Assembly (NCBI RefSeq): GCF_006345805.1
Contig: NC_043005.1
Coordinates: forward strand, 99,944,001 to 100,008,000
DNA length: 64,000 nt
Direction of reading: 5' to 3'
Source of the DNA: Octopus sinensis
Lineage: Eukaryota
Shown: positions 1 to 64,000 of the stretch, in pieces
Layout: each line of letters opens with the position of its first letter
Position numbering within the stretch: the first letter of the stretch is position 1
The notes under the pieces: generated by a model
Seen by the model: the letters and a program-made list of their open reading frames with translations, nothing else
Told to the model about the DNA's origin: nothing
Database searches by the model: none
Position numbers and translations under genes: made by a program

Positions 1-1427
1 CGCGAGAAATGAAGCTAGTATGCTCCGTTGGATGTGTAATGTCAGTGTTCATAGTCGACAGAGTGTAAGTACCTTGAGAGAAAAGTTGGACCTAAGAGGA
101 ATCAGATGTTGTGTGCAAGAGAGACGATTGCGCTGGTATGGTCATGTGGTGAGAATGGATGAAGATAGGTGTGTGAAAAAGTGCCACACCCTGGCAGTTG
201 AGGGGACCTGTGGAAGAGGTAGACCCAGGAAAACCTGGGTCGAGGTGGTGAAGCACGACCTTCGAACTCTAGGTCTCACCAAGGAAATGACCAGAGACCG
301 AGACCTATGGAAGTATGCTGTGCGTGAGAAGACCCGGCAAGACCAGTGAGAACAATCAAAATCAAATCATATATCAGAAAGCAGGGGTTAAGTGACCCAT
401 CTGTTCGTGTCCGCTGTCAGCCTCGTCTGGCACCCGTGCTGGTGATACGTAAAAGCACCATTCGCTCATGGCCGTTTGCCAGCTCTGCCTGGCCCCGTGT
501 CGGTGGCACGTAAAAGCACCATCCGTTGGTGTTCGTTTCCAGCCTTGCCTGGCCCCGTGCCGGTGACACGTAAAAGCACCGTCCGTTCGTGGCCGTTGGC
601 CAGCTCTGTCTGGCCCCGTGTCGGTGGCACGTAAAAGCACCATCCGTCCGTGTCCATTGCCAGCCTCGGCTGGCCCCCGTGCCGGTGACACGTAAAAGCA
701 CCGTCCGCTCGTGGCCGTTTGCCAGCTCTGTCTGGCAACCGTGTCAGTGGCACGTAAAAGCACCATCTGTTCGCGTCCGTTGCCAGCCTCGGCTGGCCCC
801 CGTGCCAGTGACACGTAAAAGTATCATCTGTTCGTGGCCGTTTGCCAGCTCTGTCTGGCCCCGTGTCGGTGGCACGTAAAAGCACCATCCGTCCGTGTCC
901 GTTGCCAGCCTCGGCTGGCCCCCGTGCCGGTGACACGTAAAAGCACCGTCCGCTCGTGGCCGTTTGCCAGCTCTGTCTGGCAACCGTGTCGGTGGCACGT
1001 AAAAGCACCATCCATTCGCGTCCGTTGCCAGCCTCGGCTGGCCCCCGTGCCGGTGACACGTAAAAGCACCGTCCGTTCGTGGCCGGTTGCCAGCTCTGTC
1101 TGGCCCCGTGTCGGTGGCACGTAAAAGCACCATCCGTTCGTGTCCGTTGCCAGCATCGCCTGGCCCCGTGCCGGTGACACGTAAAAGCACCATCCGTTCG
1201 TGGCCGTTCGCCAGCTCTGTCTGGCACCTGTGCAGGTGGCACGTAAAAAACACCCACTACACTCGCGGAGTGGTTGGCGTTAGGAAGGGCATCCAGCCGT
1301 AGAAACACTGCCAGATCTGACTGGGCCTGACGAAGCCTTCCAGCTTCACAGACCCCAGTTGACCCGTCCAACCCATGCTAGCATGGAAAACGGACGCTAA
1401 ACGATGATGATGATGATGATGATGATG
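1..1427 (+). mobile_element. 3' end of an RTE-clade LINE: RT C-terminus (ORF ends 349), 3' UTR with VNTR, (GAT)n tail
   Basis: ORF 20-349 contains RRLRWYGHVVRMDEDRCVK...GRGRPRKTW...DLR...RDRDLWK, typical of the RTE C-terminus. It ends with a (GAT)n tail at ~1403-1427. Confidence 0.9.
415..1250. repeat. Minisatellite, 14 units of ~61 bp, GC-rich, inside the RTE 3' UTR
   Basis: The cgtaaaa core recurs at 448, 509, 569, 630, 691, 753, 814, 875, 936, 998, 1059, 1120, 1180 and 1242. Confidence 0.95.
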
Positions 1428-1770
1428 AGTAGCCCATCCTGCTCAAAAGGTCCCTAAATAAGGGTTGTTTAAGGATGTTGAACGAACCACCCATGTTTCC
1501 AGAGGTGAATTATTCAAACCCCAAAGAATCCCTCTCAACACATGGCTATGATGCTCCCCAACTACTTCTGCTCGTGATCAGAGATGCACATATTGTCAGC
1601 CACTAAGGGACATGCTCAACTGGTTAAGGTCAAACAACTGACAAGCAAATCTGTGGTATTGAGCAGAATATTTGATGTGGCCCATCTTTTATACCAAGAC
1701 AAAACAATGTACATGATGACACTTCCAGTCAGTTAAGATCAGAAGCCATGAGAGCCACTGCCTGGGACTG

Positions 1771-1772
<2 letters not shown>
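1428..1772 (-). mobile_element. Partial copy of the ~550-bp (AAT)n-anchored interspersed repeat (family D)
   Basis: High similarity to 33355-33916, 55560-56055 and 62178-62712; abuts an (ATT)n tract. Confidence 0.8.
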
Positions 1773-1811
<39 letters not shown>

Positions 1812-2342
1812 GGGTGGTGGACAGCTGAATCAGTTGAGTAACCAAAATAAATGTATTGAGTGCTGTTATTGTATGTTCTGAATTCAAATATGGCTGGGGT
1901 TGACTGTATTCCTTCATCACAATAAAATAAGAACCAGTAAAATACTCAGGTTAATCGACTCAAATGTACCCCCCTCCAAATACACACACACACACCCACA
2001 TGTACACATTCGTCACTCACTCTCTCATACACCAATTTTATGCCTTTTAGCAATCTTTATTTTTTATGGTATTGGATCACAACTGACTTACACACTGGAT
2101 TCACTTCAAATCCATTATTATTGGCAATACGATTTATCAATTCCCTCCCTGGGATCTCATTTAACTGACAGTTGGACTCATACAGCAAACATTACACATA
2201 CTTTCTTCTGTCAGAATCTAAAGAAAGACAATCTTGACTATCTGTACCAACCAACAGACAATAATGAAATAGCTAATCTGACAAAATTTTCAATTCAGCA
2301 CAAATGAAGAAGTTATGTCTGTGTGTATTTATCATCATCATG

Positions 2343-2390
<48 letters not shown>

Positions 2391-5300
2391 GTTGTTGTTG
2401 TTGTTCTTATGAGTGTATTCTTAGACTACATCTACTGTTTACAGTGATTATATCTTCCATGAATACACATCATTGCCACCAATTATTGTTGCTAGACTTG
2501 AAGTTTATTTACATTATATTTAAACACTATTTATCATGAAGGATCATAGTTTTTAGTTCAAGGGTATATTTACACAACAATGGAGGATTTTGTTTATAAA
2601 AGTGTTAGAATAGATGTTTACACATACTGACTTTCATTTGAGATTATAATTTCACTGGTGTTGGACATTAATGGCATTTGAGAATATATTCACACTTGTG
2701 TTAAATATTTTATCGACTAGCGTAGTCCTGTGTGTTTATACACCAGTTTGAAATAATGTTTAAACTACTATGATAATGTTTAAAGTGCAGTTATATATTT
2801 GCTTCAGTGTCATAGATGTTATATTTACACAACGCCACTTCTTAATTGTTTAAGTAATTATATTTCATTTTGTTTAATATGACAGCCATTTCCTTTTAGT
2901 TTTAGATGATTCTCTATCAAGGAATCAATTCCATTGTTTCTTTGTTATTTTGGTTTTTATGTTCAGTTAGATCCATTTAGAAATTGACATTTGCTTCAAT
3001 TTACTAAAGTATCTTGGCTACAACACAAGAATTAATGATATCACGATCTAAATCATAAGTATCTTGACTAAATCACAAGTGTTGTTAGTATAATGGGTAC
3101 ATCACAATTATCTTGGATACATCATGAATATTTTGGCCACATCATAGATATCTTGGATACATCCTAAGTATTTATTAATACCATGAATACAAGACTTAAT
3201 AACCTTGGTTCATCATAAACAGCATTAGTGTCATGAATATATAAAGTACATCATGCATATCACTCTTATATCTTTGATGCCTCCCTGTCTTTATGAACGT
3301 AATGCCTAGCATTAAGAAGTGAATGCATAACCATGTAATCAGGATATATACATTTCACAGCAATTCTTTAATATTGGATCCAAAGAGCTGTGTGTGACGT
3401 GTACATATTTGTATGTGGAGAACAAAGACATAACTATATTTCTAGCTCTACCATTGATTTCATATTAGTTTATTTTACTGCGTTCTACCATCATTGCTCC
3501 AGATCCAACAACATGGCAGCTGAGTGTTCAATCTGCAACAAATTGTTGCACCAAAAACAGAAAAATATTCCACAGAAGAAGAATGTGAAGAAGTAGCAGA
3601 GCACATCAAGAATATGTTGGGAATATAAAGATGAAGGAAGAGGTTAAGGAGTAGAAACAAAGAATGACAAAGTAGAGAACAAGAACAGGAGAAAGAATAT
3701 TTAATATCATTTGGGAATGACTTGTCAGGATCAAAGACTCTTTGATGCTAATGTGGTCAATAGTGTTTGCATTCAGTCAAGTTGATCAACCAATATTGAT
3801 GTGGCCAGTACAGTTTCTATTCAACCATATCCTGTTGATTATCTCATATTGATGTTGTCAGAACAGTTTATGTTCAGCCATTTTGGTCAATACAGGGTTA
3901 TTTTCAGTCCAGTTGGTCATCTTATATTGGTTTCAAGTTTTGGCACAAGGCCAGTAGGTTTGGGGGAGGGGGCCAAGTTGATAACATCGACCCCAGTGTT
4001 CAACTGGTACTTACTTTACCCAGTAAGGATGAACGGCAACATCATCCTCTGCAAAATTTGTGAACGAGAGTGCAAAGATGGGTTAAAATGCTGCTGAGAA
4101 TTTTTCCTGGCAAAAGCTCACTGCTTTTGATCATCTCATATTAATATGATGAGTACAGTTTGTTGAGCTATGTTGGTCATCTCATATTGATGAGGTCTGT
4201 ACAATTTAATTTCAGACATGTTGATCAACTTATACTAATGTGGTCATTACAGTGGAATTTCTATGAAGAAATGTCTGTAGAAACAAATAATGGCAGTCAG
4301 AGTTCTGGAAAGCTGCATAATTGTGGGTAATGGCCTGGGTGAAGTGCTTATTTGTGGGGTTTATGGGTAAGATCTGTCATTGATGAAAGGGGGAAAAAAT
4401 AATACAACAGAAGAAGATGAGGAAGATGTAGAAGAAGATATGAAAGAAAATCAAGAAAAATAGAAAATTAGAAAATAAAAACAATACAATGATGAAGATG
4501 AAAAAGAAATGAAAGGAAATAAATTGAAATATGTTATGAAGAGGATATAGATATTGTCTGTAGAGATATAATTATCTGACTAAAAATACAGAGAGAACGA
4601 CAAAGATTTCTTTGGCTTTCATATTTACCAAAAAGACATTTATTGAAAGTAGAAATGAAAGGCCGGAAAAATATAAATAAAAGCCATATTTTTTAGTACT
4701 TTTTGGCCGCCTGTTCTTTCCATTTATAAATAATCTGTGTAGTAGAATGCAAGCCCCTTGGCTAAATTATTCTCATTGCTTTGCTAAATCTATTTTATTT
4801 CACCGACAGTGTTGTTGCTCTTGGCAAAAATGTGGGGTTTACAATATGGCATTGGTCCATGCATTTATGTCTGTGACTTTTATTCTGGTTGTAAAAATAG
4901 AAATCAATATTCACTTTGCAGAAAGGAAGAGAAGGAAGTAAAAAGAAAGGAAAGGAGAAAAAAGGGGAGAGGAGAAACAGGGAAAATGAAACAGTTAAAA
5001 GATCAGTCTACATGTTATAGGGAGTGTTGTTCCTGGGCAAGATATGTTAAGGTGTCCAATTTGATTTAGTTGTCAGGAGATTGGTAACAAATCAGGTATT
5101 TAATCTTCTGAGAAAACATTGAGTAACCATTCCAGTGAAGCTTCCTTTTAAAGCTTCTGTACAATTTACTGCCACAGGACCACAATGAAGAATGAAAAGA
5201 CTAATGGAGAGTATCACAGAAGTTTTGTTTTTACTAAGTTACACTGGAAGGGGAAATAATTACTGGTATCTTGAACTGATATGTTGGAAATAGGTGAGAA

Positions 5301-6419
5301 AGCATAAGATATTTTTTACATGCTCGTGCAGGCTGTCTGTGACTTGTGAACTTGATGTCACTAATGTTTCATTAAGGTGGCTACATGAGGGCATGTGGCC
5401 TAGTTGTTAGGCTGTGGTGTTGCATTCAAGGTCATGAGATTGGAGGTTTGATTCCTAGACCAAGTAGTACATAGTGTTCTTAAACAAAATACTTATGTTG
5501 CTTTGTGATCACTTTGACATCTGACATATGGCACACTGTGTACCTGTACAGACAATGTCAATTTGATGGAGGGATTGAACTGATATTCTGCAGGAACATT
5601 TGACCACCACTATAAACAAATCACTTTTGCGGATTGTTCATTCAGGAAGAAATTGCTGGGCCATCTTTCTGACTTGAGAGACAATAACACACACACACAC
5701 ACACACACACAGCAAAATAGCTAGTCAAGAAAATCTCTATAAGAGGTGAAAGCAGTATTCATAGTGGCAAGTAGTATTTAATTCTACCTAAACATGGGTA
5801 TTCACTAGGAATCAACAGTGTTGCAATTTTAACGCCCAGAAGATACCTCCTCTGGCTGGTTATGCAGTGCTTACATACATACATACATACATACATATAC
5901 ATACATACACACACACACACACACACGTAGTAAAATAAGGATTCTGATAGAATTGGGTACTTGAAAAGATAAGCATCAGGTAGGATTAGATAAACCTGTT
6001 GCTCCAGCCTGTGGTTGATAAGTTTCAAATAGGATATTCTTGTTGTGTACACAGAGAAAACCAGTCCTATGAGTATATAGCACTAAGGGACGGGTCCAAA
6101 GCATGCATTAAATTGAATTGTACATTGTTGGTATACTGTAGGGTGTCCAACAAGTTGTAAATGCCCTACGTTGTATTATAATCAAATGAATGATAATTAC
6201 AGACGGTGGATAATTGTCAGGTCGTCACAGCTGTTTCTTACGCATTTTTTAAATTCAAGAATGAGAACATTACTCCATTACGAAAACCCGTAATCATGAG
6301 ATGAAACATAATTTTAGAAACAGAAGAATATTCCAAGAATACTGCAGGGATGTTGCTGAAGTCTGTTGAGGCTAACTACGAAATGGGAGAATGATCAACA
6401 AAATTGGCTCCTGTGGACA

Positions 6420-7520
6420 TTAGGGGGTGGTGCTTATGTTAAGAATATAGCTTGTGAAAGGTGTAATATGATATTTAAGGTCAACAACCTGGGTGAGATA
6501 AGATTCAGCTAGCAGGGTTCTTTGATAGACTGGAGGTGGAACATAGGGGATATCTTACTATATTAGGCTTAGAGAAGTGGGTAGCTGGAAGAAGACTGAA
6601 GATAAAGGAAGCAAAAAGTGAGGAAATATAAATGCACAAATAAAGCCAATTAGGGATAGGATTGGGGTTTAGAATTTGATAGCTAAGGCTAAAAAAACAA
6701 AGGGAAGAGGGTAGAGATATACAGAACTTAGGGCATTCTGTGGATATAGGTTGAATGTTGGGGATTGTACAAAGGTACTCGAATAAGCTCTAACTGTTAA
6801 GAGATTGTCGTGTTATGTGTGATTGATTTATCTGGTAAAGGGGAAAGATGTAGGATGTTGTTTTCGATATGAATGTTATATGGGATAGTGGAGATCACTT
6901 GTAATATGAGGACATGTTTGCCTGGAGAGGAAAAATCCAGTACTACTCATCATTAAGGAGTTCAAAGAAAGATGGGGTTATGTAATAAACTACACCTAGT
7001 ACCAAGTTACAGGGAATACCAGATTGGAAAGGCAACAGTAAGAAGTAGTCTAATGATTAACAATTTGGAATGTTAGATAGGTGATGTTGATATTATTTAA
7101 TTAGTATAATCACCATTGTGTGAATCAGGTAATGCAATTCTGGATAATAGTCATAGGTAAGAGGTTTGGAGAGTGTGTTCCATCTATTATTTAACATGTG
7201 CAGCATAAATAACTGTATCTTGGTATAAGGATTACTTAGTGAAATTGGAAAAGAACTGGGTAGGGAGTGCAGGCTGCTTTTCACTACCACTAATGCATAT
7301 ACTGGGTACACCACAGATAGAATGGTTAGTTCCTTCAATATAGCATGCCATGCAAGTATAGTAAGAGTGGTTAGGAAGGAATGGTAAAGAAGAACAAGAC
7401 TAGAAGGACTCAGACAAATAAGCAGGCCAATCGACTTTTGGGTCAACAATAGAAGGAGTAAATTTGATTGGCCTGAGGTTAGGAGCTATTATAGGGATTG
7501 TTAAATGTCCTTAAAAAAGG
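6420..7520 (-). mobile_element. Highly degraded LINE ORF2-like fragment
   Basis: Strand-biased, coding-like composition with interrupted frames and only weak motif resemblance. Confidence 0.3.
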
Positions 7521-7571
7521 TGTGGGTAGCCTTATGTATACAGGAAAGATGAAGGTCTAGTTTATTATTTA

Positions 7572-9105
7572 CCATAAAAACCCATGTAATTTGTGCATCT
7601 TTCCCGCAAAAACAAAAACAAACTTTAGTGGGTGTGCAAATTACATGAGTAGATCATCTCCAGAATATTTTTAGAAATATTTTTTTGCTGAAAAATGATG
7701 TACAAATGTAAACATTTGTACCAGAAGTTGACTCATTTAATAAGTTTTTACAGAAAAAATATAATGAAGTTGACTTTTATTTATACTGGATGGTATAATG
7801 CTTACTTTTTCTATATAAGTTTATTAAAACCTTTAAGTAGTTAACTATTTTTGAAGTTTGTCATCCATGCTGGTAATCATGGTCCAGGCCATATTTTACA
7901 TTGCTTGGAGTTTCTACCTATTGCAATGGAGCCCAGCAATTTCCTTAAGAAGTCTAGCTTGTGTTTGCCTCCAGGAAGCTATTTATCGCTTTCTCCACAT
8001 TAGGACAATGAAATTCATCACCACTGACATTGCCGCTACCAGCTCTTACTGCATCTAACACCACGACAGCATCATAATCTATCCTTGTGCATGTAAACTC
8101 ACCAAGTGAATATGACTTAGGTTTTCTACAGAAACCTTCATTTACCTTATACAATGTTTAATGCTGTTTCACATTCATGTTGAATTATACAGCAATCATA
8201 TTTTATTTTCATAGAACACTTGTATGTATTACCAGTTCTTTTGGTATAGTAGATTTTGCTATTCTTGCTTATGTCCCCTCACAGACATGTATATTCTAAC
8301 AAGTCTCTTCTTAAATTTCGCACCTCTCCTGTTCAATAAACACTGGGTTAAACTTGCAAAGCTGTTTATTCTCTCCTTTCAATTTTTAATGTTTATTATG
8401 GTAGGTTACCAAAATATTAGTTTGGTCTCCCAGCTAAAACAGTAATGACAAATTATGAAGTTTGCTAGACATTTTATAAGAGTGAAAGGGATGAAAATTT
8501 CAATATTCCATTCCATATCTCAGTTTCTGAAAAGAATAGGCCGAAAATCAGAGCTTCAGACAAGAAGACACTGTCGACCAATCAGAATTCTGTTTACATA
8601 ATCAGTTTGATTGGTTACCTTTCTCTGTTGGTTGAGTAAAGTGTCCTCCAAGATGATGTTTATTGACAATTAAACTTATTTTGAAACACTTGTGTGTATT
8701 TAACAGTTTTGTTTTTTGTGATAAGAATTATCAAAACATTTTCTTATGATCATGATTTGAGAAGACATACAGAAGTATGCTAAAGACCAAACATAATCTC
8801 TTTTGGGCAAGAAATGTAAAATAAAGTTTATCATAAACAACTCAAACACTTTGTAATTTAATAGCTTTCAATGTTGAACAGAAATTATTTTTATTTAATG
8901 AAAATTTAATAAAATCTAATCGTAAGTAAATAAAATTATGCTAAATGCAACTAAACTGAAAACCTTTTTCCCCTGGCCATATCAACAATTCTGAAAACTT
9001 TTGGGTGTGAATTTTACATAAATAGGAGCTTTTTTTAACAATTTTTATTCTGAAAAATCACCTGCATAAATTACACAGGTGCGCAAATTACATGGGTTTT
9101 TATGG
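7572..9105. mobile_element. Non-autonomous pogo/Tc1-mariner-type DNA transposon
   Basis: 29-bp TIRs ccataaaaacccatgtaatttg(t/c)gca(t/c)ct, TA on both flanks (7570-71 and 9106-07), a sub-terminal inverted copy of the TIR core, and no intact transposase. Confidence 0.75.
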
Positions 9106-9224
9106 TATTAAATTTTTCACTATTTGCTCTCCTTAAAATTTCAAACAGCTCCATGCAGCAAAGCCTGCACCCATATCTGCTGTTTGAGTAGATGTGGTAG
9201 ACAGAAACTGAAAGAAGCCAATTG

Positions 9225-9266
<42 letters not shown>

Positions 9267-9529
9267 TATATGATGTGTATATGTGTGATTGTATGTGTAC
9301 ATGTGTGTGAGTTTGTTTGTGCCCCCACCATCACCTCTGTTGGTGGGCTTCTGTCCCCATAACTTAGCAGTCTGACAAAGAACACCGATAGAATAAATAC
9401 CAGGCTTAAACAATGTACTGTGGTTGATTCATTCAAGCAAAAATTCTGCAAGGTAGTGCTCCAGCATGGCTGCAGTTTGAGACTGAATCAAGCAAAAGAT
9501 AACGATAAAAGATATATGTATGTGTGTGT

Positions 9530-9925
9530 GTATTCTTTTATTTGTTCCAGTCATCTGACTGAAGCCATTTTTGGAGCACCACCTAAAAAGGTTTTAGTTG
9601 AAGAAATTGACTCCAGGACTCATTCTTTTTAAGCCTAGTACTTCTATCACTCCTTTTTACTGAACCGCTAATTTATGGGGACATAAACACAGCAGCATCT
9701 GTAGTTAAGTAATGGCAGGGGGACAAACACAGACACACACCCATAAACATGCACATACATTTATATCTGACGGGCTTCTTTCAATTTACATATACCAAAT
9801 CCACACACAAGTTTTTGGTTGGCCTGAGGCTATAGTAGAAGACACTTGCCCAAGGTGCCATGCAGTTGGACTGAACCCAGAACTATGTGGTTGGGAAGCA
9901 AGTTTTTTACCACACAACCACTCCT
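9530..9925 (-). mobile_element. tRNA-headed SINE, family B. Other copies: ~9180-9510 +, 21460-23450 -, 34370-34760 -, 39690-40060 +, 40215-40680 +, 45700-46070 +
   Basis: Head ggagtggctgtgtggtaag...ggttcagtcccactgcgtggcaccttgggcaagtg is tRNA-like with a CORE-like segment. A central microsatellite and a tactcttt tail recur across copies. Confidence 0.8.
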
Positions 9926-9939
9926 TCATCTATATATAT

Positions 9940-9974
<35 letters not shown>

Positions 9975-11060
9975 ATATGAAGTTATTTATGTCTTTATTG
10001 CCCACAGGGGGCTAAACATAGAGGGGACAAGCAAAGACAGACAAAGGGATTAAGTCAATTACATCGATCCCAGTGTGTAACTGGTACTTATTTAATCAAC
10101 CCCCTAAAGGATGAAAGGCAAAGTTGACCTTGGTGGAATTTGAACTCAGAACGTAACAGCAGATCAAATACCGCCGTGGTGTATGTGGGAGATTTGAAAT
10201 AAGAACACCTATCTTCTCTTCATCGACGCAGACCTCACCAGCGGTAATGCCCCCTTCCACATGGCCCAATCCGAACACTAAAAATAGCATCTGCTCTTCC
10301 CCTACCTTGACAAAGCACTTACACATCCAGCTCTGTCAGCTACCCCAATCGAAAAGGCCCAATGCTCCCCTGCCTGCGCATGCATCACTCTTTCCCCTTC
10401 CTCTTCCAGTCAGTCCCAAGTTCCAGTCAGCTCTCCAGCTGCTCACATCATCCCACAACCACTAAGCATTTCGCCTGGCATGCTGACGATTCAGCCAGCT
10501 CACTACTGTGTGTATAAATGTGATGTGGGCTAAAACCTGCAGGGTGGAGGTTCCAGAGGGCCAATGTTTTGTGAATAAAATTTAGACATATTGGTTATTT
10601 TAGAGAAGGAAGCAGTTCAATGCACCAACAGAGCAGCCAACTCAAAGGAGAACAGAGGACATGATAGTGGCAAAAACAAAAGCAAAAAAGAAAAACAGAG
10701 AAAAGAGACTGCATGTATTGTGCTAAATGCTGGAGTGTGTTTGTTCAGGCAGAAATGCCAATCAGCCAAATGGCTCTTCTTTAGATGGTCAATGAAGATA
10801 AGATATTTGATGGCACAGAATCATAGATGTTACACTTTTAATAATACAACTTATTGTTTTTTTCTGAGCTATTACCTGCTAATATTTCTGCTTTCATTTA
10901 CAAAATAGTTCCAATCAAATTGGCATTGGGAGTTCTAATGTTGAGCAAGTCAGTCATGCCAAGTTTGGCTTAGATTCAAACTTGGAAATTTACTTCTAAA
11001 CGGAGACCTTAAACACTAGATACACATGCATGCATGCATACATACATACATGTATGTATG

Positions 11061-11097
<37 letters not shown>

Positions 11098-11105
11098 ATG
11101 TATGC

Positions 11106-11136
<31 letters not shown>

Positions 11137-11160
11137 TATTTATGTATTCATTATATATAT

Positions 11161-11717
11161 AATGCTGAGATATCGAAAAGGAGATCTCACGGAGAGTAAG
11201 GGCCGGATGGAAGGCGTTCAATGGCATAAGGGATGTGTTCAAGGGAAGGTTGGACAGGACCACCCGCGCCAACCTCATTAACAGTGCAGTTCTGCCTACA
11301 ATGTTATATGGTAGTGAAACATGGGCTACCACAAAGAGAGAAGAGCAAAGACTGGTAACGGCTCAAAGAGTCATGGAAAGGTCAATGCTTGGTATCTCGT
11401 TGAGAGAGCACATCAGTAGCAAGATCATCAGAAAGAAGTCCGGCGTGAGAGATGTCATCACAGAGTATACTCGCAGCAAGTATAGATGGGCTGGACACGT
11501 CGCCCGGCTCATCGATAATCAGTGGACGCATGCAGTTGTCGAGTGGTACCCGTGTGAGCGGAAAAGACCACCCGGAAGACCTCCACGACAGTGGAGTTAC
11601 AATTTCAGGAGGACGATTGGGATCACGTGGATGAGAAAGGTGCGTTCCAGAGAGGAGTGGACAGCGTGCTGTGACCAGCGGTGTCCAGAAAACTATATGG
11701 TGTTAACCATACAGTAA
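11161..11717 (+). mobile_element. RTE LINE 3' fragment (second RTE family)
   Basis: ORF contains VLPTMLYGSETW...QRVMERSMLGISLREH...RWAGHVAR...KRPPGRPPRQW. Confidence 0.9.
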
Positions 11718-11761
11718 TGTGGGGTGATTATAAATGAGAAAGAAGCAACAAGAATGGATTA

Positions 11762-11855
11762 GTTTTTAGTACAATTGTTTCATACAAAGACAGGCTTTAT
11801 TAAAAGTTGCAAATATTGCAGCAGATAAAAGTGTCCCGTACTCATCAGCTAAAAC
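11762..11855 (-). ncRNA. Type I hammerhead ribozyme in the PLE 3' pseudo-LTR
   Basis: Minus strand reads TTTTAG CTGATGA GTAC..GTAT GAAAC AATT GTA^ CTAAAA: stem I of 6 bp, intact catalytic core, palindromic stem III ACAATTGT and a GUA cleavage triplet. Confidence 0.8.
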
Positions 11856-13163
11856 ACATATGAGTTCTCCAAACATCTTAGTGGGTGAGGCTACACTCAT
11901 GAAGTATTGGAGATAATTTCATTAAAAGCAGATTCAGGTTGTAAACAGACTTCCGAAGTTCTTTAATGATGATGCACAGTCTTATCACAGGTTTTAAAAA
12001 AGCTTATTAGCTTCACAGAGAAGGTGAATTAATCCGTAGTGTAGGTGTAAATTTCCAGAGATATGAGGAGTTGTTTCATACTCACAGACGATGAATTTAT
12101 CCATGGTTAATCCACAATGAGGTGGGTATAATTTCATGCTATATGATAAGGTATTTACCACATTACTGTTCTCTTCACAAGACTGCTATGTTATGACTTC
12201 TAAAGGCTGAAGGAATTATTGTGGAGCAAAGAAAAGAAAAGAAAGGAAAGAGAAGAAAAGAAACAAGGAAAAAGGAAAAAAAGAAAAAAGAAAAACGAAG
12301 AAAAAAGAAAAAAGAAAAAGAAAAAAGGGGAGAAGAAAAGAATAGAAAAAAGAAAAAGAAAAAAGAAAAAAGGGGAAAAAAGAAAAAACGCCCACAGAGT
12401 ATACTGTGACAACTGACAGGGAAAAGGGTCGCAGGTAACCTTACTACACAGAAAAGTTTGTAGACAGCCTGGCTGACTTCGAAATTTGCAGGAATCTAAG
12501 AACTATAAGGAGAATATTATTTTTGACCAGTAAACAGCTATTTATTGCCAACCTGACGTAGCTGAAAGCAGATACTAGAATCTAAAGAGATAACAAGGTC
12601 AGGGATAGAGGGGTCAAAGGCTATCATCAAATGGAACTACTTTAAGAGAAAATAAGTGCAATACTAGCAAGAGGTCATTTAAATTTATTTATTTATTACT
12701 GTTACTGTCTAAAAATGTTGTCGTTACTATCTATACATTGACCGACTACAGGTCAATACTTAGAAGTAAGTTTACAAGGTGTGGGGGAATTGCTTATCAT
12801 ATTGAAATTTCTTATACTACTTTCAAGGGAGCAGCATTACTTATTTAATTTTGTAATAGAATTATGAAGCCTTAGTAACTTATTTTATTTAAGTTGTGTT
12901 ACCTAAATTAGATTAAATTAAAAATTAAAAATTAAAAAATTAAAATTTAAAATTAACTATAAAGTCAATTAAAACTTCATTTAAGCAACGTACAAGTACT
13001 ATTTGTTTCTTTGTGTTCAAAATCAGGTGTAGTTATAAAGAAGGAGATAACTGTAGTGTGAGAGCTCGCAGTTATCTACTTAACAAATTAAAGTTATGCT
13101 ATACTAGTAAAAAACAAGCTAGATCTATCTATCTATCTTCTTACGATTATTCTATACTGTTAT

Positions 13164-14580
13164 TCATTTAAAATATTTTAGAGTCTTCAATTTTGCGTGG
13201 ACACAAAATTGACCTAATTCAATATGGTTATTTAACAAACCCTTATTCTTTCTATGCTTTAGAATTTCATACGTCTCCATGGAGCAGAGTTGGCAACCAA
13301 CCCTATTATTTTTATACGGCATTGCTCTTCTAACTATTTCCCAATTAAGGTTATAATTACTATTATTATTTTTGAGTTCCCAGATCTTATTTGAAAGTGT
13401 GGTGGTACCAGCCTTATGACGTAATTTAAAAGATGGATGTGGTTTCTAACTCTATCCTTAAAATTTACCGTACAACCAATATAAAAAAATTTGTTATTCT
13501 CAGTAGATATGGTACATTTATAGAATACGTTACTTACCCCGCATAGACCAGGTGCCAGGCATTTTGACTTAATTCTACCCTTACACGCAGGAGGATCAAC
13601 TTCAGATGTTGGATTATTCATGGATAGATGTCTCATGTTCCTGTTATTTTGATTATCATGAGTATAATTATCTTTATTATTATTATTATTTTTATAGTTG
13701 GTGCTGTTATCTAAAGCAGTGTTATTATTTATTGATCCTTCTGCTCCATCCTTTAGGTCTAAAGTCCTACCATGATTATTTACATTATTGGTATTGTTAC
13801 TATTATTGCTAGTATTTTTATCTGAATGTATATTGTTGTTATAGATATCACTGATGTTTTCATTCCCTGTATTTTCTCTATTAGCCTTACTTCTATTATT
13901 AACATTATTACTCCTATTACTATCAATATTATTATTACTCCTATTGATATTAATATTATTATTAGTCATTCTGTGGTTACTAATTCTACCCATGTTTTGA
14001 TAGTTACTATTGTTGCGTTTATTGCCATTATTTTTGGTAGTATTATTATAATTGTTATTGGTATTCATGTTGGTATTATTATTTTTATGTTTCCTGGCTA
14101 GCTTAATGTTGTTATTATTAATCTTAGCTATTAAAGTGGACATATTTGGGAGGGTTGAATAAGAAATCCTAACTGTTTTTTTAGAAATAATTCTATGATA
14201 TCTATGAGAGATTGGGAAATTTTTTCTAGAATTACTTTGAATTTGCTCTGTATATCCGATTGAATCACACAGTTGAAAGGAATATTCAGCCAGATTATAT
14301 CTTTCTTATTAAATTTCCTTGAATTAGAATCGGGGTTCGTTGAATTATTATTATTCTCACCAGAGTCATTGTATTTATTACCATTATTTGTATGCTTCTT
14401 TGATTTATCTAATTTGATTTTATCCGAGTTACCTATGCTTTGGTCTATGCTTCTATTTGTATGATTGGGCTTGTACGCTAGATTTGCGGTTACCTTAAAT
14501 CTACTTCTACTTCTATTTCGGGCATGGTCTATATTGCTGCTTACGTGGTTACTGATAACTTCTTTATTAGGATTCTGCTT
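13164..14580 (-). pseudogene. PLE RT-thumb/Asn-rich/GIY-YIG endonuclease reading frame, 5'-truncated, with two single-base frameshifts
   Basis: Manual translation gives ~470 codons with no in-frame stop apart from one missing base at ~14220 (A6 where A7 restores the frame) and one at ~13432. It ends CVHAKLKTLKYFK*. Confidence 0.85.
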
Positions 14581-14650
14581 TTAATGAAATTATCTCCAAT
14601 ACTTCATGAGTGTAGCCTCACCCACTAAGATGTTTGGAGAATTCATATGT

Positions 14651-14744
14651 GTTTTAGCTGATGAGTACGGGACACTTTTATCTGCTGCAATATTTGCAAC
14701 TTTTAATAAAGCCTGTCTTTGTATGAAACAATTGTACTAAAAAC
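14651..14744 (+). ncRNA. Type I hammerhead ribozyme in the inverted 5' PLE repeat
   Basis: gttttag (14651-57), ctgatga (14658-64), gtac...gtat, gaaac (14725-29), aatt, gta (14734-36), ctaaaa. Confidence 0.8.
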
Positions 14745-14785
14745 TAATCCATTCTTGTTGCTTCTTTCTCGTATATATGTGTATA

Positions 14786-14825
<40 letters not shown>

Positions 14826-14848
14826 ATATATATATATATATGTGTGTG

Positions 14849-14899
<51 letters not shown>

Positions 14900-15002
14900 T
14901 GGAGTAAACACATAAATGTGAAACAAGGTGGAAAAAAGAGTACTCAAATACCAGTGGTAGAGTAATATGCTTTATTTTAAGCAGCAGAAAATTCAACAAA
15001 AT

Positions 15003-15040
15003 CTGTTACTCTGAGTTTCTCGTTGCCGTTCATCAGACAG
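15003..15040 (-). ncRNA. Minimal type I hammerhead motif in a second short element (~14915-15180)
   Basis: CTGT CTGATGA ACGGCAACGA GAAAC TCAGA GTA^ ACAG. The stem II closing pair is A/A, so the motif is probably mutated. Confidence 0.65.
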
Positions 15041-16200
15041 TTTTTGCTAGAATGGAACCGATATATCAATTCAATCTAGACTCTTACAAACGCTACACCT
15101 TTAAAAAAATTGGACTTGTTTGATCGGCTCTTCAGAAAAAACGGTCAATCTTCGAGCGATAAACAAAAAGGTCAAAAATATATGTATATATATATATAAA
15201 AACTTATAAAAATTATAAAATTCGAGGAAAAAACCTTACATTGAATAAAATACATATTGACATTAATGAGGAAAGTATAATTAAAGCATAGAAATTAAAC
15301 CTATTATAAATATTACACTGCAATACATATTATTATAAAAGTGTACATATATATATATCAACATACACAGAAGGATGCGTGCAAACGCCATACATATACA
15401 GACGTATAAATATAAATCTAAAATATACACATAAATGCATGCGTACATATATTTACGCAATCCATCTCGCACGCAAGTTAAAATAATCTATGTAAAATAA
15501 TCTATGTTAATTTTTTTTACCTGTTGTCATAAAATTACTGCTGCCTAGGTAAGATGAATACAGCGACGTTGACAAAATGGAAGTGTTTTCACCTTTTATT
15601 ATCAAAAATATCGATTACTGGGCACCAACTCCAAATTAAAATCTTTAATAATTAATTAATAATAACTAAATCATTAATAAATAATGTCACCAAATTATTA
15701 CGGTATTAATTGCCATTAAGTTAAAAAATGAAAGGAACTCCAAAGAAAATTTCTTTTAAAAGCACAAAAAAGATAAACATGGTGCGTTAACAGGAAACCT
15801 TTTGATAGAAGGTTTTTTTCTTCTAAAATGAGGACAGATTTTGTTTCTCCCACAGAAAGTGCTTAATTTCAATTTTGAATCCCTAAACAACATTATTTGA
15901 ACCCTGGTTTTCTGTGATTTGGGATTTAATGACAGCAGCAGGTGTTTGTGGTATAGGACTTTTAGAGTTAAGAAGAATGAAATGTGGAAAATAATCAAGA
16001 TATATATCAGAATAAACGTACATGTTGTATATATTCTTTACCTGGATATGTATCCATGTTTTGTGTGCAAATGTACATAAAAAAATTATATACACAAGGA
16101 GAATATTCAATATATTCTCCAACTGAAAAACAATTTTGTTATAATGCACATTATTTTAATGATGTGCTGAGAATTGGATTTAAAGAGAAACTAATATCTA

Positions 16201-16247
16201 TATGTGTGTGTGTGTGTATGTGTGTCTATGTGTATGTGTGTGTGTCA

Positions 16248-16278
<31 letters not shown>

Positions 16279-16362
16279 TGTATGTATGTATGTATGTATG
16301 TATGTATTATGTATGTATGTATGTATGTATGTATGTATGTATGTATGTATGTATGTATGTAT
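16201..16362. repeat. (TG)n/(TATG)n microsatellite
   Basis: Directly visible. Confidence 0.95.
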
Positions 16363-17107
16363 ACACTAGAAAGAAACCAGAAAAATAGTAAAACCATGAA
16401 AATGGCAAAACTAGGAATACAAAAATCATCTAATTTAATGTAACTTTTAGTATGAATGTAGTGTCCAACATAGCTAGAAAAATCTGAATGTAGATAAAAA
16501 AATATTTCCCCATCAACCATAAGTACCACAAGCTGTTTAAAAAGCAGCTTAAAAGTTAGCAATATTTGTGTGAGAAAAAACATTGACTCACAGATAGCTC
16601 AGGGTGATAAGACTAACGTCACACTTTGAAGCAAATCACATTATTCACCAAAATGTAACTTCACAATAAAATACCCAGTTCATTCAAAAGCAAGCATTGC
16701 ACAAAAAGTTCTATTATACCAAATGAAAGTATAATCCAAAGATGGTATCAGCAAGGATTATATTGGGTACACAGAATATATACTGAAAGGGACCTGTGTG
16801 CAATATAGTTTCTGTTTCAGTAACAAAAAAGAAAGTAGATAAAGAAATTCTACTTCACCCTCTCAGTATATCTGGAGACTGAAAGAGAAAGAGAATAGAA
16901 GTGATAACTCAGTAAACAAGTCGAGAATTGAAATCATAAATCTTAGGTTAAAGGATCAAAAAAATGCCTGCACTTGATCCCAGATACCTGCAAGAATTAC
17001 AAGAACTGCCTAACTCTCTCTGCAACAACATCTGATTATAACAGTAATATCCACTAATCAGTAAGACATAATTAACAATTGATCAATAAATACTTGCCAT
17101 TACATTT

Positions 17108-17600
17108 TTAACCAACCAAAGATGAACTATTTTGTTGCACAATTCGTCTCCATCTTTCCTTTAACTTGAAAATACCCTCTTTCCAGAATTGAGGTGATTT
17201 CATGGCAAAGAATTTATCAGGGTATATTTTTATGTCATCCAAGGAATTGAAATTTTTACCATTAAGACTATTCTGCACAGAACTTAATAAGTGGAAATCT
17301 GAGGGAGCAATATCTGATGAATATGGAGGGTGGGGTAACACATCCCAGCTGAGCTGCAGCAATTTTTGTCTGGTTCCCAAAGCATCAAGTACTGGAAATG
17401 AACTTTCTTATCTTCCATTTTAAAGGGTTACCGAATTAACACAGGTTATTGGAACAAACCTTCTTCCACGAAAAGATAGCTTAAACTGTGCTCTAAATGG
17501 AGGTGTAGTCAAATCCTATTTTATGGACTCAACCATGTTCTAAAAAAGTCAAAAGCTAATCTACTATAAATCAGCACGAACTTTCTGGACAATCCACTAT
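17108..17600 (-). mobile_element. Internally deleted mariner element (transposase C-terminus plus one TIR)
   Basis: WDVLPHPPYSSDIAPSDFHLL...FWKEGIFKLKERWRRIV, and a mariner-like TIR tagtggattgtccagaaagttcgtgctgattt at ~17568-17599. Confidence 0.85.
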
Positions 17601-17742
17601 AATAGAGTTTATTTTATAAATATTGAATGGGTACGAGGGTCCAGTACAAGGGTAAAATTAGAATCCAAGGGGTTTGCAGGCAAAATGTGGTTGAGAAACA
17701 CTGCCTTAAAATATGATCTCAGTAAAAGAGGTAATCTATATA

Positions 17743-18003
17743 CAGTAATCTCTTGCCATATCACGGTTCACTTATCACAGTTCCCCTATCGTGGCTCACC
17801 TATCGCAGTTCACCTATCATGATTTATTATTTAAGCTTATGTCGATACCTCCGTGGTGTTGTTTTGCATTTATAATAAAATAAATATATACAAATTATAA
17901 ACATTTTTTAAATATACAGTAGAGTACTGCTTCTACTTTGAGGATTTTCACCTATCGTGGAAGGTCTTGGGTTGTAACACCCATGATAGTCAAGGAATTA
18001 CTG
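17743..18003. mobile_element. Tigger/pogo-like MITE; second copy in opposite orientation at 25649-25871
   Basis: TIRs cagtaatctcttgccatatc / gatagtcaaggaattactg, TA flanks, and internal sequence shared with 25649-25871. Confidence 0.8.
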
Positions 18004-18888
18004 TATAAGGGGCTCATAATCATGATCATGTTCGTCATCATCAGCAGCAGCAGCAGCTGGTCAGGAATTTGGACCTGGAGATCTCCATTTCCAGCGACTT
18101 CGAGGGTCACCTCCCAGTGGTGTTGGGCGTCAACGAAGAGCCCTCGACTACAACAAGATGACTAAAGTCTTTTTTTTTCCAAGGTCTGGGGTCTCCCGCC
18201 CCTAAGCCCTAGACCATCACCTAATCACGCTTACCCGTCTTGTTGCTTAACAACAACAACAATTGGCATCATCATCATCATCATCATTTCATGTTCCCTC
18301 TCCATTCTGGTATGAGTAGGATAGTTTGTCATAGTTGGGGTCAGTACATATTTGGTGGCTACTAATTACCTAGAAGAGTTTCAGGTATGGATGAAAGAAT
18401 GCAATGAACAGTGAAAAAACGATGAGCAATAATAAAACATAAGTGAGAGAGTGCATGCAACATGCAATGGACTGAAGAAATACTGGTTTTCAAATTTTGG
18501 CACAAGGCCAGCAACTTTAGGGTGGGGAGGTAAGTTGATTACATCGACCTTCAGTAATCAACTGATACTTATTTTATCGACTCTGAAGGAATTAAAGATA
18601 AAGCTGACCTCAGTGGAATTTAAACTCAGATTGCAAAGACTGACAAAATGCTGCTAAGCATTTTGCCTGGTATGCATATGATTCTGCCAGTTCACCCTCT
18701 TGAACAGAAGAAATATTCTCGGCCATCTTTAATCACACTGACAACATAGTACAGTGAGACTGATAACAATATTAAGGAAGGATTGAAAGATGAACCGTAG
18801 GAACCTGGGTGTGGGAAGCAAGGGAAATAAAGACAGGGGCAAAAGAAACATGGGTGACGTTGATATATGATGAATAAACAGATGTATT

Positions 18889-19353
18889 GATCAGCGAAGG
18901 CTGGAGGTGTTCGATAATGACTGTCTCCGTTGCATTCTTCGCTGCCAACACATTGATCGGGTCCCTACAACTGGTCTTCGTCATCACCTGAATCTCCGGC
19001 CCCTCCCTCCCTTTGGTGCTTCTACAGCAGCGCTTAGGGTGGTTCAGTCATGCGGCCCCGCGTCCAGAGGGTGAGCTGATTCATGATGTCCTCTTCTCAC
19101 CTCCACTTCCTAGCTGGCGCAAACACATGGCGGGCAGCTGGAGACCTGGGCAAAGACGATAAAGGAGGACCTCTCCGAACTCTCAGGTCCGCAGGTGGTC
19201 AGTCTGCATAGATGGAACCACAAGTGGCTCGCTATCTCCAGTGACCTCGCACAGGACTGTCGGGCATGGGCCACCATGGTTCATGATGCCATCAGGACCA
19301 GAGAAGAAGCCGGCTCAAGCCGCCCTGGGTGAACGCTGTCACAAGCAAGAAAG
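18889..19353 (+). mobile_element. RTE-type LINE 3' fragment (third family), frameshifted
   Basis: RRLEVFDNDCLRCIL...QRLGWFSHAA...TWAKTIKEDL...LAQDCRAW...*, followed by a caagcaag tail. Confidence 0.8.
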
Positions 19354-19798
19354 CATGTATCATATGGGTATGTGAAGTAAGAGATGAGAAAAAGAAAGGG
19401 AGTAACTAGTGTTGGGGCTGGTGATATGTGTGTCAGAGGGGTTACTGATTATCAAAGGGGGTCAGTGATGTAGAGATGACAGTAGGCAGATATGTAAGCA
19501 TGCATATATATCTGATGTAATGTATATATATATATATATATATAAAACATAATTTTAGTGTCCATTTTGCCATCCCTTAATAGCTCATGGTGTGAGACTT
19601 ACTCCATACAATGCGCTGCCAGTCAATGTGGTCTTCTGTTATCTCCTCAATGAAGTGTAAAAGCGTCATCCCTGGAAATGCTTTATTTTTTTATTTTTCT
19701 TCTGTGATGGCTTTTGTTTCAGCAATACTGAGGTAACTTTGACAGAAATTAAGAAGCTTTTATAAATGTATATGTATATGTGTATATGTATATCTATC

Positions 19799-19830
<32 letters not shown>

Positions 19831-19921
19831 AATTTGAGGGAATATTATTCCAAACTTACAGGGAAAAATTCAATTTAGAAACAATAAATCAAATTTCACA
19901 AAATATAATATATATATATAA

Positions 19922-20202
19922 ATTAGAAAAAACTACCTTTTATCAATTCAAAATGAAAAATTAAATTACACCATCTAGAAAATTACATATAATAGAAATA
20001 TTAAATATAAAATAAAAAAATATACCAATGATTAAGTAATGTGCAAAATAATAAATAAAAAATATTCGTTTATTATTTTGCACATTACTTAATCATTGGT
20101 ATATCTTTTTATTTTATATTTAATATTTCTATTATATGTAATTTTCTAGATGGTGTAATTTAATTATTCATTTTGAATTGATAAAAGGTATTTTTTTCTA
20201 AT
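19922..20202. repeat. Fold-back inverted repeat, 134-bp arms, 13-nt loop
   Basis: Arms 19922-20055 and 20069-20202 are reverse complements with about three mismatches. Confidence 0.92.
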
Positions 20203-21657
20203 ATGTATATATATATATATATAGATATATATAGAGAGAGCATGTGTTTAAAAACATTAATTGAAAGAGCTCACACACAAGATAAAAACTTCTTCCCAAA
20301 AATGGTTAGTAATATCCTGATTAAAGATTTCATTACATTTTGTAAAATCATAATTCTTTTAAACAAATCACCTTTACACTTTAAAAATGTATTAAGTAAT
20401 TCACATAGATTTGAAATGTACATATATATATACACATATATCATCATCATCATCGTTTAGAATCTGCCTTCCATGCTGGTGTGGGTGGGATGGCTTGACA
20501 AGAGCTGGCCAGGCAGAATCTTGTACCAGACTTCTGTGACTACTTTGGCTGTTTAATAATGGAAGGCAAGGTTTACAATATTGGAAGAATATCGTTTCCT
20601 TCCATCATTCCCTTTGTTCTTTATGTAGTTCAGGCTTCCGGCAGGCGAAGAGAAAGTACTTCAAGTACAACTGCTATTTACATCTGGTTTATTTACAGGA
20701 AAGGTGAAGTGTGCTGCTCTCAGCTACCATCTTAAGCTCCGTTAGTGTGAGTGCATTGCCTCTGGAGATAGACAGGCAGAAAACCACAGCCAGTGGTGTT
20801 ATTCAGTGCTGCTGTGTAATGGCACTGAAGAAGAGGAATTTGAAGAGGGTTTTCCCTTTATATAGTTTTCTCCAAGAGTTTGTTGTGATCTCACGCATGG
20901 CAAATGGATGCAGGTGAGGTCTCACTCCAGTCTCAGAGATGGCAATGGCTGCCATGAGATCTCATCCAATATGACACTGGCTGCTTGTGTTGCTACAGGT
21001 GGATGCTCTTCCTAACACCAACCACCCAGCAGAGTAAACTTAGTGCTTTTTACATGGCACAAGCACAGGTGAGGTTAGTTTTGTCAAGGTTCTTACAGGT
21101 GGATGCCCTTCCAAACACCAACCACTTTATAGTGTGGACTGGGTGCTTTTTAAGTGGCACCTGCACAGACAGGGTCACCAAGTAACTTGCAAGACAAAAA
21201 TCTTTTGAGAGGGGAGGGGGAGTTGGAGGAGGTGATCTTGCGTCAGATGAGATGAAGGGTTATAGTGAGACAGAAAGACAGAAACAGGTGTGTTGCTGTA
21301 GAAGAGGTATATATATACAACAACTTCTTAGTTTCTGTCCACCAAATCCACTCATAAGGCTTTGGTTACTTGTCCAAGATGCTATACATTAGGATAAAAC
21401 CTAGAACCAAGGGATTTGTAATCAAACTTAACCACACAGCCATGTTTTGAAACTTACTCTTTTACTTGTTTCAGTCATTTGACTGTGGCCATGCTGGAGC
21501 ACTGCCTTTAGTTGAGCAAATTAACTCCAGGACTTATTCTTTGTAAGCCTAGTGCTTATTCTATTGGTCTCTTTTGCCGAACCGCTAAGTTACAGGGACG
21601 TAAACACACCAGCATCAGTTGTCAAGCGATGCTGGGGGGACAAACACAGACACACAA

Positions 21658-21659
<2 letters not shown>

Positions 21660-21731
<72 letters not shown>

Positions 21732-22026
21732 TTATATATATATACATATATAAATATATATATATAATATATATATATACATATACAATATATATATACA
21801 ATATATATATACATATACATACATATACATATATACATATACATATATATATATACATATACATACATATACATATATACATATATACATATACATATAC
21901 ACATATACATATATATATATATACATATACATATATATATATACATATACATATATATATATACATATACATATATATATATATACATATATATATATAC
22001 ATATACATATATATATATACATATAC

Positions 22027-22066
<40 letters not shown>

Positions 22067-22197
22067 CATATATATATATATACATATACATATATATATA
22101 TATACATATATATTACATATACATATATATATATACATATAATATATATATATATATACATATTATATATACATATACATATATATATATACAATAC

Positions 22198-22230
<33 letters not shown>

Positions 22231-22314
22231 CATCTATATATATATTACATATACATATATATATTATATACATATATATATAATACATATACATATATAT
22301 ATTATATACATATA

Positions 22315-22346
<32 letters not shown>

Positions 22347-22693
22347 CATATATAATATATATACATATACATCATCATCATCATCATCGTTTAACGTCCG
22401 TTTTCTGCGCTAGCACGGGTGGGACGGTTCGACTGGGGTCTGGGGAGCCAGGGGCTGCCCCAGGCTCCAGTCTGATCTGGCAGTGTTTCTACAGCTGGAT
22501 GCCCTTCCTAACGCCAACCACTCCGCGAGTGTAGTGGGTGCTTTTTACATGCCACCTGCACAGGTGCCAGAGGGGTCTGGCATCGGCCACGATCAGTTGG
22601 TACTTTTTTTTTTTTTTGTGCTACCAGCACAGAAGCCAGTCAAGGCGGTGCTGGCATCGCTTTGACGGCTTCTGTGCCGATACATATACATAT

Positions 22694-22740
<47 letters not shown>

Positions 22741-22864
22741 CATATACATATACATATATATATATACATATACGTATATATATATACATATACATATATA
22801 TATACATATACATATACATATATACATATACATATATACATATACATATACATATATATTATAC

Positions 22865-22896
<32 letters not shown>

Positions 22897-23080
22897 ATAC
22901 ATATACATATACATTATACATATATATATATAATATACATATACATATATATATACATATATATTACATATATATATATATATATATACATATATTATAT
23001 ACATATATATATATATACATATATATATATACATATACATATATATATACATATATATATATACAATATATATATACATA

Positions 23081-23111
<31 letters not shown>

Positions 23112-23290
23112 CTTATATATATATATATACTTATATATATATATACATATATATTATACATATATATATACATATATATATATATAACATATATATATAT
23201 ATAACATATATATATACATATTATATACATATACATATATATATACATATATATATATAATATATATATATATACATACATACATATACA
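21660..23290. repeat. ~1.6-kb (TA)/(TACA)-type microsatellite inside a family-B SINE, interrupted by an RTE 3' UTR fragment (22375-22680)
   Basis: Directly visible. The SINE tail is at 21460-21660 and its head at 23290-23450. Confidence 0.9.
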
Positions 23291-24386
23291 TATTACGACG
23301 GGCTTCTTTTAGTTTCCATCTACCAAATCCACTCACAAGGCTTTGGGCAAGTAGAAGAAACTTGCCCAAGGTGCCAAGCAGTGGGACTGAACCCAGAACC
23401 ATGTCGTTGGTAAGCAAGCTACTTACCACAGAGCCACTCCTGTGCCTATAACTTATTAGCAAGATGAGAAATATTAAAATTAATGGTAAAGTCTATCATG
23501 GAATTCACAGGATAAATGACACATTCTATGCATTCAACAATTATAGCATATTTAGAGTGTCGAAAATATCTTAGTTTTTTTGCTTTTTTCTCTCTCAATA
23601 TTTATGTTAAAGTCTAGCATGAGCAAGAAATAAAAGTTGGGGAAAAATAAAAGAAAAGTTAAAAGAACAGCAGAGGATGCTAACTTGGGTGACATGAAGA
23701 AGCAAAAGACATTCGTAAGAGAATCGGTTAAAAACTAAGCAACTGAAGTACTTCAGTGTTTACACAATGACATTGAGCTAACGAGATAATTTCATTTACT
23801 AATAAGATTCATCCTAAGATGTTTACTGAATATTCTACTTCTTAACTTAATTGGTTTCTTGTTATAATTGTTTTACTGACAGGATGTGTGGGTGAGAGGA
23901 GATTAGTAGAGATGTGGTAGGAGGCTGGAGAGGAGAGGAGAGTGGGGAGAAGCAATTGGACAAAAGACTAAATGTGATGACATTTAGTTTCAGCAATAAA
24001 AACAATTAACAGCAGTGATTTCATTATGTAAGTGATTGATGGATTGGAAGATGCAGTGGAGTTGTTGAAATCCTGTTGCTATGTGCTTTGATTTCAAACC
24101 TTGCAGGTGCTGATTTTCTCTTTTATGGTAGAATTTGAACTCAGAACATGCAGACTGACAAAATACCACTAAGCATTTCACTCAGCTTGCTAACAATTCT
24201 GCCAGCTTGCCACCTTAATAATAATAATAACAACAGTGAAGAAGAAGAAGAAGAAGAAGAAGAAGAAGAAGAAGAAGAAGAAGAAGAAGAAGAAGAAGAA
24301 GAAGAAGAAGAAGAAAAAGAAGAAGAAGAAGAAGAAGAAGAAGAAGAAGAAGAAGAAGAAGAAGAAGAAGAAGAAGAAGAAGAAGA

Positions 24387-24700
24387 AATAGAGGTAACCA
24401 GAATGTGGAATCTAAAAACAGAAACAATTCCTATCATAGTAGGTGCATTAGGTATGATAAAAGAATATTCAGACAAATACATAACAAAAACACCAGGACT
24501 TACAAATACATATAACATACAGAAAGTTGCACTACTGGGCACTGCACACATCCTATGCAAAACACTTTCAATACAGTAACCATCAGAGCATCACAACAAA
24601 TCACAGCACATACCCAAGACACACAGAGCTGCGCTCGGTAGTGAAGTGAAAGCACGCTATAAAAATAAAACTACTGAATAATAATAATAATAATCAAAAT
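24387..24700 (+). mobile_element. 3' end of an RLE-type (R4/Dong/NeSL-like) non-LTR retrotransposon
   Basis: IEVTRMWNLKTETIPIIVGALG...IQKVALLGTAHIL*, then a 3' UTR ending in (AAT)n. Confidence 0.85.
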
Positions 24701-24721
24701 AATAAATAAATAAATAAAAGC

Positions 24722-25040
24722 TAATAAACTGGATATTATAAAAGATCAGACAAAAAAGGTGTGTTTATTAATTAATATGAGTATTCCTTGCGATCACAAT
24801 ATAGTGGCAAAAGAATTTGACAAGATCAGTAAATATAAAGACTTGCTAATAGAAATTGAAAAAATGTGACATCTCAAGGCGACTACAATACCAGTGATTG
24901 TAGGAGCTCTAGCAATGAGAAAAAAAAGGTACTGAAACCTATTTGAAAATGATACCAGGCTTACCATCCCTACAGGAAGTGCAAAAAATTGTGTTAACTG
25001 GAATGACTCATGTATTGAGAAGAGCATTATCGCTGTGAAA
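24722..25040 (+). mobile_element. Second RLE-domain fragment of the same clade
   Basis: DIIIKDQTKKVCLLINMSIPCD...KISKYKDLLIEI...IPVIVGAL (PD..D/E-K-like endonuclease). Confidence 0.8.
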
Positions 25041-25899
25041 ACAACATCCATTTATGAATTTATTTATTTATTAATTTTTTAAATTCATATTCTACCTATG
25101 AATTTGGGTGTGAAATCTGGGAATGTATACAATGAGCTTCTCTGCCCTAGGTGTACGGAAAACACTCGGTGAGAAATGGAAGAAAATTTGAAGAAAGAAG
25201 GAAAATAATAATAATAATAGTAGTAATCCTTCCTACTATAGGCACACAGCCTGGATTTTGTGGAGTGGGGGACAGTCGATCACATAGACCCCAGTACTCA
25301 ACTGGTACTTAATTTATTGATCCCAAAAGGACGAAAGGCAAAGTTGACCTTGGTGGAATTTGAACTCAGAATGTAATGGCAGACAAAATACCACTAAGCA
25401 TCTTGCCTAGCATGCTAATGGTTTTGCTTGCTTGCTACCTTAATGATAATAATAATAAGAAGAAGAAAAAGAAGAAGAAGAAGAAGTTGAAGAAGAAGAA
25501 TATTATGTTAAACTGTTGTATGTCCAAATTTGGTCAATTGCGTATTTTCAGTATTCAATTTTATTGGCAATAGCCGGTTCTTTTGGTCAAACTATCGTAT
25601 CTCCAGCTGTTTCAGATGCCAAGATATGAAAATTGTCAAAGTGTAGTACAGCAATCTCTCGACTACAACAGGTGTTATGTTCCAAAACCCTCTGCAATAG
25701 GTGAAAATCCACAAAGTAGAAACAGTCTGTACTGTATCATTTTTTTTAAAGTTATTTTTATAATTTGTATGTATTTATTTTATTACAAATGCAAACAACA
25801 CCACGGAGGAATCAACATGAGCTGAAATGACGAACCACAACATGTCAACCAGGATATGGTGAGGGATTATGATACAATGGTTTAGCATTTTTCTAAATT

Positions 25900-27240
25900 G
25901 TAGTAAGTTCCAGAAATGACAGTTCTGCAAAGATATTTCTGACTGAAAATATCATACATTCATGGAGTTACGATTTTATGCACCCAAAAAAGTATTAATG
26001 TTCAGGTGAAATTGTTGCTAATGTAAAAATAAATGGAATGGTGAAACTATTCTGATTGCTTTTTCACAATAATACCTTTTGGGTGAAAAAAGAACAAAGA
26101 TGAACTATTTAATGTCCCCATAGGAAGACATCATGGAGCAGAGGTAGCAGATCTGGTTGGTCTCTACATTCTACATGGAATATAGGCTTATATAGGGATA
26201 AGAATTTAGGGGCAGGTACATAAGAATGGAGGTAATATGGATAAGAAAAATGTTATGCAACTTAACTTAAAAACTACAGCTAGCACTGATCTTCTGCTAA
26301 TTTTCTAGACACGACCATGAATCATAGTACAGGAAAATATGAACTTTTTCATAAATCAAATAAAGAAACTCCTGCATTGACAAAGGTTTTAATAATCCAT
26401 CATCAATAATTAAACAAGTAATAGCATTAACAAGTGTGTTTTCAAGTTATCCTCTGGTGAAGCAGCTTTCAAAAAGGTAGCTCCATATTACAACACCACA
26501 TTAGAAAGATCTAATTTTAAAAACAATATAAACTATATTTTAACCAAATTTAGAGTGGCCAAAAAGACATAGATGTAGCAAAATTTTGCAATATAAACTT
26601 CCATATAATACAAACATAGGTACAAGTGTGGCTAAGATGATTTCTGAGACTTATAGATACTCATTTCCCACACTCTCATAAATATCGCCAGATCTCTAAT
26701 AGAAACATGGTTAAAGTTAGCTATAGTTACCTCTTAAACATAATATCAATGATCTTCAATTACAATTTGAAGAATAGCATTAGGAACACACCTCATAGAT
26801 TTTAAATTTATAGATCCCGCAATAAATGTCACCTGAACAATATATGCCTGGAAAAAGAACTCGTTTACAAGACTTAACATCACTGACATGGATGAGAACA
26901 TAAGAATGTACATTGGAATGAATGGAAATACTTTCATGGAAAGATACTTGCAACACTTGGCTTCATTTAGAGATAAGCACAAACGACACATCTTTATCTC
27001 AGATGATATGGAACCTTCATGATAGGATCATGGACAACCACTCCCTTATAAAATGGAGCATCACAGCTAAGACCAGTAAATACATGGGACAAGGCAACAG
27101 AGAGATCGTCTGTATCACAGAGAAATAAAACATCATAACTACAATGGCAAACATTTAGAACATTAGGGAAGAAACTTTCTCACTTTGTATGCACAAACAA
27201 GTACAAAATTTCAAGCATAAATACCTCATCACCTGTCCAA
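25900..27240 (+). mobile_element. Degraded Penelope-like element (RT plus GIY-YIG)
   Basis: FNVPIGRHHGAEVADLVGLYIL (PLE RT motif), later YIGMNGNTF...TSLSQMIWNL...IKWSI, with many stops. Confidence 0.75.
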
Positions 27241-27823
27241 ACAGGATAAATTTAAGGTAATCTGTTATTATTGATTATGTGCACAATATGCATATTCCCA
27301 AGAACTTATGGTGGAATTCTTAACTGCACACTAATGTATATCATATATATAACACACACACACATGCAAGATATAGCATATATCTTATGAACTCACGTTT
27401 AAAACCTGTAAAAACTTCCTAAATAATATAATACACATGAATACACATTCACAAAATGCAGGCATATCACATGTCGTGTACATACATTCATACATGCATG
27501 TATATTTCAACACACACACACATGGATGGGATATTGATACATTCTCATCTATCAATATCCCGTTTCCTTACATGATGCTATTAAAATATATTGAGCTCAA
27601 ATGCTGGCAAAAAAGCCAAGGAAGATAAAAACGAAAGAAATCCCTTAAGGGTCGTCTTCTCTTATGTTTACCTATTTAATTTGAAATCCTGTATATTCTA
27701 ATGTATGTCATGTTGTTCCATTCAAAATGGAGGCGATACCAACATTATTAAGTAGCTTGCTTGAAAAATGAAATTGTAGAATTTCTGTCCACGTGAAACT
27801 ATTGGTAGCATTATTAAGTCATA

Positions 27824-27873
<50 letters not shown>

Positions 27874-28618
27874 TGCACACCACCTATACAGGCACAAAAT
27901 AGAGGAAAACAGGTTTCAAGGAGACAAGAGCTCACCATCTGTAGAGCAGTATATTAAAATGTGTTGTGTCCTGTTGTCTTGCACACAGATATGCAAAGAA
28001 TTAAATGAGAGTTTAGCCTTATTAGAGAATTAAATGAGAGTGTAAGTGATGTGGAATGACTACACTCACAAATTAAATAATATTTTTTCATTACAACAAA
28101 AATGAATTCTTTGAAGATTAAATACCAACAACAAAATATTCTAAATAACATCGAATAACAGTATTAAATTACAGAGGGAAAAATGAAATACGAGAAAGAC
28201 TATTCAATATCCTCAACATCAGAAAGATATATATTCTACAGGTTAATAGTGTTTACCTAGCATCCTAGCAGTGCTCTGTCCAGTTTCTGGAAGTATGTTC
28301 TCTACTTACAGATATCAACAGAATGGCTACAAGAAAATGTCACTCAATTAAGAAGACTTTGCAGTATTCTAAATGCCACAAGTTCTATTTTATGATGTTG
28401 TCCCTTCACATATTTCTTTGAGTCTTCGGTGTTCTCTCTCTATTGATTAGAACATGTCATGGGAATTCATTGGTGGTGCCGTCTATGATCACATGTTTAA
28501 CAATATCAGAATTAAATAGTTTTTGATATATTTTGAGATGAGTCGCTGTTATTGGAATTTTGACGCCAAATACATTGATTAAAAACATTTTCTGTTTTTC
28601 TTTTTAATGTCCACCTAC

Positions 28619-28705
28619 CTACTGTGAAAACAAGCTTTTGAAATGTATGTAAAACATGGAGATATATTCTGTATATTCATGAAATACTTTTAGAGAGAGA
28701 CTAAT
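28619..28705 (-). pseudogene. Degenerate tandem copy 2 of the AGBL4 exon 3' end
   Basis: Reads LKVFHEYTEYISMFYIHFK versus PKLLRMNAEDFSMSNTNFN, with a ~14-nt deletion, donor gtaggtgg and the shared intronic gttattgg..ttttg..gccaaa motif. Confidence 0.6.
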
Positions 28706-29026
28706 CGTTTTGTTAGGTGGTTGCTATGGCAGCTAAACTAATAAGATCATCATTACCATAATCATCATCAACACCATCATCATCTTTGGTATTGGTGGTG
28801 GTAGGGGCCCCATCATGGTTGCCATCATCATTGTCATATTCAGTATAATATAACCAGATTATTAACTCGTTGGACTAAAAACTCGAAGTCCAAAATTTCC
28901 ATTTTGCCAGAGGCATTAGGTTAGCTTTCTACAGAACAACATTCAACAAACCGTCGTTATTGGTTTTGGTGCCAAAAACATTCATTACAAAAATAGAATA
29001 AAAATAAAAACAAAATATCCACTTAC

Positions 29027-29154
29027 CTTTCTGTGATTGCTGGCTTTCACTGGGTCATAATTGAAATTCAAGTGAGACATGGACAAGTCTTTTGGATTTA
29101 CATAAAATTGTTTTATGAAGAATCAATTTCACCTCCCCAATACCCAAAAGGTTG
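29027..29154 (-). pseudogene. Degenerate tandem copy 1 of the AGBL4 exon (pseudo-exon)
   Basis: Homologous frame FFIKQFYVNPKDLSMSHLNFNYDPVKASNHRK versus VFPKLLRMNAEDFSMSNTNFNRDAVKAGTGRR (15/32 identical). Donor AAG|gtaagtgg is retained and downstream intron motifs are shared. Confidence 0.8.
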
Positions 29155-29497
29155 CTACAGTTATCAAACAGATTGTTGTTGTTGTTGCTGTTATTATTAT
29201 TATTATTATTATTGTGATTGCCATGACAATGATGCTGATGATGATGCTGATATGATCAAATAATTAAATATATTCGATTATCAGCCCCCAAACCAGGATT
29301 TCAACCTTTGATGTAACAATAGGTTGTCTATTGAACAGAATTTTATATTAAACTATGTAGTGAATCTTTGTTATTGGGTTTTGGCATCAGAAAAATATAG
29401 GTTATTGACAAAATGAAGAAAAACAAACAAAATATATAAATAAACAAATAAATAAAAACTATTGAAAAAAAAACTGTATTCTAAATATTCCACTTAC

Positions 29498-29700
29498 CTT
29501 CTGCCAGTACCAGCTTTCACCGCATCTCGATTGAAATTTGTGTTTGACATGGAGAAATCTTCAGCATTCATACGAAGTAGTTTTGGAAAGACTGCTTGTT
29601 TCTCTAGACGGTCTACATCTTCAAAAGTGTTGCCATACATAAAACCATTCATGAGGGTTGAATGGGCATGAATGTCAATGTAGAATTCAACATCGTATTG
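29498..29700 (-). CDS. AGBL4: Internal coding exon of cytosolic carboxypeptidase 6 (M14 tubulin deglutamylase); phase 0 to phase 2, 203 nt
   Basis: Minus-strand translation QYDVEFYIDIHAHSTLMNGFMYGNTFEDVDRLEKQAVFPKLLRMNAEDFSMSNTNFNRDAVKAGTGR(R) closely matches the CCP6 segment FYIDIHAHSTMMNGFMYGN...FPKLL...AEDFS...FNRDAVKAGTGRR as I recall it. Acceptor is ttctgtgtatttcacag and donor is AG|gtaagt. Length equals 67 codons + 2 nt. Confidence 0.95.
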
Positions 29701-29904
29701 CTGTGAAATACACAGAAGTAATGAAAAATTAAGATAACTTCAAGAAATACTCATACAACAAAAACAAAATGACATTCTAGAAAGAAATTTATTGAAAACT
29801 GACGTTTATAATCAATGTTCCAGGGTGATGTAGGTTGGATGTTTTAGCTTCTAAATTTTTCTCTTAAGTTTTATATTTATCCTCCAAACTTGCAACCATT
29901 CATC

Positions 29905-30360
29905 CTCATCATCATCATCGTTTACTGTCTGCTTTCCATGCTAGCATGGGTTGGACGATTTTGACTGAGGGCTGGTGAACGAGATGGCTGCACCAGGCTC
30001 CAATCTTGATTTGGCAGAGTTTCTACAGATGGATGCCCTTCCTAATGCCAACCACTCTGAGAGTGTAGTGGGTGCTTTTTACATGCCACCTGCATGGAGG
30101 CTAGTCAGGCAGTACTGGCAATGACCTCGCTTGAATCTTTTTACACATGCCACCGGCACAGGTGCCAGTAAGGCAATGCTGGTAATGATCACACACGAAT
30201 GGTGCCCTCTGGCAACGATCATGCTCGGATAGTGCTCTTGGCACCCTACTAGCACGGACACAAGTGCCAGTAAGGTGATGCTGATAATGATCACATTTGA
30301 ATGGTGCCTTTTATGTGCCACTGGCATGGAAGCCAGTTAGCCACTCTGTCAACGATCATC
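29905..30360 (-). mobile_element. RTE 3' UTR-derived repeat (family C). Other copies: ~20450-20540, 20980-21200, 35010-35350, 36640-36760, 46200-46500, 48850-49390, 62830-62975
   Basis: Shares with 1250-1427 the block ggatgcccttcctaacgccaacc / ccatgctagcatgggttggacg and the (CAT)n/(GAT)n tail. Confidence 0.85.
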
Positions 30361-30616
30361 CTACAAAATAATAATTTTTTTCATTTCTCCTCACTCTAAG
30401 TACATATGCATTTAAGATTAAGGCAGCAAGCTGGCAGAACAGCACACAGGATAAAATCAATAGTAGTATTTCTTCCAGTTTTAATGCAGAGGTCGACTTT
30501 GTCTTTCACTCTTTCAAGGTCAATGAAAATTCTATCTATTGATAGCACTGGGTTTGAAGCAATCGACTAGCCCCATCTCACCCAAAATTTCAGGCCTTGT
30601 GCCTGTAGTAGAAAGG

Positions 30617-30653
<37 letters not shown>

Positions 30654-30954
30654 TATTATTATTCTTTGTCTATTGGCATGTGTTGTACATCACTCTGAAA
30701 GTTTGTTGTTATTCATATTGTTACACATTACTATTCATTGTACATTTGTTATCGTTACGTAGATAAACTAACTAGAACCTTGGGGAGCTGGTTACTTCTT
30801 CTCTGTAGCCCTTAAGGGCTATTTTGGTGTTTGTTTAGGCAAAGACACTCCTTTTTTTTTCATTAAAGAAAAAGATGGTGAATGAGAATTGTTCATGCAC
30901 TGAAAAGAACAGCCAATCATCCAGAAAAGAGAACGGCCAAGCTGTAAAAGACAA

Positions 30955-31908
30955 CGACCAATCTCACCCAGATATGGGCCGAGAGAAAGCTATCCTTGAA
31001 AAGTTGGGCAGAAGTGACGAATGCATACATTACCTCCATCATATATTATAGTCTTACCATCATGCCTTGCCTCAGTTTATGTCTGACCAAACTGGAGAGT
31101 GTACTCTTCCACTTTCTGTGGAAGGGACATGTTCCACTGGCCAGGTACACACTCCTTTGCAGTCAACACCTGCTGAATGGAAGGCTGGGAATGCTATGGT
31201 TGCTGATGCACAGACATGCACTGAGGCTGTGACATCTCAAGTGCTTCCTTGATGGTGAGCAGGTGTGGTTGTGGTTTGTCAGACATGATTTTCTACAGCT
31301 CGTCTATTTGTCTGAGCTGAGGTCATGGGTCAAGTGCAGACTGAGGCAGGACACCTGGCACCTAGAGTGTTGTCAGGCACTCACAGTTCTCTTTCAGTTA
31401 GGCAATGTGGTTGATGGAAGTTCCACCAAGGCTTTCTACTGAGGGTTAGTGTTGAGCAAATGCGACAAGGTTCTTGGGGACACTCTGGGTGTTGATGTGA
31501 ATGAGTTAGCTGGTCAGTTCTGGAGGACTTTCTGGCCAGGGCCTATGGATAACTTCCAGAAATCCTTGACCTGGCAGTGCTACTGAGGGGCGTTGCTGGT
31601 TCAGGATATACCCTACAGGCATGGAAGTGCTGTCAGCTGGGCTTGTCTGAGGTACATACAAAGCGATGAAACTGATACCTGCTGTTGCATGTATGAAGTG
31701 TCCAGCTATCAGATGAGTCCATCATGAAGACTGCCTTCCTTGTGCCGGGAAGGGCAGGCAGTGTTTCTTTGTCAGGTGGCCTAGGTGAAAGAGGTTGTGT
31801 GGCAGACCAGGTTGAAAGGGCTGAAGTCAGACACTTTCCTCTTTGGCCAAACCCTCATTAACCTTTTCAAGTTTCACTTGAGGGTAGAGAGGAAAGTGCT
31901 GCCTGTGT
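30955..31908 (+). mobile_element. Tx1/L1-clade LINE ORF2 C-terminal fragment, degraded
   Basis: WAERKLSLKSWAEVTNAYITSIIYY...LFHFLWKG...GRLGM...KSLTWQCY*GAL...C..DET. Confidence 0.75.
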
Positions 31909-33354
31909 TTCCGGGGTTGAATTATTCAAACCCCAAAGAATTCCTCTCAACACACATCTATGTTGCCCACCCCCCACTATTCCTGCCTGTGGTCAGTGAT
32001 GCACATATCAGCAGCCATTAAGGGACATGCTCAGCTGGTTAAGGTCAAGCAGCTAACAGGCAAATCTGCAGTGTTGAGCAGAGTATTTGCTGTAGTCCAT
32101 CTTTTATAACAAGAGAAAACATGTAGATTGAAATACTTCCAATCAGTTCAGATCAGAAGCCACGAGAGCCACTGCTTGATATTGCATCAAGGCATTTATC
32201 ATTATTATTATTATAATTATTGTTGTTGTTATTACTATTATTATTATTATTATCATCCTCCTCCTCCTCATCATCATCTTTATTATTATTATTATTATTA
32301 TTATTATTTGCTGCTAAAAAATCCCAGAAAAATTCAGGAAATTGCTGAAGTGTATCTGCATACAGTTTTAGTGTGTAGCTATTGGCGTTTTTTTTTTACC
32401 TCTTTCTCTCCCATTCTCTCAATTTCTTTTCTCTTTATAACACTATTTTATTCTCTCCTCTTTTACTACTCTTTCTTTCTGCATTTCTCTCTCTCTCTCT
32501 CTCCGGCTCTCTTTCTTCCCTCAGTACATAGAAAGAACTGGCAGAGAAAACAATGTTAAATCATTGGATGTGAATAATCTGAACAAGAGATTTCACCGCT
32601 ACTGAACATCGCTTCTTTTCCAAACCATTGCTATCTCAACAACTGCGACTTTATCTCATTTATATTAAGACTGACTTCAATTCTGGTTTCCCTGAAAAGA
32701 AACCTCTGCTTGATGCCAGTATTTGCAATTAAATTAACACTTGTTAACTCACAGAAAGACAGAGCAAATAATAGCTTTTGTGATGCATTCGAGAGTAAGA
32801 AGAGGAAATACACAAACAATGAAACGAATGAAAAAGAATATAAATAAACACGTATGGGCATTTTCTGTAGATTAATCCTAGAGTCGAGCCAGATTATAGA
32901 GAAATGGAATTGAAGTCAAATGTTGATCGAATTGATCTTCATGTTAAACTTAGTGTTTTTGTAGTTCTTGGAAAGCAAAGCAGACAGCATTGCCAAAATG
33001 GTTTTGAAAAATGTTTTTTTGAATGTGAGAGAAATTTTCCAACAAACAAAAAAAAAGAAGAAGAAAGAAATAGATGGAATAAAGAAAAATAAGTAAAAAT
33101 AGAAGAAGAAAGGACAGAAAGATGGCAATAGGAGAGTCACAAGAGATAAATATGTGTAGAAGGCAAGGGAGTAGAACATGAACCATAAAATATTATTATG
33201 ATAAACGACTATTCTGAGAGTGGAGATGGAGAGAATGGTAGTTGAGGAAAAAATATTCTATAAACAAGTTTAGAAAGAAAGCAATTGTGATGGACTATTT
33301 CATACTTGGTTGTATACTCCTACAGATATACCACCACCATCATCATCATCATCA

Positions 33355-33916
33355 TTATTACTGAGTGAGAGAGCAGTGCATGCCATCAAAGTGACACAGG
33401 GGTAAAATATACAAATTCCAGTATACCCATCATGACTACCCGTCTGATAAGGGTACACCAGGCACATGCATCACAACCACATGTGCAACATGGTGATCTC
33501 ATATCAAGATAAACAGCACATGACCTTGCAGGTGGTGCCCAGTTAAAATTTTCTTCAGGTTGAGTAGCCCATCCCACTCCAAAGGTCCCCGAATAAAGCT
33601 TGTTTAAGGATGTTGAACAGCACACCCATGTTTCCAAAGGTGAATTATCCAAACCTCCAAGAATTCCTTTCAACACATGGCTATGATGCTCCCCACTACT
33701 TCTGCTTGTGATCAGAGATGCACATATCGTCAGACACTAAGGGACATGCTCAACTGGTTAAGGTCAAACAACTGACAAGCAAATCTGTGGTATTGAGCAG
33801 AATATTTGCTGTAGCCCATCTTTTATACCAAGACAAAACAATGTACATGATAACACTTCCAACCAGTTAAGATCAGAAGCCATGAGAGCCACCACCTGGT
33901 AAGCATCGGGGCATTG
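33355..33916 (-). mobile_element. Full-length family D repeat. Other copies: 31914-32200 -, 55560-56055 +, 62178-62712 +
   Basis: Five similar copies in the window, bounded by (AAT)n/(TTG)n tracts. Confidence 0.8.
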
Positions 33917-33940
33917 TTGTTGTTGTTGTTGTTCTTATTG

Positions 33941-33973
<33 letters not shown>

Positions 33974-35604
33974 GTAGTAGTAGTAGTGTTGGTTGCTGCT
34001 GTTTTAATATCTGACTTACTATAATGTCATGGATTGATCAGTTCTGTATTAAATTATGTACAGTTGCTCCTCTTGATCCTCCCTCATATCGTTTGCAAGC
34101 CCCATCGGTTCTGACCTCATCACTTTTACTCCTGAGCTTTCCTCTTTCATAATTATCTTCTCATTTCAATACATGACAGGTCTCCACTCATCAAATCTCA
34201 TCTATTTACACCACATGTCCACACTGATGCAACTACATCAGCTGGTACTGCTAATACACTCTATCACTTGTATCTTTACTGTGTTCAATAAACTTAGGTT
34301 GACATAACACCACCCAACGATGACCATCACCACCACCTAATCCTTAGCTTCCATGGGTAGGGTAGTCTTTTTACTCTTTTACTTGTTTCAGTCATTTGAC
34401 TGCGACCATGCCGGAGCACCAACTTTAGTCGAATCAAATCGACCCCAGGACTTATTCTTTGTAAGCCTAGTACTTATTCTATCGTCTCTTTTGCTGAACT
34501 GCTAAATTACACCAGCATCGGTTGTCAAGTGATGTTGGGGGGACAAACACAGATACACAACATATACACACACATACATATACATATATATATATATACA
34601 TATATATATGTATATATACATATATACGACGGGTTTCTTTCAGTTTCCGTCTACCAAATCCACTCACAAGGCTTTGGCCGACCCAAGGTGCCACGCAGTG
34701 GGACTGAACCCAGAACCATGTGGTTCGTAAGCATGCTACTTACCACACAGCCACTCCTACGCCTATGGATTCAAGGATTCAGAGTACGCCCTTAGCTCTT
34801 TTTAGTTCTTTTCTCATACATATTCTTCAAGTAGACTTTGAGCAATGGATGTTCACGTCAGAGTCGCATCAGTGTTTGCACTCTGAAAGTGAGACTTGCA
34901 AAAGGATGGTCATTGCTCGTCCTTTCTCTAACTTATTTCTGAGCCAATGTGGAGGCTTCATCTGCAACATGTATTGTGATGACTGGAAATAGTCTATCGC
35001 ATATATTGTAATGGTGCCACATAAAAGCAGCCGTGCGAGCACACATGCACTGACACATGGAAGCACCTGTGCTGCAACATGTAAAAGTGTCCATGCAGCA
35101 ATACACAAACATGCCTGTACAGCGTCATGTGAAAACATCTGTGCTGTGCCATGTAAAAGCACCCATGTGGTGCCACATAAAAAGCACTCAACACACACTG
35201 TAAAGTGGTTGGCGTTAGGAAGAGCATCCAGCAGTAAAAACCATGCCAAATCAGACTGCAGCCCCTGCCAATTTGCCAGCTTTGGTCACACCATCCAACC
35301 CATGCTAGCATGGACAATGGATGTTCAATGATGATGATGATGATGATGTATGCATGCATGTGCATGCATGTGTGTGTGTGTGTATGTGTGTGCATGTGCG
35401 TGTGTTTATCTATATACACACGATCAGCTCCCACAGATTCTTCTAACTACTAAATTCTACTCAGAAAGTATGCGCCAACATAAGTTCATAGTAAAAGACA
35501 CCCGTCTAAGGCAACATGCAGTGGGATTGATCAGGAAAGCTTGAGGTTGCGAAGTGGACTTTTAAACTCAATGACCTTATCTGTGCCAATATATCATAAG
35601 GTAG

Positions 35605-36000
35605 AGGGTGGCGAGCTGGCAGAAACGTTAACACGCTGGGCCAAACGCTTAGCGGTATTACGTCTGCCGTTACGTTCTGAGTTCAAATTCCACCGAGGTC
35701 AACTTTGCCTTTCATCATTTCAGGGTCGATAACTTAAGTACCAGTTACGCACTGGGATTGATGTAATCGACTTAATCCCTTTGTCTGTCCTTGTTTGTCC
35801 CCTCTATGTTTAGCCCCTTGTGGGCAATAAAGAAATGCTTAGCGGTATTTCATCTGTCTTTACGTTCTGAGTTCAAATTCCGCAAAGGTCGACTTTGCCT
35901 GTCATTATTTTGGGGTCAATAAATTAAGTACCAGTTGCGTACTGGCGTCAATCTAATTGACTGGCCCCCTCCCCACAAATTTTGGGCCTTGTGGCTAGAT
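35605..36000 (+). mobile_element. tRNA-headed SINE family A, head-to-tail dimer. Second dimer at 50110-50520; monomers at ~3950-4120, 10010-10500 (interrupted), 18490-18690, 25250-25430, 30420-30615, 45478-45660, 47670-47890, 48075-48280, 52890-53100, 56190-56575, 57365-57570, 59270-59400, 62025-62150
   Basis: Recurring ggcgagctggcagaaacgttagc...gttctgagttcaaattcc...gtcgactttgcctttcatcctttcggggtcgat...aagtaccagtt. Confidence 0.85.
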
Positions 36001-37364
36001 TAAGAAAGAATATATTGGATTATGATTGATTTTATTTGAAAATTTTGTCATATTGAATACCTTCCTGGTGCAGGGTGTGGAATAAGCACAAACATGGCTG
36101 TGTGGTAAAAAGATTGATTTCCAACCACATGGTTCTGAGTTCAATCTCACTGATGGCACTGTGGGCAAATGTCTTGTATATAGCCCTAGGCCAGTGATTC
36201 TCAAACTTTTTCAGGCTGCTGCCCTGCCTGGCACCCAGACCACATTCCTAACGCCCCCCCCAAACTACTACTACAAACACAGACCATTTTCTGCCACAAA
36301 TTCAAAGCAACTGTATTTCACAAATAAAACTGAACCTAATTAACCCATTTTGGTTTTTTTTTACAAACATCGCCCCCTTTTGCCCACCCTATTATCGCTC
36401 CACTTTTCTTCAATGCTTCCGTGCACCTTTTCACTGCCTCCAAAGGGGCAGTACCACCCACTTCGGGTATCCAAAGACTTGTGACTAGATCTGGTAGATG
36501 GAAACTGAGCGTGTGTGTGACTGTGTGTTCTTGTCTTGACATCACATGATTATTGTAAAATGATTGCCGCTGTAATACAAGCAGAGCCATTCATTTCTAA
36601 TAATGTGCAAGAATATGTGTGGCCATGTGGAAATATGAACCTGCTTGGAATCAGATGAGGGTTGGTGACAGGAAGAGCATCCAGCCGTAGGAAATCTGCC
36701 GCAATAAACTCTGTTTGACCAATGCAAACATAGAAAAGAAGATATTAAAATGATGATGGTTATTAATAAACTGAAAAGGAACTTTTAATTCCAGAAGATA
36801 TCCCTAAAGTTAAATACACACTATATAAGAGAGCTATTGTAGCCCTTTATTGTTAAAACTAGGTAGAGACTGTGTAGGAGGTGCTACCATAGCCCTGTAT
36901 TGCTAGACCTTGGTAAACACTGTGGAAGAGGAACTATGGTGGCACTAAGATTGCAAGTCTTAAATGTAAATTGACATTGAATATTTTCAGTGCAGGAGCA
37001 AAGTCATAAAAGCAAAAACAACATATAAAAATAAAATTTTTAAAAATGAAAGTTTTTTTCCCCATAAAGATGATCAATTCAAAAACCTATACTTTGATGT
37101 ACATGTGTCTGTGTATGCGCATATATGCATGTGTATGTGCATGCATTCTCTGAGAAGCAATATCACATTACCTGTACTACTTGTACCTCACACACACACA
37201 CACACGATTACAAACATGCATATATAAATTTCCTATATTTTATGTTATGTAGCCCAATGTTTCATTAAGAAAAGTAAATATATGCATATTCTATTCAAGT
37301 TTGTATGCTCTATTATTCCCTACTGAAGTGTTGACACAACTATGTATATATATATATACACACA

Positions 37365-37407
<43 letters not shown>

Positions 37408-37559
37408 TAATATATATATACACTGACATATACATTGATATATATATACACACATATATATTGATATATATATATATATATACATATATATTGATATATA
37501 TATATACATACATATATATTGATATATATATATACATACATATATATTGAGATATATAT

Positions 37560-37600
<41 letters not shown>

Positions 37601-40391
37601 GTGTATGCATGTATATTATAGTGTATGTGTGTTGTGCATGTGTGCATGTGTATGAATATACCAGAGAATATTTTATTGATATATCTTCTGCTACATTTAT
37701 GAATACCTGAATGATTGTGTGTATGTGTGCATGTCTAATAACCAATAGCTTAGTATCTGGTGTGTGTGTGTGTGTATGTGTGTGCCTATATTCCTGTCTA
37801 AAAGACATTACTTAAAATACACAACTACATTCACATTACATTACATACACACAATCAACTTTAAAAAAAAATGTTGAAATGCACACATACATACATACAA
37901 ATATATATGCGTGAGTGACACACACACATGTGTATGTGTAATGCGAACATACACACACATCGAGATAAAAATTATGGTAGCTTTATTTATAAAGAGAAAA
38001 TGAACCTTAAGTTCCTTGTTTAGAATTTCTATATTAATGTTCTCTTCAAATCAGAAAGCTTATGGAAATGCTTCTCTTAAAAGCCATTTATTAATAAATT
38101 AAAAGTTAAAGAAAGTTGTTAAAGACTTCCATCAAATATTCAAAGATATTTAAGAGATTCCAATAAAACCTTAGCTTTCACTCAGTAAACATCTTTCAAC
38201 TTCATCCTTCCTTTTCCGTAATATTTCTATAAATTTAAGAAAGCTACATGCATATCTCTCTCCATTCAATATTTCATTCATTCAGTTAAAATATTATTTG
38301 GTCACATTTACAAGTAGTTTGCTAGGCAAGTGTGTACATGTGTTTGTGTATGTATGTTTTCACACATTAGAATGGTGGACAGGTGAAGGTCAATCGTTCT
38401 ACCCCAACATCAGTATAGTAATCTATCATTTGTAGAAGACATCAAATTTTAAAAGGCCTCATTCACCCAGCTTAAAATAAATACTGTGAAGGAAGAATAA
38501 CTTACTTATGTAGGCAGCAGAAACGCTACAGAAATGACGAAGGTTTCTTAGATTTGTGTTGCTGAATTGAAGTTCTTTCAAATTGACTATCTCTCTAGCA
38601 AGATGTATTTAGACCAGACTATATTGTGAATTCCATGACAAACTACAGTACACTTAGATTTCTATAACACATCACATACATAGACACAGACACATGCATG
38701 CAAAGGATTCCATGAAAATAAAGGTCAATGGACAGTTGTTGCTTCATTAATATTTCAGACATTCTTTACCTTAATTGCAATGGTTCTTGTGTACTGCATG
38801 GGTTGTTGTTGTTTGGCCCCAGGTCAGGTCAGGTCAAGTTATGTCATTCCTGACAGTGCAAACTTATGATCAAAGACATTCTAGTTGTGGTCATCCTGTA
38901 TTTTATAGGTTTCTAGCATTAGATTATGAAATATGTCCTTCCTTTTATTAAGATGATACAAAGTGATTTGATGATTTGGCTGTCGTTCCTAACAAATTCC
39001 CTTATTGGTCCTATGTAGTAAATTAAATATGGCATCAAACAAGTCCTGAGTTCAAATTGTACAATAAGTATAATGTCATCTTTGATAAAATTAACATAGT
39101 TGTTACGACTCACCAGATCTACTTAGGGTGGACTGATATACTCTCCAAGAAGAGATTTGTCTCTCATCTACTTAATATACTGAAACAAAACACCAGATCT
39201 TGTGAACTCAACTTTCCAGTACATTGTAGATGTATCTATAGTTTATTAAATACCAATATTGTGAAAGGTTTCACTTTGTAGCTTGACTGAAGCAGAGTTT
39301 CATTTTTACCATTCTATGCTGTGGGTTTTTTTTAACCTCAAGTCTGTTCTGAAAGAGCAGACCTATGATGAAAGACCTTCCAACCATAACCATCCTATCT
39401 TTTTCTCAGGCAATTTGTGTCCAGGACTACATTATCTAATGTTTAAGGTAGCAAAGTGACAGAATAGTAAGGCCTTGTGGTATTTGTTCCTGTTCTCTGC
39501 ACCCTGAGAGCCAAGGCCAACTTTACGTTTTGTTCTTTGAGAGTCTCTGAGTAAAATGAGCATATTCCTGGGGTTGCTTCTTTTCTAATTTCTTTTTCGA
39601 TTCTACCGGTGATTCAAAGGTGCAGTTTTGTTGCATTGCATCACATTGATCTGGCAAGAAAGTTGTGTTTAGAGCATTCTTGTCAATAGGCATGACTTGT
39701 GGTAAGAAGCTTGCTTCCCAACTACATGGTTCCAGGTTCAGTCCCACTGCATGGCACCTTGGGCAAGTGTCTTCTACTATAGCCTCATGCCGACCAAAAC
39801 CTTGTGAGTGGATTTGGTAGGCAAAAACTGAAAGAAGCCCATCGTATATATCAATGTGTGTGCCCTTAAACCTCTGTTTTCCCCCACTATGACTCGACAA
39901 CTATTGTTGGTGTTTACCTCCCCCTAATTTAGTGGTTTGGCAAAAGAGACAGGCAGAATTAGTATCAGGCTTAAAATAAAATACTGGGGTCCATTCATAT
40001 GACTAAAAAGTCTTCAAGGCAGTGCCCCAGCATGGCTGCAGTCTAATGACCGAAACAAGAAAAAGATGCATTCCTCTTCTTACTCTCGAATGCATCAGAA
40101 AAAGCTGTTTTTTGCTCTGTCTTTCTGTGAGTTAACAAGTGTTAATTTAATTGCAAATATTGGCACCAAGCAGAGGTTTCTTTTCAGGGAAAGATAACTT
40201 CCATGTTAATTTTAGGAGTGGCTGTGTGGTAAGTAGCTTGCTTACCAACCACATGGTTCCGGGTTCAGTCCCACTGCGTGGCATCTTGGGTAAGTGTCTT
40301 CTACTATAGCCTCGGGCTGACCAAAGCCTTGCGAGTGGATTTGGTAGACGGAAACTGAAAGAAGCCTGTCGTATGTATGTATCATCATCAT

Positions 40392-40457
<66 letters not shown>

Positions 40458-41639
40458 ATATGTTTGTGTGTCTGTGTTTGTCCCCCCCCAACATCACTTG
40501 ACAACCGATGGTGGTGTGTTTTTGTCTCCGTAACTTAGCGGTTTGGCAAAAGAGACCGATAGAATAAGTACTAGGCTTACAAAGAATAAGTCCTGGGGTC
40601 GATTTGCTTGACTAAAGGTGGTGCTCCAGTATGGCCACAGTAAAATGACTGAAACAAGTAAAAGAGTAAAGAGTAAGAGTATAGGAATTTGGTTGACTGG
40701 ACAGCAATTGAATGAAAGCCCTAGACTGTGACCAACCAAGAATCCGTTATTCCATGTTTCCACAATTCAATATGGTAAGGTGTCATATGAAGAAAAGTTT
40801 GCTGTTATTTCTAGCCTGTAGAACAACTCTGCAGAGGCTGTTATTGGCATGGTTTTACTCCATGTTTATGAAGATGGTGCAAAGGTGAGATGGATGGGAG
40901 CATACAGTGTTGGACGACAAGTCCACAGATTAAAAGTTGAAATCTACTGATAGAATTTTATAATGTTTCTGAGGGGCTTTCATTGACATAGGCTCACTTC
41001 CTCTGGCTGGTTAGAACATGAAACAGATAGGATATTTGGGCCTGGTGTGGTCAGTTTAAATACTAAATGGTTAAATAACACACACACACACACACTTTGT
41101 CACACATCCTAGAGTACACATGCTACACAACATATCCTGCTTAATACATTCTATATATCACACCCAAAGTAATATATACTACTCAACATATCCTGCATAG
41201 CATACTCTATATAACTAGCACTCTGTTGGTTAGGACGAGGGTTCGAGTTCATCTGACCAACAGAATGGCCTGTCTGTGAATTTAACTCGCAAGTGGCTGA
41301 GTACTCCACAGACATGTGTACCCTTAACATAGGTCTCGGGGAAATTCAGTGTGATACAGAATGTGACAAGGTTGGTTATTCGAAATACAAATACTACTCA
41401 TTTTTTTCCAGATGGGTGGACTGGAGCAACTTGAAATAAAGTGTCTTGCCCAAGGACATAACACACCACAGGTAATTGAACCCACGACCTTACAATCATG
41501 AGCCGAACACCCTAACCAGTAAGCCACATATCTTCACTGTAGATAACATTCTCAGCATGACGCACCCTACGTAACATGCACCACATAACATGCATACTAC
41601 ATGACACATTCTACATAATAAGTCTGACGTAACATCTAC

Positions 41640-41791
41640 ATATTTAAGTTTAATTTGTCAAAATATTTTCGTCGCTTTAAGACCGCGACCTGATCATTGA
41701 CAAAAATCCGTGATGCAGCACGGATTTTGGTCAATGAACAGGTCGCGGTCTTAAAGCGACGAAAATGTTTTGACAAATTAAACTTAAATAT
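41640..41791. repeat. Hairpin inverted repeat, 73-bp arms, 6-nt loop
   Basis: Arms 41640-41712 and 41719-41791 are reverse complements with about three mismatches. Confidence 0.92.
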
Positions 41792-42280
41792 TGAAGTGAA
41801 TCGAACGGCTTTTGTGTGTTTCTTAAATGGCTTATAAACACATTCCATGCTGCAATTGTTTTCGTTTCAGCACACGATCTCAGATCAAATCCCTTGCTAT
41901 GCAAGTACATCTCCGTAACATCTACATAACACTTTACATAATACACTCTATGTAACACACGGCCCCTCCATAATAATCTCACACAAAACACTTTCTACAA
42001 AACACTTTCTACATATTACACACTCTGCACAACGCATTCTTCATTTGTCAATCTCAGCTTCTTCTTCTCTTCCTCCCTCTCTATCTTCATCACTCACTCA
42101 CTTGCTTCCTCCCTCTCAAATATACTCACAGACTCTCTTTCTCTCCCCTTTTATAATACATGTTCTCCCTCTTTATCCCTCTCTATCTTTCTTGTTTTAT
42201 TATTTCTCTTATTTGTTCTTTATGATTCACCTCCCAATCTTCTACCATTCTTTCCTCTCACTACACATCCTCCCTATCTC

Positions 42281-42327
<47 letters not shown>

Positions 42328-42769
42328 TTATATATATGTGTGTGTGTGTGTATATATATATATACACACACACATATATATATATAACCTCTCTCCCTTT
42401 CCCTCTCTCTCTCTCATACTCTGTATATCTTCTCCTTCTCCTAACACTGGCACCCTTTCTACACCATTTCTTTTGTTTTAACATCTTCTGTAAATGACAT
42501 TTTAAATTAAGTTTAAAATTAGGCATTTCTCACACACACACACACAGCTACACATTCTATTCAAACACACGCATATGTCGCTCCATACACAGGTGTGCAT
42601 CCATTTAAACACACACATACACATCTACCCAAACACACACATTCTGCATCACACACATCTCACACGTGCACGTGTGTGCATCCACATACACGCATTTTGC
42701 ACTTCTGCACTCCTTCCCTACTTCAACAAGTGGGCACTAGATGCAACATCAAAGGATACAGACCTCCCT

Positions 42770-43362
42770 CCCTACTACTACTACTAATACTACTACTACA
42801 AGTATCGCTGCCACCTTATCACCATTCTTACCATCACCAACCTCAACCTTGCTACTATTACCTCTGCTGCGACTATAACTACCCTATTATTAGTACCCCA
42901 CCACCACCACCAACACCACTATTACAACCACAACGATTATGACGATGATGACGACCACGATGACAACCATCACCACCACCACAAAGCTACCACTGACATT
43001 CCTACCTCTACTACAACTGATGTAAATATTACCATCACAACCACTGCTACCACCAATACCAGCACCACCCCTGCCACAATCCTTACAACTGCTAGCATCA
43101 CTATCACCTCCACAACTTCCATAACTACTACTACTACTACTAGCAGCACCACTGCTGCTGCTACCAGAACCGTTACAGTGGCTTGAACTACCATCACCAC
43201 CAGCAAACACCATAGTTACTACTACTACTACTGCTACTACTACTACCACTACAACTACTACTACTACTACTGTAAATATTGTCATCACAACCACCACTGC
43301 TACTACCACCACCATGAACTCTACTGCCATTGCGACCATTACAACTGCTTGCACCCCAGTAT

Positions 43363-43412
<50 letters not shown>

Positions 43413-43505
43413 TAACTATTACGACTGCTGCTGCTACTACAACTGCATCTACTACTACCACCACCACCACTACTACTACTACTACTGCAATCACTAACAC
43501 CACCA
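42770..43505. repeat. Compound (ACT)/(ACC) trinucleotide low-complexity tract
   Basis: Directly visible. Confidence 0.9.
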
Positions 43506-43829
43506 CCCTCATTTTACCCCATCTTCTTCCAGTGAATTTACCGAATCCTCTTTGACTATCAACTCCTGAGAGTAGAAGTGAGGAGATGCTGCAAGTTCCA
43601 ATGTACAGACAGTGTGTATAACAATTAATTGACAGATCTTCTGCTGTGGCATCAAACGACATTCTCTGATTAGGCAGCACCAAATCAATAAAACTGTTGA
43701 TTAAAGCAATTCAGGGAAGAATTGACAACACACTCAAGGAAACAGTAAGACATATATATATACATACATACATACATATACATACATATATATACATACA
43801 TATACATACATACATATATATACATATAT

Positions 43830-43861
<32 letters not shown>

Positions 43862-43988
43862 GCATATATATTTTTTATATATATGAGTGTGTTATATATA
43901 TATATATATATATACATACATACACACACATATTAAAACCTGTGACACACACAAACACATGTATATGGATATATATGTGTGTGTATGT

Positions 43989-44032
<44 letters not shown>

Positions 44033-44359
44033 GCATGTGTATGTACAAGTATGTTTGTGCATATATGTGTGTATATGCATGTGTATACATATATGTATAT
44101 ATGTATATATATATATATATCTTTCCATTTCTCTCTTCCCTCTCTATATACACACACACACATAATAGTAGAAAAAAGAACACAAAAACAATAACTATAA
44201 TGTCAATAAAACTGAGGAGAAGGGAGAGAGGAAGGGGAGGAGGAGGAGGATAATGAAAATCTTTAAAAATTAAAGAAAAACAAACTAAACAATAAAAACA
44301 AAAGTGAAGAAAGAGCTGAAATGAATGAAGATTTGTAAAAATGACAAAAGCAACAAATG

Positions 44360-44735
44360 TAAGGGAGAGAAGAGAAGTGAAAGAAAGAGAGAGTATAATG
44401 TGTATGAGAGAGGGAGAGAGAGAGAGAGAGAGGAAGAGAGAGAATGAGATAGGGAGAAAGAACAAGAGAGAGAGAATGAGAGATAGAACGAGAGAGAGAG
44501 AAAATGAGAGAGAGAGAACGAGAGAGAGAGAGAGAGAACGAGAGACAGGGAGAGAGAGAACGAGTGAGAGAGAGAACGAGATAGGGAGAAAGTACAAGAG
44601 ATGGAGAGAGAGAATGAGAGCGGGCAAGAAGGAGAGAGGGAAAGAGAGAGAGAAAGAGAAGAGAACGAGAGAGAGAGAAAGAGAAGAGAACGAGGGAGAG
44701 AGAAAGAGAGAGAGGGAAAGAGAGAGAGAGAGAAG
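44360..44735. repeat. Degenerate (GA)n polypurine tract
   Basis: Directly visible. Confidence 0.9.
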
Positions 44736-46679
44736 GGGATGGGGGTGGGGAATAGAGGAATGCACTGGAAGGAGGTTTGATAAATTAAACTGAATATGTG
44801 GAGAAGATTGGAAAACAACAACAACTAAAAAAAAAGAGAAGAAAAATAAAGGAATTCTCATGAAGGAAGAGAAAGAGAGAGAGGGGGTGGGGGTGGGGTG
44901 GGGTGGGGTGGGGTGTAGTGTATTTTTAATTGATGGCAGTTGCTCATTCACAAAATTGTCTAATGATAAGATAGAGCAAAGTAACACAAATAATCATAAT
45001 GATGATGATGATGATGATGTTGACAGTGGTGATGGTGATAGTTGTAGTGGTGGTAGTATTTGTAGTGGAAGCTGTGGTGGTAACATTGGTGATGATGATG
45101 ATGATAATGATGACAACAATAAAAAACAAACGGTGGTAATGATGACGATGATGATGATAGTCGTAATAGTGGTGGTGGTGGTGGTGGTAGTTATATAGAA
45201 GCTGTGGTGGTAATATCGGTGATGATGATGATGATGATTGTGATGGTGGTGCTGGTGATGATGATGATGAAAAAAATCAAATAAAGAAAATAATAAAAAA
45301 ACCAGTCAAAAACAGACAATGGAGTGTCATTGATGTATTCCTGAATGGTGAACACAGATTGTTTAACAAATAAAGGTTGGGTTTCTTTTTGTGAATACGC
45401 TTGGCTCTAACTGAATGATGTATAGTTTAGATGAGCCAACCGACAAATCACACTGGCAATATTTTCTCCATACAAAGGCAGCAAGCTGGCAGAAACGTTA
45501 GCACACTGGGCAAAATGCTGAAATACTTAGTGGTATTTCATCTGTCTTTAAGTTCTGAGTTCAAATTCCGCCGAGGTCGACTTTGCCTTTCATCCTTTCG
45601 GGGTTGATAAATTATGTATCGACTGGCCCCTTCCCAAAATTTTGGGCTTTGTGCCTTGAGTAGAAAAGAATATTGTCTCCATAGAGGCAAAGGCATAGCT
45701 ATTGTGGTAAGAAGCTTGCATCCCAACCACATGGTTCCAGGTTCAGTCCCCCTACGTGACACCTTGGGCAAGTGTTTTCTACTATAGCCACAGGCTTGTG
45801 AATGGATTTGGTAGACAGAAACTGAAAGAGGCCAATCGTGTATATATATATATATATATATTGTGTGTGTGTGTCTGTGTTTGTACCCCCCACCATCGCT
45901 TGACAACCAGTGTTGGTGTGTTTACATACCCGTAGCTTAGCGGGTTGGAAAAAGAGACCGATAGAATAAGTACAAGACTTACAAAGAATAAGTCCTGGGG
46001 TCGATTTGTTTGACTAAAGGCAGTGCTCCAGCATGGACACTGTCAAATGACTGAAACAAGTAAAAGAACATCCTAACAAAATTTAACAAAATAATATACT
46101 GTATTTTCTCATACATGTTCATGTAGCAAATACTGAAAACATGTCATTTTAACATTCAAGCATTGTCACTATTTTCCAAATCCAAAAGGACTTAGTGTTT
46201 AGTCACATGCTTTTTTGTGGACAATGCCAGTGTCACATAACTGGCCCATTTAAAAGTACCCTTCAATTGTTGGGCCATATGCCAGTGCCACCTGACTGGC
46301 TCACGTGCTGGTGGCACATAAAAAGCACCCACTACGCTCTTGCAGAGGTTGGCATTATGAAAGGCATCCAGCTGTAGAAAATTTGCCTGATCAGATATGA
46401 GCCTGGTGCAGCCTCCTGGCTTGCCAGTCTTCACTCAAACTGTCCAACCCATGCCAGCATGAAAAGCAGACGTTAAACGATAATGATAATGATGATGATG
46501 ATATCTGTATTCTATTATTCCATGACCCATCAAAATGTTTCTATTTAGACTATAATTTCACATGGAACTTTTGGTTCTCTAAAATTATCTTGGCGCATAA
46601 GTCAACTTACCTCCTTTTAGCTAAAAATTATGGTCTGAAAAATTCAACTTGGATGCTGGAAAATACAGAACTCATTATC

Positions 46680-47465
46680 ATCGTTATCATTGTCATTTAA
46701 TGTCTGCTTTCCATGCTGGCATGGGTTGGACGGTTTGACTGAGGGCTGGCAAGCCAGAAGGTTGCTCTAGGCTCCAGTCTGATCTGGCAAAGTTTCTACA
46801 GCTGGATGCCCTTCCTAATGCCAACCACTCCGAGAGTGTAATGGGTGCTTTTTACATGCCACTGGCATGAGGGTCAGTCAGGCGGCACTGGCAATGATCA
46901 CATTTGAATGGTGCTTTTTATGTGCTACTGGCATGGGGCCAGCCAGGCGGCACTAGCATCAACCACACAGGAATGGTGCTTTTTACATGCCACTGGCATG
47001 GGTGCCAATCTGGCGGTACTTCACTTGACTCAGCAGGTCTTTACAAGTGCAGTTTATTGCCCAATGATTGAAAGACCATAACTGGCATAGGCCACAGTTA
47101 TGGTCTCACTTGGCTTGTTGGGTCTTCTCAAGCACAGCATATCTCCAAAGGTCTCGGTCACTTGTCATCACCTCTGTGAGGCCCAACGTTCAAAGGTTGT
47201 GTTTCACCACCTGAACCCAGGTATTCCTGGGTCTACTTCTTCTGCAAGCTCCCTCTGCTGCTAGGGTGTGACACTTTTTCACGCAGCTGTTCTCATCCAT
47301 ACACAACACATGACCATACCAGTGCAGTCGTCTCTCTTGCATACCACATCTGATGCTTCTTAAGTCCAACTTTTCTCTCAGGGCACTGACATTCTGTCAT
47401 GTATGAACACTGACATTACACATCTACAAGTATAAACAACAGATGAGACATCATCAGCAAATAAA
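46680..47465 (-). mobile_element. Older RTE LINE 3' end of the same family as 1-1427 (RT C-terminus plus 3' UTR with short VNTR)
   Basis: Minus strand reads RRLHWYGHV...GRSRPRNTW...DL*...AVLEKTQQAK*, followed by 3-4 repeat units and the family C tail. Confidence 0.85.
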
Positions 47466-50400
47466 CTATTGCTAGTGTCAAGAATATAGCATCAAAGAAT
47501 CCAAAGACCAAGTCTTCAGTGACATGACAGTGCTAAGTATTTATGTTGGCACAATAACATACTTTTGGAGAGGGGAGATGTAGATGAAAATAAATATCAA
47601 TGATAGTTCATGCCATTATTAATCCCTGAGAGATAGCCATGGCAGGATTTGAACACAGAGGCGGTGAGCCTGGCTGAAACATTAGCACGCCGGCTGAAAT
47701 GCTTAGGGGTATTTCGTCTGCCGCAACGTTCTGAGTTCAAATTCTGCCGAGGTCAACTTTGCTTTTCATCTTTTCAGGGTTGATAAATTAAGTACCAGTT
47801 ATGCACTGGGGTCGATATAATCGGCAGAATCTCTTTGTCTGTCCTTGTTTGTCCCCTCTATGTTTAGCCCCTTGTGGACAATAAAGAAATAAGGATTTGA
47901 ACACAGAACTTAGGAGGAGGAACTAAAGTCAATAAGATATGTAGTCTATCACCTCAGCATCTCTACCACTTTACCATTTCTGTTAATCCATTCATAACTC
48001 CAATTTTCTATCACTACTTATCTGATTTTCTATTTCCACCATTCTAACTGATAACAACAGCAACAACAACAACAGTTTCAAATTTTGGCACAAGACCAGT
48101 AATTTCAGTGAAGGGGATAGATTGATTACATCGACCCAAGTATTCAGCTGGTACTTATTTTATAAACCTGAAAAGATAAAATGCAAAGTCAATTTCATCA
48201 GAATGTGATCTCAGAATGTAAAGATTGACGAAATGGTTCTAAGCCTTTTGCCTAGATTGCTAATGATTCTGCCAGCTTGGTGACTTGATGATGATGATGG
48301 TGGTGACGATGACGAAGAGGATGATGATAATAATAATAATAACAATGATAATAATGATAATAATAATAATAATGATAAAAATACACCCGAGAGAACAAAG
48401 GAGTTTTTGCTGCTTCACTAAGTATTCACTAACATCAATGAAATAACAAAGAAAATCATAAAGAAATTCCAAAAGTGCTAAAGGAAACCTGTGTCAGTAA
48501 TATATTAATTTATTAGTAAAATTTGATTGCTTTTGTCTCATATAATTAATGTATTGTAAATGTTCACAACAATGCTCAATTAGCCATCATGTTTAAACAC
48601 ACTAATGGAGTACAAGTGAAATCACCACCAGACAGACACGGTTCTCCATAGAAAATAACAACAAATAATATAAATGCAAATCATATTGTTCAGTCCAAAG
48701 TTGAAAGAAATGCATACTTTGTAATAAAATTTCTTCAAAATGGAGAGTGAAAAACCACATGTGGCCAGAACCAAATAAACGATATCCAATGAAACTGATT
48801 GCAATTTAAATAACTAATGAACTAAATAAATAAATAAATCAACATTATCATTTAACGTCCGCTTTCCATGCTAGCATGGGTTGGATGATTTGACAGAGGA
48901 CTGGCGAACCAGATGGCTGCGCCAGGCTCCAATCTTGATCTGGCAGAATTTCTACAGCTGGATGCCCTTCCTAACGCCAACTACTCCGAGATTGTAGTGG
49001 GTGCTTTTAAGTGCCACTGGCACGAGGGCCAGTCTGGTGGTACTGGCAATGGCCACGCTCGAAATTGTGTTTTTTATGTGCCACCTGCACAGGAGTCAGT
49101 CCAGTGGCATTGGCAACGACCTCACTTGAATGTTTTGTTCACGTGCCAGTAAGGTGACACTGGTAACGATCATGCTCAACTGGTGCTTTTTACGTGCCAC
49201 CAGCACGGAAGCCAGACATCCACTCTGGCAGTGATCCCACTCGCATGGAGATGTTAGCGCTCCACTGGCACGGGTGCCAGTCATCAAATTTGGTTTAATT
49301 TTGATTTCGATTTCACTTGCCCCAACAGGTCTTCACAAGCAGAGTTTAGTGTCCAATGAAGGGGGGTTGGCATGGGTGCCAGTCGTCGAATTTTGGTTCG
49401 ATTTCGAATTCAAATAAATAAATAAATGAATGTATGCATGCATGCATGCATGATCAGAATTGAAATAAATGGCTGGAATTTTACTCTTTCAGATGCTGCA
49501 AATAAAACAGAAAATTTACAAATAGACATGAGAGAAATGCCTTTCTGTACTAATTAAGTAGTTTAGTTTAGCCCAAAATGAGAATACTAATTAATGTACA
49601 AAATATCTGTGGAAAAAACCAAGACCTGATCTAAAAGAAATTCTGTATCCTGTTGAATGTGACATTCATGGAAATATATTTTTAAAATTAAAAATTTATC
49701 AAGTCTAAAAATGAGATAATTAAAAGAAAAAAGCACAGTATGAAAATGCAAATAACAAATGAAAAATTCACATGGCCACAGTCAAATGACTGAAAAGAAT
49801 AAAAGAAAATAAAAATACAAGCAATGCTAATTAAAAGATGGGTAGAGCACTGAGAATGGAAACCAAGAAGATAGAGCAAATACAAATTCTTGTATGAATG
49901 AAGATTTCTGACCAACAACAGTTGGACAAGAACTTTGCAAAGGAAAGTATGAATAAGAGGAAATATAAGAAAGATCTAAAAATAGTTGATAGTAAGGGTG
50001 GAACTTCTAAATATGGCTGTAACCGAAAGGAGCTTGGACAAGTCTCTTAACACCTTGGGGGTAGTTGGCGTGCTGCAGCCTTGCAGCATATCTTGGGCGA
50101 GAAAGCTTGGCAGAGCTGGCAGAAACGTTAGCGCACTGGGCGAAATGCTTAGCGGTAGTTCGTCTGCCGCTATGTTCTGAGTTCAAATTCCGCCAAGGTC
50201 GATTTTGCCTTTCATCCTTTCAGGGTTGATTAAATAAGTACCAGTTATGCACTGGGGTCGATCTAATCGACTTAATACATTTGTCTGTCCTTGTTCGTCC
50301 CCTCTGTGTTTAGCCCCTTGTGGTTAGTAAAGAAATAGGTATTTCATCTGCCACTACGTTCTGAGTTCAAATTACGCCGAGGTCGACTTTGCCTTTCATC

Positions 50401-50759
50401 CTTTTGGGGTTAATAGATTAAGTACCAATTATGCACTGGGGTCGATCTAATTGACTTAATCCCTTTGTCTGTCCTTGTTTGTCCCCTCCATGTTTAGCCA
50501 CTTGTAAGCAATAAAGAAATAAGAAAGCCTGTCAGAGCCCATCCCTCTCCAAGCTAAACTAATTTCTACAGCTGAGTGGGCTGAAGTAATGTGAAATGAA
50601 GTGTTTCGCTCAAGAATGCAACAGATCGCCCAGTCCAGGGATTGAAACCACAATCTTACAGTCATGAATCCAACACCCTAACCACTAAGTGATGTACCTT
50701 CACCAAATAGAGTGGAAATAGTTAAATAATTATAATTTGTAGTTGTTTCTACAGATTAA

Positions 50760-51350
50760 TGAAAGAGAAATTGCACCTTTAAGCAACGACAATAAAAAGC
50801 AAAAACCTGACCATCATAGATCACTAAAAACAGCTACGAATATCAATATCACCATGATAACCCAAATAATATATGCAACAGCCACAGTAATAACAAAGGA
50901 AGGAGGAGATTCTTTCAGATCTGCTTGTGTTGGAATATCAAAACCCAACTAAACAATATAGAAAACAAACCTACAGAAAGAGAAAAAAAAACTGAAAGTA
51001 AGAGAAAAAAAATCTCTCAATCTTTAGTGAAATCAATAAAAGGAGATGGAAATGGAGGAACTGAACAGAGAAATGCTATAGAAATATATCAGAAGGAAAA
51101 TGAAATACTCAAAAGTAGAAAATGCCTGAAGAGTTCTTCACTATGTTTCAAAGAATCTGTCATTATAAAAAGCGACAATGATTCTTTGAACAAAGCAAGC
51201 GGCTCAACTGTAAACCAAAATTATTTTATTGAGGACAAAGTAAAAATAAATAGAAATCAATCTTGTGCCAACAGCAACATAAGTAGTAAATTTATGAGGA
51301 GAGGAGGAGGAGGAGTATGAATGACAAAAGGATCACCACCAATGTTCAAA
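50760..51350 (+). mobile_element. N-terminal (pre-RT) ORF fragment of an RLE-type Dong/R4-like LINE, frameshifted
   Basis: QIIYATATVITKE, ESKRKKISQSLVKSIKG and QRICHYKKRQ*FFEQSKRLNCKPKLFY resemble recalled R4/Dong pre-RT motifs. Confidence 0.5.
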
Positions 51351-52845
51351 ACAACAAGTGCATTGTGTTTGCACAATCATGAGGCCATATTAACTGAACA
51401 CTCGAGTGTTGCTCTCACTCTTGTGCTGCTGATCAAATGGATTCAGAGCCATGTTTGGTATTTGAGTTTGTGTTATCACTGTGTCTTCAATTTTAGCCAT
51501 TTAGTGTTCAGATTTTTTTTTTATTTATGCGCCCTTATCAAGCCTAGCCAGGCTCATGGGCCTGGTTTCCCAGTTTCTGAGGCATATATGTTCCCCCCAG
51601 CTGGACAGGATGCCAATCCATTGCAGCATTACTTAAGAAACAGGAAGAGAGAGTGAGAGAAAGTTGGGGCGAAAGAGTACAACAGGGGTCGCCACCACCC
51701 TCTGCTGGAGCCCCGTGGAGCTTTTAGGTGTTTTCGCTCAATAAATACACACCACGCCTGGTCTGGGAATCGAAACCGCGATCCTCCAACCGCAAGTTCG
51801 CTTCCCTAACCACTGGGCCATTGCACCTCCACAGTGTTCAGATTACTCTGTCACATGTAATCTTTATTTACTAAGATTGTTTTAAATTAATGATGCATTG
51901 TTTTGTGGATTCAAGATTTTAATGATCTGATTGTTTCTTTTTAGAATGACACAGTAGGATAGATGTGAGGGACCAGATTTGGTCAGTTTGAACATAAAAC
52001 TGGTGGAATATTTGGGCTGGATATGGTTGGTTAAATGCTAAGGGGTTGCACACAGTAGATAATGCCATACCTTGTGCTGTTTGAAATCAGAGAATTTCAC
52101 TTGATATGTCTCAGAGTGCTTGCTATACAACTTGATGTAAGGGGATATTTAATCTACTTCTGTTTAAGCAGAGGTTCTAGAATATTTTCTTCACTCTCTT
52201 TTGGATTAGTTCCTGTGGCTGTTGAGTTTACAAAATTCTCCTATTTACACTTTTATCTTTGAAACTGTAGCACATCCAAATTTTCCATCAGTTCCTTTTG
52301 TATTGTAGGAAAGTTTGTCTTTTCACAGTTCCTCTATGAATGGACTACAGCATTTGGAATCAGGCAAATGGCATTTCGTTGCTGTTCTTACTGCTGTCAT
52401 TGTCTTCTCAATGATTTGAGTATCTGGGACATTTTTCAATTAACTCTTCAATATGCTACTCATTTTCTTCTTCCTCTTTTATATTTAGCTGTGCATTTTG
52501 GTGCTGTGCATTTTGGTGCTGTGCTTTTCCTTTTTGGGCCATTGTAACGCTTGGTCTTGCAGCATAATTAAGTTTGGTAACCAGGCAACCATTTTGGATA
52601 TAAAAATGTCATGTGTGTAAATAAAATTTTGAAAGTTTGTGAACCAGACCCCGTTTTTTGTTCCTGTTGTCTCACCCTGGGTATCGAGGGTAGCTATCCC
52701 TTAAAAAATAATTACATTTCTTTTTACAAGTATTCCAAGGAAAATTTCATTCGGTAATGTTTGGCTAAATTATGCTTTGAAACAAGTGAAAGGATATCTC
52801 CCTACTACAAGAGTTGAATGATGATGATGACAATGGTGGTGGTGG

Positions 52846-52884
<39 letters not shown>

Positions 52885-55169
52885 CTCTTTCAGGTTTTGG
52901 CATAAGGCCAGCACTTTTGTAAAGAGAGGGCAAGTCAATTATATCAACCTTGTATTTGACTGGTTCTTTATTCTAGTGATCCCAGAGAGATGAGAAACAA
53001 AGTTGGCCTTGGTGGGATTTGAACTTAGAATGTAAAGAGTTGTAAGAAATGCTGCTAAGCATTTTTGTCTGACTTGCTAATGGTTCTGCCAGCTTGCTGC
53101 CTTAATAATCAAAATGATATTTGATTACAACAGAAGGAATTCAAATATAGTTTAGGTAGAGGGGTGTCCTTGTACATGACTGGTACATGAAGAAGTTTAG
53201 CTTCATCTACCAGCCATAAAGTATTATGCTGAGAGAGTAAAGGTGGGAGGAGGTGCTGAATGTATGTGAGAGGAGCAATAGGTTGCTATGGTGTTGTTCT
53301 TGTCAGAGTTTTGATGAAGGCCAGTTCAGTTTGGAACAACCAATCTTTTTTTCAGACATGATATACTTTGATCTACATAATATGATATGCCTTTTAGAAG
53401 ATGACAGAGTGTACTTTGAGGGATATTTAGCTACTATGTCCAGCATGTTGAACAACTGCATAATGTTTACCACATTGTAGTAATGGAACAAATATTAGAG
53501 AAATAGTTTCTATAGATATGAAGTAGATAGGAATGATATACGGTATAGGTGAAGTTTGGGCAGGTTCTTCAAAGTAGCTACATTGAATAGAGGTGGGTAA
53601 AAACAGGTAAAGTACCTCACTCCTACCTCTAAGCAATAACCACACCCTTACAAACACAGACAATGCTTTTAACGAGACAATTCTACTTGACATCAAGTGA
53701 TAGTTGAAGAGATAAATTAGCAATAAGTTGGTCTGTCATATTTGGCATTCGTCCCATTATTATTAATGGGACAGTCAATTAAGCATTATATCATGATACT
53801 GATAAACAAACCAAATATAGAAATAGTGGCATTAATCTCTCTCTCTCTCTCTTTCTTTCCTTCTCTCCCTCTCTCACACACACACACGCACTCTCTCTCT
53901 CCCCTCCACTTCCATCTTTAAACTGCATAATTTCAGAAGGCCCAAGGCCAAATGAGAACCTCACTAACAACATTTCATTGTGACTCTCAATAATGATTTG
54001 GCAAATTATTATTGGAAATTTTCAAAACAGTCAAGTATTTTGGAAGGATTTGGCTCTTGTTTAACTGACTTATCTCTCTTAATTGCATTCTAAAATGATG
54101 TAACATCAAGAGAAATCATGGAAATCACTGGAAGCTTCAGTGAAAATAGACAATGGAAACGTTGTTAGTAGAGATCTCATCTTTCACCTCACATTATTAT
54201 TTCATTTCAAGAATAGCGAAAGAAAGAAATTACAAAATATATAAAAATTATGGGTTTTTGTATGTGTGTATTTTTTTTATAATGGAAAGATTTGTGATAC
54301 ATCAGGAAATTAAAAGTTCTTTAAATTTCTTTCCTTCTCTTTCAGTATTTCTTAGTAATTTGGTTTTGGAAATGGCTGAATAAAGTTCCTGTGTGTTTTA
54401 ATGAATGATTTCGTGGAGGAAATTTAAGAAATGACCTTCAGAAAATAAATGAAGGAAGCAATTTTGGTTTTTAAAGTTTCTTGATCAATTTTTCAATATG
54501 ATTTGTTGCTAAAAATACAAAGAAAGAGGTGGAGGAACCAACAACAACAACAACAAACAAACAAACAGAGAAAAAAAGAACAAATGTTTTCTGCTTGTAA
54601 ATAATTTAGAAATCAAGAAGAATTGTCAGAAAACCAGAAAAAATGAAACACTGAGGAGAATATAGCAGTAACTCAATAACTCTCTCTCTGTATGTATGTA
54701 TGTATATATATATATATACATATATACATATACATATATACACATACACACACCCACAAACATACACACACGCATACATGCTCACAGTTTGAAGTATTCT
54801 GTTGCATTCATTCTACTTTCAAACTATGTCATGCTTCTAGAATCAATAATACAAGTAACAGTCAAATACTAGAGTTAATTTCATAAGCTGTGTCCACCTC
54901 TGACAATTCTGGCTCGGTGCCAATATCAGAAATTATTAGTAAAAATTGCTAGCACCTGCTCAAGCTTAGTATCTTAGGGTATTTCATTAATGTTCCTTAA
55001 ATTTCTGAGTTCACGTCCAGCAAGAGGTGACATTGTCATTCATATTTCTGTGTGTAATAACATAAGTAGTTGTCAAGTGCTGGAGTTGGTTTAAGTAATG
55101 TTTCCCTCCTCACAAAATGTGCCCTATTTTCTACATAATAATAACAATAATAATAACACTAATGTGAAG

Positions 55170-55505
55170 GCACATGGCTCAGTGGTTAGAGCATCGAGCT
55201 TACGATCGTGAGGTTGTGAGCTCGAATCCTGGACTGGGCTGCGTGTTTTGTTCTTGAGCAAGACACTTTATTTCACGTTGCTCCAGTTCACTCAGCTGTA
55301 GAAATGAGTTGCGACATCACTGGTGCCAAGCTGTATCGGCCCCTTTGCCTTTCCCTTGGATAACATTGGTGGTTTGGAGAGGGGAGGCCGGTATGCATGG
55401 GCGACTGCTGGTCTTCCATAAACAACCTTGCCTGGACTTGTGCGTGGGAGGGTAACTTTCTAGGTGCAATCCCAGGGTCATTCGTGACCGAAGAGGGTCT
55501 CAGAA
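55170..55505 (+). mobile_element. tRNA-derived SINE family E; partial minus copies at ~41200-41540 and 50520-50700
   Basis: A-box tggctcagtgg and B-box gctcgaatcc, followed by CORE-like cttgagcaagacactttatttcacgttgctccagttcactcagctgtagaaatg. Confidence 0.75.
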
Positions 55506-56101
55506 TAACACTAATGATGATGATGACAATGGCAATAATAATAATAATAATTATAATAATATTGGAAGTATTATCATGTATATTGTTGTCTTGGTATAAA
55601 AGATGGGTTACAGCAAATATTCTGCTCAATACCACAGATTTGCTTGTCAGTTGTTTGACCGTAACCAGTTGAGCATGTCCCTTGGTGGCTGACGATATGC
55701 ACATTTCTGATCACGAGCATAATTAGTGGGGAGCATCATAGCCATGTGTTCAAAGGAATTCTTTGGGGTTTAGATAATTCACCTTTGGAAACATGGGTGT
55801 TTTGTTCAACATCCTTAGAAAACCCTTATTCAGAGACCTTTTGAGCAGGATGGGCTACTCAACCAGAAGAAAATTTTAACTGCAAGGTCATGTGCTGTTT
55901 ATCTTGATATGAGATCACCATGTTGCACATATATGGTTGTGATGCATGTACCTGGTGTACCCTTATCAGATGAGTAGTCATGATGGGTATACTGGACTTT
56001 GAATATTTTACCCCTTTGTCACTTTAATAGCATGCATTGCTCTCTTACTCAATAATAATAATAATCATCATCATCATCTTCATCGTTTAATAATAATAAT
56101 A

Positions 56102-56143
<42 letters not shown>

Positions 56144-58339
56144 TAATGAGGATGATACTAATAATAATTGTTTCTACTATAGACACAAAGCCTGAAATTT
56201 GTGGGGTGAAGGCTAGACAATTACGTTGACCTTGAAAAGATAAAAGACAAAGTTGACTTCAGCAGGATTTGAACTCTGAACATTAAGAGCTGAAAGAAAT
56301 TTCACCAAGCATTTTGTGTGATGCATTAACAATCTGTTTTCAATAACATTTATAACAATCTCTTATATTATAGGCACAAGGCCTGAAATTTGAGGGGAGG
56401 GGGTTAGTCAATTATACCATCTCCAGTGCTCACCTGGTACTTATTTTATCAACTCTGAAAGGAAGAAGGGTAAAGTTTAACTTTGGTAGAATTTGAACTT
56501 GGAATGTAAAGCTAGATGAAACACAGGTAAGTGTTTCATCCAGAATACTAATGATTCTGCTACCTTACTGCCTTGTTTATAACAACAACAGTAACAATTC
56601 TTCATTTCATAGTCACAAGGCCAGAAATTTTGAGAGGGCAAAAGTTAGTCAATGCCATCGGCCCTTGTATTTGAGTATTTTATCAAGCCTGCAAGGATGA
56701 AAGGCAAAGTCAGCCTTAGCAGTATGCCCCAAATTCCATGACCTGCATGCCATCACACCTTGCAAATAATCGGACAATGTATCACTGAAAAACTTCCCAC
56801 ATCGGCTTGGAATCAGACAATAAAAAAAGTTCAGTGTAGTCCATCAAAGATCAAAGTGTGGTTTTGGTTCCATGCTCTGCCTCCACTAGTTGTGCTCACT
56901 GAATGCTTTTGTGTTTCAGAGTAGATACCCTAGCATGAAAACTGCTTTCTTAGTCTTTTGTATAGAGAACTTGGTCAGGCACCATTCTCAGAGAAAGGAT
57001 ATAAAAACTGATTCTGCTTCTGGTTGTCTCTTCTAATTGGTTCACTAACTTTTTTCTCAAGGCAACAATTCTCTATTGCTATGTTATTGCAAAAACTGAC
57101 AGATTCTGCTGTGAAATACTTTTTTAGTGAGACCCACTGTCTTTTATTACTGAAGCTGGTAGTGATTTCTTGGTTTGAGAGTTCCAGGGTTTTGAGGAGT
57201 GTGGAATCACCTCTTAGCCACCATTGTTCCAGAGTCTACTCTCACTCAGAGTCGTAGCACAAACCAGTGTCCATGGCTTAAATAACATCTGAGCAAGAGT
57301 ATGTGGAAAGCATGCAATGCAGCCTGATTGATGTGAACTATTTGGCAGAAGAATATACTTTTCTACTCTAGGTACAAGGCCCGAAATTTTTAGGGAGGGG
57401 ACCAGTCGATTAGATCGACCCCAGTTTGCAACTGGTTCTTAATCTATTGACCCTGAAAGGATGAAAGGCAAAGTCAACCTGAGAGGAATTTGAACTCAGA
57501 ACGTAGCGGCAGACAAAATACCACTCAGCATGTTGCCTGGCATGCTAACGTTTCTGCCAGCTTGTTGCCTTTTGGCAGAAGAATATATCGAATCAATGAT
57601 GAATATCACGAGATGCTGAGTGGATGAACAGATAACAAACTGTCAACAGCCAGGGTCAACTAGTACACTTAGTGAACTACTACTACTATCATCTGTAGTC
57701 GTGGTATGTGCAGATAAGATATTTCAGCTAGTGTAAGGCCAATGTGACTAAAATTCAAGCCAAAACGTTCATGCTTCATCGCTTAATAAGGAAGTCTGGT
57801 GTGGAAGAGTTACATTGGTTTGGGCAAGTGACCCAACTGGCTGTAGCACCAGTCAATTTTCATAGAACTAATTCTTTGATCCTCTCTGAAATCTTTCTAT
57901 GCTTACCACAAGGATGACAAATGAAAATAAAAAAAAGTTCTTTTAGAAGAGTCTTACAAAGGAATCACTGGACTGATGTGTCCGAGACACATGAAGTGAC
58001 ATTCTATGTATATCCTGGTTACCACCACCACCACCATAACAACTACTTCATAATTTGGAGTATCATATTCTTTCCCATTACAGACATTACCAGACAATTG
58101 AGTAAAGCTTTCATTAAGATGGCTTTGCTTTACATTTTAATATGATTAACATGACATTATTCTCCATTGTGTCTCCAGCAATATATAAGTTGACTCTTTC
58201 TAAGAATTATTATTTTTTACAGGGGAAGAGTTATTATAATCTGTTTTTTTTCCCCTCTTTAACAATTCTAACTTGTCATTTTACACTAATTTTGTTTGTT
58301 TAATTTCGGTTTATCTTTGTATGGATTTGTCTGAGATAT

Positions 58340-58700
58340 TTCTGTAAATTGTCATCATTTCAAAGAATTTACAATAAATCAAGTGAAGAGTCATTTTATG
58401 GAACAATATATCAGATTTTGCCAGAACGACATGATGAAGATATTGCAGTAGAGAGAAGAACTCTGGTGCCAAGGTATCTAGTTCCTGTGACCAACTCTAC
58501 ACAGCATTCACCCTTCTCTGCAACTTCCTCTAAGCATCATCTTTTTTACATCCGCTTAAATATAATTAACTTGTAAAAAACGAATCGGCAGTTTCATAGT
58601 CTATGTTCCTGAATATTACATTTATCTGACAAAATTTGAAATGTTCTCCACTAAATTCTGTAACAGGTCATGTGACACCCCATGACTCTTTCGTCTGCGT
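58340..58700 (-). mobile_element. Possible hAT (ZMYM1-like) transposase remnant
   Basis: Fragments ADSFFTS*LYLSG and SDILFH...LIYC give a weak recalled similarity only. Confidence 0.3.
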
Positions 58701-59875
58701 TGTCCTGCAACTATTCTCTTCTCCTCTGTTCCGGAAATAACCTCACCACTTCCCTTCATTATAAATTTTTTGTGTATTTGATTGGATTACGACATTTTAT
58801 TTAAGTTGTTCAGACTTTATGTGGTGATCCCAGATTTTAGGGCTCTAAACAATTGCCTAGTTTTCCTCGTGCATAGCACAGGATCCTAGCATAGAGAGGA
58901 AGAGAAAGAGAAGGCGAAACAAGGAGGTTGTAAAGAGAAATTTCTATGTAATGTTTTTTTTCCCCTGTTTTACACCACTTTTTGTAGATAATAGTATTAT
59001 TAGTTACAGGCTTCCAGTGGGTCAATCACCAAGTGACATGAGACCAACTGGGAGGTCAAACAGAACAAATGCCATAGAGTATTTTTGTTGGAAATTACTG
59101 AACACAGACAGACACACGTACATACTCACACACACTCACAAACATATACACAAACATACACATGCACAAGCACACACACACACACACATACATACATACA
59201 TACACACAGTTGAAGTTGTTTATTATAATCATCGAGAACATTGTCATATGGTTATTGCGATCAAAATTAGTCATCTTTGTCTTTTATCCTTTCAGGGTTG
59301 ATAAAATAAGTACCAGTTGAGTACTGGGGGTCGATGCAATCGACTATCCCCTATACCTCATCCCACCAAATTTCTCAGGCCTTGTGCCTATAGTAGAAAG
59401 TTAAAAAAAAAAAAGAAACAAGTGATTCTCAAAATGATATAGTTATATACTCTGCTTAATGTTATCAGCTGGTTGTTATTGCTGAAAAGGTTTAGTCCTA
59501 GAGTGATTACTGTAAGCAGCTTCAAACCTGTGCGTGTACGTGTTTGTCTACTTTTCAATGCTTGCATTGGTTGGATAGAATCTGTTGAAGCAGAAGTGGT
59601 AAAAGATGATGTCAGGATGTTCAGCCTCATGTAAGAGATGACAAAAGATTGCAACAAATAGTGAGGCACAGTTTTGGAAATGACCTGTCCAACTCGTTGA
59701 AAAGGATAATTTTGACATCTATATCTAGCATACAGGCTGTCTGCTTTTAGTGGTCAGTCCTCTAAATTTTATATGTAGAAAAATTTTTAATCTTGGGATT
59801 TTTTTTAATATGTTAGGCCACTGGTTTTAATTGATTAATATCAATTTCTATCCTTATATAATTTTATATATATAT

Positions 59876-59926
<51 letters not shown>

Positions 59927-60133
59927 GTGTACGGGTCGATGTGTGCATGTGTGTGTGTATGTGATTGTTTTCTACACAATTTCTATCTAACAAACTGCTT
60001 TCCCAAGATATTGGTCAACTCAAGACTATATAGAAGCCTGGAACTGCATATTTAAGAAGCAAACTTCTTAATCACACACTATCAGGGTGGAAGGTCATGG
60101 CTAGGGTTGGAGTTAAATATTGTTTATAATTAA

Positions 60134-60504
60134 CTAGCAGTATCACCCGGTGTTGCTTTAGAATTGGAAATTTTGAAAAGTAAAAATTTTGCATTATGTA
60201 GCTTGTTATTCTTTTTAAGTGAACATTTTTCTGGTTGAAATACACTGAAAATGGCGACACAGCAGTCAAAAAATCGTAAAAAATAGGGATTTTCATAGAA
60301 AAAAATCACCTTTTTGATGTAAATAATTTTTGGTGTTAACATGGTCCGATTTGAATTTTTTCTTCTATGGAAGGAAGAGCAAGCCTTCTTCTATCATACT
60401 CTCAATTTTGGTCAACTTGTGCTGCAGGGTCTTGGAGGAGATAGTGTTAGTTGAAGGCTACCAAACCTGCCATACACAGACAACTTCAGCTTTATATATA
60501 TAGA
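60134..60504 (-). mobile_element. Non-autonomous Helitron
   Basis: Minus strand begins A|TCTATATATATAAAGCTGAAG and ends CAACACCGGGTGATACTGCTAG|T: 5'-TC, 3'-CTAG, AT insertion site, no TSD. Confidence 0.8.
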
Positions 60505-61189
60505 TAATTGGTATGTGTTCACAAAGTCCAAACGATTAATACGAAAAAACCCTCCAGGCTACATCCCGAACATTCATTTCTTTGCCGAATTTCTACAATG
60601 TTTACGGCGATTCGTTTTTATATCTTGATTTTTTATTTTTCATGCATTTTACGCATACTTGCATACGTGGTGAACACAGTTCATGTCAAACAGCTGACTG
60701 AGTAAAGTTCACTATTCAATGCATGGGATAAGGCCTAAACAAACACATTATCGATTTTTGCACTTGCGAGATGAATTTCGGAACAGAAATAGCACAGTTC
60801 AATTTTCATTTGCCTAAACTTTAAGTGACCCATTTTTGGTGGTTCTACGATTTGTTGGCTAGGAGGAGATGTGCCGGGAAGTTAAACACACAGACACATA
60901 CACAGATACACACACAGACACACAAGTTGAATTTTATATATATAGATGAAGGAGAGGAAAGGATAAAGATGATGAATATGGGTGATATAAAAAAAAGAAG
61001 GAATGGAAGAGAGAGAGGGAGAGAGAGTGAGGGAATAGAGTATGAGAAAGTAACTGAAAAGGTAGAGAGGGTGTGTGGGAGAGAGTGTGAAGAGAGAATA
61101 ATAGAGTGAAGAGGGAAAGAGAGGGTGTAGGTTAGAAAGTGTGATTGGGAATGAGTATGAGAAGGAAAAAGAGAATGAGAGAAATAGTA

Positions 61190-61852
61190 AAGAAAGAGAT
61201 GAGAGAGAAAGAGTAAAGAAAGAGATGGGAGAGAAAGAGTAAAGAAAGAGATGGGAGAGAAAGAGTAAAGAAAGAGATGGGAGAGAAAGAGTAAGAAAGA
61301 GATGGGAGAGAAAGAGTAAAGAAAGAGATGGGAGAGAAAGAGTAAAGAAAGAGATGGGAGAGAAAGAGTAAAGAAAGAGATGGGAGAGAAAGAGTAAAGA
61401 AAGAGATGGGAGAGAAAGAGTAAAGAAAGAGATGGGAGAGAAAGAGTAAAGAAAGAGATGGGAGAGAAAGAGTAAAGAAAGAGATGGGAGAGAAAGAGTA
61501 AAGAAAGAGATGGGAGAGAAAGAGTAAAGAAAGAGATGGGAGAGAAAGAGTAAAGAAAGAGATGGGAGAGAAAGAGTAAAGAAAGAGATGGGAGAGAAAG
61601 AGTAAAGAAAGAGATGGGAGAGAGAAAGAGTAAAGAAGAGATGGGAGAGAAAGAGTAAAGAAAGAGATGGGAGAGAAAGAGTAAAGAAAGAGATGGGAGA
61701 GAAAGAGTAAAGAAAGAGATGAGAGAGAAAGAGTAAAGAAAGAGATGGGAGAGAAAGAGTAAAGAAAGAGATGGGAGAGAAAGAGTAAAGAAAGAGATGG
61801 GAGAGAAAGAGTAAAGAAAGAGATGGGAGAGAAAGAGTAAAGAAAGAGATGA
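61190..61852. repeat. 26-bp polypurine minisatellite (GAGATGGGAGAGAAAGAGTAAAGAAA), ~25 copies
   Basis: Period of 26 (e.g. 61325 to 61351) and highly homogeneous units. Confidence 0.95.
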
Positions 61853-63421
61853 AAATAAATGAAGACAGGAAATAATAAATATAAAGATCCCACTGTCAGA
61901 CCCGTTAACCTACCCTAAACTAAGGTCCACTCTCTACTCATTCCTTGTTCTTAAAATTTCTCTGGACAAAATGCAGAGCAGCATTTCTTCCGATTTTATG
62001 TTCCCAATTCAAATGATGCTAAGGTTGACTCTATCTTTCATCCTTTTGTGGTCGATAAAATAAGTACCAGTTGAGCACTGGGGTCGATGTGATCGACTTA
62101 GTTCCCTTCCTTTAACTTGCTGATCTTATGCCTAAATTTGAAACTAATGTTAGCAAAAAGTAATAATAATAATAATAATAAATGCCCTGATGCAGTACCA
62201 GGCAGTGGCTCTTGTGGCTTCTGATCTTAACTGGTTAGAAGTGTTATCAAGTGCATTGTTTTGTCTTAGTATAAAAGATGGGTTACAGCAAATACTCTGC
62301 TCAATACCACAGATTTGCTTGTCAGTTGTTTGAACTTAATGAGCATGTCCCTTAGTGGCTGACGATATGTGTATCTCTCATCACGAGGAGAAGTAGCGAA
62401 GGAACATCATAGCCATGTGTTGACAGGGATTCTTTGGGGTTTGAATAATTCATGTTCAACATCCTTAAACAACCCTAATTCAGGGACCTTTTGAGTGGGA
62501 TGGGCTACTCAACCAGAAGAAAATCTAACTGGGTCCCATCTGCAAGGTCATGTGTTCTTTATCTCGATATGAGACCACCATGTTGCGCACATATGATTGT
62601 GATGCATATGATTGTGGTGTACCCTTATCAGACAGTTAGTCATGATGGGTATACTGATCTTTGAATATTTGTACCCCAGTGTCACTCTGATGGCATGCAC
62701 TGCTCTCTCATTATAAAGATTGACATAATTCTTCACAAAAGTAATTAGACAGTGAGAAGAGTATGGTGCATCAAATCAATAAATAATCTATTACATTCAC
62801 ATCGTGCTCTTCTCATAATAATAACAACAATCATCATCATCATCGTTTAGCATCTGCTTTCCATGCTGGCATGGGTTGGACGGTTCAACTGGGGTCTGGG
62901 AAGCCAGGAGGCTGCACCAGGCCCAGTCTGATCTGGCAATGTTTCTACGGCTGGATGCCCTTCCTAACGCCAACAGTAATAATAATAATAACGCCTAACA
63001 ATAATAATAATAATGGGAATAGAGTGCCCTGTAGAACTATTTGTCCCCTTGGCATGGCCAAAATCATCAAGAAAGTATTAGACAATTGAAAAAGAACAAA
63101 TAGCATGGCATTGTATGCTGCAGGTAGTAAACCTGCATTGCATGCAAGACCCTAGGAGTTCCAAAAAAACCCAACTTATAATAATAATAATGATGATGAT
63201 AATTGTAATGATATTTTTTTCTGATTTAGGCAACTGATCGACAATGTAGGGGGTGCAGTTTAGTGAATTAAATCAACTCTAGTACTTCAGTAGTACTTTT
63301 TTTTGGATCTTTTCCTTTTGAACGGCACTTTGTAACATAATTTCTAGGTAACTAAAAATTTTTAAACTTCGTATACTGGTAGAATGTGTTTATAAAACAT
63401 CATTTTCTCTTGGCTTTATTG

Positions 63422-64000
63422 AGAAAATTCTATAGGTTGTAAGATATTTCGTCTTTAATTTCGAGCATTTTGGCAATTTTAACCAATCTCTGACGTCCAT
63501 TTAGGTAAATAACATTCTGTGTATAACGAATATGTCCCTCCTTTAAGAAACAGATTGGGTTTATTTACATTTGTGAAGAAAAAAAGATACCCTTCCCCAA
63601 CCCCTAACCGTAACTCTAACCCTAAATCTAAAATAGATTGAAATGCAATAGATCGATACTAGGGCCATAATTATGGGTGACATTTTCATTTGACACCGCA
63701 AGAAAAAAATCCCATTTTCTGTAGCGGTGTCGTATGAAATTGTCACCCATAATTATAACCCTAGTATCGATCTATTGCATTTCAATCTGTTTTAGATTTA
63801 GGGTTAGAGTTAGGGTTAGGGTTAGGGGAAGGGTATCTTTTTTCTTCACAAATGTAAATAAACCCAATCCGTTTCTTAAAGGAGGGACATATTCATTATG
63901 CACAGAATGTTATTTACCTAAATGGATGTCAGCAATTGGTTAAAATTGCCAAAATGCTTGAAATTAAAGACGAAATATCTTACAACCTATAGAATTTTCT
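63422..64000. mobile_element. Fold-back element with long inverted arms containing TTAGGG-like repeats; runs off the window end
   Basis: 63422-63699 is the reverse complement of 63724-64000 at roughly 90-95% identity, with ccctaa/ttaggg runs in each arm. Confidence 0.85.

What the first reader, a model, noticed from the sequence alone, without database searches (positions are those of the whole stretch)
28540..29700. Tandem array of decayed copies of the AGBL4 zinc-ligand exon, each retaining a 5' splice site
Seen: directly 3' (minus strand) of the real exon are two further units with donor boundaries at 29026 and 28618, spaced 471 and 408 bp. Each repeats the exon 3' half, the gtaag(t)/gtaggt donor and an intronic gttattgg-ttttgg-gccaaa motif. 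Copy 1 keeps an indel-free 32-codon homologous frame (15/32 identity) and a perfect gtaagt donor, but has one extra base at the donor. With the candidate acceptor at 29155-57, its inclusion gives a premature stop in either phase. A weaker fourth donor lies at 28303-28308. Inference: this is an old exon triplication that is either dead, used as alternative 5' splice sites or poison exons (NMD regulation of a tubulin deglutamylase), or a remnant of mutually exclusive exons.
Basis: partly seen in the sequence, partly recalled or inferred. Interest (0 to 1): 0.7.

Follow-up and report, generated by a model that had tools for sequence, protein, structure and literature searches.

The report
Decayed partial exon copies in intron
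Just downstream of one exon of an octopus tubulin-deglutamylase gene (CCP6/AGBL4), the intron holds two old, decayed tandem copies of the exon's last ~40 codons with its splice donor and nearby intron; they look like ordinary dead relics, not working exons.

Summary
On the minus strand, the last ~118 nt of the CCP6/AGBL4 exon (29700-29498), its donor and ~340 nt of intron recur twice in tandem, with GT at 29497, 29026 and 28618. Similarity far exceeds shuffles (z = 17, 7.6, 9.1). The units occur nowhere else in the window. The array is also in the independent Octopus vulgaris reference assembly. It is absent from Argonauta and from a more distant cephalopod-like taxon.

The copies look dead:
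- Copy 1's changes fall evenly on codon positions (11/8/5, versus 1/0/15 for the real exon against Argonauta).
- Exon-derived and intron-derived parts are equally diverged.
- Copy 2 has a 14-nt deletion, and every frame has stops.
- The copies lack the exon's 5' part, its acceptor and the zinc-ligand motif, so they cannot be mutually exclusive exons.

Copies 1 and 2 share derived states, so the array arose in two steps. The "fourth donor" belongs to no unit.

Copy 1 keeps a consensus-perfect donor, so rare cryptic or poison-exon use is not excluded. No transcript data could be reached.

In passing: amphioxus AGBL4 has independently duplicated the homologous 17-codon exon, and RefSeq annotates the pair as mutually exclusive isoforms.

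The parts
29498..29700 (-). Real CCP6/AGBL4 exon: 203 nt, QYDVEFYIDIHAHS...KAGTGR(R), with acceptor ...tttcacag| and donor AAG|GTAAGT (GT at 29497-29496).
   Evidence: It is 96-100% identical to the Octopus models P0001 and P0074 and 66-83% identical to CCP6/AGBL4 of other animals. It aligns to human CCP5 'YYVDLHGHAS...' in PDB 8v3m/8v3q.
29158..29620 (-). Unit U0, the source segment of the duplication: the last ~118 nt of the real exon (from about 29615), the donor, and ~340 nt of proximal intron ending in an (AAT)n/(CAA)n microsatellite.
   Evidence: Three-way alignment; self-BLAST.
28733..29157 (-). Unit U1 (copy 1). The exon-derived part is 29157-29027, including the open 32-codon frame 29122-29027 (FFIKQFYVNPKDLSMSHLNFNYDPVKASNHRK). 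The donor is AAAG|GTAAGT (GT at 29026-29025, one extra A). Intron-derived sequence follows.
   Evidence: The donor scores the same as the real one and is one of 3 such sites on this strand of the 64 kb.
28511..28732 (-). Unit U2 (copy 2), as far as homology can be detected. The exon-derived part is 28732-28619, with a 14-nt deletion and stops in all frames. The donor is TAG|GTAGGT (GT at 28618-28617). About 100 nt of intron-derived sequence follow.
29365..29398 (-). Intronic motif, U0 copy (ctgatgCCAAAAcCCAATAACaaag).
   Evidence: (families D8, D18).
28950..28985 (-). Intronic motif, U1 copy (tttggcaCCAAAACCAATAACgacg).
   Evidence: The pattern occurs nowhere else in the window.
28545..28580 (-). 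Intronic motif, U2 copy (tttggcgtCAAAAttCCAATAACagcg).
28304..28309 (-). NOT part of the array. It lies inside the terminal exon (28326-28260) predicted in the O. vulgaris model CAI9729590.1.
   Evidence: (no unit homology).

Best explanation
The array is a dead relic of two successive tandem segmental duplications, by unequal crossing-over or replication slippage.

The duplicated segment was about 420-470 bp. Its 5' breakpoint lay inside the CCP6/AGBL4 exon, near codon 29. Its 3' breakpoint lay about 340 nt into the downstream intron, which is more than 29 kb long. The first unit stayed joined to the exon's 5' part and its acceptor, so the gene was undisturbed. The extra units landed in the intron as acceptor-less exon fragments and have decayed like the intron around them.

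The sequence shows directly: the homology, the unit boundaries, the two-step order, the codon-blind decay, the stops and the frame defects.

Inferred, not shown: that the spliceosome normally ignores the copies, joining the real donor at 29498|29497 to a distant next exon outside the window. At most they would contribute rare cryptic products carrying premature stops.
For: - The homology is real and colinear across the exon part, the donor and the intron.
- It is not a dispersed repeat. Only the microsatellite part matches elsewhere in the window.
- It is not an assembly artefact. The copies are only ~60% alike, and the array is present in the independent O. vulgaris assembly OX597823.1 with 10 substitutions and 4 indels in 1.7 kb.
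- Decay is neutral. Real vs U1 differences by codon position are 13/8/12, and those polarised as U1-derived are 11/8/5. The real exon against Argonauta gives 1/0/15.
- Identity is the same in exon-derived parts (60-63%) and proximal intron-derived parts (56-60%) for all pairs, including U1 vs U2.
- U2 carries a 14-nt deletion. All frames of U1 and U2 carry stops. U1 ends one base out of phase.
- The array is not more conserved than other intron between the window and O. vulgaris: 0.2, 0.8 and 1.2% per 500-nt bin against a median of about 1%, with equally low bins far from any exon.
- It is absent from 13 kb downstream and 10 kb upstream of the orthologous exon in Argonauta hians, and from ~600-680 nt downstream in a more distant cephalopod-like taxon.
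- The copies are closer to the octopus exon (59-65%) than to the Argonauta or decapod-like exons (50-54%).
- The array was built in two steps. U1 and U2 share 15 states that differ from the real exon against 5.8 expected, and both begin with TAGCAACC.
- The acceptor-like TAG at the start of each copy descends from the exon-internal GTAGAC. Pyrimidine content upstream is only 0.53-0.63, against 0.68 for the real acceptor.
Against: - U1's donor is still a perfect AAG|GTAAGT followed by GGA, identical to the real one over 10-12 bases. Only three sites on this strand of the 64-kb window score that high. A strong donor 471 nt downstream of a real one could be used.
- The intronic CCAATAAC / CAAAA block is better kept in all three units than its surroundings.
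- The 1-kb array shows 5 substitutions against O. vulgaris where about 10 would be typical. This is suggestive at most.
- No RNA data and no genome of an intermediate relative (O. bimaculoides, Hapalochlaena, Eledone) could be examined. Lack of function is therefore inferred from the decay pattern, not shown.
Confidence: 0.8

Rival explanations
1. The copies work as regulated poison exons or decoy 5' splice sites. Occasional use of TAG|C (29155 or 28724) with the U1 or U2 donor would insert 128 or 105 nt carrying a stop, sending the CCP6 mRNA to NMD and so tuning deglutamylase level.
For: - U1's donor is as strong as the real one, and U2's is moderate.
- Both copies start with TAG|CAACC.
- Every inclusion product has a premature stop.
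Against: - All these features are inherited from the parent exon; none has been gained.
- The acceptors have poor pyrimidine tracts.
- There is no sign of constraint.
- The array is absent from Argonauta and from the more distant taxon.
- No transcript evidence was obtainable. The cephalopod CCP6 models in the protein collection are fragments, and the O. vulgaris model skips both copies.
Confidence: 0.1
2. The copies are the remnant of a cluster of mutually exclusive exons, with selector and docking RNA structures in the repeated intron motif.
For: - Tandem duplication that takes adjacent intron along is the proposed origin of such clusters (PMC6071210).
- Amphioxus AGBL4 has an annotated mutually exclusive pair at the homologous 17-codon exon.
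Against: - The octopus units lack the exon's 5' part and its acceptor. They could only be appended after the real exon, never substituted for it.
- U1 is one base out of phase, and U2 has a 14-nt deletion.
- No target is complementary to all three intron motifs. The best shared duplex is about -14 kcal/mol, roughly 2 sd from the mean.
- The duplication is lineage-specific.
Confidence: 0.02
3. The retained donors serve the long intron itself. They could be U1 snRNP landing sites that suppress premature cleavage and polyadenylation, or, at U2 (ttgttttcacagTAG|GTAGGT), a recursive-splicing ratchet point.
For: - The host intron is more than 29 kb long.
- U2 places a pyrimidine-rich stretch plus AG directly before a GT donor.
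Against: - The sites lie only 0.5-0.9 kb into the intron, where a ratchet point gives little benefit.
- The U2 arrangement is a by-product of the 14-nt deletion.
- There is no conservation evidence, and nothing was tested at the RNA level.
Confidence: 0.04
4. The similarity is due to chance or low complexity, to a transposable element carrying an exon fragment, or to an assembly artefact.
For: The region is AT-rich and each unit ends in microsatellites. A SINE-like element lies just upstream.
Against: - Shuffle z-scores are 7.6-17 and E = 3e-14.
- The units have no other copy in the window.
- Exon, donor and intron are colinear across units.
- The array is present in a second, independent assembly.
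- Copies only ~60% alike cannot be duplicated haplotigs.
Confidence: 0.01

Closest known systems
Unannotated intronic homologues of exons left by tandem exon duplication (Ivanov & Pervouchine 2022, PMC9013439; from my own knowledge also Letunic et al. 2002 and Kondrashov & Koonin 2001)
   Same: Exon-derived sequence lies in tandem in the adjacent intron of the parent gene and arose by local duplication. In human, about 2% of exonic nucleotides have an intragenic homologue at 80% identity or more, mostly in introns.
   Different: Here only the 3' ~40 codons plus the donor were copied, so the copies never had their own acceptor. They are much more diverged (~60%) than the usual detection thresholds, and there are two of them from two rounds.
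Mutually exclusive tandem exons, e.g. the amphioxus AGBL4 pair ANTNFNRDAVKAGTGRR / EQTSFNRDDEKAGTGRR seen here in RefSeq isoforms
   Same: It is the same gene family and the same protein segment (the end of the octopus exon), duplicated in tandem ~0.5 kb apart.
   Different: In amphioxus the segment is a separate 50-nt exon. Both copies keep an acceptor, a donor, the length and the phase, and both are annotated in equal-length isoform pairs. In octopus the segment is fused to the upstream coding sequence and the copies are broken. The two events are independent.
Pseudoexons / cryptic exons and NMD-coupled poison exons
   Same: Each is an intronic sequence with a good donor and an AG upstream, and its inclusion would introduce a premature stop.
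   Different: Functional poison exons are typically highly conserved and have proven inclusion. Neither is shown here, and the decay pattern is neutral.

Membership tests
Cytosolic carboxypeptidase 6 (AGBL4) gene, M14 catalytic-domain exon | Best and named homologues are CCP6/AGBL4, not other CCP paralogues. | tested here: met
   Every named hit of the exon and of exon-containing chimeric queries is cytosolic carboxypeptidase 6 or AGBL4. P0074 is named 'Cytosolic carboxypeptidase 6-like' in O. vulgaris.
Cytosolic carboxypeptidase 6 (AGBL4) gene, M14 catalytic-domain exon | Contains the third zinc-ligand histidine motif (D-[IL]-H-[AG]-H-S). | tested here: met
   DIHAHS is in the real exon and aligns to DLHGHA of human CCP5 structures. 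Assigning the first His as the zinc ligand rests on general knowledge of M14 enzymes. The copies do not include this motif.
Tandem segmental duplication relic (intronic pseudo-exon fragments) | Significant, colinear, head-to-tail homology that spans the exon-intron boundary. | tested here: met
Tandem segmental duplication relic (intronic pseudo-exon fragments) | Not a dispersed repeat or transposable element. | tested here: met
   There are no other copies in the 64-kb window or in the Argonauta locus. The whole genome was not searchable.
Tandem segmental duplication relic (intronic pseudo-exon fragments) | Neutral evolution of the copies. | tested here: met
   Substitutions are blind to codon position. 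Exon- and intron-derived parts are equally diverged. There are stops and an indel. Divergence from O. vulgaris is not an outlier. Power is limited: 96-130 sites and one very close relative.
Mutually exclusive tandem-duplicated exons | Each copy is a complete exon with its own acceptor and donor, of similar length and the same phase. | tested here: not met
   The copies lack the first ~29 codons and the acceptor. U1 is +1 nt at the donor and U2 is -14 nt.
Mutually exclusive tandem-duplicated exons | Open, conserved reading frame in each copy. | tested here: not met
   U1 is open for only 32 codons (P about 0.09 by chance) with 17/32 replacements. U2 has stops in all frames.
Mutually exclusive tandem-duplicated exons | Competing selector and docking RNA pairings. 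| tested here: inconclusive
   No common partner for the three intron motifs was found within +/-2.5 kb. With only three diverged copies, no covariation test is possible.
NMD-coupled poison exon | Inclusion introduces a premature termination codon. | tested here: met
NMD-coupled poison exon | Observed inclusion in transcripts, increased when NMD is blocked. | not testable with these tools
   No RNA-seq access. The cephalopod CCP6 proteins in the collections are fragments.
NMD-coupled poison exon | Conservation of the exon and its splice sites above intron background. | tested here: inconclusive
   Only O. vulgaris (about 1% diverged) was available, which gives no power. The array is absent from Argonauta.
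Recursive splice site | Polypyrimidine tract + AG directly abutting GTAAGT, deep in a long intron, and conserved. | tested here: inconclusive
   U2 has ttgttttcacagTAG|GTAGGT, but it lies only 0.9 kb into the intron. Conservation and intermediates were not testable.

The most novel reading that the evidence does not exclude
The decayed copies have been co-opted. U1's intact consensus donor, with the inherited TAG acceptor, would define a low-level 128-nt poison exon, or would act as a U1-snRNP decoy, tuning output of the tubulin deglutamylase CCP6 from a gene with introns longer than 30 kb. Together with the independent, annotated mutually exclusive pair in amphioxus, this would make the exon's 3' end a recurrent substrate for splicing innovation in AGBL4.
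Probability: 0.07. Interest if true: 0.5.

Novelty: new member of a known kind. Interest (0 to 1): 0.2.

Why it matters
As it stands, this is a clean, datable example of how partial-exon tandem duplication litters long cephalopod introns with strong decoy splice donors.

Such copies can mislead gene predictors. The O. vulgaris model at this locus is already a chimeric fragment.

It would matter more only if transcripts showed that the copies are used. In that case it would be a young, lineage-specific poison exon caught soon after birth in a gene that controls tubulin glutamylation in neurons and cilia.

The amphioxus side observation, a conserved and annotated mutually exclusive pair at the homologous exon, may be the more interesting lead for CCP6 biology.

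Tried and rejected
1. **Tandem Repeats Finder.** It reported only microsatellites. The units are too diverged for it, so this is not evidence against the array.
2. **Pfam on the 68-aa exon alone.** No hit. The exon is too short, so identity was established by homologues instead.
3. **Orthologous DNA from closer octopods.**
   - The O. bimaculoides fragment P0001 is not on record with a contig.
   - The window's own 52-aa ORF is not on record.
   - P0043 and P0197 led only to ~1.2-1.9 kb contigs of a more distant, unidentified cephalopod-like taxon. Its run accessions appear in no paper.
4. **Full-length cephalopod CCP6 isoforms.** Two long chimeric queries returned only non-cephalopod CCP6 among the best 120. 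The first, short query could not return proteins longer than about 1.75 times the query. That is why P0074 appeared only in the exhaustive search.
5. **Neighbouring AGBL4 exons.** None is in the window, nor in the 23-kb Argonauta locus.
6. **A fourth unit.** Rejected.
7. **Docking/selector RNA pairing.** No common partner.
8. **Known RNA families in 27500-30500.** Nothing near the thresholds.
9. **'2-stretch' hits in vertebrate CCP6 fragments (P0105, P0109, P0111).** These are retained introns or scrambled models, not duplications.
10. **Literature on AGBL4 in octopus.** None.
Full report
**What is there**

The gene lies on the minus strand. The real exon is 29700-29498 (203 nt). It has acceptor ...tttcacag|CAATAC and donor AAG|GTAAGT, with GT at 29497-29496. 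It encodes QYDVEFYIDIHAHSTLMNGFMYGNTFEDVDRLEKQAVFPKLLRMNAEDFSMSNTNFNRDAVKAGTGR(R) and ends in phase 2.

Every named homologue is cytosolic carboxypeptidase 6 / AGBL4. This holds for the exon alone and for two exon-containing chimeric queries.

The exon is 100% identical over residues 1-67 to the Octopus vulgaris model CAI9729590.1, named 'CCP6-like', and 96% identical to an O. bimaculoides fragment. It aligns to the DLHGHA region of human CCP5 structures. From general knowledge of M14 enzymes, the first His of that motif is the third zinc ligand.

Full-length mollusc CCP6 queries find no other AGBL4 exon in the window. The flanking introns therefore exceed about 34 kb (5') and 29 kb (3').

**Checking the observation**

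The repeat finder reports a three-copy 61-nt family at 69-70% identity (start-to-start spacings 470 and 423) and the repeated intronic motif.

A sensitive self-BLAST of 28000-30000 gives the following:

| Pair | Coordinates | Identity | E-value |
|---|---|---|---|
| U0 vs U1 | 29591-29442 vs 29121-28974 | 67% over 151 nt | 3e-14 |
| U0 vs U1, intron | 29435-29215 vs 29018-28816 | 60% over 224 nt | 4e-6 |
| U0 vs U2 | 29612-29531 vs 28721-28638 | 69% over 86 nt | 4e-6 |
| U1 vs U2 | 29115-28956 vs 28692-28548 | 60% over 162 nt | 4e-6 |

Against 300 dinucleotide-preserving shuffles, the local-alignment scores give z = 17.2, 7.6 and 9.1.

Copy 1 has one extra A before the donor. Its homologous frame is open for 32 codons with 15/32 identities. 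tblastn with dozens of CCP6 orthologues finds copy 1 independently.

The units are not dispersed repeats. Outside the array only the microsatellite part finds matches in the window.

The array is also present in the independent O. vulgaris chromosome assembly OX597823.1. That assembly is colinear with window 42696-18248 and differs from 29850-28150 by only 10 substitutions and 4 indels. An assembly artefact is therefore excluded.

**Corrections to the observation**

- Homology starts near 29615. GTAGACC in the exon corresponds to (G/A)TAGCAACC at the start of both copies. Only the last ~39 codons were copied, without the acceptor and without the DIHAHS motif.
- The 'fourth donor' GTAAGT (28309-28304) is not part of the array.
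  - The sequence beyond U2 shows no unit homology (z = 1.3 and -0.3).
  - Its 9-mer TCT|GTAAGT is unremarkable, with 253 equal or better sites on this strand.
  - It lies inside the terminal exon that the O. vulgaris gene model predicts at 28326-28260.

**How the array arose**

Each unit is colinear: exon 3' part, donor, then proximal intron including the CCAAAA..CCAATAAC block. Each ends in a microsatellite-rich stretch.

U1 and U2 share states that differ from the real exon at 15 aligned sites, where about 5.8 would be expected if they had diverged independently. They also share the junction sequence TAGCAACC and TCACAG before the donor. Jukes-Cantor distances are real-U1 0.60, real-U2 0.48 and U1-U2 0.61. 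This fits a tree in which U1 and U2 are sisters.

So there were at least two events. First a duplication of a ~420-470-bp segment, with one breakpoint in the exon and one in the intron. Later came a re-duplication, or an unequal exchange between units.

The copies are nearer to the octopus exon (59-65%) than to the Argonauta or more distant cephalopod-like exons (50-54%). The bases just after the donor (GTAAGTGGA.ATT) are shared by the three units but not by Argonauta (GTGAGTACG).

The orthologous Argonauta hians locus shows no copy in 13 kb downstream or 10 kb upstream. Contigs of a more distant taxon show none within ~600-680 nt downstream.

The changes assignable to the U1 branch amount to 24-31 of 96 sites. 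That is clearly less than the per-lineage share of the synonymous distance between the octopus and Argonauta exons (dS about 1.2, from only ~22 synonymous sites, so rough). The array is therefore old, but it probably post-dates the Octopus-Argonauta split.

**Is it functional?**

The decay pattern says no for coding.

- Differences between the real exon and U1 are spread 13/8/12 over codon positions. Those that outgroups polarise as U1-derived are 11/8/5. The real exon against Argonauta shows 1/0/15.
- Exon-derived and proximal intron-derived parts are equally diverged in every pair, including U1 vs U2 (60-63% vs 56-60%).
- U2 has a 14-nt deletion. All three frames of both copies have stops. 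U1's donor is one base out of phase.
- An open 32-codon frame has about a 9% chance in sequence of this composition.
- Against O. vulgaris, the array bins show 0.2, 0.8 and 1.2% substitutions. The median is about 1%, and equally low bins lie far from any exon. At this divergence the test has almost no power.

For splicing, the picture is inherited potential without evidence of use.

- U1's donor AAG|GTAAGT scores exactly as the real one. It is one of three such sites on this strand of the 64 kb. U2's TAG|GTAGGT is moderate, with 31 sites as good (the position weights are my own approximations of the metazoan consensus).
- The TAG|C at the start of each copy descends from the exon-internal GTAGAC and has a poor pyrimidine tract (0.53-0.63 vs 0.68 for the real acceptor).
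- Read-through of the real donor gives AGG TAA. Inclusion of 29154-29027 (128 nt) or 28723-28619 (105 nt) gives premature stops.
- The mutually-exclusive-exon reading fails on anatomy: the copies can only be appended, never substituted.
- A search for a docking sequence complementary to all three intron motifs found nothing convincing.
- No known RNA family matches the region.
- No transcript evidence could be reached. The cephalopod CCP6 entries in the protein collections are short fragments.
- The only octopus model covering the locus splices from the real donor past both copies to 28326. That model is itself dubious: its first exon (32780-32676) is a repeated sequence with a second copy at 40090-40191, and its last exon carries an in-frame TAG in the window.

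**Comparison with what is known**

Intronic homologues of exons left by tandem duplication are a known class. In human, about 2% of exonic nucleotides have an intragenic homologue at 80% identity or more, mostly in introns (PMC9013439). Duplication that takes adjacent intron along has been proposed as the origin of mutually exclusive clusters (PMC6071210).

This case is a partial-exon variant that could never have been a cassette. I file it as a new member of a known kind, of low interest.

**Side observation**

In Branchiostoma the octopus exon is split in two. The small 3' exon (ANTNFNRDAVKAGTGRR) has a tandem twin ~0.5 kb downstream (EQTSFNRDDEKAGTGRR). Both have AG and GT and the same length and phase. 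RefSeq isoform pairs of identical length (542/542, 526/526, 513/513 aa) differ only by this segment. That is an annotated mutually exclusive pair at the homologous position, and it arose independently of the octopus array. In B. belcheri the 5' part of the upstream exon is also present four times.

**Verdict**

The best explanation is a dead relic of a two-step partial-exon tandem duplication (confidence about 0.8). Residual cryptic or poison-exon use is not excluded (about 0.1). A remnant of mutually exclusive exons is rejected.

Noticed in passing
L012 (Branchiostoma belcheri JALCYT010000011.1) 21375-21425 and 21881-21930; proteins P0198, P0319, P0323 vs P0329, P0328, P0330: Amphioxus AGBL4 has a tandem pair of 17-codon exons, ANTNFNRDAVKAGTGRR and EQTSFNRDDEKAGTGRR. 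Both have AG/GT and the same phase. RefSeq isoform pairs of equal length differ only by this segment, so this is an annotated mutually exclusive pair at the segment homologous to the part duplicated in octopus.
   Followed up: partly
L012 19921-20518: In B. belcheri the 5' part of the upstream AGBL4 exon (KVDLDFYIDIHAHSTLMNGF) occurs four times in tandem, 142-231 bp apart and 81-91% alike. The first three copies are truncated.
   Followed up: no
window 32780-32676 (-), 40090-40191 (+), 28326-28260 (-): The O. vulgaris model CAI9729590.1 (128 aa, 'CCP6-like') looks like a chimeric fragment. Its first exon is a repeated sequence with a second copy in the window. Its terminal exon, just beyond the array, carries an in-frame TAG (28304-28302) in the window where O. 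vulgaris has TAC.
   Followed up: partly
window 30210-29895 (-): A SINE-like element ending in a (GAT)n tail lies directly upstream of the exon. Eleven further copies (76-85% identical) occur in the window. Weaker matches were seen in the Argonauta locus.
   Followed up: partly
window 29266-29162 and 28875-28743: The microsatellite-rich ends of U0 and U1 share an ATCATTGTCAT-type core in inverted orientation (inverted pairs I1 and I15). This could be a small inversion or independent microsatellite growth at the duplication junctions.
   Followed up: no
window 28634-28613 (-): U2's 14-nt deletion places a pyrimidine-rich stretch and AG directly in front of its donor (ttgttttcacagTAG|GTAGGT). 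The result superficially resembles a recursive-splicing ratchet point.
   Followed up: no
window 18248-42696 vs L010: The window is colinear with O. vulgaris OX597823.1:116.80-116.82 Mb at about 1-1.6% substitution divergence plus many microsatellite indels. It is therefore the same species or a sibling species, but not the same assembly.
   Followed up: partly
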